50,872 nt of DNA from contig JAYUBY010000323.1 in assembly GCA_043740635.1 (NCBI GenBank), positions 1 to 50,872 on the forward strand, read 5' to 3'. The translations under genes and the position numbers were made by a program. The notes under the pieces are model-generated. The model was not told the DNA's origin and ran no database searches. It worked only from the letters and a program-made list of their open reading frames with translations. Every line of letters starts with the position of its first letter. Positions within the stretch are counted from its first letter, which is position 1. The DNA comes from Alphaproteobacteria bacterium. GTDB lineage: Bacteria > Pseudomonadota > Alphaproteobacteria > Caulobacterales > Caulobacteraceae. Of this stretch, positions 1 through 50,872 are shown one piece after another.

Positions 1-80
1 ACGGCCCGCGACGTCTGGCCGACTACACCTTCGCCGGCATCCTGGTCACTCAGGAGGTCGCTACCCAATCAGCCGCTTAA
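1..80 (+). CDS. C-terminal end of an IS1202/ISNCY-type (IS481-related) transposase, partial at window edge
   Basis: Frame from nt 3 reads (H)GPRRLADYTFAGILVTQEVATQSAA*. The HGPRxLAxY tail is typical of these transposases and is followed by an IS-like end. Confidence 0.7.
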   Translation, partial: GPRRLADYTFAGILVTQEVATQSAA

Positions 81-97
81 GCCCGCTCGGCGGCCGA

Positions 98-147
98 CCT
101 GTGGGGTTGTGGGAGACGAAGACAACCGTCGACCACAACCCCACAGG
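98..147. repeat. Perfect 15-bp inverted repeat (hairpin) inside the IS right end
   Basis: CCTGTGGGGTTGTGG (98-112) and CCACAACCCCACAGG (133-147). Confidence 0.9.
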
Positions 148-354
148 CCCTGCTACAACAACGAAGCGGACTTTTGATTAGCTACGAAAAGGGGACATCT
201 TCATTAGCTACCGACAGTTGTATTTCGGTGATTAGCGAAATTTGTCTTGGCGACAATCACATCTCGGAAAGCTCAGGTGGATCGAGATCTCTGCGGGGGC
301 GAAGCTGCCTGATGGCCGTCCGCCGGATCGAGACACCCTGGTGTTGAGCCCCGG

Positions 355-3060
355 CTATTTCTTCGGGGACGCAGCCCCCAACAACCCCTTCAACCGGTAG
401 AGCGCGTCCATCGCCTCGCGGGGGCTCATACCGTCGGGATCCATGACGCGGAGCGCTTCCTCGGCGGGGCTCGGCCCATAATACGGCGCAGCCGCTGCCA
501 CCGTGGCAAACAGGGGCAGGTCGTCGAGGTTGGCGGGGCCGGCGGCTTCGCGTTCCAAGCGCACCAGGACGTCGCGGGCGCGGGCGACCACGGGTGCAGG
601 GACGCCGGCGAGCTTGGCCACCTGGACGCCGTAGCTGCGGTCTGCCGGACCAGGCCCGGCCTCGTGCAGGAAGATTAGATCACCGTTCCACTCCCTGGCT
701 TTGAGCGACAGGTTGGCGACATAGGCTAGGCGGTGCTCCAGCACAGCAAGCTCGTGATAGTGCGTCGCGAAGAGCGCGCGACAGCGGTTGGTCTCGTGCA
801 GGGCCTCAGCGCAGGCCCAGGCGATGGCGAGCCCGTCGTACGTCGCCGTGCCGCGGCCGATCTCGTCCAAGATCACAAACGACCTCGGCGTGGCCTGGGT
901 GAGGATCGCAGCGGTCTCCACCATCTCGGCCATGAAGGTTGAACGGCCACGGGCCAGGTCGTCGCCGGCGCCGACGCGGCTGAACAGCCGGTCGACGACA
1001 CCTAGCCGCAAGCGCTTGGCGGGTACGAAACAGCCCGCCTGGGCCAGCACCGCCAACAGCGCGTTCTGGCGCAGGAATGTCGACTTGCCGGCCATATTCG
1101 GACCGGTGACCAGTGCTAGCCTCGGCCCGCCGGCGCCTGAACCATCAAGCCGGCAGTCATTGGGCGTGAAGGCCTCGCCCGCGCGGCGGACGGCGTTCTC
1201 GACCACTGGATGGCGTGCGGCCTGGACTTCGAAAGCCGTGGAGCGGTCAACGATCGGCCGCGACGCGCCAACATCCTCGGCCCACTCGGCGACGGCAGCG
1301 GCGACATCGAGGCGAGCGGCGGCGCTTGCTGCGGCCTGAATGTCTGCGGCGACGCTGGTGGCCACGTCACGCCATGCCTCGAAAGTCTCGAGCTCTATCG
1401 CCAGCGTACGTTCGGCGGCCTGGGCGATCTTGGCATCCAGTTCGGCCAGCTCGACGGTGGTAAAGCGCACTTGGTTGGCGAGTGTCTGGCGATGGATGAA
1501 GGTCGCATTCAGCGGCGCAGCAAAAAGCGGCTCGGCGGACTTGGCGGTGGTCTCCACGAAATAGCCAAGGACAGCGTTGTGGCGAACTTTCAGCGCGACG
1601 CCGCTTTCTTCCGCCAGGCGGGCCTCCAACTGCAAGATCACGCGGCGGCTGTCGTCGCGCAAAGCGCGGGCCTGGTCGAGTTCGGGGCGCACACCCTCGC
1701 CCACGAAACCGCCGTCGCGAGCTTGGGCCGGTAGGTCGGCGCCCAAGCCCTCGGTCAGCAGAGCACGAAACTGCGCGAGGTTGGGATGCAGGGCCGGTGT
1801 CAGGGCTTGCAACGCCGCCGTCACTTCCTCCGGCGCATGGACGAGCGGATCCTTGGCCGCTGCGAAGAGGGCGTTCACGGCTTCGCCGATCGCCAGGCCG
1901 TCGCGCAGGGCGCCGAGATCGCGAGGGCCGCCGCGTCCCAGCGCCAGTCGCGAAAGGGCTCGCGCCATATCGCCTAACCCTTTCAGGGCCTCCCGGAGCT
2001 TTTGCCTTTGCGACCGCTGCTCGCAGAACCACGCCACAGCATCGAGCCGCGTGTCGATGGCGGCGGGATCAAGCAGCGGCCGGGCCAGCCGCGCAGCCAG
2101 CAGGCGCGCTCCCGGCGCCGTCACCGTGCGATCGATGGCGGCCAGCAGGGAGCCGTCGCGGGAGCCGGAGGTCGCCTTCTCGATCTCCAGGCTGGTCCGC
2201 GTGGCCGGATCGATGGCCATCCCGTCGGCATCGCCGGCCCGGCGCGGCGCCGAGAGCGCAGGCAGCCTGCCGGCCTGCGTCGTCTCCAAGTGGGCGGCGA
2301 TAAGGCCGAGAGCGGAAATCTCCGCACCGGAAAGCGCGCCGAACCCGTCGAGGGTCTCCACGCCGTAGAGCCGCTTCAGTCGCGCCTCTGACGCTGAGGG
2401 CTCCGCCAACGCCTGCGGCAACGGCTGGACGAAGCCGCCGGCCTGCTTCAGGGCCGTGTTGATCGCCTCATCGACGAACAGCCGGTCAGGGACCAGGATC
2501 TCGGAGGGTCCCAACGCCGCCAACGCCGAAGCCAGGCCGGCCACACCTGTTGCGAGAACCTCCACCTCACCGGTGGAAAGCTCCACGCTGGCCACCGCCG
2601 CCTGACCGCCTCTTACCGCGATGGCTGCCAGCCGATTTGCGCCGCGGGCGTCGAGCAGGCCCTCTTCGGTGAGCGTGCCTGGCGTCACCACCCGCACCAC
2701 GTCGCGGTGAACCACCGACTTTGAGCCGCGCTTCCTGGCCTCGGCGGGGTTCTCCATCTGCTCGCAGACCGCAACCTTGAAACCCGCGCGGATCAGCTTG
2801 GCGAGATAGGCCTCGGCGGCATGGACCGGCACGCCGCACATCGGAATTGGATTACCCGCGTGCTGGCCGCGAGCGGTAAGGGTGATGCCGAGTGCGGCGC
2901 TCGCCTTCTGGGCGTCTTCGAAGAACAGTTCGTAGAAATCGCCCATGCGGAAGAACACCAACGCATCCGGCTGGCGCGTCTTGGCCTCGAAATACTGCGC
3001 CATCACGGGCGAAGCGCCGGCGGCGGGATCGGGCAATGTGCTGGGAGCTTGGGCGTTCAT
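355..3060 (-). CDS. mutS: DNA mismatch repair protein MutS
   Basis: 901 aa; FFRMGDFYELFFEDA, Walker A TGPNMAGKST, GRSTFMAEM, DEIGRGT, FATHYHEL, SYGVQVAKLAG. Confidence 0.99.
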   Translation of the reverse strand: MNAQAPSTLPDPAAGASPVMAQYFEAKTRQPDALVFFRMGDFYELFFEDAQKASAALGITLTARGQHAGNPIPMCGVPVHAAEAYLAKLIRAGFKVAVCEQMENPAEARKRGSKSVVHRDVVRVVTPGTLTEEGLLDARGANRLAAIAVRGGQAAVASVELSTGEVEVLATGVAGLASALAALGPSEILVPDRLFVDEAINTALKQAGGFVQPLPQALAEPSASEARLKRLYGVETLDGFGALSGAEISALGLIAAHLETTQAGRLPALSAPRRAGDADGMAIDPATRTSLEIEKATSGSRDGSLLAAIDRTVTAPGARLLAARLARPLLDPAAIDTRLDAVAWFCEQRSQRQKLREALKGLGDMARALSRLALGRGGPRDLGALRDGLAIGEAVNALFAAAKDPLVHAPEEVTAALQALTPALHPNLAQFRALLTEGLGADLPAQARDGGFVGEGVRPELDQARALRDDSRRVILQLEARLAEESGVALKVRHNAVLGYFVETTAKSAEPLFAAPLNATFIHRQTLANQVRFTTVELAELDAKIAQAAERTLAIELETFEAWRDVATSVAADIQAAASAAARLDVAAAVAEWAEDVGASRPIVDRSTAFEVQAARHPVVENAVRRAGEAFTPNDCRLDGSGAGGPRLALVTGPNMAGKSTFLRQNALLAVLAQAGCFVPAKRLRLGVVDRLFSRVGAGDDLARGRSTFMAEMVETAAILTQATPRSFVILDEIGRGTATYDGLAIAWACAEALHETNRCRALFATHYHELAVLEHRLAYVANLSLKAREWNGDLIFLHEAGPGPADRSYGVQVAKLAGVPAPVVARARDVLVRLEREAAGPANLDDLPLFATVAAAAPYYGPSPAEEALRVMDPDGMSPREAMDALYRLKGLLGAASPKK

Positions 3061-3189
3061 GAGCCGCGTGACGCTAACTGCCGAAGCAAGGTCCGTCAGC
3101 CCCCATGACCCCTTGAACCGCGGGCGAACAAGCCCAAGCTGTGGATGGATGTCGCATCTCGTGGAGCGTCTTCCCTTGGGCTTTCGACC

Positions 3190-3689
3190 GTGAGCTTCGT
3201 GGTGTTCCCCGCCGGCCCGTCCGACGCCGAGGAAATGCGCGCGTTCACGTGATCTCGTGGCGCGAGACCTATCGCGGCCTATTGCCGGACGCCTTCCTTG
3301 CGCGAATGAGCGAAGCCGGTTTCACGCGGCGTTTCCGGCGAGCGCTGACTAACCCGGGCGACAGCATTACTCTGGTCGGCGCGAGTCGCTGCAGCGCATC
3401 GCGACATGGAATTCCGGGCAAAGCGGAGATCGCAACGCTCCATATCCTTCGGCAGTCCCAGGGTTGCGGGCTGGGCGCGCAGCTAATGAAAGAAACCTCG
3501 AGGGCGCTCGCCGCCCAGGGCGCGACCTCACTGATGATCTCCGTCCTGCGTGACAACATAAGGGCGAGGGGTTTCTACGAACATCTGGGTGGCGAGCCCG
3601 AGGAGGCGCGACAGGAACCTGGGCCGGGCGGTCGTCTGCTCTTCGAGGTCGCCTATCGCTGGGCGGACATCCGAAGTCTGACCGCTTGA
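3190..3689 (+). pseudogene. GNAT-family acetyltransferase, frameshifted near the 5' end
   Basis: GTG at 3190 gives MSFVVFPAGPSDAEEM and then hits TGA. The GNAT body (ARVHVISWRETYRGLLPD...QGCGLG...VLRDNIRARGFYEHLGG) is in another frame. One extra G in GAAATGCGCGCGTT would join them. Confidence 0.7.
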
Positions 3690-4594
3690 TGCTGAAAACG
3701 CTCGGCCTGGCGTTGCTGGCGGCCAGCCTGACGCTTTCCGCTCGCGCCCAGCCGAAGCTCATGGATTGGCCGGACTTGATGGCGCGCCCCCTTCCAAAGG
3801 CCTCAGCCCGCCTGGCCTATGGTTCCGATCCACTGCAGGTCGCTGAGGTCTGGCGGCCAGATGGAAGGGGCCCGTTCCCGACTGTCCTGATGATCCATGG
3901 CGGCTGCTGGCGCTCGAGCCTCTCGAACCTGCACATCATGGACTACGCCGCTGAGGACCTGCGCCGGCGAGGGATCGGCGTCTGGAACATCGAATATCGT
4001 GGCGTCGACCGGCCGGGCGGCGGCTATCCTGGGACCTTCCTGGATGTGAACGCTGCTGCAGACGCGTTCGTAACCCATGCCAAATCCTATGGCCTGCGGA
4101 CCGACAAGATCGTGGTGCTGGGACACTCCGCCGGCGGCCACCTTGCCCTTTGGCTGGCCGGACGCACGAAGCTCCCGAGGACGAGCCCGCTGTTCGATCC
4201 AAAACGTCTCGACATCCTTTGGACAGTGAGCCTGGGCGGCGTGCCGGATCTCGCCACCGCGGCGGAGGCTTGTGGCGAGAAGACAGTCGCTCGCCTGCTG
4301 TCTGGATCGACGGCAGCCGATCCGCTGGCAGACACATCGCCAGCCCGATTACTACCCTTGCCGGTTGCCCGGATGCTGATCCACGGACAACTGGACGACA
4401 CCTCACCGCCAACCCAAGGCAAGGACTATGTCGCCAAGGCGCGCTCGGCCCACGACATCCGCGCCTGGGCCTACGCCATCCCCAGCGACGGTCATGTGGA
4501 GGAGATAGCGCCTGAATCCCGTACCTGGGCCGCCGTCACTGGGGGCCTGGATTCAGTCTTCCATAGCTCGACGGCGCCTGGGTGCTCCAGCTGA
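3689..4594 (+). CDS. Secreted alpha/beta hydrolase (esterase/lipase-like)
   Basis: Signal peptide, IHGGCW oxyanion motif, GHSAGGHLA nucleophile elbow, IHGQLDD, GH. ATG overlaps the upstream TGA. Confidence 0.9.
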   Translation: MLKTLGLALLAASLTLSARAQPKLMDWPDLMARPLPKASARLAYGSDPLQVAEVWRPDGRGPFPTVLMIHGGCWRSSLSNLHIMDYAAEDLRRRGIGVWNIEYRGVDRPGGGYPGTFLDVNAAADAFVTHAKSYGLRTDKIVVLGHSAGGHLALWLAGRTKLPRTSPLFDPKRLDILWTVSLGGVPDLATAAEACGEKTVARLLSGSTAADPLADTSPARLLPLPVARMLIHGQLDDTSPPTQGKDYVAKARSAHDIRAWAYAIPSDGHVEEIAPESRTWAAVTGGLDSVFHSSTAPGCSS

Positions 4595-4607
4595 CGGCAG
4601 CTCCGCT

Positions 4608-5561
4608 CTAAGCCTCGACCTTATCCTCGGCGGCATATGTCAGAGAAACAAACACATCTTCCAGGTCCGGGTCCTCGGTGGAGATATCCTTTATGTGCAA
4701 GCCGGCGGCGCGGATGGCGGCCAAGACCTGCTCGACCGACGAGTGGCCTGTCCTGTAGCCGACTGAGAACCCGCCAGCGGGCAAGAGGTGGGTCTCGAAG
4801 CCTTTCAGCGTCGGGGCCGCGGTGACCGGCTCCTCCGGCGTCACCAGCACCTTGCGAGTGTCCATGCGCGCAAGGAGGGTTGTCGTCGGCTCGCAGGCGA
4901 CCACCTGGCCGCGGTTGATGATCGCGATCTGGTCGCAGAGTTCCTGGGCCTCCTCAAGGTAGTGGGTGGTGAGGACGATGGTCACGCCCTTCCGGTTCAG
5001 CTCCAGCACATAGGCCCAAAGCTGGCGGCGCAGCTCCACGTCAACGCCTGCTGTTGGCTCATCGAGGATCAGCACCGGCGGGTTGTGGACCATGGCCTTG
5101 GCGACCATCAACCGACGCTTCATGCCGCCGGAAAGCTGGCGGACATAGGCGTTGGCCTTGTCGCCGAGGCCTAGCGCATTGAGCAATTCCATCGTTCGCC
5201 GCTCGGCTGGAGGAACGGCGTACATGCCGGCGGCCACTTCCAGCGACTCTTTCGGCGTGAAAAAGGGGTCGGCGGCGATCTCCTGAGGCACGACGCCAAT
5301 GGCGGCGCGCGCATCGCGGGGGCGCTCGTCGATGTCGCGACCCCAAATCGAAACTGTCCCGGAGGTCTTCCGGCAGAGGCCCGCCAGGATGTTGATGAAG
5401 GTCGACTTGCCGGCGCCGTTCGGACCGAGCAGCCCAAAGATCGAGCCGCGCGGGATCGCCAGGTCCAGGCCCTTCAGCGCCTGCATTTCCGGCGTGGTCT
5501 TAGTGGCGGCATAGGTCTTGACCAGGCCCTTGGCCTCAATCGCGTAGTGCGGCAGTTCCAT
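4608..5561 (-). CDS. ABC transporter ATP-binding protein (ABC-2/YadG-like)
   Basis: GPNGAGKST, LSGGMKRR, ILDEPTAG, TTHYLEEA. Start at 5561 or 5567 after AGGA. Confidence 0.93.
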   Translation of the reverse strand: MELPHYAIEAKGLVKTYAATKTTPEMQALKGLDLAIPRGSIFGLLGPNGAGKSTFINILAGLCRKTSGTVSIWGRDIDERPRDARAAIGVVPQEIAADPFFTPKESLEVAAGMYAVPPAERRTMELLNALGLGDKANAYVRQLSGGMKRRLMVAKAMVHNPPVLILDEPTAGVDVELRRQLWAYVLELNRKGVTIVLTTHYLEEAQELCDQIAIINRGQVVACEPTTTLLARMDTRKVLVTPEEPVTAAPTLKGFETHLLPAGGFSVGYRTGHSSVEQVLAAIRAAGLHIKDISTEDPDLEDVFVSLTYAAEDKVEA

Positions 5562-5653
5562 CGTCATCCTGTCGTTGACGGCGAAAGCCGCGGTCGCATA
5601 CCTAGGCGCGCGGCGGCCTCTCCACAATCGGGCCGCCAGTCAGGAACCGACAG

Positions 5654-5971
5654 ATGGCTCGCACCGCTCCGACCAAGGCCGCCGGCAAAACCGCAGCCAA
5701 GGCGCCCGCTCGCAAGGGCAAGCCGGCGCCCGAGTCCGTGACGTCTGTCGGCATTCCGGCGCCAGAGACCATCGTGGTCCGCTCCAAACGCGTCGCCTGC
5801 GATGGCGTCGGCGGCGCGCTCGGCCACCCGCGGGTGTGGCTCGAAATGGGCGAGGCGAATTTCGTGGAGTGTTCGTACTGCGACCGCCGGTTCGTTTTGG
5901 CAGTCGGCGCCGAGGGCAAGGAGAACGAACTCACTGCGCCCGGCGTCTACGAAGGCTCGCATGGGCACTAG
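5654..5971 (+). CDS. Zinc-finger (zf-CHCC / NDUFS6-like) domain protein
   Basis: VACDGVGGALGHPRVWL...VECSYCDRRF. AGGA RBS upstream. Confidence 0.9.
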   Translation: MARTAPTKAAGKTAAKAPARKGKPAPESVTSVGIPAPETIVVRSKRVACDGVGGALGHPRVWLEMGEANFVECSYCDRRFVLAVGAEGKENELTAPGVYEGSHGH

Positions 5972-6014
5972 TTTCCTCCCCGCTCATCATCCGGGCAGGT
6001 CCCGGCCATGACGC

Positions 6015-6385
6015 TCAAAAAAGATATGAGAGTCGGAAGGCCCTAGTAGTAGTGCCACCCCGGCAGGGTAGACGTGGCCCCCGCGTCTTGCTGTTCGGTG
6101 AATTTATCACCCCAGGGTCTCGCGCGTTGGAAGACATCTCGAGCGATGCCATATGGCACCCCGCGGGAGCGAGGGCGCGACCCTTAGATAATCAGCCTCG
6201 GTCAGAAACGCGGCGTACGCGAGCGCCACAAAGCGTCCCTTGAGATTGCGTCGCTCGATCGCGGCCCGAACCTGGTCGACGGTGTAAGAGCTGGACGCTC
6301 CCCAATCCGCCTCCAGTTCCCCCGGAAGATACCTTGCGTAAGCCTTTGCTGCCCTGTGGAGCGCGATCCGAGAGAAGAAATTCAT
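6015..6385 (-). pseudogene. Small hypothetical protein (resembles DUF6559), probably frameshifted near 6160
   Basis: ORF 6107-6385 (AAKAYARYLPGELEADWG..YTVDQVRAAI..LAYAAFL). At a G-run near 6160 a shifted frame continues with a more natural-looking VPYGIARDVFQRARPW to a stop at 6015. Confidence 0.45.
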
Positions 6386-6400
6386 CGGTCGGCGGCCGAC

Positions 6401-7519
6401 TTAGACTCTTAAGGGCATCAATATGTACTGCACGCCCGCGTCCTGCGGATCGAGCACTAGAGCCGGGTCGTTCGGCCCACCGAAACGCAGCTCAGCCATT
6501 TCGCCGGAGATCTGGTCGGTTATATCCAGCAAGTAGCGAGCATTGAACGACAGCTCGAAGGCGTCGCCGTCGTAGTCGAGCTCCAGCTCTTCGACAGCCT
6601 GGCCCGCTTCCATGTTGCGCACCGTGAGCACGCACTTGCCACCCTCGACAGCCATCCGCACCGAGCGGCTCTTCTCGGCTGAGATCGTGGCCACCCGGTC
6701 GACGGCCTTGGCGAAGAGCTTGGAATCCACCAGCACGATGCGGGTGTTGTCCTTGGGGATCACCCGCGGATAGTCGGGGAAGGTGCCATCGATCACTTTG
6801 GAGGTGAGCGCCGCACCGCCGAAGTCGAAGCGAACCTTCTGCGGGCTGATCTGCAGCTCGACCTGCTCGCCGGCGTCTTCCAGAAGGCGGCGGGCCTCGT
6901 TGATGGTCTTGCGGGGCACGATGACGCCGGGTGCTCCGACCGCGCCTTCCGGCGCAGCCATCTCGGCAAGGGCCAGACGCGAACCATCGGTGGCCACGGC
7001 GCGCAGCTTGGGGCTACCGTCTTCGACCACCGTGTGGAGATAGAGGCCGTTCAGGTAGTAGCGGGTCTCTTCGGCCGAGATCGCGAACTTGGTCTTGTCG
7101 ATCAGCCGGATCAGGTCGCCTACATCGACGGCAAGCCGGCTCGACAAACCGTCTGAGCTCATGACGGGGAAGTCGCCGGCGGGCAGGACTGGAAGGTTGA
7201 AGCGGCTGCGTCCGGCCGAAACCGTCAGGCGCGGATCCTCGCCTGTGAAGCTGAGCACCACGTCTGCCCCTTCGGGCAGCTTGCGGACAATCTCATAGAG
7301 GGTGTGAGCCGGGGCGGTGATCTGACCGGGTTGGTCGACCTGGGCCAAGGCCTCGTCGATAATCTCGAGATCTAGGTCCGTCGCCGAGAAGGTCAGACGG
7401 TCGCGCTCGGCAGACAGCAGGACGTTCGACAGAATCGGGATGGTGTTGCGCCGTTCAACCGCGCTTTGCACATGCCCTAGCGCCTTCAAAAGCGCCGCAC
7501 GCTCGATCGTCAGCTTCAT
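6401..7519 (-). CDS. dnaN: DNA polymerase III beta clamp
   Basis: MKLTIERAALLKALGHVQSAVERRNTIPILSNVLL, ATDLDLE, EETRYYLNG, FPDY, FNARYL, ILMPLRV. Confidence 0.99.
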   Translation of the reverse strand: MKLTIERAALLKALGHVQSAVERRNTIPILSNVLLSAERDRLTFSATDLDLEIIDEALAQVDQPGQITAPAHTLYEIVRKLPEGADVVLSFTGEDPRLTVSAGRSRFNLPVLPAGDFPVMSSDGLSSRLAVDVGDLIRLIDKTKFAISAEETRYYLNGLYLHTVVEDGSPKLRAVATDGSRLALAEMAAPEGAVGAPGVIVPRKTINEARRLLEDAGEQVELQISPQKVRFDFGGAALTSKVIDGTFPDYPRVIPKDNTRIVLVDSKLFAKAVDRVATISAEKSRSVRMAVEGGKCVLTVRNMEAGQAVEELELDYDGDAFELSFNARYLLDITDQISGEMAELRFGGPNDPALVLDPQDAGVQYILMPLRV

Positions 7520-7631
7520 GTCTCTGTCCGAACCGCACCGCACAGGCGCGATTCGCTGCCTGCGCCCCCGACCTGGAAGGGACTTGCGACATTAACGAAA
7601 TTCGAGGGGCGTGGAAGGGGCGCCCAGGCGC

Positions 7632-8252
7632 TTATGCGCGTCGATCCACAGCCCCGCCGGGATCGGACTCTTCGCCAGCCTCGTAAGGGTTCGGACCCGC
7701 GACGCTGGCGGGAGCCGGTGCTGCAGCCGGGCCTTCCTTCGCCGCCACGACGACCATGGCCGGGCGAACCAGGCGGCCGAGCAATTCGTAGCCAGGCTGC
7801 ATGACCTCAACGACGCCGCCTGCGGCCACATCTGTGCCGGGCTGTTCCATCATCGCCTGATGGCGGTGCGGATCGAATCGCTCACCACGCAGTGGTTCGA
7901 GTTTCTTCAGACCGTTCCGTTCAAAGGCGACTTGCAGTTCCTTTTCGGTCATCTCGATGCCAAGGACGAAATTCTTCACCGCCGGGTCGGCAGCCTCTGC
8001 CGGTTCGTGGGCCAGGGCGCGCGCGAGGTTGTCAGCCACGCCCAGCAAGTCGCGAGCGAATTTCTGGATGGCGTAGGCGCGCGCGTCATTGGCCTCGCGC
8101 TCGGCGCGCCGCCTAGTGTTCTCCGCTTCCGCCGCGAAGCGCAGAATTTGCTCCTTCAGCGCAGCGTTCTCTACCTTCAGCACGGTGTTTTCGTCCGCGG
8201 TCGCTTCGGCGATGAAGGCGTCAACTTCGTCTGGCGTATTGTCTTCGGACAT
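7632..8252 (-). CDS. grpE: Nucleotide exchange factor GrpE
   Basis: AEAENTRRR, FARDLLGVADNL, FDPHRHQAM, GYELLGRLVRPAMVVVA. Confidence 0.98.
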   Translation of the reverse strand: MSEDNTPDEVDAFIAEATADENTVLKVENAALKEQILRFAAEAENTRRRAEREANDARAYAIQKFARDLLGVADNLARALAHEPAEAADPAVKNFVLGIEMTEKELQVAFERNGLKKLEPLRGERFDPHRHQAMMEQPGTDVAAGGVVEVMQPGYELLGRLVRPAMVVVAAKEGPAAAPAPASVAGPNPYEAGEESDPGGAVDRRA

Positions 8253-8267
8253 CTGTCTCTTCGTCTC

Positions 8268-9368
8268 TTAAGCGTTCATGACTTGGCCCAGCACGCGGGC
8301 AGTATAGTCCACGAGGGGGATGATCCGGGCATAGTTCAACCGCGCGGGGCCGATAACCCCGATCGCGCCCAAAACCCGTTGCGAGCCCGTCATATAGGGG
8401 GCCGCGATCACGGCGGAACCCGAAAGCGAGAAGAGGCGGGTCTCCGCGCCAATGAAAATGCGCACGCCTTGGCCGTCGCGTACCCCGTCCAGAAGCGAAA
8501 TCAGCTGCTCCTTCTGCTCAAGGTCCTCGAAGAGCGAGCGGACGCGCTCCAGGTCTTCGACGGCGCCAGCCTCCTCAAGCAAGTTGGCGCGGCCCCGCAC
8601 GATCAGCGCGCGATCCTTCACCTCGCCGCCGCCCCAGGCCGCCAAGCCGTCCTCGACCAGCTTGGCGGCGGTGGCGTCAAGCTCGCGCCGAGCTTGGTCG
8701 AGGTCGGCGCGTAGATCGCTTTTCGCCTCAAGCAATGTACGGCCGCGAAGGCGGGCGTTCAGGAAATTCGAGGCCTCGGTCAGCGCGGAGGGTGTGACGC
8801 CGGCCGGCAGGCGGATCAGCCGATTCTCCACCGTGCCGTCGGCGAAGACCATGATTACCAGCGTTCGGTCGCCGCCCAGCGACACGAATTCAACATGCTT
8901 GACCCCTGCATCGCGGATCGGGGTCACAACGACGCCGGCGCCTCCGGCCAGGCCGGAAAGTATGGAGCTGGCCTCGTTCAGAGCATCTTCGTAGTTGCGG
9001 CCGTGGGCGTGCAGCCGCGCCTCAATGGCTTGGCGGTCGATTTGACCGATGTCGCCGACCTCCAGCAGGCCATCGACGAACAGCCGTAGCCCCGCATGGG
9101 TCGGCAGACGGCCGGCGCTCATGTGTGGCGCGCCCAGCAAGCCGAGCTGGGTCAGATCCTGCATGGTGTTGCGGATCGAGGCGGGAGAGAGCGGCAGGCC
9201 ACCCTTAGAAAGGGTGCGCGACCCCACCGGCTCGCCGGTTTCCAGATAGCTCTCCACGATACGGCGGAAGATGTCCCGCGCGCGTTCGTCAAGTTCGGCC
9301 AACGAGGGACCGGAGGCGAAAAGGGGGCTACTCACTGGGACGTGCGCTGGGTTCTCACGAGCGTCCAT
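8268..9368 (-). CDS. hrcA: Heat-inducible transcription repressor HrcA
   Basis: [50 protein letters not shown]. Adjacent to grpE. Confidence 0.98.
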
Positions 9369-9388
9369 GGACTGGACCTTGCCGATCT

Positions 9389-9417
9389 AGGATAAGCGCG
9401 GCGCAAGTGGGCGCAAG
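9389..9417 (-). promoter_or_regulatory. Putative sigma32 (RpoH) promoter of hrcA-grpE
   Basis: Minus strand CTTG-N17-CTTATCCT, resembling the alphaproteobacterial RpoH consensus, just upstream of hrcA. Confidence 0.5.
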
Positions 9418-9443
9418 CTGCGCGCCACCTCCAGGAGTATTCT

Positions 9444-10160
9444 ATGCGTCCGTCCGAGCGCCTTGCCGACGTCCTTCGGCCCGTGACCCTGGAGACTGGT
9501 GTCAATCGTTATGCCGAGGGCTCCTGCCTTGTCAGCTTTGGCCACACCAAGGTGCTGGTGACGGCCAGTCTTGAGGAAGGCGTCCCTGGATTCTTGCGCG
9601 GCAAGGGCCAAGGTTGGGTCACTGCCGAATATGGCATGCTGCCTCGCGCTACCCACACACGCGGCCGGCGCGAAGCGGCTCAAGGCAAGCAGTCCGGCCG
9701 CACCCAGGAGATTCAGCGGCTGATCGGCCGCTCTATGCGCGCCATCGTCGACCTGAAGGCCTTGGGCGAGCGTCAGATCTCGATCGACTGCGACGTGATT
9801 CAAGCTGACGGCGGAACACGTACAGCCTCGGTGACAGGAGCGTGGGTGGCGTTGCGGCTAGCCACCAGATACCTGCTGGACGAAGGCGTGATCACGAAAG
9901 ACCCGATCCTCGATGCCGTAGCGGCAATCAGCTGCGGCGTGTTCAAGGACGCCCCCGTGCTCGATCTCGACTACGAAGAAGATTCCAACGCCGAGGCTGA
10001 CGCCAATTTCGTGCTCACCGGAGCCGGTGACATTGTCGAAATCCAGGCCACCGGCGAAAAGCGTGGCTTCTCGGAGGGCGAATTCGAAGCCCTCTTCTCG
10101 CTGGCCCGAAAGGGTATCGGCGAGCTCATCACCCTGCAACGCGCCGCGACGGGCGGCTAG
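9444..10160 (+). CDS. rph: Ribonuclease PH
   Basis: [63 protein letters not shown]. Confidence 0.99.
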
Positions 10161-10165
10161 TACGC

Positions 10166-10195
10166 AAAACGGGCGTCTGGTTGCCCAGACGCCCG
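10166..10195. terminator. Intrinsic terminator between convergent rph and the small ORF
   Basis: CGGGCGTCTGG-TTGC-CCAGACGCCCG 11-bp stem. The flanking AAAA gives a U-tract on the minus strand. Confidence 0.75.
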
Positions 10196-10227
10196 CTTGG
10201 TCACAGTCCGCTGGGGCGATGTTTTCT

Positions 10228-10335
10228 TTAGAGCCCGGCCATCAGGTGGCGCAGCGCCGAGGGCGGCAACCGATCCAACTCACGGACCAGCGGCGCGAAC
10301 ATCGCGGTCAGGGCGCGTTCAATTGCGGTGATCAT
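10228..10335 (-). CDS. 35-aa small protein MITAIERALTAMFAPLVRELDRLPPSALRHLMAGL
   Basis: AGAGGAG RBS 8 nt upstream of the ATG, mostly G/C-ending codons, downstream terminator with minus-strand U-tract. Confidence 0.65.
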   Translation of the reverse strand: MITAIERALTAMFAPLVRELDRLPPSALRHLMAGL

Positions 10336-10352
10336 TGTGAACACTCCTCTTG

Positions 10353-10376
10353 TGCATCGCAGCATTGTGCAGTGCA
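10353..10376. promoter_or_regulatory. Two adjacent, oppositely oriented PhaR-type boxes
   Basis: TGCATCGCAGCA (+, 10353-10364) and TGCACTGCACAA (-, 10365-10376) both match TGCRNYGCASMA 12/12. Confidence 0.6.
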
Positions 10377-10451
10377 TATAGAAAAGAATGTTGAGATTGC
10401 AAGATTTCTGACGGACAGGCTCAAACTCTTCGCTGCGACGCAGCGTCTCTG

Positions 10452-10694
10452 TCAATCATCCTCATCGTCATCCGGAACGTCGTCACTTGGCCCGGCTTCA
10501 TAGAGCAGAAGGTCACCAGGCTGGCAGTCCAGCTCGCGGCAGAGGGCCGCAAGGGTCGTAAAGCGCACGGCGCGCGCCTTACCGGTTTTCAGGATCGAGA
10601 GGTTTGCGATGGTGACGCCGACGCGGTCGGCGAGCTCGGTCAGGGACATGCGCCGCTCGAGCAACATGCGGTCGAGTTGGACACGAATTGACAT
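10452..10694 (-). CDS. Cro/C1-type (XRE, YozG-like) HTH regulator
   Basis: MSLTELADRVGVTIANLSILKTGKARAVRFTTLAALCRELDCQPGDLL. Usual partner of DUF2975. Confidence 0.93.
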   Translation of the reverse strand: MSIRVQLDRMLLERRMSLTELADRVGVTIANLSILKTGKARAVRFTTLAALCRELDCQPGDLLLYEAGPSDDVPDDDEDD

Positions 10695-10707
10695 GCTCTT
10701 AGCGCCC

Positions 10708-11232
10708 CTAGATCGTCAGCTCGGCTTCCCGTCGAAGGCGGGCACCCTCACGGAACACCTCAGCCAACACGAAGACCACCAGAACCGAAAACCAGGCGGT
10801 GAGGTTGAAGTTAGGCTGGACGCGCGTAACGCCCGGCATGAACGGGCTCAGTCCCCAGACGCAATAGCGGCCGATCTCCAGCGCCGCCAGCATCAGGCCA
10901 ATCAGGCGCAACCGGCCTACATTGGTCGGATGGAATGGGTCGCCTGCGGTCAGCGTCATAAAAATCCGTCGCAGAGAATGGACGATGACTAGGACGCCGC
11001 CGATCGAAAGGCCGAAGACCAGAAGCACGCCGGCAAATAGCGGCCCGCGGGTCGCGAACGTCGCTGCGTTCTTGCCCAGCAAGTGGGGGAAGAGGTCGGG
11101 GTTAAAGCTGAACAGCAGCGCGGCGAGAAGGGCCAGCGCCACGGCGCCGAGGGCGATCCAGAGGGCGGCGAAGACCACGTCCAGGATGATCTTCAGGAAA
11201 CTCGAGACCGATCCCGGTCCAAGTGCGCGCAT
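10708..11232 (-). CDS. DUF2975-family membrane protein
   Basis: Four hydrophobic segments, GDPFHPTNVGRLRLIG, LAEVFREGARLRREAELTI. GGGAGG RBS. Confidence 0.9.
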   Translation of the reverse strand: MRALGPGSVSSFLKIILDVVFAALWIALGAVALALLAALLFSFNPDLFPHLLGKNAATFATRGPLFAGVLLVFGLSIGGVLVIVHSLRRIFMTLTAGDPFHPTNVGRLRLIGLMLAALEIGRYCVWGLSPFMPGVTRVQPNFNLTAWFSVLVVFVLAEVFREGARLRREAELTI

Positions 11233-11320
11233 TCATAGCCTCCCTCCCCCAAACCCCGCCCGGGCTGGACCCGAATGGGCGTCAGCTTGGGCGGGTGGGA
11301 CGAACCCTAAGGCGAGGAGC

Positions 11321-11428
11321 CTAGTGGATCGAAGCGGCGGCGGCGACAGCCACCATTGGCGTCACGGCGAGCACCATGAAGATGCTGAACGAGGCGCGGT
11401 CGAGAGCCTTCATAACGGTGGAAAACAC
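11321..11428 (-). CDS. 35-aa small hydrophobic protein (M)FSTVMKALDRASFSIFMVLAVTPMVAVAAAASIH
   Basis: GTG start preceded by GAAGGA, one hydrophobic segment, GC-rich hairpin (~11254-11295) downstream. Confidence 0.55.
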   Translation of the reverse strand: MFSTVMKALDRASFSIFMVLAVTPMVAVAAAASIH

Positions 11429-11451
11429 AATCGTAGTCCTTCTGACAGTCA

Positions 11452-11463
11452 TGCTGCGGTGCA
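11452..11463 (-). promoter_or_regulatory. PhaR-type box upstream of the small ORF 11321-11428
   Basis: Minus strand TGCACCGCAGCA matches TGCRNYGCASMA 12/12. Confidence 0.55.
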
Positions 11464-11620
11464 GCGTTTTTTTGGGGCGATTTCTCGCTCCGATGACGAT
11501 AGCTGGTATTCTCGTATCGATTAGCAATCAAATTAACATCGAGTAACGATACTAAACTTTCGCAATGCAACACGACGGAGCGCGGCTATGGTCCCGAAGG
11601 CTTAAAGGAGGCGTGAATCG

Positions 11621-12220
11621 ATGGCGCTGAAGTTGGAGGCCGGGACACGGCTGGTCGTAGCCACCCACAACGCCGGCAAGGCGCGAGAGTTGGCCGAAAT
11701 CCTCGAGAACCGCTTCGAACTGGTGACCGCGGGCGCGCTTGGCCTGGCCGAGCCGGACGAGACCGAGACAACATTCGTGGGCAATGCCTTGCTCAAGGCC
11801 CGTGCCGCAGCAGAGGCCAGCGGATTGGTCGCGCTGGCTGATGATTCCGGACTATCCGTGGCTGCCCTCGACGGCGCGCCAGGAATTTATTCGGCACGCT
11901 GGGCCGGCCCCGGGCGTGACTTCACCGAGGCTATGAACAAGGTCGAGGCGCGGCTGGAGGAGGCCGACGCTCAGGATTTCTCAGCCTGGTTCACTTGCGC
12001 GCTCGCGGTGGCCTGGCCCGGCGGCCCCGCCGTGGTGGTCGAGGGCCGCGTCGACGGATCTCTGATTTTCCCGCCTCGAGGCGAAAATGGCTTCGGCTAC
12101 GATCCGATCTTCGTGCCCGAGGGGCTGGACCGGACGTTCGGCGAGATCGAGCCCCTGCAGAAAGACGGTATGAGCCACCGCGCCCGCGCCTTCGCCAAAC
12201 TCAAGGCCGCACTCTTGTGA
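11621..12220 (+). CDS. rdgB: Non-canonical purine NTP pyrophosphatase (HAM1/RdgB)
   Basis: [50 protein letters not shown]. Confidence 0.97.
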
Positions 12221-13359
12221 CGAGTGGACCGAAGCTGGGCCTCTACGTGCACTGGCCCTACTGCGCGCGCGTCTGCCCCTATTGCGACTTCAACGTCTTC
12301 AAGAACCGCCAGGGTGAGGAGCCGGCAGACCTGGTCCGCGCCATCATTACCGATCTCGAGACCCAGGCCGCGATCACCGGGCCTCGGGAGCTGGCCTCGA
12401 TCTTCCTGGGCGGTGGTACGCCCTCGCTGATGGATCCCGCCTGGGCAGGCGAGATCATTGCCGCGGCACAGCGCTGCTGGACACCGGCGGTGGATCTTGA
12501 GGTGACGCTGGAGGCCAACCCAACCGACGCCGAGGCTGCTCGTTTTGCCGCCTTCGCCGACGCCGGAGTGAACCGCCTATCGCTGGGTCTGCAGTCGTTG
12601 GACGATGCGGCGCTTAAGTTCCTCGGCCGCAACCATGACGCGGCAACCGCCACCCGCGCGGCCCAAGCCGCGACTGCGGCCTTCCCGCGCCTGTCCATCG
12701 ACATGATATACGCCCGGCCGGGCCAGACGCCTGCCGCCTGGATGCAGGAGCTACAGGCCGCCCTCGACCTGGGCGCCGAGCACGTCTCGCCCTACCAGCT
12801 GACAATCGAGGCTGGCACCGCCTTCGATCGGGCTGTGCGCCGAGGCCTGTTCTCGCCGCCCAACGGAGAGCTTGGCGCGGAACTGTTCGACACGACCCAA
12901 CGCGTGCTCGAAGCCGCCGGTTTCGACGCATACGAGGTTTCCAACCACGCACACGGCGAGGCCGCCCGCTCGCGCCACAACTTGATCTACTGGCAGGGCG
13001 ACGACTACCTCGGCGCAGGTCCCGGCGCACATGGGCGCATCACCCGGGACGGCGTGCGCAACGCGACCCACGCCGCTGCGAAACCTGCCGACTACATCGC
13101 CCGCGTCGCCGACACCGGTCTGGGGTTCGCCACCCCCGAGCTACTTGACGCGCGCGAGACGGCGCAGGAGCGCCTGCTGAGCGGCCTGCGAATCACTGAT
13201 GGCGTGCCTCTGGCCGATGTGGCGGCCCTGGAAATCCTGCCGGAGCGCATCGTCGATCTGAAGTCTCTAGGCCTGCTCGCAGACGACCCACTTCGTCTCC
13301 GCGCCACGCCTGCGGGCCGCTTGGTGCTCGATCGACTGACGACTGAACTGGCAACCTAG
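12217..13359 (+). CDS. hemW: Radical SAM heme chaperone HemW
   Basis: [41 protein letters not shown] start overlaps the rdgB stop (GTGA). Confidence 0.95.
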
Positions 13360-13399
13360 CCGCTTGCCTTATTCTTCGTTCGCGGCGAACCCTCCGGCC

Positions 13400-14269
13400 A
13401 TGGCCCCACGTCTTCCGCCTCCCGACCTGGATAGCTCAGCTCTGACGGCGGGGCTCTATGTGGTCGCCACTCCGATCGGCAACCTGCGGGACATCACACT
13501 CAGGGCTCTCGACGTCCTGGCCGCCGCAGACCTGGTGCTGGCAGAGGACACTCGGGTAGCCGGCAAGCTTCTGCAGGCCTATGGCCTTTCGGCCAAACTT
13601 GAACGCTACGACGAACATGGCGCTGAACGCACCAGGCCCAAGGCCATGGCGGCGTTGGCCGAGGGCAAGACCGTAGCCTTGGTCTCCGACGCCGGGACGC
13701 CGTTGGTCTCAGATCCCGGCTACAAGCTTGTTCGCGAAGCTGCCGCCGAGGGGTATCCGGTGTTCCCGATCCCGGGGGCTTCTGCCCTATTGGCGGGGCT
13801 GTCAGCAGCAGGCCTGCCCACCGACCGCTTCCTCTTTGCGGGCTTTCCGCCGCCCAAAAGCGCGGCGCGACGGACGTTTCTGGAGGAGCTCGCGCCGATT
13901 CGCTCGACCCTGGTGTTCTTCGAGGGTGGCTCGCGGTTGGCGGCGAGCCTGGCTGACATGGCCGCCGTCCTGGGCGACCGTGAGGCCGTTGTCTGCCGCG
14001 AGCTCACCAAACTCTACGAGACCTTCTACCGTGGGCCGCTGCGCATCTTGGCCGACGACCCCAAGCTAGACGCACCGAAGGGCGAGATCGTGATCCTGGT
14101 TGGGCCGGGCCGCGAGGTGGAAGCGACAGCGGGCGACATTGACACTGCGCTTGCCGACGCACTGACCCGACTGCGCCCCGCCGAAGCCGCCGCCGAAGTG
14201 GCCAAGGCGCTGGGCTTGTCCCGCCGTGATGTCTACCAGCGGGCCATGGCGATTAGGGCGGGTCGATGA
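13400..14269 (+). CDS. rsmI: 16S rRNA (C1402-2'-O)-methyltransferase
   Basis: LYVVATPIGNLRDITLRAL, AEDTR, VSDAGTPLVSDPG, RELTKLYE, PKGEIV. Confidence 0.97.
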   Translation: MAPRLPPPDLDSSALTAGLYVVATPIGNLRDITLRALDVLAAADLVLAEDTRVAGKLLQAYGLSAKLERYDEHGAERTRPKAMAALAEGKTVALVSDAGTPLVSDPGYKLVREAAAEGYPVFPIPGASALLAGLSAAGLPTDRFLFAGFPPPKSAARRTFLEELAPIRSTLVFFEGGSRLAASLADMAAVLGDREAVVCRELTKLYETFYRGPLRILADDPKLDAPKGEIVILVGPGREVEATAGDIDTALADALTRLRPAEAAAEVAKALGLSRRDVYQRAMAIRAGR

Positions 14270-14436
14270 GGGGTGGGGGTCGCGCTGCCCACGGGATCGC
14301 GTCTCGCAGGGCTGGCTGGCGTGCCGAATTCATCGCGGCGCTGCGTCGGAAGGTCGGCCGGGCTGAGATCGATCTCATAGCTCTCGCCCTCGCCAGGCTA
14401 CCTATGCATAGTCCCGACGCCTGGAAGGGCGGGTGA
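14266..14436 (+). pseudogene. yraN: YraN-family nuclease remnant with internal in-frame deletions (56 aa)
   Basis: MRGGGRAAHGIASRRAGWRAEFIAAL|RRKVGRAEIDL|IALALARLPMHSPDAWKGG*. Retains G..AE..AA, EIDL and the C-terminal PxHxxDAW, but lacks the GYxI segment and the FVEVK core. Sits in the usual rsmI-yraN-gshB position with an ATGA overlap. Confidence 0.8.
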
Positions 14437-14440
14437 GGGA

Positions 14441-15256
14441 ATGGGCCGCGAAGAGGCTGAAACCATCCTCAAGGACGCTGGCCATGGCGCCGACAGCGAC
14501 TTCCCACTTCTGGAAGCCGCAATCGCTTGCGCCATCCACGAAGATCCCAGTCGCGATCCGCGAGCCGCGTATGACCTGGGAGCGGCTGGGGCTGATCGGC
14601 TCGCCCAGCGCCTGAAAGAGGAAAGCGGTGAAGAGGCCCTGGCCGAAGCGATGGCCGGCGATCTGCGACTGACTGGCGACCTCCTCTCCTACGAGGCCCC
14701 GGAAAACGCCGACATCATCTCGGTGGCCGAGCGACGCAAGGGCTTGGCCGTGGCTTTGGGGGTCTTCTACCTGCACGCCGCCCGCCGATGTGCGCTGACG
14801 GTGCAAGGCGTCGATTTCCCTGGCCATTTCCTGCTGCGCATCGAGACGGAGGAAGGCCCAATAGCGCTGGACCCCTTCTCCGAGGGCCGTGTCGTCCTGC
14901 CGTCGGAGCTGACGCGCCGCGCCCTACACGCCGGCCTGACCCCAAACGTCGCCGACCGCCTGGACCGACTCATGGCTCCGGTCAGCGACCGCGCCGTCCT
15001 TCTGCGCCTCCAGAACACCATCTACGCCCGGGCCAGTCAGGCGCGCGAGTTCGACCGCGCTGAACGCTCGGCGCTGCGTCGCGCCCTGCTCGATCCTAGC
15101 GACCACCGCCCTTGGCTCGACGTCGCTGCTGCCCGTGAGGGTCAGGGGGCGCTGGCCGGATCGCTGGAAGCCCTGGCTCGCGCCACCGCGCTCGACGGCG
15201 GCGCCACTTTGGCCGCCCGGGCCCAGCGCGAGCGAGTGAGGCTGCAGCTGAACTAG
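14441..15256 (+). CDS. SirB1/transglutaminase-like protein with TPR tail
   Basis: ERRKGLAVALGVFY, GVDFPGHFLLR, LDPFSEGR, LLRLQNTI. Confidence 0.88.
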   Translation: MGREEAETILKDAGHGADSDFPLLEAAIACAIHEDPSRDPRAAYDLGAAGADRLAQRLKEESGEEALAEAMAGDLRLTGDLLSYEAPENADIISVAERRKGLAVALGVFYLHAARRCALTVQGVDFPGHFLLRIETEEGPIALDPFSEGRVVLPSELTRRALHAGLTPNVADRLDRLMAPVSDRAVLLRLQNTIYARASQAREFDRAERSALRRALLDPSDHRPWLDVAAAREGQGALAGSLEALARATALDGGATLAARAQRERVRLQLN

Positions 15257-15328
15257 GCAAGCGGCGACTGGCGCCCGGCCCCGGCCCAGCCTATGTCCCG
15301 AAGCGTCAAGGTCGCCAGGAGCGCAGGC

Positions 15329-16276
15329 ATGTCTCTGAAGGTCGCGGTGCAGATGGATCCCATCGAGGGGATCAACATCGAAGGCGACACGACGTTTCTG
15401 ATGATGGAGTCCGCCCAGGCGCGAGGCCACAGTCTGTTCGTCTACACCACTGATACGCTAGCCATGGACGAGGGCCGGGTCTTCGCCCGCGGACGCGGCG
15501 TCACGGTCCAGCGGCGGCATGGCGACCATGCCGCGCTAAGCGCCTTCAAGCGGGTCGACCTGTCGGCCTTCGACGTGATCCTGCTGCGCCAGGACCCGCC
15601 GTTCGACATGAACTACATCGACTCGACCTTCTTCCTGGAGAAGGTCCACCCAAAAACTCTGGTGGTGAATGACCCGGTGGAGGTTCGGAATGCACCGGAA
15701 AAACTGTTCGTCACCGACTTCCCGGCCTTGCAGCCACCGACCTTGATCACCTCGGACCGCGAGGCGATCGCCGACTTCCGCGCGCGGCACGGCGATGTGG
15801 TGCTGAAACCCCTCAACGGGCGTGGCGGCTCCGGCGTGACACGGCACCTCGCGGACGATCCGAATCTCGAGGCTTTGCTGGAAATACACGCCGAGCTGAG
15901 CCGTGAACCGGTGATCTTGCAGAAGTTCCTGCCGTCCGTGACCAAGGGCGACAAGCGCATCCTACTGATTGACGGCGAGGCCGTGGGCGCGATCAACCGG
16001 GTGCCGCAGAAGGGCCAGATTCGCTCCAACCTGGCGGTTGGCGGCAGGGCCGAAGCGGTGGAACTCACCGCGCGCGACCGCGAAATCTGCGCGACCATCG
16101 GCCCCGAGCTGAAGCGTCGCGGTCTGCTGTTTGTCGGCATCGACGTCATCGGTGATCACCTGACCGAGATCAACGTCACCTCGCCCACAGGGGCGGTGGC
16201 GTTGAAAGCGTTCACCGGTATCGACGCCACAGACATCCTCTGGCAACGGATTGAAAGCCTTCGCGCTAGCGCCTAG
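15329..16276 (+). CDS. gshB: Glutathione synthetase
   Basis: [48 protein letters not shown]. Confidence 0.98.
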
Positions 16277-16331
16277 GTTGTCACCCGAAGACGCACTGCC
16301 AAGTCACGGAATCGTCTCAGTTACCTCAAAA

Positions 16332-16346
16332 GTTCTGCTTTAGTTC
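16332..16346 (+). promoter_or_regulatory. Alphaproteobacterial LexA (SOS) box
   Basis: GTTC-TGCTTTA-GTTC, i.e. GTTC-N7-GTTC, in an AT-rich intergenic patch after gshB. Confidence 0.6.
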
Positions 16347-16377
16347 TTGATCTGAGCGCGGCGGCGCGGCCCGAACT

Positions 16378-16386
16378 TGTGGATAA
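16378..16386 (-). promoter_or_regulatory. Single consensus DnaA box
   Basis: TGTGGATAA, the reverse complement of TTATCCACA. Confidence 0.35.
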
Positions 16387-16438
16387 CTCGTACTGGGTGA
16401 CAAGGGCTGGGACCGCAGCGTCTTGGCCGAACGCTGAT

Positions 16439-16909
16439 TTACCCGCGCGTTGCGCCTGGCCCGGTCCTGGCGTCGCCGACAAGCGCGAGCTGACGCGTGC
16501 CGCGCCAAGTGTTCCAGGTTCCAACACCAACTGAAAAGAACACCCATTGGCTCCAGATGACCTGGCCCGTCGCATAGGCCCACGCGCGAACGCCGGGGTC
16601 GACGATCCGGGCAATGTGGGTGACGACGCAGAGAAGTTGAAATGCGGCCGCCGCCAACGGCCAGTAACGCTTTGTACGCAGAGCGAGCACGAGGAGTAGA
16701 AGGAACAGGCAGGTATCGGCTCCGAACGCGCCCCACTGGGTGCCGATCCAGCGCGGATCACGCAGCACCATGGTGGTTAGCCAGCTCAGCATCAGGCCGC
16801 CGGCGGCGACCTGCTCCTCACGGCCACCCTTCCAGAACGCTCCGCCGCCGACGATGACGGCGATCGCCAGTCCGACCCAGGGCGGCAGGGCGTAATTGTG
16901 CAGCTGCAA
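16439..16909 (-). CDS. Small multi-pass membrane protein of unknown function
   Basis: About 5 hydrophobic segments; AFWKGGREEQVAAG, LALRTKRYWPLAAAAFQLLCVVTH. Same strand as the two upstream genes; start uncertain. Confidence 0.8.
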   Translation of the reverse strand: MQLHNYALPPWVGLAIAVIVGGGAFWKGGREEQVAAGGLMLSWLTTMVLRDPRWIGTQWGAFGADTCLFLLLLVLALRTKRYWPLAAAAFQLLCVVTHIARIVDPGVRAWAYATGQVIWSQWVFFSVGVGTWNTWRGTRQLALVGDARTGPGATRG

Positions 16910-16977
16910 AGGAGGGGACCCCCGGCAAGAGCCGAGGCTCCAATCTGACAGACCCCACTGGCCGAAGGAATGGGATT

Positions 16978-17355
16978 CTAGGCGGCGCGGATAGCGCGAA
17001 GGGCTCGACGGCCGACTTGGGGTTGCTCGTCACTGGCGAACATCGGAGGCGGCTTCTGACCACTGCCCGGGTCCGTCATCGTGATCGCGCCAAGACCGAT
17101 CTGGGCCTGAACGATCGAGAGTTCCTTGTGGGTCTCCACGATAGCCCGGCGAGCATCGGCAAGCGCCGCGATCGCCTGACTGGCGCGTTCGACAGCGTCC
17201 TGCCCAATGAGGGCCGAGGCGCCTGCCTGTTTGCGTAGTGACGGCATGATGCCCGCGAGAGCGGCGGTTTTGGCGAGAGCCATATCAATGGCGGCTTCAG
17301 CTTCGAACAGGACGCCCGCGACTTGTTCGGCGACCAAACGGCGTTGCTTGAGCAT
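16978..17355 (-). CDS. Hypothetical alpha-helical protein (125 aa)
   Basis: AGGAGA RBS; Ala-rich helical sequence MLKQRRLVAEQVAGVLFEAEAAIDMALAK...LIGQDAV...ARRAIVETHKEL; Gly/Pro tail GSGQKPPP. Confidence 0.88.
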   Translation of the reverse strand: MLKQRRLVAEQVAGVLFEAEAAIDMALAKTAALAGIMPSLRKQAGASALIGQDAVERASQAIAALADARRAIVETHKELSIVQAQIGLGAITMTDPGSGQKPPPMFASDEQPQVGRRALRAIRAA

Positions 17356-17427
17356 GAGGTCTCTCCTGCGCGCGTCGGAATGCGACGCGCGCTTAGGTGT
17401 TTACGGGGGATATGGTTTCCGTCCGGT

Positions 17428-18204
17428 TCAGACCCGGAAAAAAGTCCGCCCGAGGTCCGAGAGAGCGTGGAGCCCCGCCAGCATGCCCCCGAACGCGAGG
17501 GCGGTGATGACTGCGATCGCCACAATCGTCCCGATCCGAGCGGCGGGACTCAGATCATTGCGGTCGAGCCAAGTTCGGGTTCCGATTTGAAGTTCTCGTC
17601 GAGCAGAACCCAGGTCATACAGAGCACTTCCCGCAAGACCATTTCCGAAGGCTTGAACGCCGCCAGCTTCCGCGTGCCGGACACGAGGTGCTGGACCATC
17701 TTGGCTTGCGCCGGGGTCGCCGCCAGATCGACGAGCTGTCGCTCCAATTGCGCCCAGGTAAAGGTCGGAAGGGCTTCCTCCCGGGCCGGCGGGTTCGGCC
17801 AGCGGGCCTCGAAATCGTCGATTTCCTGGCGGAGACGTAGAGCTCTGCCGATCACCGCGCGGTTGTCGAAGTTCTGCCAGTCGCCCATCAGCCTGTTCCT
17901 CTGTTGCCGACTCATCCGGCCAGAGGTTAGCGGCCTCGTCTGTCCTGATCGCGTCGTGTCCTGATCCGGTCAGGACACGGTTAACGTCAAGCTGCCGAGC
18001 AAGGCGCGCTGCGGAGTAGCGATCTTCAACGCCCAGCTTGCGACGTGCGCGATCGCAATAAGTGTCCACAGAGGTCTTGGACATTCCCAGCTGCCGAGCA
18101 ATTTGCTTGGACGAAAGATGCTGGTCGACCAACCGCAGGCATTCGCGCTCACGAGGCGTTAGCAGCGCCACCGATTCCTCGGAAATTATGTCTCGTGCGA
18201 CCAT
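17428..18204 (-). CDS. LuxR-type HTH protein with long linker and C-terminal transmembrane anchor (258 aa)
   Basis: N-terminal LTPRERECLRLVDQHLSSKQIARQLGMSKTSVDTYCDRARRKLGVEDRYSAAR (LuxR HTH) and C-terminal RNDLSPAARIGTIVAIAVITALAFGGMLAGLHAL (TM helix) in the same uninterrupted frame. Confidence 0.85.
   Translation of the reverse strand: MVARDIISEESVALLTPRERECLRLVDQHLSSKQIARQLGMSKTSVDTYCDRARRKLGVEDRYSAARLARQLDVNRVLTGSGHDAIRTDEAANLWPDESATEEQADGRLAELRQPRGDRQSSTSPPGNRRFRGPLAEPAGPGGSPSDLYLGAIGATARRSGGDPGASQDGPAPRVRHAEAGGVQAFGNGLAGSALYDLGSARRELQIGTRTWLDRNDLSPAARIGTIVAIAVITALAFGGMLAGLHALSDLGRTFFRV
17550..17888 (-). CDS. 112-aa hypothetical protein nested inside the LuxR-TM gene (same strand, shifted frame)
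   Basis: GAGGA RBS 8 nt before the ATG. First 14 codons all end in G/C. Globular helical sequence MGDWQNFDNRAVIGRALRLRQEIDDFEARWP...FTWAQLERQLVDLA...FKPSEMVLREVLCMTWVLLDENF. Confidence 0.75.
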   Translation of the reverse strand: MGDWQNFDNRAVIGRALRLRQEIDDFEARWPNPPAREEALPTFTWAQLERQLVDLAATPAQAKMVQHLVSGTRKLAAFKPSEMVLREVLCMTWVLLDENFKSEPELGSTAMI

Positions 18205-18301
18205 AGTGGTAGCAGTTAACGACGAGTTGGCGCTCGCGTCTACTTTAACGCGAAGACCAAAGTGGGTTCCGCTACGCTCTGACACACCAAGAGGGCTCGC
18301 A

Positions 18302-18691
18302 ATGGATTTGAAAGACCCCAGCCGCGCCGCGCAGCTTGAGCTAATGATTGGCGCAAGGATGCGCGCTCGGCGCCGCCAGCTCGGCCTTTCCCAGAGCGAC
18401 CTGGCCGAGCGGCTCAACGTATCCTTTCAACAGGTCCAGAAATATGAACGTGGGGCCAATCGCGTAGCGGCCTCGACCCTGTTAGCCGCCGCCCAGACAC
18501 TTTCCACCAGCATCTCCTGGTTAGTTGGTGAGGAATCCTCCGGCCGCGACGACGACGAGGACGTCTTCCGCGCGCTTTCACGGCCGGGCGCCTTGGAAAT
18601 CCTGGAGGCCTTCAACGCGATACCCGACCCGCGCACCCGCGCCGCGTTCCTGGCGCTCGCGCGTGAGTTGACCGCGGTCCCGGCGGCTTGA
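18302..18691 (+). CDS. XRE-family HTH transcriptional regulator
   Basis: IGARMRARRRQLGLSQSDLAERLNVSFQQVQKYERGANRV. AGAGGG RBS; divergent from the LuxR-TM gene. Confidence 0.93.
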   Translation: MDLKDPSRAAQLELMIGARMRARRRQLGLSQSDLAERLNVSFQQVQKYERGANRVAASTLLAAAQTLSTSISWLVGEESSGRDDDEDVFRALSRPGALEILEAFNAIPDPRTRAAFLALARELTAVPAA

Positions 18692-18702
18692 CCGACCGTT
18701 AA
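18688..18702 (+). promoter_or_regulatory. CtrA-like box upstream of shkA
   Basis: TTGA-CCGACCG-TTAA, one mismatch to TTAA-N7-TTAA. Confidence 0.35.
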
Positions 18703-18726
18703 GGCGTTTAGCGCTATCGAAGCGCC

Positions 18727-20286
18727 ATGCGCAGAACGCCGATGAAACCGGCTCGACCTCTTGGCGAGCGCAGACCCAGGCGCGCCCAGATCAGCGCCGA
18801 GCAGCTGGCCTCGCTCAGCCATGAATTCCGCACGCCCTTGAACGGGGTGCTGGGTATGTCGCGTCTGCTTGAGGGCACGCGCCTCACTGCCGAACAACGA
18901 GCCTATGTCGCAGCTCTCCGGGATTCCGGCGAACACCTGCTGACCCTGGTCAACGACGTGCTGGACTTCGCCAAGCTCGGGGCTGGCAAAGTCGAACTGC
19001 ACACCAGCGAGGTGGAGGTAGGCGACCTGTTGCGGGGCGTTTGCGAGTTGCTGTCACCCCGGGCACGCGAAAAGGGCATCGAGATTGCCTGGGCCGCGCC
19101 CAAGGATTTGGGCGCGATCCGCGCCGATGACGGACGCCTGCGCCAGATCCTGCTCAATTTCGCCGGGAACGCCGTGAAATTCACCGAGGTTGGTGGGGTG
19201 CTGCTCAGCGTCACCCAAGGGCCGCAAGGCCGCGTCCGGTTCGCCGTCGACGACACTGGCCCCGGCGTATCCGCCGCCCAGCGCGAGCGTATATTCGAAG
19301 CCTTTGCCCAGGCCGATCCCACCCACGCTCACCTAGGCGGCGCGGGACTGGGTCTCGCCATCGCCCGGCGCCTGGCCACGGCCATGGACGGCCAGGTTGG
19401 CGTAGAAGAGAGGCCGCAAGGCGGCGCTCGGTTTTGGTTCGAGGCCACGTTCCGCGCCGTTCCCGGATCGAATTCCGCCCCCGGGTTGGAGGACCGCAAG
19501 GTTGGCGTGGTCTCCCCAAACACGATCATTCGTGAAGCGGCCTCGCGGCAGATCGAAGCTTGCGCCGGGCGCGCCATCGCCGCCGCAGACCTCGACACTC
19601 TGATGGCTGCGACGCAGTTCGGCGATGTGATCCTCGTAGACCACGCCCTAGCGATCGGCACGCGGCTGATCCGCCGTCCACCAGAACGGCGCGCCATCAT
19701 TCTGCTCGCTCCGGAGGAACGCGCCCTGATCGGCCGCTATCGGCGCGCCGGATTCGCCGGCTACCTGATCAAACCGCTCCGCCGCGCGTCGCTGGAGGAG
19801 CGGGTCCTGGTTGCCGCGGCCGGCGCCGAACAGGCGCACAGCTCCGACGATCAGAACCATGACGAACGCATCGCCACGGCTGCTGCCCCCGGCAAGCGGG
19901 TGCTACTGGTCGAAGACAATCCGATCAACGCGCTCCTGGCTCGCGCGCTTCTGACCCGCGAGGGCTGTGAAATCGATCACGCCAGCCGGGGCGAGGAAGC
20001 CCTTGCCGCCGTCAAGGTCGGCGCCTACGACCTGATCCTCATGGACATGCGCATGCCCGGTCTCTCCGGCGTGGAGACTGCAGGCGCAATGCGGGCTCTC
20101 GGCATCGAGACCCCTATCGTCGCGCTGACGGCCAACGCCTTTGAGGACGACCGGCATGCTTGCCTGGCCGCCGGCATGAACGACTTCTTGGTCAAGCCGA
20201 TGTCGCCTGACGCCTTGCGCGCTATGCTGAGCCGCTGGACCGGAGCTGCCTGGACGGAAACCGCGAGGCGCGCCAAGGTCGGATGA
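18727..20286 (+). CDS. shkA: Cytoplasmic hybrid histidine kinase, ShkA-like (HisKA-HATPase-pseudoREC-REC)
   Basis: No sensor or TM domain; SHEFRTPLNG, NAVKFT, DDTGPG, GAGLGLAI; degenerate receiver with GFAGYLIKPLRRASL; DER linker; REC with VEDN/MDMRMPG/KP; followed by ampG. Confidence 0.85.
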   Translation: MRRTPMKPARPLGERRPRRAQISAEQLASLSHEFRTPLNGVLGMSRLLEGTRLTAEQRAYVAALRDSGEHLLTLVNDVLDFAKLGAGKVELHTSEVEVGDLLRGVCELLSPRAREKGIEIAWAAPKDLGAIRADDGRLRQILLNFAGNAVKFTEVGGVLLSVTQGPQGRVRFAVDDTGPGVSAAQRERIFEAFAQADPTHAHLGGAGLGLAIARRLATAMDGQVGVEERPQGGARFWFEATFRAVPGSNSAPGLEDRKVGVVSPNTIIREAASRQIEACAGRAIAAADLDTLMAATQFGDVILVDHALAIGTRLIRRPPERRAIILLAPEERALIGRYRRAGFAGYLIKPLRRASLEERVLVAAAGAEQAHSSDDQNHDERIATAAAPGKRVLLVEDNPINALLARALLTREGCEIDHASRGEEALAAVKVGAYDLILMDMRMPGLSGVETAGAMRALGIETPIVALTANAFEDDRHACLAAGMNDFLVKPMSPDALRAMLSRWTGAAWTETARRAKVG

Positions 20287-20322
20287 TCGGCGCAGGGGGC
20301 GCGCCGACCGGAGACCCCGCTG

Positions 20323-21669
20323 ATGACCGCACAAGCAGACGGTGCGCCGCGCAGAAAGCGCACGGCGATGGAAGTGCTGGCCTCGGTTCGGCAGCCCAAA
20401 GTCGCCGTCATGCTGGCGTTGGGGTTCTCCTCGGGCCTCCCCTTCATGCTGACGGCCAACACTTTCGGCTATTGGCTGCGCGATGAGGGCACGAGCCTCA
20501 AGGCCATCGGCTTCATTTCCTGGGTCGGGCTCGCCTATGCCATAAAAGTCTTCTGGTCGCCGATCGTCGAGCGGGTCGATGTGCCGATCCTTGGGCGACT
20601 GGGCCGCCGGCGCGGGTGGATGCTGCTCTCCCAGATCCTCGTCGCCATCGGATTGATCGGTATGGCGAGCGTTGGGGTCAAAGGTGGCCTGACCGCCGTC
20701 GGCGCATTTGCTCTGATGACGGCGTTTGCCTCTGCAACCCAGGACATTGTCATCGACGCCTGGCGGATCGAGGCTGCTTCCGACAGCGACGAGGTTGGCT
20801 TGATGACATCGGCAGCCCAGCTCGGCTATCGGGTTGCCCTCTTGATCACAGACGCGCTCATCATTGCGGTGGCGGAACAGATCGGCTGGCCCCTTTCCTA
20901 CGTCGGCATGGCGATCGGTATGGGGGTGGGGGTCACGGCGACGTTTTTGGCCTTTGAGCCAGCGCGCGCCGAAGCGGCTCTGCAATCCCAGGCTCCGCTA
21001 TGGACGCCACGCGGCTTCTTCGACGCCGTCGTGGGGCCGTTCATCGACTTCTTTGCGAAAAACCGAACCCTGGGATTGGTGATTCTGCTCGCAGTTGCGC
21101 TCTACCGGCTGCCGGATTTTGTTATGGGGCCGATGTACAACCCCTATTATCACGACCTCGGGTTCGCCAAGAACACGGTGGCCTTGATGCGCGGCCCTGT
21201 GGGGTTGATCGCGACCATCATCGGCATCGCTGCTGGCGGCATAAGCTCGATCCGGCTCGGCATCTTCCCCTCTCTAATGTTGGGCGCACTTCTTGAGGGG
21301 TTGGGCACCTCAGCCTTTGCCATCCTAAGCCTGCATTCGGACATCCCGACCTTTGGCGCGATCATGGCGATGGATAGTTTCGCGCAGGCCTTCGCTGGTG
21401 TGGCGCTAGTGGCTTACATGTCGAGCCTGACCGGTCTTGGCTACACCGCCACCCAGTACGCGCTTCTGTCGTCGACCTATGCCCTGCTTGGAAAGTTCCT
21501 GAAGGGCTTCTCGGGCCTGGCGGTCGAGAGCCTTACGCCCGCCCACGGCCTGCTCGGAGGCTATGCTTTGGCTTTCATCGGGACTGGACTGACGGCTGTT
21601 CCGCCGCTCCTGCTATTCTTGCTTCTCGCCCGCCTCCACCGAACCCCTGGCGCGGCGCCAAAGACCTAA
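20323..21669 (+). CDS. ampG: AmpG-like MFS muropeptide permease
   Basis: LGFSSGLP, GRRRGW, SATQDIVIDAWRIE, GYR, YTATQYALLSS. Confidence 0.92.
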   Translation: MTAQADGAPRRKRTAMEVLASVRQPKVAVMLALGFSSGLPFMLTANTFGYWLRDEGTSLKAIGFISWVGLAYAIKVFWSPIVERVDVPILGRLGRRRGWMLLSQILVAIGLIGMASVGVKGGLTAVGAFALMTAFASATQDIVIDAWRIEAASDSDEVGLMTSAAQLGYRVALLITDALIIAVAEQIGWPLSYVGMAIGMGVGVTATFLAFEPARAEAALQSQAPLWTPRGFFDAVVGPFIDFFAKNRTLGLVILLAVALYRLPDFVMGPMYNPYYHDLGFAKNTVALMRGPVGLIATIIGIAAGGISSIRLGIFPSLMLGALLEGLGTSAFAILSLHSDIPTFGAIMAMDSFAQAFAGVALVAYMSSLTGLGYTATQYALLSSTYALLGKFLKGFSGLAVESLTPAHGLLGGYALAFIGTGLTAVPPLLLFLLLARLHRTPGAAPKT

Positions 21670-22493
21670 GTCGTCAGGCAGACCACCTGCGCCACACGCA
21701 AGTTTCGCCTCAAATCGTCAGCGACGCGTCCGTAATTGTCGGCGCCGATTGGTACGCCTGGGAACTCCCCGAACCGGCGACCGCTGGCGATCAAGGCTCG
21801 CGCCGTCGTCTCCGGCGCAGTTGTGTAGATGCGTCCCCGGCGGGGCGCCTCAGCGATCGTGACGCCGACAACCCGGCCCTGGACATCGAGCGCGGGCGCT
21901 CCGGAGAGGCCGCCAAGAGTGCCCCGCAAACCGTCCGTGCGGCCGGTCTCCGCCCAGACCAGAACAGGTTCGGTTCTCGCGCCGCGTCCCTGCACCACGA
22001 GGTTCTCACGGCCGAGAAGCCGGGAGCTCGCTTCACCGGGCCGCCCCTGTGGAAAGCCCATGTGGAAGGCCCGCTCGCCCCGTCGAAGGCTTTGATTCAA
22101 ACCCAACGGCAGGGGCGGCGCCCCGCCATCCGTCGTGAGGATGGCCGTCTCAGCCTTGGGGTCGATGGTCACGCTGGCTGCCACGCCGCGCCCCGGCGAG
22201 ACGACGATGGCCGCCCGCGAACAACCCTCGACCACGTGGCGGGCAGTGATCCAGACACCTGATTGGGCGACAGAAAAGGCAGTTCCAGCCCCTGCTTCCG
22301 TCTTGTCGGAGACCTCGACGGCGACCGCCGGATCGAACGGCGACGGCGGCCCCAAGGCTGTGCCCTCGGCCTCGGGCGGCGGCGGCGGGGCGGGAGGGGC
22401 GTCGGCGCGCTCCTGGCGGCCGACCGCAGCGATCAGCAGCGCGACCACCACGGCGGCATAGATCAGCCAATCGGGCAGCCGTGGGAAATGCAT
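21666..22493 (-). CDS. Trypsin-like serine protease with N-terminal anchor, no PDZ
   Basis: GTAFSV, WITARHVV, GFPQG, GGLSGAP, GRVVGV. Confidence 0.85.
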   Translation of the reverse strand: MHFPRLPDWLIYAAVVVALLIAAVGRQERADAPPAPPPPPEAEGTALGPPSPFDPAVAVEVSDKTEAGAGTAFSVAQSGVWITARHVVEGCSRAAIVVSPGRGVAASVTIDPKAETAILTTDGGAPPLPLGLNQSLRRGERAFHMGFPQGRPGEASSRLLGRENLVVQGRGARTEPVLVWAETGRTDGLRGTLGGLSGAPALDVQGRVVGVTIAEAPRRGRIYTTAPETTARALIASGRRFGEFPGVPIGADNYGRVADDLRRNLRVAQVVCLTT

Positions 22494-22506
22494 GATGCCC
22501 TGATGC

Positions 22507-22935
22507 TCAGCCCGAGACGGCGGCCGCGAGGATTAGGGCGGTGGAGACCTTGGCGCCCACCAGCATGGCGGCGGCGGCCATCTCGCCGTCCTGAATCCGC
22601 CGTGGCAGGCCATGCAGGATCAGGTCCGCCAACCGAAATAACAGGAGCTGCACCAAGGTGATGGCCACACCCCAAAGGGCAAGCTCAATCAAGGTAGTCG
22701 ACGCCTTCAACGACACGGCTAGCGGAATGGCCAATCCTATCAGGACGCCGCCCAGCGACACCGCTGCGGCGGTGTTGCCGTCACGGATCAGGGCGATTTC
22801 CTTGTGTGGGGTGAGCATCACATAGAGCGCGGCGGCGGCGAACAGGATCACCACCGTGACGCCGGCGTGCAACAGGGTGACAGGGAACCCCGTGGCAAAG
22901 GCCTGGATTTCTGGCGACTGAAGGGGAGTGGTCAT
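22507..22935 (-). CDS. DUF350 (YjfL-like) membrane protein
   Basis: LYVMLTPHKEIALIRDGNTAAAVSLGG, IQDGEMAAA; four TM segments. Confidence 0.88.
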   Translation of the reverse strand: MTTPLQSPEIQAFATGFPVTLLHAGVTVVILFAAAALYVMLTPHKEIALIRDGNTAAAVSLGGVLIGLAIPLAVSLKASTTLIELALWGVAITLVQLLLFRLADLILHGLPRRIQDGEMAAAAMLVGAKVSTALILAAAVSG

Positions 22936-23000
22936 GGATGGACTGCTCGCGTGGACGGCCGCCCTCGATAGCATGCCCCACGGCCCATTCGGAAAGCGCC

Positions 23001-24167
23001 TTAGCTGGTAGGCGCCTCGGTCGCCGTTTTGCGTCGGACGCTGGCCCGCACCTTTTCACTCTCACTTTTCAACTGACCACAGGCGGCAAGGATGTCACGG
23101 CCGCGCGGCGTGCGGATCGGCGAGGCATAGCCGCCACGGTTGAGGATTGCGGCGAAGGCCTCGATGGTCGCCCAGTCGGAGCACTCGTAGTGGCTGCCCG
23201 GCCAGGGGTTGAATGGGATGAGGTTGATCTTGGCGGGGACACCCTTCAGCAGCTGGACCAGAGCCTTGGCCTCGGCCGGGCTATCGTTGACACCCTTCAG
23301 CATGACGTACTCGAAGGTCACCCGCTTGGCGTTTGACAGGCCCGGATACGCCCGGATCCCGGCTAGCAGCTCTGCCAGCGGATATTTCTTGTTCAGCGGC
23401 ACCAGTTTTTCGCGCAGCTCGTCATTGGTCGCGTGCAGAGAAATCGCCAACATGGCTTGGGTCCGCTCACCCAGCGCCTGCAGTTCAGGCACGACGCCGG
23501 ATGTCGAGACGGTGATCCGCCGCCGCGAGATCGCGATGCCCTCGTTGTCCGCGATGATGTCGATAGCTGCGGCCACGCTGTCCAAATTGTAGAGCGGTTC
23601 GCCCATGCCCATGAAGACGATGTTGGAGAGCCGTCGGTCTTCCTTCGGGGAAGGCCATTCGCCCAGGTCGTCGCGCGCTACCTGCACCTGGGCCACAATC
23701 TCTGCGGCCGTCAGGTTACGGACCAGGGCTTGCGTTCCGGTGTGGCAAAACGTGCAATTCAGTGTGCAGCCCACCTGACTTGAGACGCATAGCGCACCGG
23801 CGCGGCCCACGTCGGGGATGTAGACCGTTTCGACCTCAATTCCGGGCGCCGTGCGAATCAGCCATTTGCGCGTGCCGTCCCGTGAGACCTGCCGCTCGAT
23901 GATCTCCGGCCGCGCGACGGTGAAGGCCTCGGCGAGGCTCGCCCGCATCTCCTTGGCCACGTCAGTCATGGCCGAGAAATCGGTGACGCCATAGTGGTGG
24001 ATCCAGCGCCAGAGCTGGGTCGCGCGCATCTTGGCCTTCTCAGGCCTTACGACGTCAGCTGCGATCAAGGCTGCGGCCAGCTCAGTGCGCGTCAGCCCCG
24101 AGAGGTTTGGCTTCACAGTCGGGCGCGGCGTGGCTGGCGCACGCGAAAGGTCGAGGGTCACGCCCAA
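23001..24167 (-). CDS. rlmN: 23S rRNA (A2503-C2)-methyltransferase RlmN
   Basis: [59 protein letters not shown]. Probable TTG start at 24167 (GVTLDLSR). Confidence 0.97.
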
Positions 24168-24452
24168 GGTGAAAGGCTTCCTTTGAGGAGATCGCCGAAT
24201 ATAGGTGAACGGTGCGCATCGGCCAAATCGCCTGTGGCCTCTGGCCAATTGAGAGAATTGATGGGTCCCGAAGCCAAGAGCCCTAAGAACCGACGTCGTG
24301 AGCAAGCACGCCGCGACATAGACGAGCGTCACGAACAAAGTCCCGTAGAATACGGCGATGTTTCCGCTCGCCAGGGAGCCGGTCAGAAGGAAGCCCAGAA
24401 TCCAGCACACCGGGATCGCCGCGGTCTTCGCGCGCTGGGTAATTCTGCCCAT
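24168..24452 (-). CDS. Possible small two-TM protein, in frame with rlmN and lacking its own stop
   Basis: [60 protein letters not shown] has two hydrophobic stretches and is unrelated to RlmN. Confidence 0.35.
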
Positions 24453-24488
24453 GCTGGCATCATAGTCGCGAGGCGTCGAAGTGCGCGA

Positions 24489-25967
24489 TCAATCCTTGGT
24501 GGGCAGTGTTTCTGAACGGTTCCACCAGCCCCCGCCAAGCGCTTGGAAGAGCGCGGCGGTGTCGGTGTAGCGGGCCGCCTGCGACTGGAGACGCATCAAC
24601 TGGGCCTGCGCGACGGCCTGGTCGGCGTTCAGAACCACGAGACTATTGACTTCCCCCTGTTCGAACTTCTTGCGCGCGCTGCCGCGACTGACCTCGGCAT
24701 GGCGTTCAGACGCCGCTGCTGACGTCAGCGCGCGCGCATCGGTTTCGATGGCCTGCAAGGCGTCAGCGACGTTCTGAAAGGCGGTCAGGACGCTGCTTCG
24801 ATATTGCGCTTGGGCCTGCGCGTAGGCCGCTTCCGCCGCCCGCTGCTTATGAAGAAGGGCGCGACCTTGGAAGATCGGCTGGACCACGTCGCCGCCAAGC
24901 GCCCAGGCGCTGTTTCCGTGATTGAACAACTGACTCAGCTCAGAGGCTGACCCTCCAGCGCTTGCGGTAAGCGAGATGTTGGGCAAGCGATTGCTTATGG
25001 CCACGCCGATCTGGGCGCTTGCAACATGGAGCAAGGCTTCCGCCGCCCGAATGTCGGGCCTCTGCTCCACGAACTTTGAGGGGACGCTCAAAGGCAACTG
25101 GCTGGGCAGCTCCAGGCCCGAAAGTTGGATTTGGACCTCATCGCTCTCACCGGGATATCGCCCGGTCAGCGCAGCAATCATGTCGCGCGCTTGCCCGCGT
25201 TGTTTTTCCAGCGGGGGGAGCGTTTGTTCCACCTGCGCAAGCGCCGCTTCCTGTATTGTCACGTCGTTGCGCGAGATTTCGCCGAATGAGAACTGTCGCC
25301 GCATGACATCGAGCATGGCGGTGTTGGTTTTGATCACCGACTTGGTCGTCGCAATCTGGTCACGGACCAGGGCTTCTTGGATTGCGGCGACCACCAGATT
25401 GGAGATCAGGGTCGAATAGGTCGCCTCAGTCTGGAAGCGCTGAGCCTCGGCCTGCGCTTTGGCGGACTCCACCTGGCGACCCAGGCCACCGAAAACATCA
25501 GGCGTATAGGAGATGCTGAGTTGCGCTGTGTGCAGCGTGAAGAGTTCAGCATTTGACGACACTGGCGGCGCCAGCACCGCCGCTACCTTTTGTCGGGACC
25601 CGTTGTAGTCAGCCCCAACCGTCGGCGCCAGGATGCCGCGCTGTGCGTAGAAAGTTTCCCGCGCGACCCGAAGGGCCGCGTCAGCGGCCTGCAAGTCCGG
25701 ATTGTTGTGCAGCGCGCGATCGACCAGCGCATCAAGCGCCGTTGAGTTATATAAGGTCCACCAACGTCCGGAGACATCAAGGCCGTCGACGAACTGCTGG
25801 GCAGTTCCGCCCGAAACGTTTGTTGCAGCGGTGCGATTGGGCAGCGGAGCGGGTGTGAAGCGGGTGACATCCGGCGCCGCCGGCGCATGGAAATTTGGAC
25901 CCAAAGCACAGGCGCTAAGGCCAAGAGACGCCAGGACGCCCGAGAACGTTCCGGCCTTGATTCCCAA
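24489..25967 (-). CDS. RND efflux outer membrane factor (NodT/OprM-type lipoprotein), copy 1
   Basis: Lipobox LSAC-ALGPNF, NNPDL, DVFGG, RPDIRAAE, LFQALGGGWW. Probable TTG start after GGGAG. Confidence 0.93.
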   Translation of the reverse strand: MGIKAGTFSGVLASLGLSACALGPNFHAPAAPDVTRFTPAPLPNRTAATNVSGGTAQQFVDGLDVSGRWWTLYNSTALDALVDRALHNNPDLQAADAALRVARETFYAQRGILAPTVGADYNGSRQKVAAVLAPPVSSNAELFTLHTAQLSISYTPDVFGGLGRQVESAKAQAEAQRFQTEATYSTLISNLVVAAIQEALVRDQIATTKSVIKTNTAMLDVMRRQFSFGEISRNDVTIQEAALAQVEQTLPPLEKQRGQARDMIAALTGRYPGESDEVQIQLSGLELPSQLPLSVPSKFVEQRPDIRAAEALLHVASAQIGVAISNRLPNISLTASAGGSASELSQLFNHGNSAWALGGDVVQPIFQGRALLHKQRAAEAAYAQAQAQYRSSVLTAFQNVADALQAIETDARALTSAAASERHAEVSRGSARKKFEQGEVNSLVVLNADQAVAQAQLMRLQSQAARYTDTAALFQALGGGWWNRSETLPTKD

Positions 25968-26108
25968 TGATGTGTCTCCCAGCTGGGCCCGATCGCAGGG
26001 TTGCCGTCCCCTTTTGACCGTGTCAATCGGCACAAGGGTAGTTGCCAGTTGGGGGAGCATGCGTGCACCTTCGCGTCAGGTGTGAATGGTGGCGCGGGCC
26101 GGGGGACA

Positions 26109-27032
26109 ATGTTTGCGAGAAGTCTGAAGCTCGCGCTGGTGGCCACTGGACTAGGCCTCGGCGTTTTCGCGGGATGTCCATCGAGCTTCGCCGGCGTGCA
26201 AGTCCCCGGGGAAATGCAGCAGCGCTTTGGCCTGGCGACACAGAAGCTTGCCGCGGCCCGTCGCGCCGCCGAAATCGACGCTTTCGCCAAAGTGCTGGAT
26301 CCAGCGACCCTAGTGCAGCTCGATTCAGACCTTCGAACGGCCGAAACCGCGGCTCAAGCCTCGACCGCCGAAGACAAGCGCTCGAGCGCACTAAATCGGC
26401 AGGGTGGCGAGATTTCATCCAAAGACGCCGGTGCCGCGCACGCCCAAGCCGGGTCTGACGCCCTTCGCGTAAAGCTCCTGAGCAAGCAATTGGCGCTGAC
26501 CTGGGGGAGCGGTGTCGCGAATCTGAGCCTGGACAGCCGAGATCGCCTGGTCCGCGGACTTTCCAACGGATCAATCGCACTCGTGCACGTGGACACGCAC
26601 AACAACGAAGGTCAGGCCGGAGCGCGCAGTGTGCGCATCGATGTTGGCGACAGTTCGGTGACCGGCCGGGTGATCGGTTTAGCGCGCGCCGCTGAGCCTC
26701 GGCTCCAGTCGACGGGCTTGATCGTGGAGGTTGCAGGCAAGGCCGCAGCGCACCTGGCGGTCGGCCTCACCCAAAGCGCGCACATCGCGACGACCAGCCA
26801 GGAGACAGGGGTCCTCATCCCCCGCTCAGCACTCATTCGCTACGAGGGCTCAAACTGGGCCTACGTCCGGACAAACGCTTCGCAGTTCGAACGTCGCATC
26901 CTTCAGGATCCCGTGCCAGGCGCGGACGGCTATTTCGAAGCGCACGGTTTCGCCGCCGGAGACGAGGTTGTTGTTCGTGGTGCGCCAGCGCTTTTCGCTA
27001 GCGAGCAAAATCATCTTGTGAAGGCGCAATAG
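26109..27032 (+). CDS. RND periplasmic adaptor (membrane fusion) protein, divergent
   Basis: Signal peptide, GVLIPRSALIRYEGSNWAYV, FERR, GDEVVVRGA; directly upstream of an RND permease. Confidence 0.8.
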   Translation: MFARSLKLALVATGLGLGVFAGCPSSFAGVQVPGEMQQRFGLATQKLAAARRAAEIDAFAKVLDPATLVQLDSDLRTAETAAQASTAEDKRSSALNRQGGEISSKDAGAAHAQAGSDALRVKLLSKQLALTWGSGVANLSLDSRDRLVRGLSNGSIALVHVDTHNNEGQAGARSVRIDVGDSSVTGRVIGLARAAEPRLQSTGLIVEVAGKAAAHLAVGLTQSAHIATTSQETGVLIPRSALIRYEGSNWAYVRTNASQFERRILQDPVPGADGYFEAHGFAAGDEVVVRGAPALFASEQNHLVKAQ

Positions 27033-27033
27033 C

Positions 27034-30000
27034 TTGCTGGCGCGGCTCGTCCGATGGTCGTTGGATCACCAGCGATTTGTCGCTTGGGCGTGCCTTTTCC
27101 TGGTCATCGCCACTGCATTCTACGTGCGCGATCTCAATCCCACTTTCCTGCCAGAGACCGCGCCTATTGAGGCTCAGGTCCAGACCGAGGCCCCCGGGCT
27201 CGTGGCAGAGCAGGTGGAGCAATTGGTCACCCGCCCGATCGAGAGCACGCTGGCCGGGACATTGGGCGTCGCCCACGTGCACTCCCAGTCGTCCCAGGGA
27301 TTGTCCCTCGTCACATTGACCTTCTCAGCTGGCGCAGATCCCGTGCGCACGCGCCAGGCCTTGGTGGAGAACCTGTCTGAACTCGGCGGGAAGCTTCCGC
27401 CTGGCGCTGGCTCCCCGCGGCTATGGCCTATGCGCTCACAAGGCGGGCCTGTCCTGCAAGTCGGCTTCTTGAGCGACAAGCTCGACGCGATGGGATTGCG
27501 AGACCTTATCGAGTGGACGGTGCGACCGCGTCTGCTCGCCGTGCCTGGTGTCTCCGACGTCTCAGTCGTGGGTGGCGAAGTTCGGCGACTGGAAGTACGG
27601 GCCCGGCCGGGAGACCTGTCTGACAGCGATCTGGGGTTCCTGGACATCCTCAACGCCGTGCGCCGGTCTACCGGGGTAGCGGGAGCCGGGTTCATCGATA
27701 CGCCAAACCAGCGGGTTCTAATTGAACCGCAGGGCCAGGCCCTGACCGTCGACGCTGTGGGTGCGGGTCAAATCCAGGCGCCCGGCGCAGCGCCAGTTCG
27801 CATCAACGATGTCGCCGACGTCGTTGAAGCCGCCGCCCCAGCGTATGGCGACGCGTTGATTGATGGAAAGCGTGGCGTGTTGATCACCATCAATCGTCAG
27901 CACGGGGCCGACGCGCTGGACGTCACCCACGCCGTCGAAAGGTCGCTGTCAGTCCTTAAACCGGCTCTCGACGCCCAGGGGGTTGAGATGCGTCGCGACC
28001 TCGATCGGCCCGCAAGCTTCACATCCAACACGATGCGCGCCGTCGGCATCGACCTCTTGATTGGCGCGGCCCTTGTCGCGGTGATGTTGATTTTGGCCTT
28101 GCGCGATGTTCGCATCGCCTTCGTCGCACTGATTAGCCTGCCGCTGACATTTCTATTCTCGCTCGCGGTGCTGAAGTTCATGGGCTGGGGACTGAACGCT
28201 ATGACCCTGGGTGGGCTCGCTGTGGCCCTGGGTGTGGTGATCGACGATGCGGTGATCGACGTCGAAAACATCGCGGCGCGCCTGCGTGACGCCGACCAGC
28301 GTCATGCCTCCCACGTAGACGCCATTCTCGCCGCGTGCCTGGATGTGCGCGCACCCGTGATCTACGCGACCCTGGCGGTGGTGGCCGCAGTGCTGCCGCT
28401 GCTTGCGCTCACCGGGGCCCAGGGAACACTCCTGCGTCCCTTTGCGGGCGCGGTAATCGCCGCAAGCCTGGCCTCCCTTGTCGTGGCCGCGCTTGTGACA
28501 CCAGCGCTCGCGGCGCTCACGCTGCGACACCTCAAACCGGGCCATGACTCTCCGCCAGGATCGTGGCGGAAAATGCATCGAGCCTGGTTTGAGAGGCTGC
28601 AAAGCTCAGCGCGGCCCCTCGTCGTGGTTTCGCTCATCCTGGCCGCCGCGGCCTTGGCCAGCCTGTTGGTCGCCCGGCCGGAATTGCTGCCGGGTATTCA
28701 CGACGATCACATCACTTTCCAGATGACCGCACCCGGCTCGACGTCGCTCCCCGCGATGCGTGATATGGGCCAGCGCATTACGGCGGATCTCAGGGGCGTT
28801 CACGGTGTGCGAACCGTCAGCGAACGTATTGGGCGCGACCCGTCCGGCGCCGAAGCGACCGGGCTCGAGACGGCTACATTTTATGTCTGCCTTTCGGACG
28901 CGCTCGGCGGTTCAGCCCAGGAGGCAGTTGAGCGGCGGATCGCGAGCGACCTCTCCGCCAACTGGGGTTTTCATCCAACCGTCCGATCGGGATTTGATCG
29001 GGGACTGAAAGGCGCTGAAGCCAACGCACCCTTTGCTGTCACTGTCTTTGGTTCAGACCTCGACGCTCTTGATGCGACGGCTGACCGGATCGTTCAGATC
29101 TTGCGGACTGTCCCGGGCGGCGCCTCGGCGCGGATCACGGCCGCCGCCAAGGCCCCGGTCGTCCGTGTCGACATCAACTTCAATCGACTTGCGATCTTCG
29201 GCCTCTCGGTAGCCGACGTCCTGGACACCATTCAGGCGGCGTTCGCTGGCGAGCGAGTGGCCCAGATCTACGATCGCAATCGCACCATCGACCTTGCAAT
29301 CTCGGCGCAAGCGTCGCTTCGCCAGGACCCTGAAGCGGTGGGCGATCTTCTGCTTCGTTCGACGTCGGGCGTTTCGGTGCCGCTCAGAAGCGTCGCTAAC
29401 GTCTATCTCACCCAGGGCCGCGCGGAGATCGAACACGACGACGGACTTCGCCGGCAGGTGGTCATTGCTGAACCCGCCAAGTCCGACACAGGTCGATTTG
29501 CCAACTTAGCGCGCAGCGCCCTAGCGCGAAACCTGAGGCTCTCATCGGGGCAGTTCCTTGACTACGAAGGTGAGGACCGCAGCGCTTCGGTCGCGACCCG
29601 CAACCTCGCGCTCAGCTACGGACTGGCGCTCCTGGCGGTGTTGGGCGTCCTGACCATCGCCTTCGACGGCCGTTCAGCCATCGTGATCATCATCTCAACA
29701 CTGTTTTCGCTCCTGGGTGGTGCGATCGCTGTCTTCTTGCTGGGAGGAACAATCAGCCTGGGTCCGATCGCGGGCCTGATCGCCCTTTTCGGCTTGGCGA
29801 TCCGAAGTGGAGTCCTGCTGATCTCCCGCCTGGAAGACCTTGTGATTGACGAGCGTCAGCCCTGGTCTTTCGAGACCCTCGTCAGAGGGACCCAGCAACG
29901 CATCGCACCCCTTTTCATGAGTTCAATCCTGGCCACCTTGGCCTTGGCGCCGTTTGCGTTTCAGACGGGCCAGGGAGGGTTTGAAATCTTGGGACCGCTC

Positions 30001-30141
30001 TCGATCGTTGTTATCGCGGGCTTGATCTCTGCGAGCGTGGCCGGTCTCTTCGTGACCCCCATGCTGACTCTACTGATCTGGCGGCCGGGCTACGCACGCC
30101 TTGCGCGCCAACGCAAAGCGCACAACCCCGACCCCGCCTAG
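27034..30141 (+). CDS. RND efflux permease (CusA/CzcA-related), system 1
   Basis: 1035 aa; QTEAPGL..EQVEQLVTRPIE, LNAMTLGGLAVALGVVIDDAVIDVENI, GFEILGPL. Confidence 0.95.
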   Translation: MLARLVRWSLDHQRFVAWACLFLVIATAFYVRDLNPTFLPETAPIEAQVQTEAPGLVAEQVEQLVTRPIESTLAGTLGVAHVHSQSSQGLSLVTLTFSAGADPVRTRQALVENLSELGGKLPPGAGSPRLWPMRSQGGPVLQVGFLSDKLDAMGLRDLIEWTVRPRLLAVPGVSDVSVVGGEVRRLEVRARPGDLSDSDLGFLDILNAVRRSTGVAGAGFIDTPNQRVLIEPQGQALTVDAVGAGQIQAPGAAPVRINDVADVVEAAAPAYGDALIDGKRGVLITINRQHGADALDVTHAVERSLSVLKPALDAQGVEMRRDLDRPASFTSNTMRAVGIDLLIGAALVAVMLILALRDVRIAFVALISLPLTFLFSLAVLKFMGWGLNAMTLGGLAVALGVVIDDAVIDVENIAARLRDADQRHASHVDAILAACLDVRAPVIYATLAVVAAVLPLLALTGAQGTLLRPFAGAVIAASLASLVVAALVTPALAALTLRHLKPGHDSPPGSWRKMHRAWFERLQSSARPLVVVSLILAAAALASLLVARPELLPGIHDDHITFQMTAPGSTSLPAMRDMGQRITADLRGVHGVRTVSERIGRDPSGAEATGLETATFYVCLSDALGGSAQEAVERRIASDLSANWGFHPTVRSGFDRGLKGAEANAPFAVTVFGSDLDALDATADRIVQILRTVPGGASARITAAAKAPVVRVDINFNRLAIFGLSVADVLDTIQAAFAGERVAQIYDRNRTIDLAISAQASLRQDPEAVGDLLLRSTSGVSVPLRSVANVYLTQGRAEIEHDDGLRRQVVIAEPAKSDTGRFANLARSALARNLRLSSGQFLDYEGEDRSASVATRNLALSYGLALLAVLGVLTIAFDGRSAIVIIISTLFSLLGGAIAVFLLGGTISLGPIAGLIALFGLAIRSGVLLISRLEDLVIDERQPWSFETLVRGTQQRIAPLFMSSILATLALAPFAFQTGQGGFEILGPLSIVVIAGLISASVAGLFVTPMLTLLIWRPGYARLARQRKAHNPDPA

Positions 30142-30161
30142 TGGATCGAACCGAAGGCTGC

Positions 30162-31544
30162 TTATGCCTGTCCGAGCTTCGGTTCATCCCTCGGCTGTTC
30201 CAGGTGGCGAAGCTTGAGCACGAAGCGCGCGCCGCCGCCCGGCGCGGTTTCAATCTGGAGCTCGCCGCCGTGAGCCAGGACAATGCGAGAGACGATATTC
30301 AATCCTAAGCCACTGCCTAAAGAGCGTCGATCACGCCGCCAGAACCGCTGCAGGATCAGCTCGCGTTCGGATTCCGGGACGCCCGGCCCTTGATCGGAGA
30401 CCTGCGCTAGACAGTCCGGGGTGATGTCAATCGAGACCACGCCGTTGGCGGGGCTGTGAGCCAACCCATTCTCGACGAGATTGCGCAGCGCCCGAAAAAG
30501 CGCCTCGGCCTCGCCATGCACCCAAATGGGCGCCTCGCCGACGCTCACCGCCACCTGTTTGCCCGATGAGATCGCAGACGGCGCCATGAAGCCCGCAACC
30601 TCCAGCCCGACGGCGCGCAGATCCGCCCGATCGGTGGGCGCCAGTGTGAAGGTCTCCAACTCCGTGAGCGCTAGGAGCTGATCGACCATCCGGCTCATCG
30701 CGTCGATGTCCGCCCTTAGGAGGCTGGCCGCGTTCGTGTCGGCGAGACCGTCAACCCTCAGTCGCAGGATGGAGAGTGGTGTCCGAAGTTCGTGGGCGAC
30801 GTCGGCAGTGAAATCGCGCTGGGTTCGAAATCCCGCCTCGATACGATCGAGCGCCTGGTTCATCGCCGTGACTAGCGGCGCAACTTCATCGGGAAGTCCG
30901 GCGGTCGGAAGGCGGACATCGATCCGATCGGGATGAATTGAACCGGCGTGTTTGGAGGCCGCTAGGACCGGCAGGAGCGCGCGCCTGACGATGAAGATGT
31001 CCGCGAGCAGCAGGAGCGTGATGATCGGAACAATCAACCACAGGATTTGGCGAAGGAATTGAGCCACGACGTCATCGGCGAAAACGTCGGGATGTTGCAG
31101 GTTCTGGGTGACCTGAATCCACACCTCGCGACCGCCGAGGCGCTTGGGGTAGCTGATGCCATAGTAGGCGACTGGACCCTGAGTCCGCTGGAAATAGGTT
31201 GTCGTCGAATTTCTTGGATCGCTCGGAAAGAGCGAGCCGCCCGAGGGCAGGGAGGAAAAGAGCGTCTGTCCGGCCTTGTCCAGGACGGCGAAACTGAAGC
31301 CGCCATAGCCATGGGTGTAAAGATCTCTCTGTTCCGCCGGGATCTTGATCGAAAGACCTGAGTCCGCAGGCTGAACAGCTTGGGCGATGGCCACGGCATG
31401 TTCACTTAGGGTCTTGTGTTCGAAGGCCGCAAGGATGGCGTTCAACAAGAGATGGATCGATGCGATCATCGCGACAACGGCCACCGTCATAGCCGCCATG
31501 TGCAGCCACACGATCCGCGAAACCAGCGTGCCGAAGCGCAGCAT
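30162..31544 (-). CDS. Sensor histidine kinase (QseC/TctE-like; TM-periplasmic-TM-HAMP)
   Basis: FTADVAHELRTPL, NLVENGL, SDQGPG, GSGLGL. Confidence 0.95.
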   Translation of the reverse strand: MLRFGTLVSRIVWLHMAAMTVAVVAMIASIHLLLNAILAAFEHKTLSEHAVAIAQAVQPADSGLSIKIPAEQRDLYTHGYGGFSFAVLDKAGQTLFSSLPSGGSLFPSDPRNSTTTYFQRTQGPVAYYGISYPKRLGGREVWIQVTQNLQHPDVFADDVVAQFLRQILWLIVPIITLLLLADIFIVRRALLPVLAASKHAGSIHPDRIDVRLPTAGLPDEVAPLVTAMNQALDRIEAGFRTQRDFTADVAHELRTPLSILRLRVDGLADTNAASLLRADIDAMSRMVDQLLALTELETFTLAPTDRADLRAVGLEVAGFMAPSAISSGKQVAVSVGEAPIWVHGEAEALFRALRNLVENGLAHSPANGVVSIDITPDCLAQVSDQGPGVPESERELILQRFWRRDRRSLGSGLGLNIVSRIVLAHGGELQIETAPGGGARFVLKLRHLEQPRDEPKLGQA

Positions 31545-32218
31545 TAGCGCGTTTCGGCCAGGAGGTAGCCCACACCCCTGACGGTGTGAATGTCGGCGCG
31601 TACCTGCAGCGGCTCCAGGCGCTTGCGCAGCCGATGGACTTGGACCTCGACAGCGTTAGATCCGATTTCGGTGTTGAGGCCGAAGAGATGGTCCTCCACG
31701 TGCTGCTTGAGCACCACGCGTCCGCTGCGTCGCATTAGAATTTCCAGAAGGTCCAGCTCGCGTCCCGAAAAGATGTGGGGCTCTCCGCGCACGGACATCT
31801 GGCGGGCTCGGGTATCGAGCGCGAGATCGCCCACCCGCAGCACCTGTCCCAGGATTTCACCGGGACGGCGAAGTAGGGCGTCGAGGCGGGCCGTAAGCTC
31901 CTCGATGGCGAAGGGTTTCAGAAGGTAATCGTCGGCTCCAGCGCGCAAGCCGGTCACGCGGTCCCCCACACCCCCGCGCGCCGTCAAGACCAGTACGGGC
32001 GTGGAATCGTGGCGAGCGCGCATTTCCGTCAGAACGCCAAGACCATCCTCGTCAGGAAGACCCAGGTCCAGGATCAGAGCCGCATAGCGTCTGGTGGCGG
32101 TCGCCAGTCGCGCCGATTCAGCCGTCGCCACATGATCAACCGAGAACCCGGATTGTTCCAATGCGCTTGCGAGCAAGCCGGAGAGCTCCAGGTTGTCTTC
32201 GACGATGAGGAGGCGCAT
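31544..32218 (-). CDS. OmpR-family response regulator (QseB/TctD-like)
   Basis: MRLLIVEDN, LDLGLPDEDG, GADDYLLKPF, NAVEVQVHRLRKRL, TVRGVGY. Confidence 0.96.
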   Translation of the reverse strand: MRLLIVEDNLELSGLLASALEQSGFSVDHVATAESARLATATRRYAALILDLGLPDEDGLGVLTEMRARHDSTPVLVLTARGGVGDRVTGLRAGADDYLLKPFAIEELTARLDALLRRPGEILGQVLRVGDLALDTRARQMSVRGEPHIFSGRELDLLEILMRRSGRVVLKQHVEDHLFGLNTEIGSNAVEVQVHRLRKRLEPLQVRADIHTVRGVGYLLAETR

Positions 32219-32306
32219 TCGCAACCCTTTCCGGCGGTCGCTCGGACCGCGCGGGGCTATAGCCGATCCGGCCGCCGACGTCGAAGAGCAGGGTCGCCTC
32301 CCCGCT

Positions 32307-32323
32307 TGTAAGGTCAGCGTAAG
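32307..32323. promoter_or_regulatory. Direct repeat, candidate OmpR-family operator in the divergent promoter region
   Basis: TGTAAG-GTCAG-CGTAAG: GTAAG repeated with 11-bp periodicity between the regulator and the second efflux operon. Confidence 0.55.
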
Positions 32324-32432
32324 CTTAGCCGATTATGGGGCTACCGCGCTTTGATAAGGCCTCACGCCCGGCTTCCGCCGATCGTTCCTGACAGAGCGCT
32401 CAATCCTGTGCGTTCTTCGGGAAGCTGTGATT

Positions 32433-33656
32433 ATGCAACACGCGCCTGCGACGGCGACGCCGGGTCGCCGCCTGCAGCGGCGAACTCAGCTCATGATATT
32501 GGGCGCCGCAGGTCTGATTGCGGTCTTCTTGCTGTTCGGCGCGCCGCTGCTGGTTCACGCGTTTGCTTCCAAACCTCCTCCAAAGCCCCCGCCCGCACCG
32601 GCCGGAACCTTCATTGCGACGACCGAACAATGGGCGACTTTGAAGTTCGCAGCTGTCCAGACGGCTGGCTTCCGCTCCGAGGTTCAGACCGAGGGCAAGA
32701 TCGCGACGAACGATGATCAGACAACCCAGGTCTTTTCGCCCTATTCCGGCCTGGTTACGCGGGTCATGGCGAAGGCGGGCGATCGGGTGCGCGCCGGCCA
32801 GCCATTGTTTGCCGTTCAGGCCAGTGAATTCGCTCAGGGGCAATCTGATCTGGCCAGCGCCGTCGCTCAGGCCAAGCTGACTGGCGCCGCGGCGGAGCGG
32901 CAACGGGAACTTTACAAAGCCAGCGGCGCAGCCCTCAAGGACCTGCAGCAAAGCGGAGCCGACTTCGCTGCGGCCACCGCCAACCTTGAGATGGTGCGAA
33001 ATCGACTGAGGATCCTGGGCAAGAGCGAGGCCGAAATCGCGCGGCTGGAGCGCGGTGCGAACGCCAAGGGTGCAGCTGAGGCTGTCGTATCCTCGCCGAT
33101 CAACGGCGTTGTCACTGCGCGCACTGTGGGCGTTGGCCAAAACATTGGAAGCGTCACCAACGGCGGCGCCAATCCGGCCTTTGTCGTCAGCAATGTCTCA
33201 ACGGTCTGGCTGGTGGGTCAGCTGCGCGAGAGCGATGCACCCAAAGCTCGTGTCGGAGAAACGGTCGAAGTCCGTGTGGCCGCGATCCCGGACCGCGTCT
33301 TCACATCAAAGGTCGATTTCGTCTCGCCAACTGTCGACCCGCTTACGCACCGGATTACCGTTCGTGCCCCGATCCTCAATTCGGTCGGGCTCCTAAAACC
33401 CGAGATGTTCGCCGGCTTCACGTTGATCACCGATGGCGCCTCGCAAGCCGCCGCTGTTCCCGATGCGGCGGTGATCTATGAGGGTGACACCGCGCGGGTT
33501 TGGATCGCCCATCCCGGCCGCAGGCTCGAGCTTCGCCAGATCAAGGCGGGACGCTCGACAGGCGGGATGATCGAAGTGCTGGCGGGTCTCAAGCCGGGCG
33601 AGCATGTGGTCACCAGCGGCTCTCTCTTCATCGACCGCGCAGCGCAAAGCGGCTGA
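32433..33656 (+). CDS. RND periplasmic adaptor (CzcB/CusB-like)
   Basis: N-terminal TM, VFSPYSGLV, SPINGVV, VDPLTHRITVRA, LKPEMF, VPDAAV, GEHVVTSGSLFI. Confidence 0.93.
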   Translation: MQHAPATATPGRRLQRRTQLMILGAAGLIAVFLLFGAPLLVHAFASKPPPKPPPAPAGTFIATTEQWATLKFAAVQTAGFRSEVQTEGKIATNDDQTTQVFSPYSGLVTRVMAKAGDRVRAGQPLFAVQASEFAQGQSDLASAVAQAKLTGAAAERQRELYKASGAALKDLQQSGADFAAATANLEMVRNRLRILGKSEAEIARLERGANAKGAAEAVVSSPINGVVTARTVGVGQNIGSVTNGGANPAFVVSNVSTVWLVGQLRESDAPKARVGETVEVRVAAIPDRVFTSKVDFVSPTVDPLTHRITVRAPILNSVGLLKPEMFAGFTLITDGASQAAAVPDAAVIYEGDTARVWIAHPGRRLELRQIKAGRSTGGMIEVLAGLKPGEHVVTSGSLFIDRAAQSG

Positions 33657-33661
33657 CGACT

Positions 33662-36600
33662 ATGAACAGCGTCGTTCGTTTCGCTCTGCGCAATCGCGTT
33701 CTCATGATGGTCTTCCTGGCGGTGGTCTTCGTGGCCGGCGTCGTTGGCTTCCTGAAGCTGAATATCGAAGCCTATCCCGACCCAGTTCCACCGCTTGTGC
33801 AGGTAATTACCCAATCGAGCGGACAGTCGGCGGAGGAGATGGAGCGCTACGTCACCATCCCCATCGAAATACAAATGGCCGGAATTCCGAACGTCACGAG
33901 CGTGCGGACCACCTCGCTCTTCGGTCTCTCGGAAGTGAACGTGCAGTTCACCTACGACTTCACCCACGATGAAGCTGAGCAGCGGGTGATCAATCGGCTG
34001 ACGCAGCTCAACGCGCTTCCCAACGGCGCGCAACCCCAGATCTCCCCAGAGAGTCCGATTGGCGAGATCTACCGCTATCGGGTTGTCGGACCGCCTGGCT
34101 ACTCGGTGACTGACCTGAAGACCTTGCAGGACTGGGTGCTGCAACGCCGCTTCAAGGCCGTGCCCGGCGTCATCGATGTGACCGGATGGGGCGGCAAGAC
34201 CAAAACTTACGACGTCAACATCGATAAGCAGAAGCTGATCGCTTACGGATTGACGCTGCCACAGGTCCTGGCCGCACTCAACAACAGCAACCTCAACGTC
34301 GGTGGCCAGACCGTGAACTTCGGTCCGCAGGCGGCCATCGTCCGCGGCGTGGGTCTCATCCACTCGATCGATCAAATCAGCAGCACCATGCTGACGTCGA
34401 ACAGCGGAACCCCGGTTCTTGTGGGCGACGTTGCGACAGTCAAGGTCGGAAACCTGCCCCGGCTCGGCATCGCAGGCCAGGATCACGACGACGACATCGT
34501 TCAAGGCGTCGTGCTGATGCATCGCGGCGAGCAGAGCTCGCCCACCATCAAGGCCGTGGAAGCCGAGGTCAAAAAGATCAACTCGACCGGGGTCCTGCCT
34601 CCCGGCGTATCAGTTCAGAAGATCTACGATCGAAGCGACCTGATCGCGGTCACCACCCGCACGGTTCTGGAGAACATGCTTGGCGGGATGGTCCTAATCT
34701 TTGTGATTCAATGGATTTTCCTGGGCAATCTGCGGAGCGCCATCATCGTGGCGGCCACGATCCCCTTTGCCCTCTTCTTCGCCATCCTGATCATGACTGT
34801 GCGCGGGGAGTCCGCGAACCTCCTGTCGGTGGGCGCGATCGACTTTGGGCTCGTGGTCGATGCGACAGTGATCATGGTCGAGAACATCTTCCGCCATATG
34901 GCCGAGGCTTCCAGCCACGGGCCACCCAACGAGCGGCACAAGGGAATATTGGGCAGGGTTGCGATCATCTCGGAGTCTGCGGCCGAGGTGAACAAGTCGA
35001 TCTTTTTCTCAGCCGCTATCATCATCGCAAGCTTTCTTCCGCTCTTCACCCTGGTTGGGGTGGAAGGCCACATCTTCGGGCCGATGGCCAAGACCTACGC
35101 ATACGCGATCGCCGGCGGCCTGCTTGCGACCTTCACAATTTCTCCGGCGCTGAGCGCATTGATGCTGCCCAACAAGGTAAGTGAGGAAGACACTTATTTT
35201 GTCCGCCTCCTACGACGCCTCTACAACCCAGTGTTGGAGTTCGCTCTTGCCAACCGGCTTCTGACGCTCGGAGGGGCGGCCATGATGTTCGCTGTCACTG
35301 TGCTGGCGGCGAGCAGCCTGGGCCTGGAGTTCCTGCCCCACCTGGAGGAAGGCAACTTCTGGATTCGGGCGACTTTTCCGCAGTCAGTCTCACTCGAGGC
35401 GAGTGACGAGGCGGTCAATCAGATGCGCACCCTGATGTCGCGCTATCCGGAAGTGCAGACCGTCGTCTCGCAACACGGCCGACCCGATGACGGCACCGAC
35501 TCGACCGGCTTTTTCAACGCCGAATTCTTCGTGCCGCTGAAGCCAACCAACACCTGGCCGCATGGCGTCGACAAAGCGAAACTCACCAAGGAGTTGAGCG
35601 ATGCGCTGACCAACAGGTTCCCGGGCGTCTCCTTCAATTTCTCGCAGAATATCGAAGACAATGTCGAGGAGGCCGCCTCGGGCGTAAAGGGCGAGAACTC
35701 CGTCAAGATCTATGGCGGTGATCTGAACGCGCTCCAGAAAACGGCCGACAAGATCAAGGCAGTGATCAGCACCGTGCCTGGGATCACGGACCTGGCGGTC
35801 TTCAACTCCCTAGGTCAGCCCACGGTCCAGATCGACGTCGATCGCGCCAAGGCCGCGCGATACAAACTGTCGCCAGGCGACATCAACAACACCGTTCAGG
35901 CCGCGATCGGCGGCGAGGCCGCAGGCAATCTCTATGAGGATGGGAGCGACCGGAACTTCCCGCTCATTGTACGTCTGGCTCCTGGTTATCGACAGAACCT
36001 GGATGAAATCCGTCGGATTACGGTCGGCGCGCCCAATCCCTCCGGCAGCGGCGTGATCCAGGTGCCACTCGCCGACGTCGCAAACGTCAAGCTCGTTTCA
36101 GGGGCGTCCTTCATCTACCGCGACCAGCAGCAGCGCTACATTCCGATCAAGTTTTCCGTTCGCGGGCGCGACCTTGGCGGCGCTGTGTTGGAGGCCCAAC
36201 AAAAGGTCGCCAAACAGGTGGTTCTGCCCGGCGGCTATCGCCTGGAGTGGGTGGGTGAGCTTGGGCAGTTGCAAAGCGCGATGGCGCGGCTCGAAATCGT
36301 CATTCCGATCAGCCTGCTGCTGATCGGCCTACTGCTCTACATGAACTTCTCGCGGATCAGCGACACCCTGCTCGCCGCTAGCGTGATGCCGATGGCCGCG
36401 ATCGGAGGGATTCTCACTCTCTTTGTGACCGGCACCCCGCTCAGTATCTCCGCAGTGATCGGCTTCATCGGTCTCTTCGGCATCTCGGTGATGAACGGCA
36501 TCATCGTGGTCTCGTCGTTCAACATGAACCTCGACGGCGGACTGGACCGGGCAGCCGCGATCCGGCGCGCGTGCGAAACCCAGCTGAGGCCGGTGATGAT

Positions 36601-36823
36601 TACCTGCAACGCTGCGTGTGTGGGTCTGCTTCCTGCCGCGGTATCGACGGGCATCGGTTCTCAGGTCCAAAAGCCCCTCGCGCTTGTGGTCGTGGGCGGG
36701 ATCCTGCTTGCGCCGGCCTTGATCCTCATCGTCCTGCCTGTGCTGCTGGACCTTTTCTCTCGCCGAACGGCTCGGGTTGAGGAGCCGGACGTGGTGGGAC
36801 TGGCGCCTGGCACGGGGGAGTAG
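33662..36823 (+). CDS. Heavy-metal-efflux (CzcA/CusA family) RND permease, system 2
   Basis: IEAYPDP, SAEEMERYVTIPIE, ANLLSVGAIDFGLVVDATVIMVENI, EFLPHLEEG, GIGSQVQKPLA. ATG at 33662. Confidence 0.96.
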   Translation: MNSVVRFALRNRVLMMVFLAVVFVAGVVGFLKLNIEAYPDPVPPLVQVITQSSGQSAEEMERYVTIPIEIQMAGIPNVTSVRTTSLFGLSEVNVQFTYDFTHDEAEQRVINRLTQLNALPNGAQPQISPESPIGEIYRYRVVGPPGYSVTDLKTLQDWVLQRRFKAVPGVIDVTGWGGKTKTYDVNIDKQKLIAYGLTLPQVLAALNNSNLNVGGQTVNFGPQAAIVRGVGLIHSIDQISSTMLTSNSGTPVLVGDVATVKVGNLPRLGIAGQDHDDDIVQGVVLMHRGEQSSPTIKAVEAEVKKINSTGVLPPGVSVQKIYDRSDLIAVTTRTVLENMLGGMVLIFVIQWIFLGNLRSAIIVAATIPFALFFAILIMTVRGESANLLSVGAIDFGLVVDATVIMVENIFRHMAEASSHGPPNERHKGILGRVAIISESAAEVNKSIFFSAAIIIASFLPLFTLVGVEGHIFGPMAKTYAYAIAGGLLATFTISPALSALMLPNKVSEEDTYFVRLLRRLYNPVLEFALANRLLTLGGAAMMFAVTVLAASSLGLEFLPHLEEGNFWIRATFPQSVSLEASDEAVNQMRTLMSRYPEVQTVVSQHGRPDDGTDSTGFFNAEFFVPLKPTNTWPHGVDKAKLTKELSDALTNRFPGVSFNFSQNIEDNVEEAASGVKGENSVKIYGGDLNALQKTADKIKAVISTVPGITDLAVFNSLGQPTVQIDVDRAKAARYKLSPGDINNTVQAAIGGEAAGNLYEDGSDRNFPLIVRLAPGYRQNLDEIRRITVGAPNPSGSGVIQVPLADVANVKLVSGASFIYRDQQQRYIPIKFSVRGRDLGGAVLEAQQKVAKQVVLPGGYRLEWVGELGQLQSAMARLEIVIPISLLLIGLLLYMNFSRISDTLLAASVMPMAAIGGILTLFVTGTPLSISAVIGFIGLFGISVMNGIIVVSSFNMNLDGGLDRAAAIRRACETQLRPVMITCNAACVGLLPAAVSTGIGSQVQKPLALVVVGGILLAPALILIVLPVLLDLFSRRTARVEEPDVVGLAPGTGE

Positions 36824-36828
36824 ACGTC

Positions 36829-38349
36829 ATGCTCCGTTCATTTGCGAAAATGAGGCCAATTCAGCCGCCGCCAGCGAAATGGGCGGCGGCGGTGGGGGTT
36901 TTGGTCGCCTCAAGCCTGATGGTCGGAGGATGCGCGGTCGGGCCCAACTTCAAAGCCCCGCCCCCGCCTGACGTCAGCGGCTATACGCGCGAGCCTTTGC
37001 CGGCAGAGGCGACGGGCGCGCCCGTCGCAGGCGGCCAGTCCATGCGCCTGGTGAGCGGCGCCGACGTGCCGGCGCATTGGTGGACGGTCTATAACTCTCC
37101 CGCCCTCAATGCCATGGTCGAGCGCGCGCTTAAGGCCAATCCCGATCTCGAATCAGCCCAGGCGGCGCTGCGCCAAGCTCGCGAAGCCTACTATGCCCAG
37201 CGCGGCGCGCTTTTGCCGGCTGCATCGGCTTCCTACAATCTCACGCGTGAGCAGGCGCCAGCGACGCCGGCCCCCCCGCTTTCTTCAAATCAGGACCTCT
37301 TCACTTTGCACACCGCCCAGGTGAGCGTCAGTTACCCTCTGGACGTCTTTGGTGGCGTTCGACGCCAGACCGAAAGCGTTCGGGCCCAGGCGGAAAACCA
37401 GCGCTTCCAGACCGAGGCGGCCTACCTCAGCCTGACGACGAACGTTGTGGTGGCCGCTTTCCAGGAGGCCTCGCTTCGGGCCCAGCTGGCCGCGACAGCC
37501 GCCATTGTCGAGGACAACCGGAAGACCTTGGAGGTGATGCGCCGCCAGTTTGCGCTAGGCGAGATTTCGCGCGCCGATGTCGCCGCCCAAGAGACGGCCC
37601 TCGCCCAGGCGCAGCAACTTGCGCCGGTCCTCGAAAAGCAATTGGCCCAACAGAGGGACCTGATCGCGGTCTTGACCGGTGTCTTGCCGAGCCAGGCGAA
37701 GCTTGAGTACCTCGACCTCGCCGCCATCACGCTTCCGCGCGACCTGCCCGTCAGCCTTCCGTCTAAGCTTGTTGATCAACGCCCCGACATCAGGGCCGCC
37801 TCAGCGAATCTCCAATCGGCTAGCGCTCATGTTGGGGTCGCAATCGCGAACCGGCTGCCAAACCTGGCACTGTCGGCGAACGTGGGCGGGGCGGCCACGC
37901 GCGTCTCCCAACTTTTCACCAATGGAAACAGCTTCTGGTCGCTGAGCGGTGACCTGGTTCAGCCGGTATTCCAAGGTGGGGCGCTCTTGCACCGGCAGCG
38001 CGGGGCGGAGGCCGCACTCGACCAGGCCAAGGCGCAGTATCGCAGCACTGTGCTCTCCGCGTTCCAGAATGTGGCCGACACGCTTTACGCGCTCCAGGCG
38101 GATTCCCACGCCCTGCAGGCGGCCGTCGTCGCCGAACAGACCTCCGCAGAAAGTCTGACGATTGCCAAAAAACAGCTGGCGCTCGGTCAGGTGAACGGCC
38201 TGGCGGTCATCACCGCCGACCAGGCCTATGCCCAGACGCGACTCGCGCTCATCCAGGCTCAGGCCGGACGCTTTACCGACACCGCAGCACTCTTCCAGGC
38301 GCTGGGCGGCGGCTGGTGGGGTCGGTCGGAAACCTCCGAAACCCGCTGA
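36829..38349 (+). CDS. RND efflux outer membrane factor (NodT/OprM-type lipoprotein), copy 2
   Basis: Lipobox VGGC-AVGPNF, ANPDL, DVFGG, RPDIRAA, LFQALGGGWW. Confidence 0.94.
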   Translation: MLRSFAKMRPIQPPPAKWAAAVGVLVASSLMVGGCAVGPNFKAPPPPDVSGYTREPLPAEATGAPVAGGQSMRLVSGADVPAHWWTVYNSPALNAMVERALKANPDLESAQAALRQAREAYYAQRGALLPAASASYNLTREQAPATPAPPLSSNQDLFTLHTAQVSVSYPLDVFGGVRRQTESVRAQAENQRFQTEAAYLSLTTNVVVAAFQEASLRAQLAATAAIVEDNRKTLEVMRRQFALGEISRADVAAQETALAQAQQLAPVLEKQLAQQRDLIAVLTGVLPSQAKLEYLDLAAITLPRDLPVSLPSKLVDQRPDIRAASANLQSASAHVGVAIANRLPNLALSANVGGAATRVSQLFTNGNSFWSLSGDLVQPVFQGGALLHRQRGAEAALDQAKAQYRSTVLSAFQNVADTLYALQADSHALQAAVVAEQTSAESLTIAKKQLALGQVNGLAVITADQAYAQTRLALIQAQAGRFTDTAALFQALGGGWWGRSETSETR

Positions 38350-38474
38350 GGCGACTTGGCGGCCCGTCCGGGCATACCGGTTAATTCAAACATCCGTTGG
38401 GTTTCCGCCTTCCGCCCTGGAGGCCGCTGGGCTAGCGTCCGGCCCACTTCGAAGGACACCCCGGGAGAGCGGAT

Positions 38475-39476
38475 ATGAAGGCGCTGTTGAGCAAGGCTGT
38501 TGGCGGGCCTGAGACCCTCGTCTTTGAAGACGTGCCGAACCCCGAAGCCAAGCCCGGACACGCGGTGATCTCGGTCAAGGCGGTGGGCGTCAATTTTCCC
38601 GACGTACTCATTATCGAGGACAAATATCAGTTCAAGCCCGAGCGCCCATTCGCTCCGGGCGGCGAGCTCTCCGGTGTCGTGAAGTCGGTGGGTGAGGGCG
38701 TGACCAACGTCAAGCCGGGCGACCGGATCTTGGCCAACACCGGATGGGGCGCCATGGCCGAGGAGGTGCTACTACCCGCCTCACGGCTCTGGAAAATCCC
38801 GGACGCCATGCCGCATGACGTCGCCGCGGCGTTCATCCTGACCTACGGCACGTCGTATCACGCGCTGAAGGACAGGGGTCACCTCAAAGCTGGGGAGACG
38901 CTCCTGGTGCTGGGCGCGGCCGGCGGCGTGGGTCTCTCGGCCGTTGAGCTTGGCAAGGCTATGGGCGCGCGCGTTATCGCGGCGTGCTCGACACAGGAAA
39001 AGGTCGACCTGGCGATCAAGCACGGCGCCGACGCCGGCGTGGTCTATGGCCGGGGACCCTTCGACAAAGAAGGCCAGCGGGCGCTCGGCACATTGTTCAA
39101 AGACGCGTGTGGGCCGAATGGGGCCGACGTGATTTACGACGCGGTGGGCGGCGATTACGCCGAGCCGGCGCTCCGTTCCATCGCCTGGGAAGGCCGCTAT
39201 TTGGTCATCGGCTTCGCGGCCGGCGAAATCCCGCGCATTCCGCTCAACCTCGCGCTCCTCAAGGGCTGCGATATTGTCGGCGTGTTCTGGGGGACCTGGA
39301 CAGCCAAGAACCCGGTGGCCTTCGCGGCCAGTATCGATGATCTCCTGGCGCTTTACGCAGACGGCAAAATCAAGCCGCACGTCTCAGAACGCTTCTCACT
39401 CGAGAAGGGCGCCGACGCGATCGCCCATCTGGGCAGCCGCCAGGCGATGGGCAAGGTTGTCATCACGGTCGACTAG
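38475..39476 (+). CDS. NADPH:quinone oxidoreductase family protein (zeta-crystallin/MDR)
   Basis: GVNFPD, TYGTSYHAL, GAAGGVG, IYDAVGG, GFAAGEIP, GKVVI. Confidence 0.94.
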   Translation: MKALLSKAVGGPETLVFEDVPNPEAKPGHAVISVKAVGVNFPDVLIIEDKYQFKPERPFAPGGELSGVVKSVGEGVTNVKPGDRILANTGWGAMAEEVLLPASRLWKIPDAMPHDVAAAFILTYGTSYHALKDRGHLKAGETLLVLGAAGGVGLSAVELGKAMGARVIAACSTQEKVDLAIKHGADAGVVYGRGPFDKEGQRALGTLFKDACGPNGADVIYDAVGGDYAEPALRSIAWEGRYLVIGFAAGEIPRIPLNLALLKGCDIVGVFWGTWTAKNPVAFAASIDDLLALYADGKIKPHVSERFSLEKGADAIAHLGSRQAMGKVVITVD

Positions 39477-39895
39477 CTTTCCTCGCGCAGCCGCGCGATC
39501 GCGGTCTTCGCCGCGGCCCGGTGACTGGGTTTCACGTGTTTCCCAACGAGGGCCAGCACGGCCATGATCACGGCCGCGTCGTCGGTGTAACCGATGACGG
39601 GCAAGACGTCGGGGATCGCATCGAACGGCAGCACGAAATAGGCCAGGGCCGCGAACATCATCCCTTTGGCGTGGAGCGGGGTTTCGTCGTCTCTGGCGCA
39701 GAACCAGACTGCCAGGGCATCGGCCGCGAACGGTACGTGGGCTGCGACCTTGCGCATCTTCGGCCAGAAACCCCGCATGACGCGCTGTTCGTTCAGGCGC
39801 ATGACGTGAGGGACCAAGGCGCAGCTAGGATCGATCGGACCGCGCGGGTCAAAGTTTCCGTTTACGTAAGGTGACGCTTTTTCAGGACCGCTCAT
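39473..39895 (-). CDS. YkvA/DUF1232 family protein
   Basis: ALAYFVLPFDAIPDVLPVIGYTDDAAV. Confidence 0.92.
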   Translation of the reverse strand: MSGPEKASPYVNGNFDPRGPIDPSCALVPHVMRLNEQRVMRGFWPKMRKVAAHVPFAADALAVWFCARDDETPLHAKGMMFAALAYFVLPFDAIPDVLPVIGYTDDAAVIMAVLALVGKHVKPSHRAAAKTAIARLREES

Positions 39896-39949
39896 CGGGC
39901 TAAAGCCTCGGCTCCGTTGAGATCACAAGAGATCGGGAGCGCTACGTCC

Positions 39950-40732
39950 ATGCAACTCAATTCCTCCGTCGCCGCGGTTGTCACCGGGGGCGCTTCAGGC
40001 CTTGGCGAAGCCACGGTCCGCAAGCTGGCCGAACACGGCGTCAAGGTCGCCATCTTCGATATGAACGAGGAGAAGGGCGAGAAAGTCGCCAAAGAGGTCG
40101 GCGGGATCTTCTGCAAAGTCAACGTGACCTCCGAGGAAGAGGTCGATGCCGGCTTCGTAAAAGCCCGCGCCGCCCACGGCCAGGAGCGGATCCTGGTCTG
40201 CTGCGCCGGCACCGGCAACGCCGCCAAGACCGCCAGCCGCGACAAGCAGACCGGCGAAACCAAGCACTTCCCGCTCGATAGCTTCAACCTGATCATCCAA
40301 ATCAACCTGGTCGGCACGTTCCGCTGCATCGCCAAGTCAGCGAAGGGCATGCTCGACCTGGAGCCAACGGAAGACGGCGAGCGCGGGGCGATCGTGAACA
40401 CCGCCTCGGTCGCCGCGGTCGACGGTCAAATGGGCCAGGCGGCCTACTCAGCGTCAAAAGGCGGCATCGTGGGCATGACCTTGCCCATCGCGCGCGATCT
40501 GGCTGGCGACGGCATCCGGGTGAACACCATTCTGCCCGGCATCTTCAACACGCCCCTGATGCAGTTCGCGCCGGAAGCGGTGAAGGCAGGCCTCGCCGCC
40601 TCGGTGCCGTTCCCCAAGCGCCTAGGCAATGCGCCGGAATATGCCTCGCTCGCACTGGAAATGATCACCAACAGCTACTTCAACGGCGAACACGTCCGCC
40701 TGGACGGCGCCATCCGAATGGCGCCGCGCTAG
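39950..40732 (+). CDS. SDR oxidoreductase, 3-hydroxyacyl-CoA dehydrogenase type-2 (HSD17B10-like)
   Basis: VTGGASGLG, NTASVAA.DGQMGQAAYSASKGG, MTLPIARDL, PFPKRLG, NGEHVRLDGAIRM. Confidence 0.94.
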   Translation: MQLNSSVAAVVTGGASGLGEATVRKLAEHGVKVAIFDMNEEKGEKVAKEVGGIFCKVNVTSEEEVDAGFVKARAAHGQERILVCCAGTGNAAKTASRDKQTGETKHFPLDSFNLIIQINLVGTFRCIAKSAKGMLDLEPTEDGERGAIVNTASVAAVDGQMGQAAYSASKGGIVGMTLPIARDLAGDGIRVNTILPGIFNTPLMQFAPEAVKAGLAASVPFPKRLGNAPEYASLALEMITNSYFNGEHVRLDGAIRMAPR

Positions 40733-40757
40733 ATCACCGTCTTCCGGAAGAACTTCG

Positions 40758-40782
40758 CCACGTCCGCGTGAGGCGGACGTGG
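40758..40782. terminator. GC-rich hairpin downstream of the SDR gene (terminator or REP-like)
   Basis: CCACGTCCGC-GTGAG-GCGGACGTGG perfect 10-bp stem; no clear U-tract. Confidence 0.5.
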
Positions 40783-41035
40783 AACGCGGCGCGGTTAATT
40801 CCGTCGCCGCAAAGCGAGGGCGCGGCCTTGGCCAGCGCGGACGTCCCAAGTCGAAGATTTGAGGGATTGCCGTCGTTCGGAAAGTCGGCTTTCGGCATTT
40901 CCCGAGCCCAGCTGCCGGACAGCCCGCTTGTCACGGCCTCGCAGTCAGGCCTGGGCTTGACGGCGAAACTTGGAGCGCGCGCAATGGTTGCATCTGATCC
41001 GACCACAGCGTGGGCGGCAGCGGCAGGGGACGGTG

Positions 41036-41631
41036 GTGCGGCAAGTGGTGAGCTGGGGTCCGGTGGCGCTAACGGTCTCGGCGAGCGCTATGTTGTTGGG
41101 CGCCGAGCCCGTCGCGCCTAAGTCCTTGCCGCCCTTGCCCTGCCGCCCGTTCCGTACCAGGCGCTGCCACCATTCCTCGCGCGGCTCACAATCTCGGGTG
41201 ACACCAAGATGACGTGCGTGTTCGAGGAGTGCATGGACCTCAATGTGTCTCGAGAGTCCGCCCGAGCGCTGGCGAGGGCCCGACCGGCGGACGCGCCGTC
41301 GTCCCTGACCGGATGCACCAACAGACATGAGATGCGGCCAGACGGGTCAATCCATCGCGAGATAAGCTGCGACCCGTCGAAAGGCGCTAAGAGCAGCATC
41401 CGAATGGTCAGCGATGGGACGCCGAGCGATCTGCGCATGCATGTGGAGCGATACGACTTCGATGCTGCGACGGGGGCTCCGAAGACGACGACCTACGACT
41501 CCCACATGGTCCGCCTGGGGCCATGTCCGGCCGACCTCGAGCCTGGCCAGATGAGGCGCCCGGGCGGGCCGATCATCGATAGAGGTGCGGTGGCATGGCT
41601 TCTAGAGGACGCCCGAGGCGCAACACCGTAA
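41036..41631 (+). pseudogene. Secreted Cys-containing protein (DUF3617-like layout), frameshifted at ~41125-41150
   Basis: GTG after AGGGGA gives a signal peptide (RQVVSWGPVALTVSASAMLLGAEP). The body (LPPVPYQALPPFLARLTISGDTKMTCVFEECMD...RLGPCPADLEPGQM) is in another frame that has a TAA just upstream. Confidence 0.55.
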
Positions 41632-41848
41632 GGCGGCGCGAGAGCGGATCACGTCATGCGGACCCCAGCTAACATCCTATGGGTCTGCGCAGGTGGCCGC
41701 CATCGGTGGCCGAGAAAGAACGGTGGATTTGACGATTGTAAATTGACTATAAAATTGCTCTCAATTACGGCTGTATCTTGTCCCGTGTAGGCCTTCATTT
41801 GGCCACCCAGAGTTGAGTGATTGAGTGCTTCGGGGAGGCACGCCGCCG

Positions 41849-44131
41849 ATGGCTGGCATGAGGATTTCGCGCGTCGTCCTGATGGCCGCGGGGTGCACGC
41901 TGGCGGGCGCAAGCTTCGCCATGGCGCAAAGCGATCCGCCGAAGCCGGCTGACGTCGCACCGGCCGCCTCCGCCCCGGCCGCGCCCGTCAAGCGGGAGCA
42001 AAAGGCCAAGGCCGCCCCGCCGGCCAAGCCGCCGGCGAAAGGGCACACGGTGGACACTATCACCGTCACCGGCGCCGCCCCCCCGGAGGTCGAGACCTCC
42101 ATCGACAGGAAGAGCTACACGATCGGCAAGGACCTGGCCGCGTCCTCCGGGTCCGTCGCCGACGCGCTGAAGGATTTGCCGTCGGTGGAGGTCGACGCAC
42201 AAGGCGCGCTCAGCCTGCGTGGCGATCCCAACGTCACGATCCTGGTGGACGGCAAGCCCTCGGCGTCCTTCGACGGCGCCGGTCGGGTGGATGCTCTGCA
42301 GCAGCTGCCCGCCGACCAGATTGAGCGGATCGAAGTAATCACCAATCCCTCCGCGGCGCTGAACCCGGAAGGCTCCGGCGGGGTGATCAACCTGATCACC
42401 AAGAAGAGCCGCGGGGCGGGCTTTACCGGCTCAGCCTACTCCACCATCGCCAGCGCCGGGCTGAAGCGGGCGGGCGTCAATTTCGGCTACAATTCGCCGA
42501 AACTTGCGGTGACCGGATCACTCGCCGGCAACTACCAGAACAACAAGCAGCACGGCGACGCCGAGCGCATCGCCGTCGATCCCAGCACCAGCGCCTTCGT
42601 AAAGAACAGCAACGTTTTCATCGGCCGCAATCTCTCGCGTGGGCCCACGGCGCGGCTGTCGGCCACCTACACGCCGGAAGACAAGGACCAGTTCACCGGC
42701 TCTGCCACCTACAACGAACTCCTGCAGCAGGGACACCCGGACAACGTCTACACCACCGACGGCCCGGACGGCTTACCCGCCAACATCCTGCACCAGCACG
42801 CCGAGCGCCGCGGGTTGAACCTGGAAAAGAGCCTGAACGCTGGCTGGCGGCACACCTTCGCGGAGGGCCACGACCTGTCGGTCGACGCGATCTACAACGC
42901 CTCGGAATATCACAACAACTACCTCTACATGTCCGAGTTGCTGCTGCCGGTCGCTGCGGTCCCGCTGGAGGCGACGCGGAACGATGAGGGCGACCATCAC
43001 GCGGAGCTTCGGATCGGCTACGACCAGCGCCTGTTGGGGGGATCGCTGAAGGCCGGCTACGAACTGAAGCACGACGACAACGACCTGAGCTTCACAGACC
43101 AGATGGGCCCGACCCAGGAGACCCTCACCCCGGTTAGTAGTCTCGCGAACCACTTCCTGCTGCACCAGACGGTCAACGCAGCCTTCGCCACGTATGAGCG
43201 CGCTTTCGGCGACCTGAGCGTCCAGGCAGGCCTGCGACTGGAGGAACTCGATCTGCGGCTCGCCCAGGCAACCTCGGGCCAACGTAATGGACAAGACTAT
43301 TTCAAGGCCTATCCGAGCCTGCACTTCGCCTACAAACTCGATGACGACCGCAAGGTCACCGCCAGCTTTTCCAGCCGCGTGCAGCGCCCGCCGGCCTTCT
43401 TGCTCAACCCGCTGCTGCAGGTCCTAGACGCGCGCGAAGTGGCGGTGGGCAACCCGGACCTGAAGCCGGAGGAGACCCAATCCTACGAGTTCGGCTACGA
43501 GCAGCGGCAGGGCCAGACGACCTACACCGCCACGCTCTACTACCGGCGCAAGATCAACCAGATAAACCAGATCGAGAGCCAGCTAGGCGACGGCATGGTG
43601 GAGTACAGCTTTGGCAACATTGGCAGCAACCAGGCCACCGGATTAGAACTAGGCGCCAACGGCAAGCTGACACCAACGCTCAGCTATAGCGCCTCGACCA
43701 ACATCTCCTGGAATCACATTTACACGGCGAACCTGGTGCCGAACGACCCATCGGCCTCCTCTTACGCCATGGGCGGGCGGCTGAACCTCAACTGGCAGGC
43801 GACGCGCAACGACATGCTGCAGTTCAACGCCAGCGCCGGGCCGCGACGGCTGATCGCCCAGGGCTTAATCCTGTCCAACTATGCGGTGAACCTCGGCTGG
43901 CGGCACAAGCTCAACGACCGCCTCACCGCCACGATTGCGGCGCAGGACTTGCTGGCCACCAACAAGTTCCAGCGGCGGCTGGACACGCCCACCTTTGTGG
44001 AACGCTTCGACGGCCTCAACGTGACCCGCGCGGTGTTCTTCCGCCTCGACTACCGGTTCGGTGGGGCCGGCGGCAAAGCGCCAAAGGAGCCGAGCTTCGA
44101 GTATGAGAATGGCGGCCCTCCGCCCGGCTGA
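41849..44131 (+). CDS. TonB-dependent outer membrane receptor
   Basis: Signal peptide, TonB-box-like DTITVTG, plug (LPSVEVD, LRGDPNVTILVDGK, IERIEVITNPSA, GGVINLITKK), GNPDLKPE, C-terminal FRLDYRF. Confidence 0.95.
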   Translation: MAGMRISRVVLMAAGCTLAGASFAMAQSDPPKPADVAPAASAPAAPVKREQKAKAAPPAKPPAKGHTVDTITVTGAAPPEVETSIDRKSYTIGKDLAASSGSVADALKDLPSVEVDAQGALSLRGDPNVTILVDGKPSASFDGAGRVDALQQLPADQIERIEVITNPSAALNPEGSGGVINLITKKSRGAGFTGSAYSTIASAGLKRAGVNFGYNSPKLAVTGSLAGNYQNNKQHGDAERIAVDPSTSAFVKNSNVFIGRNLSRGPTARLSATYTPEDKDQFTGSATYNELLQQGHPDNVYTTDGPDGLPANILHQHAERRGLNLEKSLNAGWRHTFAEGHDLSVDAIYNASEYHNNYLYMSELLLPVAAVPLEATRNDEGDHHAELRIGYDQRLLGGSLKAGYELKHDDNDLSFTDQMGPTQETLTPVSSLANHFLLHQTVNAAFATYERAFGDLSVQAGLRLEELDLRLAQATSGQRNGQDYFKAYPSLHFAYKLDDDRKVTASFSSRVQRPPAFLLNPLLQVLDAREVAVGNPDLKPEETQSYEFGYEQRQGQTTYTATLYYRRKINQINQIESQLGDGMVEYSFGNIGSNQATGLELGANGKLTPTLSYSASTNISWNHIYTANLVPNDPSASSYAMGGRLNLNWQATRNDMLQFNASAGPRRLIAQGLILSNYAVNLGWRHKLNDRLTATIAAQDLLATNKFQRRLDTPTFVERFDGLNVTRAVFFRLDYRFGGAGGKAPKEPSFEYENGGPPPG

Positions 44132-44301
44132 GCCGCGCGTTCCCAACGAAGGCGCCGCGTCCGGATGGGTCGCCGACTGGGACCGATCAATCACACGGGT
44201 GAGTTGGGGGCGGAACTACCGACATCGCCAGGTGCCAACGCTGAGGGCTGACGCGCCGAGTTCGGGAGCTGTAGCGTGCGTATCTAACCCTTGGAGGGGC
44301 C

Positions 44302-44766
44302 ATGCCGACCATCCTCTTCTGTGCAGCGCTGGCTTGGGCGCTGATAGTGTTTGCGCCGAACAGCGCGCCGGGCCGGGCACTTAGCCGGATGCTGGTCGAG
44401 AAGCCCGCGCGGTTGCTGTCAATACTGGCCTTCGGACAACTGATCTGGGCGGTCCTGATCATGTGCATGATCTGGGGCCTATTCGCCTTGGCCCGGACGG
44501 AGGCCTCCTTCCTCCTCGCCCAAGGTCTGCCGGAGGTTGTGGGTTGGTTCGTGACTCTCGACGGAGCGAGCATTGTAGACGCCCTCGCCCTCGCTTTCGT
44601 CCTCGCCGCCAGAGTGGGGCTAAGGGCGGCTAAGGCAGCGGCGAGCACTAATTCCCGTCTGATAAGGACGCGGTTCTTGCGCGCCCACCGAACGCCGCGC
44701 CGCCCGCGCAAGCCGCAGGCTCCCGCCAACGAAGACGAGCCGGCGGTGTTCGCCGTCGTCGCCTAA
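44302..44766 (+). CDS. Hypothetical membrane protein
   Basis: GGAGGGG RBS, several hydrophobic segments, basic tail ending PANEDEP. Confidence 0.75.
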   Translation: MPTILFCAALAWALIVFAPNSAPGRALSRMLVEKPARLLSILAFGQLIWAVLIMCMIWGLFALARTEASFLLAQGLPEVVGWFVTLDGASIVDALALAFVLAARVGLRAAKAAASTNSRLIRTRFLRAHRTPRRPRKPQAPANEDEPAVFAVVA

Positions 44767-44995
44767 CTGGCGTCGAAACGTCGACCTTCTCTATGTCCGC
44801 AGCGGAGCCGCACGCGGACTTCGCTGAAATAGCGGACGAGGCCCTCGATGAAGCTTGCGGCCCGCAATCACCCCGCCAGGCTGGCGATCGAGGCAAAGAC
44901 TCTCCTCAGGGCGCTCGAAGCGGCGTAGGGATCGAACGAACTGATCGGCGGTCCGCTCGGCGCGGACAGTCAGCCCGCCGCAAACGAAGGCCTGA

Positions 44996-46135
44996 ATGCC
45001 CACGTCCGAGCCTACTGTCGCCCGCAACGCGTCCGTCATCTTGGCGGTGATCGCGGGCGGGGCGACGCTCTACGTACTTGCTCCGATCCTGACGCCGCTG
45101 GCGCTGGCCATGTTCCTGGCCGTGATGATCGACGGCTTCGCCCGCGTACTCGAGCACCGCCTGCCGCACGTCTCGCGCAAGGCCGCCTTGCCGCTGGCCT
45201 TGCTGATCTCGCTACTACTGTTCGGCGGCACGGCCTTTTTCGTTGCAATGAATGGCGCTGGGTTCGTGACCCAGTTGGCGGCGTATGGGCCAAAGCTCGA
45301 CGGGGTGATGGCCCAAGTGGCAGCCATGGCCCATCTTCAGACGACGCCGACCGTCGCCAGCATCGTCCGCGGCCTCGACGCCTCGAAGTACCTTGGCATC
45401 GCCGCGAGCGCGGTTCGGGACTTCGCCTCCACGGCGTTGTTCGTCCTGGTCTACTTGGCCTTCATCATTGCCTCACGGCGTGGCTGGGAGCGAAAGGCTA
45501 TCGGCTTGTTCCCGCATCGCGATGAGCGCCAAGAGGCCGTCGTGGCGTTCTTGCGTATCCGTGATGGGGTCGAGCAATATTTGTTCGTCCAGACCATCAC
45601 GGGCCTGATGGTGGCGGGGCTGTCGTGGATCGCTATGGCCGCGGTGGGCCTGCACGACTCGTTGTTCTGGGCGTTTTTGATCTTCCTGGCAGTCTACATT
45701 CCGGTAGCCGGCGGCGTCTTCGCAGGCGTTGCGCCGCCGCTTTTCGCTCTGGTCCAGTTTGACGGCTTTGGCCGGGCGATCATTCTCTTTGGGGCCTTGC
45801 AGCTAATCGGGATCATAATCGGCAACGTCGTCTATCCGCGGATGCAGGGCCGCAGCCTGAACCTCGATCCCGTGATGATCCTGCTGTCCCTGGCCTTCTG
45901 GAGCGCGATCTGGGGCGTGACGGGCGCCTTTCTTTCGACGCCGCTCACGGTCATGGCCATGGTGATCCTGGCCCAGTTCGACGGCAGTCGTTGGATCGCC
46001 GTGATCCTGTCAGCCGACGGCGATCCGCAGCAGTTGAAGAACAAGCGACCGAACGAACCGCCCGATGAGAAGCTTCATCCAACCATCCCGGCAACACCTA
46101 CCAAGGTGACGGGCCGCGACTCCAAACAACTTTGA
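44996..46135 (+). CDS. AI-2E family transporter
   Basis: ILTPLALAMFL, YIPVAG, GNVVYPRMQGRSLNLDPVMILLSLAFWSAIWGVTGAFLSTPLT. Confidence 0.93.
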   Translation: MPTSEPTVARNASVILAVIAGGATLYVLAPILTPLALAMFLAVMIDGFARVLEHRLPHVSRKAALPLALLISLLLFGGTAFFVAMNGAGFVTQLAAYGPKLDGVMAQVAAMAHLQTTPTVASIVRGLDASKYLGIAASAVRDFASTALFVLVYLAFIIASRRGWERKAIGLFPHRDERQEAVVAFLRIRDGVEQYLFVQTITGLMVAGLSWIAMAAVGLHDSLFWAFLIFLAVYIPVAGGVFAGVAPPLFALVQFDGFGRAIILFGALQLIGIIIGNVVYPRMQGRSLNLDPVMILLSLAFWSAIWGVTGAFLSTPLTVMAMVILAQFDGSRWIAVILSADGDPQQLKNKRPNEPPDEKLHPTIPATPTKVTGRDSKQL

Positions 46136-46365
46136 TCCGCCAAACCTCACCCAGGGGACTTCAACTTGCGATTTCGGTTCCTATGTAAGGAAGGCCCCGG
46201 GCTGAAACGGTCCGGCGCCTGTGTCCGCTACCCCCCAAGCGTGCGGATGCAGCGAGCAAAGAGCGTTCCGCCGCCCCCCCACGGCGGGACCAAACGGCGC
46301 CGGACGCTCTCCTCCGGCGCCGTCCTCGTATCTGCAAACATCCTTGCTCAGAGCGGAGGCGTCCT

Positions 46366-49300
46366 GTGAGCGCCGCCGCCGCCCTTTCAAAAGCGCTCCT
46401 CGCTGCCCTGAAGGGCGATCCGGCGATGGCTGGCGCAAAGACCTTCAGCGCCCAAGTCGACGCCGACACCGCGCCGGGCGAACTGCCGCAGTTGACCACC
46501 GCCGAGGTCGCAGAAAACCTCGCCGACTTCTGGCGCTCGGCGGAACGCAGGCGCGGCCGGTCCCCAACAATTCGCATCGCGCCTGTTCTCGGCGGAAAGA
46601 CCGCAGCGCTCGACCGGCTCGAGATCGTGCAAGACGACGCGCCGTTCCTGGTCGATTCGATCATGGGCGAAATCGCTGAACAGGGCTTGTCGGTCCGCGC
46701 CTTGTTCCACCCCATCGTCGAAGTACAGCGCGATCGCGCGGGCGTGCGCGGCTCATCAGGCGTGGCTCATCGCGAGTCAATGATCCAGGTGATCCTTGAC
46801 CCTATCGGCGCCGACCGCGAGGCAGCTCTGATCCGCGGGATAACTGAGACGCTCAAGGACGTGCGGGCGGCGGTCGAAGACTTCCCCGAGATGCTGGCGC
46901 TGATGGCCCGTACGCTTGCCGAGCTCGTGACATCCAGACATCACGCGAGCGATGAGGAGATCGCCTTCATCGCATGGTTGGAAGAGCAGCAGTTCGTGTT
47001 CCTGGGCGCGCGCGTCTACGAGTATCCTCGCCTCAAGAACGGTGACTACGCCGCCGAGGAACCTCTCTATCAGGCCAAGGACGGCCTTGGCGTTCTGCGC
47101 GATCCGCAGCGCACCGTTCTGCGGCGCGCCAACGAGCCTGCGATCCTGCTGGGCAACGTCAAGCATCGGCTGCTCAGCGACCCGGCGCTCACGGTCGCGA
47201 AATCTAACGTGCGTAGCCGCGTCCACCGCCGAGGCTACATGGATTACGTCGGCGTCAAACGCTACGGCGACGACGGCCGCCCCGTGGGCGAGGTGCGCTT
47301 CGTCGGCCTGTTCACCGCTGAGGCTTACGACCAACCCGCCTCCGCGGTGCCACTGATCCGCGAGAAGGTCGCCAACGTTTTGCGCCGAGCGGCAATGGCG
47401 CCCGGCAGCCACAACGAAAAACGTCTGAGGAATATCGTCGAGAACCATCCGCGCGACGAACTCTTCCAGATGACTGAGGACGATCTCCTCGCCGAGGCGC
47501 TAGGCATCCTGCACCTCTATGATAGGCCGCGAGTACGCCTTTTCGAGCGGCGCGACCCCTTCGACCGCTTCGCTTCGGTCCTGCTCTTCTTGCCGCGGGA
47601 TCACTACAATTCCGACCTAGCCGGACGCGCGGGCGCGATCCTGGCCCAAGCCTATCGTGGTCGGATCTCGGCCTCCTATCCCAGCTTCTCGGACGCTCCG
47701 CTGGCGCGGGTGCACTACATCATCGGCTTCACGCCAGGGCAGCACGATCAGCCCGATCTGCGGATGCTCGAAGCCGCCATCACCGAAGCGGCGCGCACTT
47801 GGGAAGACCGCTTTGAAGCCGTCGTCCGAGGTTCCGGCCACGCGCCGGAGGACATTGCCGCCACGCTGGCGCGCTATAACGAGGCTTTCCCCGCCGGCTA
47901 CCGCGACAGGTTCGAGCCAGCCGAAGCGCTGGCCGATCTGGCGGTGATCGATGCTATCGCCGAAGACCAATCCGTCTGCGTCCGCGCCTATCGCGCGCCT
48001 GGCGACACCAATCTGCAATTCCGTTTCAAACTCTACCGGCCGCAGGCGCCTGCACCGCTTTCCGATGTCCTGCCGATCCTGGAGAACATGGGTCTGAGGG
48101 CGCTGGCGGAGGCCGGTTTCCCGGTTTGTCGCCCCGGCTTGCCGACGATCTGGGTGCACGACTTCGAGATCGAGGACCCGCAAGGCGCCAAGCTGGTGTT
48201 TGCCGACCTCAAGCAGGCCTTCGAGGACGCCGTGGTCGCCGTCTGGACCGGCTGGACGGAGAACGACGGCTTCAACCGCCTGGTTTTGGAACTTTCGCTC
48301 CCCTGGCGCGACGCCGCGTTAATCCGCGCTTTTGCCCGCCATCGCCAACAGTCGGGCCTCGACCCCAGCCAGCGGGTCCAGGAAGAGGCCCTGGCCGCCC
48401 ATCCTGACGTAGCCCGCCTGATCCTCGATCTTTTCACGACGAAATTCGACCCGGCGTCCGGCCTCAGCGTCGCCAAGCGTCGCGACCAGGCTGACGTCCT
48501 GATGGTCAAGATAGTCGAGGCGCTGCAAGCTGTGGAAAGCCTCGACGAGGACCGCGTCCTGCGCCGCATCGCTCTGCTGGTTCAGGCCATGCAGCGAACC
48601 AACTTCTACCAGCCGGGCGCCGACGGACAGCCCAAGCCTTACATCTCCTTCAAGGTCGCGAGCGGCGAGCTGGCCGACCTGCCGGCGCCCAAGCCCTATC
48701 GCGAAATCTTCGTCTGGGGCGTCAACGTCGAGGGAGTGCATCTGCGCTTTGGACCGGTCGCTCGTGGCGGCCTGCGTTGGTCCGACCGGCGCGACGACTT
48801 CCGCACTGAAGTGCTCGGCCTGGTGAAGGCCCAACAGGTGAAGAACGCCGTGATCGTGCCTGTGGGTTCAAAGGGCGGCTTCTATCCGAAGCAACTCCCC
48901 AAGGGCGGAACGCGCGCAGAGATACAGGCCGAAGGCATCAGCGCCTACAAGACATTTCTCTCGGGCCTCTTGGACATCACCGACAACCTGGCTCCAGACG
49001 GCAAGGTGATACCGCCGCACAAAGTCGTCGCCTTCGATGGCGATGATCCCTACCTCGTCGTGGCGGCCGACAAGGGCACCGCGACCTTCTCCGACATCGC
49101 CAACGGCATGGCCGAGGCCTACGGCTTCTGGCTGGGTGACGCTTTCGCCTCAGGCGGCTCGGCCGGCTACGACCACAAGGTGATGGGGATCACCGCCCGA
49201 GGAGCTTGGGAGGCGGTCAAACGCCACTTCCGCGAACTCGGCAAGGATATCCAGACCGAGCCCTTCACCGTCGTGGGCTGCGGAGACATGTCGGGCGACG

Positions 49301-50872
49301 TGTTCGGCAATGGCATGCTGCTGTCGGAACAGACCAAGTTGCTCGCTGCCTTCGACCACCGGCACATCTTCCTCGATCCCGACCCAGATCCGGCGAAATC
49401 CTGGACCGAGCGGGCGCGGATGTTCTCCCTGCCGAGCTCCTCGTGGGACGACTATAATCGAAAGTTGATCTCCAAGGGCGGCGGGGTCTTCGCCCGCACC
49501 CTGAAATCGATCCCGCTCTCGGCCCAAGTGAAGGCCATGCTGGGCGTCAGCGCCGAGGCCCTTGCCCCCACAGACTTGATCAACCTCATCCTCAGGGCCC
49601 AAGCGGAACTTCTCTACCTCGGCGGCATCGGCACCTATGTGAAGGCCAAGCGTGAGGCCAATGCCGACGTCGGCGACAAGGCGAATGACGCAGTACGGAT
49701 CAATGGGACCGACTTGAGGGTCAAGGTCGTTGGCGAAGGCGCGAACCTTGGCCTCACCCAGGCAGGGCGGATCGAATATGCCATGGCCGGCGGCCATATC
49801 GACACCGACGCCATCGACAACTCTGCCGGCGTCGACACTTCCGACCACGAGGTGAACATCAAAATCCTAACCGGCATGCTGGAGCGAACCGGCGAGCTGA
49901 CGCGCAAGCGGCGCGACACCCTGCTGCAGTCGATGACGGACGACGTTGCCAGCCACGTCCTGGCGCACAACTACGACCAGACACTGGCGCTGTCGTTGAT
50001 GGAGCTGGACGCCGTCGGCGAGCTCCTGCCCTACGCCCAGTTCATGGCCGATCTGGAGGCGAGAGGGCGGCTGGACCGTACCGTCGAAGGTCTACCCGAC
50101 GCGGTCGGAATCGCTGAACGCGCCCAGGCTGGCAAGGGTTTGACGCGGCCGGAACTGGCCGTTCTGCTGGCCTACGGCAAGCTGGAGTTGAAACGCGATA
50201 TCGTCGCCAGCGAAGCCGCAGACGACCCGTTCTTCGAGCGGCAGCTGGAGGCCTATTTTCCCAAGGCGATGCGAAAGTACGCTGAGCCCATGCGCCGCCA
50301 CCGACTGCGGCGTGACATCATCTCTACGATCGTCGCCAACGACATCATCAATCGCTGCGGACCGAGCTTCCCCAGTCGCCTGATGCCCGCCGCTGGAGCT
50401 GACGCCCAGTCCTTTATCGCCGGCTATGAAGCCGCCAAAGCAGTTCTCGGGATTCCCGCTCTCTGGGACGCTGTGGCTGCACTCGACGGTAAGGCGCCCG
50501 CGGGTGGCCAGATGGCGCTCTTCCAGCGTCTCAGCGCGGCCCTGCGTGGTTCGACCTTCTGGCTGGCCCGCCGCGCTGCCCGCGACAAGCTAGGGGTCGA
50601 CGCCCTTGTCCGCGCCTACGGCCCAAGCTTCCAGAGCCTGCTGAAGCTGATGCCGGGCGTCCTGTCACCGCTCGAGCAGGCCTCGGTGGAGGCCCGCGTG
50701 CGCCGCCTCTCCGACGCCGGAGCTCCGCTGGAAAAGGCGCGCGCAGTCGCGGTCCTGCAGCCGATGACCATCGCCGGCGACCTCGTCGACCTCGCTGAGG
50801 CATCCAGCTGGCCACTGCCCAACGTTGCGCGTCTCTACCACGCCGTCGGCGAGACCTTTGGTTTCGACCGGG
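46366..50872 (+). CDS. gdhZ: Large NAD-specific glutamate dehydrogenase (GdhB/GdhZ type), partial at window end
   Basis: GTG after GGAGG; the frame reads as coding to the window edge. Motifs include DDAPFLVDS, SRVHRRGYMDY, EGVHLRFGPVARGGLRWSDRRDDFRTEVLGLVKAQQVKNAVIVPVGSKGGF, YLVVAADKGTATFSDIAN, AFASGGSAGYDHK, GDMSGDVFGNGML, DAIDNSAGVDTSDHEVNIKI. Absent from the ORF track because no stop lies in the window. Confidence 0.97.
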   Translation, partial: MSAAAALSKALLAALKGDPAMAGAKTFSAQVDADTAPGELPQLTTAEVAENLADFWRSAERRRGRSPTIRIAPVLGGKTAALDRLEIVQDDAPFLVDSIMGEIAEQGLSVRALFHPIVEVQRDRAGVRGSSGVAHRESMIQVILDPIGADREAALIRGITETLKDVRAAVEDFPEMLALMARTLAELVTSRHHASDEEIAFIAWLEEQQFVFLGARVYEYPRLKNGDYAAEEPLYQAKDGLGVLRDPQRTVLRRANEPAILLGNVKHRLLSDPALTVAKSNVRSRVHRRGYMDYVGVKRYGDDGRPVGEVRFVGLFTAEAYDQPASAVPLIREKVANVLRRAAMAPGSHNEKRLRNIVENHPRDELFQMTEDDLLAEALGILHLYDRPRVRLFERRDPFDRFASVLLFLPRDHYNSDLAGRAGAILAQAYRGRISASYPSFSDAPLARVHYIIGFTPGQHDQPDLRMLEAAITEAARTWEDRFEAVVRGSGHAPEDIAATLARYNEAFPAGYRDRFEPAEALADLAVIDAIAEDQSVCVRAYRAPGDTNLQFRFKLYRPQAPAPLSDVLPILENMGLRALAEAGFPVCRPGLPTIWVHDFEIEDPQGAKLVFADLKQAFEDAVVAVWTGWTENDGFNRLVLELSLPWRDAALIRAFARHRQQSGLDPSQRVQEEALAAHPDVARLILDLFTTKFDPASGLSVAKRRDQADVLMVKIVEALQAVESLDEDRVLRRIALLVQAMQRTNFYQPGADGQPKPYISFKVASGELADLPAPKPYREIFVWGVNVEGVHLRFGPVARGGLRWSDRRDDFRTEVLGLVKAQQVKNAVIVPVGSKGGFYPKQLPKGGTRAEIQAEGISAYKTFLSGLLDITDNLAPDGKVIPPHKVVAFDGDDPYLVVAADKGTATFSDIANGMAEAYGFWLGDAFASGGSAGYDHKVMGITARGAWEAVKRHFRELGKDIQTEPFTVVGCGDMSGDVFGNGMLLSEQTKLLAAFDHRHIFLDPDPDPAKSWTERARMFSLPSSSWDDYNRKLISKGGGVFARTLKSIPLSAQVKAMLGVSAEALAPTDLINLILRAQAELLYLGGIGTYVKAKREANADVGDKANDAVRINGTDLRVKVVGEGANLGLTQAGRIEYAMAGGHIDTDAIDNSAGVDTSDHEVNIKILTGMLERTGELTRKRRDTLLQSMTDDVASHVLAHNYDQTLALSLMELDAVGELLPYAQFMADLEARGRLDRTVEGLPDAVGIAERAQAGKGLTRPELAVLLAYGKLELKRDIVASEAADDPFFERQLEAYFPKAMRKYAEPMRRHRLRRDIISTIVANDIINRCGPSFPSRLMPAAGADAQSFIAGYEAAKAVLGIPALWDAVAALDGKAPAGGQMALFQRLSAALRGSTFWLARRAARDKLGVDALVRAYGPSFQSLLKLMPGVLSPLEQASVEARVRRLSDAGAPLEKARAVAVLQPMTIAGDLVDLAEASSWPLPNVARLYHAVGETFGFDR

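Follow-up and report, generated by a model that had tools for sequence, protein, structure and literature searches.

A conserved gene nested in the linker of a predicted membrane-anchored LuxR-type regulator in Caulobacteraceae

The closest described systems

In phage lambda, Rz1 is nested in Rz on the same strand and out of frame. As far as the literature covered extends, bacterial chromosomes very rarely contain fully nested same-strand pairs of which both products have been detected: the consulted part of Meydan et al. (bioRxiv 10.1101/520783) names comS in srfAB of Bacillus subtilis and rpmH in rnpA of Thermus thermophilus as the only two earlier bacterial out-of-frame internal initiations, and says that most new internal-initiation candidates are poorly conserved. 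The pair described here shares the same-strand, out-of-frame nesting of comS and rpmH, but its nested gene, which has no sequence relation to these two or to Rz1, differs from all three in having its own transcript, as shown in C. crescentus, and a product of 82-135 aa, and in being kept across a family and among paralogues down to ~35% identity.

The enclosing gene can be compared with the transmembrane transcription regulators (Demey et al. 2023, PMC10269533; HigX, PMC13384398), which likewise combine a DNA-binding domain with a single predicted transmembrane (TM) helix. Our protein differs from them in its LuxR/GerE helix-turn-helix (HTH), its long low-complexity tether and an almost absent periplasmic part, and its gene differs in a likely internal operator and a second gene within the tether; the words LuxR and GerE do not occur in the main text of Demey et al. 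(PMC10269533). Unlike the AHL-receptor LuxR proteins of quorum sensing, which carry an N-terminal autoinducer domain, the outer protein has just 13 residues ahead of its HTH, and Pfam and NCBIfam scans detected no autoinducer-binding domain in it.

An orthologous nested pair has been published for Caulobacter crescentus, as an observation without a function. In C. vibrioides NA1000, the 804-nt CDS of CCNA_00823 (CC_0782, a LuxR-like DNA-binding protein) encloses the 360-nt CDS of CCNA_03941 in another frame, with an internal transcription start site (TSS) (Schrader et al. 2014, PMC4117421, Fig. 4E and Dataset S1). Within the consulted parts of that paper, both genes are mapped by Ribo-seq and verified by LC-MS, as is the inner start of CCNA_03941; the dataset gives no peptide positions on CCNA_00823, and the pair is covered by a single sentence and one figure panel, neither of which addresses function, conservation, a TM anchor or an operator. 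The tag printed there, CCNA_00832, is apparently a misprint of CCNA_00823; in the paper's own dataset, CCNA_00832 is a 900-nt LysR gene.

In the data of Zhou et al. (2015, PMC4287350), taken from rows of 12 of the 20 supplement files, the internal TSS lies at 884929, 19 nt before the CCNA_03941 ATG, with counts of 1,914-8,956 against 19-41 for the start of the outer gene, whose transcript is weak and leaderless. Neither start is cell-cycle regulated in these rows, and the internal one is strong in ordinary growth; Dataset S1 of the same study also contains a weak antisense start within CCNA_03941, at 884569 (+). In the Ribo-seq rows of Schrader et al. (PMC4117421), the NA1000 inner gene reaches an RPKM of 1106-1470 and the orthologue of the first gene downstream (down1) 597-681. 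A first-pass annotation of the DNA analysed here had proposed that one transcript yields both proteins; C. crescentus speaks against this, as its inner gene has an internal transcript of its own, far stronger than the outer one, and a frameshift is thus not needed for its expression.

The literature searched, which comprised a minority of subscription papers and of supplements, yielded no functional study of CCNA_00823/CC0782 or of the module, and CCNA_03941 occurs in none of its main texts. Family-wide conservation, a palindrome at a fixed distance that differs between HTH types, and modules without the inner gene were not found in it either and are reported here.

Layout of the locus and selection on both reading frames

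The window, by which we mean the whole analysed stretch of 50,872 nucleotides from a contig assigned to Caulobacteraceae, carries an orthologue of the CCNA_00823/CCNA_03941 pair. Gene order, +1 nesting and two downstream hypothetical genes in corresponding positions are common to both; only sequence differs, namely in the HTH recognition helix and the palindrome. The features are as follows.

16439..16909, minus strand: down2, ~156 aa, multi-pass membrane protein, synteny orthologue of CCNA_00821
16978..17355, minus strand: down1, 125 aa, predicted helical hairpin and disordered tail ending L-R-x-I-R-A-A, synteny orthologue of CCNA_00822/CC_0781
17428..18204, minus strand: outer gene, 258 aa, LuxR/GerE HTH, G/A/R/P-rich linker, N-D-L motif and predicted TM helix
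17550..17888, minus strand: inner gene, 112 aa, in the +1 frame of the outer gene, orthologue of CCNA_03941
17897..17901, minus strand: Shine-Dalgarno (SD) element GAGGA of the inner gene, 8 nt before its ATG
17905..17922, minus strand: predicted -10 region (conserved TG..T) with a start near 17907, placed from the homologous internal TSS of C. crescentus
17941..17961, no strand assigned: second, imperfect site, 16 nt downstream of the palindrome, right half TCAGGACA almost invariant, at ~-44 of the internal start
17957..17977, no strand assigned: perfect palindrome TGTCCTGA-N5-TCAGGACA, likely HTH operator, within the outer CDS just past the HTH codons
18302..18691, plus strand: divergently oriented XRE (HTH_3) regulator, more loosely associated

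The first-pass annotation, in which an HTH/linker/TM ORF at 18204-17428 (-) encloses an ORF at 17888-17550 (-), was borne out in its main structural claims. The inner start lies 316 nt after the outer start (334 nt in NA1000), each 1 mod 3, which sets the inner gene in the +1 frame. The claimed well-spaced ribosome-binding site is present at 17901-17897, each of inner codons 1-14 indeed ends in G or C, and the inner stop falls at the beginning of the RNDL-TM tail, where the inner 3' end ATG ATC TGA coincides with the outer N-D-L-S codons (17559-17548). A Pfam scan assigns outer residues 14-69 to the GerE/LuxR HTH (E 5.5e-14, above the cut-off), and an in-frame hydrophobic tail at ~224-247 is a TM helix by hydropathy prediction only. 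The linker length of about 110 aa given earlier holds for the part that overlaps the inner gene (~113 codons), while the whole stretch from HTH to TM helix measures ~155 aa.

The outer protein shares 39% identity over 262 columns with a named C. vibrioides LuxR (P0143). The inner protein is 47% identical over 92 aa to CCNA_03941, which shares a cluster with one Caulobacter orthologue of the inner protein. A collection of 15 billion proteins contains the inner protein and lacks the exact outer one, whose start may be called differently there.

For the comparative analysis, 156 loci were chosen by their inner-protein match alone: 56 from the genus (all matches), 60 from the family (a subset of 203 matches, picked to span divergence) and 40 further ones. 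The HTH frame keeps its phase and stays open beyond the inner stop in 152/156 loci (114 of the 116 from genus and family, 38 of the 40 further). The pattern is broken in L060 by an added base, in L116 by a stop, in L175 by a frameshift and in L179, an inner homologue with no HTH upstream; in L004, the inner gene carries a stop. Relative to its close relative L057, the outer frame of L060 is shifted by one extra C in a C run of the palindrome region, which represents either a sequencing error or a slippage-prone tract within the likely operator. Openness in a single genome is weak evidence, because 653 of 4595 112-codon windows (14%) in long genes of this genome are open in the +1 frame by chance; the count across the 156 loci greatly exceeds this expectation.

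A synonymous T in the inner gene that would make an outer stop occurs in 1 of 2220 cases, against 138/1991, 116/1296, 49/1104 and 100/1380 (4-9%) for T at equivalent junctions in control genes of the same loci. The loci are kin and not independent, and we therefore also counted by alignment column, which reduces the effect of kinship: among the 50 closer loci, T is found in 0/25 stop-creating columns versus 54/64 other inner columns, and the by-column values in four control genes are 12/14, 15/19, 10/13 and 3/4. Owing to the kinship of the loci, the Fisher value is an overstatement. A synonymous-recoding simulation produced 2.9 stops per sequence; this stop count is its usable output, the simulation being an unfair null for linker conservation since it destroys shared ancestry.

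Divergence at four-fold sites is 0.448 in the inner gene, 0.445 in down1 and 0.495 in the HTH, while amino-acid divergence is 0.45 in the linker versus 0.21 in the inner protein. With inner four-fold sites diverging like those of down1 and the linker diverging twice as much as the inner protein, the linker would be a tether that needs only to be translatable; constraint on its residues is undetectable in these alignments. Over the overlap, purifying selection is thus seen in the inner frame as amino-acid conservation and in the outer frame as stop avoidance only. The inner gene has its own ribosome-binding site and start, and both frames are selected, the properties by which same-strand nested genes are recognised. 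The dual coding of the 339-nt region proposed at the outset, for which an outer frame open in orthologues and a conserved inner protein had been named as checks, is on this comparative evidence close to certain, with start codon and SD element kept as well.

Two readings would do without two separate genes. If the outer open frame were an artefact of GC content and the TM tail untranslated, the proportion of windows open by chance in one genome would be relevant, but the frame is open in nearly all loci, stops are avoided and the TM tail is conserved in nested and non-nested relatives, so that we regard this reading as practically dismissed. A programmed +1 frameshift yielding a functional HTH-inner fusion had been raised as an alternative to two products. 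Three database proteins (P0205, P0265 and P0297), half of the six long matches inspected among 150 listed, do join the HTH to a portion of the inner protein. Their junctions differ, however, with the frame switched at different places, and they are probably sporadic indels; the inner start is moreover verified by LC-MS and served by its own TSS in C. crescentus, SD and ATG are conserved, and the inner frame can be closed as near as 3 nt upstream of the ATG, as in L008 and L023. A functional fusion is therefore very improbable.

The inner protein has 355 homologues among 367 candidates, the sole organism name displayed being Phenylobacterium, with matches in 50/60 genomes of the genus and 154/400 of the family, and its sequences form 249 clusters at 50% identity. 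An SD-like element precedes the inner start in nearly all 116 loci, and the start codon is conserved. Its AlphaFold2 model consists of a long helix and a three-helix bundle (mean pLDDT 86). Searches of Pfam, NCBIfam and PHROGs gave no usable family, PDB sequences no match below E 0.3, Foldseek no match at E<=0.001 and the Atlas only unnamed clusters, under 0.9; the best structural Z, 6.1, is to generic helical bundles. TraM and QslA are proteins of the anti-activator type; with regard to such proteins, these searches yield no family match for the inner protein and, in fold, the resemblance to generic helical bundles.

Among the 116 loci, the nested pair is accompanied by down1 in 113 and by down2 in 115. 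An XRE match is present in 65/116, and its position varies outside the genus. For down1 and down2, no usable family was found in Pfam, NCBIfam, PHROGs or PDB sequences, and a fold search with down1 gave no match. The down1 family has an invariant Lys in a K-P motif, a terminal AA in 36/54 members and L/I-R-x-V/I/L in 31/54, a tail that presumably resembles ClpX-binding or degradation signals. In the consulted data of PMC4551563, CC_0781 (down1) is raised 13.2-fold in stationary phase and stands at 0.10 in a cspC mutant.

Additional copies of these genes were also observed. This genome has a second down1 paralogue (L121, G000:C452:5511-5807) in a 3.3-kb locus without matches to HTH, inner gene or down2, and L118 and L119 of genus g21 contain a tandem down1 pair with down2 behind it; an HTH gene was not seen in either locus. 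On the other side of the nested pair, the divergent XRE gene is followed at 18727-20286 (+) by a soluble hybrid histidine kinase, which may be ShkA-like, and TTAA/TTAAC elements lie between and around these two genes.

A candidate self-operator and the internal promoter

The centre of the palindrome lies 79 nt before the inner ATG, at ~-60 of the internal start. By direct motif count, the palindrome is present in 80 of the 116 loci and its centre is at 79 nt in 74 of these 80; in the Caulobacter locus L065, a palindrome of different sequence was read by eye at this distance, and other HTH types have other N5 palindromes in the same place. Beyond the genus, at least 5 of 6 pairs match in 66/75 loci versus 114/225 control windows, a modest signal in GC-rich DNA; the corresponding values for loci that lack the inner gene are 24/32 versus 49/96. 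Across the 4.7-Mb genome, there are one perfect site and three sites with two mismatches, and no wider regulon was found there; given a site unique in the genome, the module seems to regulate itself only.

The recognition helix and the palindrome appear to have changed together in part of the data set. In 12 loci, a Thr-to-Ala substitution in the helix is accompanied by a symmetric T-to-C change in both palindrome arms; these loci form one clade (support 0.947), and the covariation therefore counts as one event. A half-changed palindrome with an unchanged helix is found in L007, L008 and L081, and the HTH envelope used in the comparison was wrong in L001, L028, L045, L065 and L089. On these data, the HTH of the regulator probably binds the palindrome within its own gene.

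An alternative role for the palindrome as an RNA hairpin was rejected: it lies upstream of the start of the strong transcript and would contain C-A mismatches in L007, L008, L081 and L095. As a separate observation, genomes of genus g46 (for example G253, G266, G260 and G207) have two to three paralogous nested modules each, among which recognition helix and N5 palindrome differ.

A plain sigma-70 consensus scan of the internal promoter region found nothing. In activated promoters, the lux box lies near -42, and centres at ~-60 and ~-44 over a poor -10 hexamer are what we take to be activator geometry.

Origin of the inner gene and working model

A search with down1 reached 32 loci without the inner gene, 30 in family f135 and two paralogues in genus g21. 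All 32 encode the same HTH-linker-TM protein, with a linker of 48-149 aa and an N-x-L-like motif in most. The three-gene module of f135 thus matches the nested one in its regulator (HTH, linker, N-x-L motif and TM helix), in both downstream genes and in an N5 palindrome that follows the HTH, and differs in its lack of an inner gene and in its linker lengths; no paper on the function of an HTH-TM/down1/down2 module was found in the literature searched. The inner gene itself occurs in 34/50 genomes of the family, in 0/200 of five other families of the order and in 1/201 of f135, where the single complete nested module (L186, G1376) was likely transferred.

These distributions bear on how the inner gene arose. 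Its spread is narrower than that of the host gene, and it has no older free-standing homologue: the only free-standing copy among the 156 loci, L179 (G195:C11), has no HTH or down1 nearby and by eye resembles the nested g21 copies. In 111 of 114 loci, the inner stop borrows its TG from the Leu codon that the outer frame has in N-x-L; of 29 non-nested loci, nine carry a +1 stop at this motif even without an inner gene. The non-nested relatives, the restricted spread and the position of the stop on N-x-L favour overprinting, which we regard as the fairly probable origin. An older three-gene module (HTH-linker-TM, down1, down2) with an internal promoter would have preceded the inner gene, which would have been born within an early Caulobacteraceae copy, in linker DNA that was unconstrained and already being transcribed.

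Alternatively, the inner gene might have existed beforehand and been inserted into the linker, or be ancestral, with a loss in those lineages that are not nested. Resolution is poor in the HTH+down1 tree (91 loci, 181 columns), where nested and non-nested loci interleave; four long-linker non-nested loci fall within the nested group (0.879), which makes loss of the inner gene as possible as a late gain, and the existence of L179 could be read in the same direction. No second nested ORF was found in the long-linker non-nested loci L132, L137, L147 and L150. Insertion or ancestry is nevertheless doubtful, given the absence from the five other families, a sole f135 case that is nested too, the lack of any family or fold match, a stop placed on a motif shared with the non-nested proteins and the likeness of L179 to nested copies.

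For the function of the module, we favour, with reasonable though not strong confidence, a four-gene unit in which the predicted membrane-anchored LuxR-type regulator activates the internal promoter through two sites in its own gene. The weak leaderless transcript would give little tethered HTH, which, anchored by its C-terminal helix, would reach the DNA through the linker, bind the two sites and turn on the strong internal transcription from which the inner protein and down1 are made. The TM helix, together with the multi-pass partner down2, would be the likely entry point of a signal. The inner protein would most simply be a soluble partner, either of the HTH, in feedback, or, with about the same probability, of down1.

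A strong internal promoter that is not regulated by the cell cycle also fits a constitutive or a repressed promoter. The tethered HTH could repress the internal promoter and its own read-through until a signal or proteolysis relieves it, as the overlap of the second site with the -35 region (about -34 to -54) and the stationary-phase rise of down1 would allow; the site centres over a poor -10 hexamer have the geometry of activation, however, and growing cells already show strong activity of this promoter, so that repression seems unlikely and activation is clearly preferred to it. A further reading, which we hold to be possible but somewhat less probable than not, makes the inner protein an output or partner of down1/down2 without action on the regulator, the nesting buying only co-expression. 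It accords with the similarly high translation of inner gene and down1 in NA1000, the very weak start of the outer gene and the 32 modules that lack the inner gene, but the inner gene occurs without the HTH gene in just one of the 156 loci, and some nested loci have no down1 match. Such a role is compatible with the activator model, from which it differs only in the target of the inner protein. A broader extension, in which the modules are orthogonal tethered switches with self-operators and the overprinted inner protein is a feedback inhibitor of old de novo birth, is tentative and rather unlikely as a whole.

To what was known of the pair, this analysis adds family-wide selection on both frames, a likely self-operator and non-nested relatives. 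A deletion or transposon in CCNA_00823 also disturbs CCNA_03941 or its promoter, and matched sets of HTH and palindrome may serve as orthogonal regulator parts. The nested pair persists across the family and in a genetically tractable model organism, with relatives that lack the inner gene, which makes both birth by overprinting and the reach of a tethered regulator to DNA directly testable.
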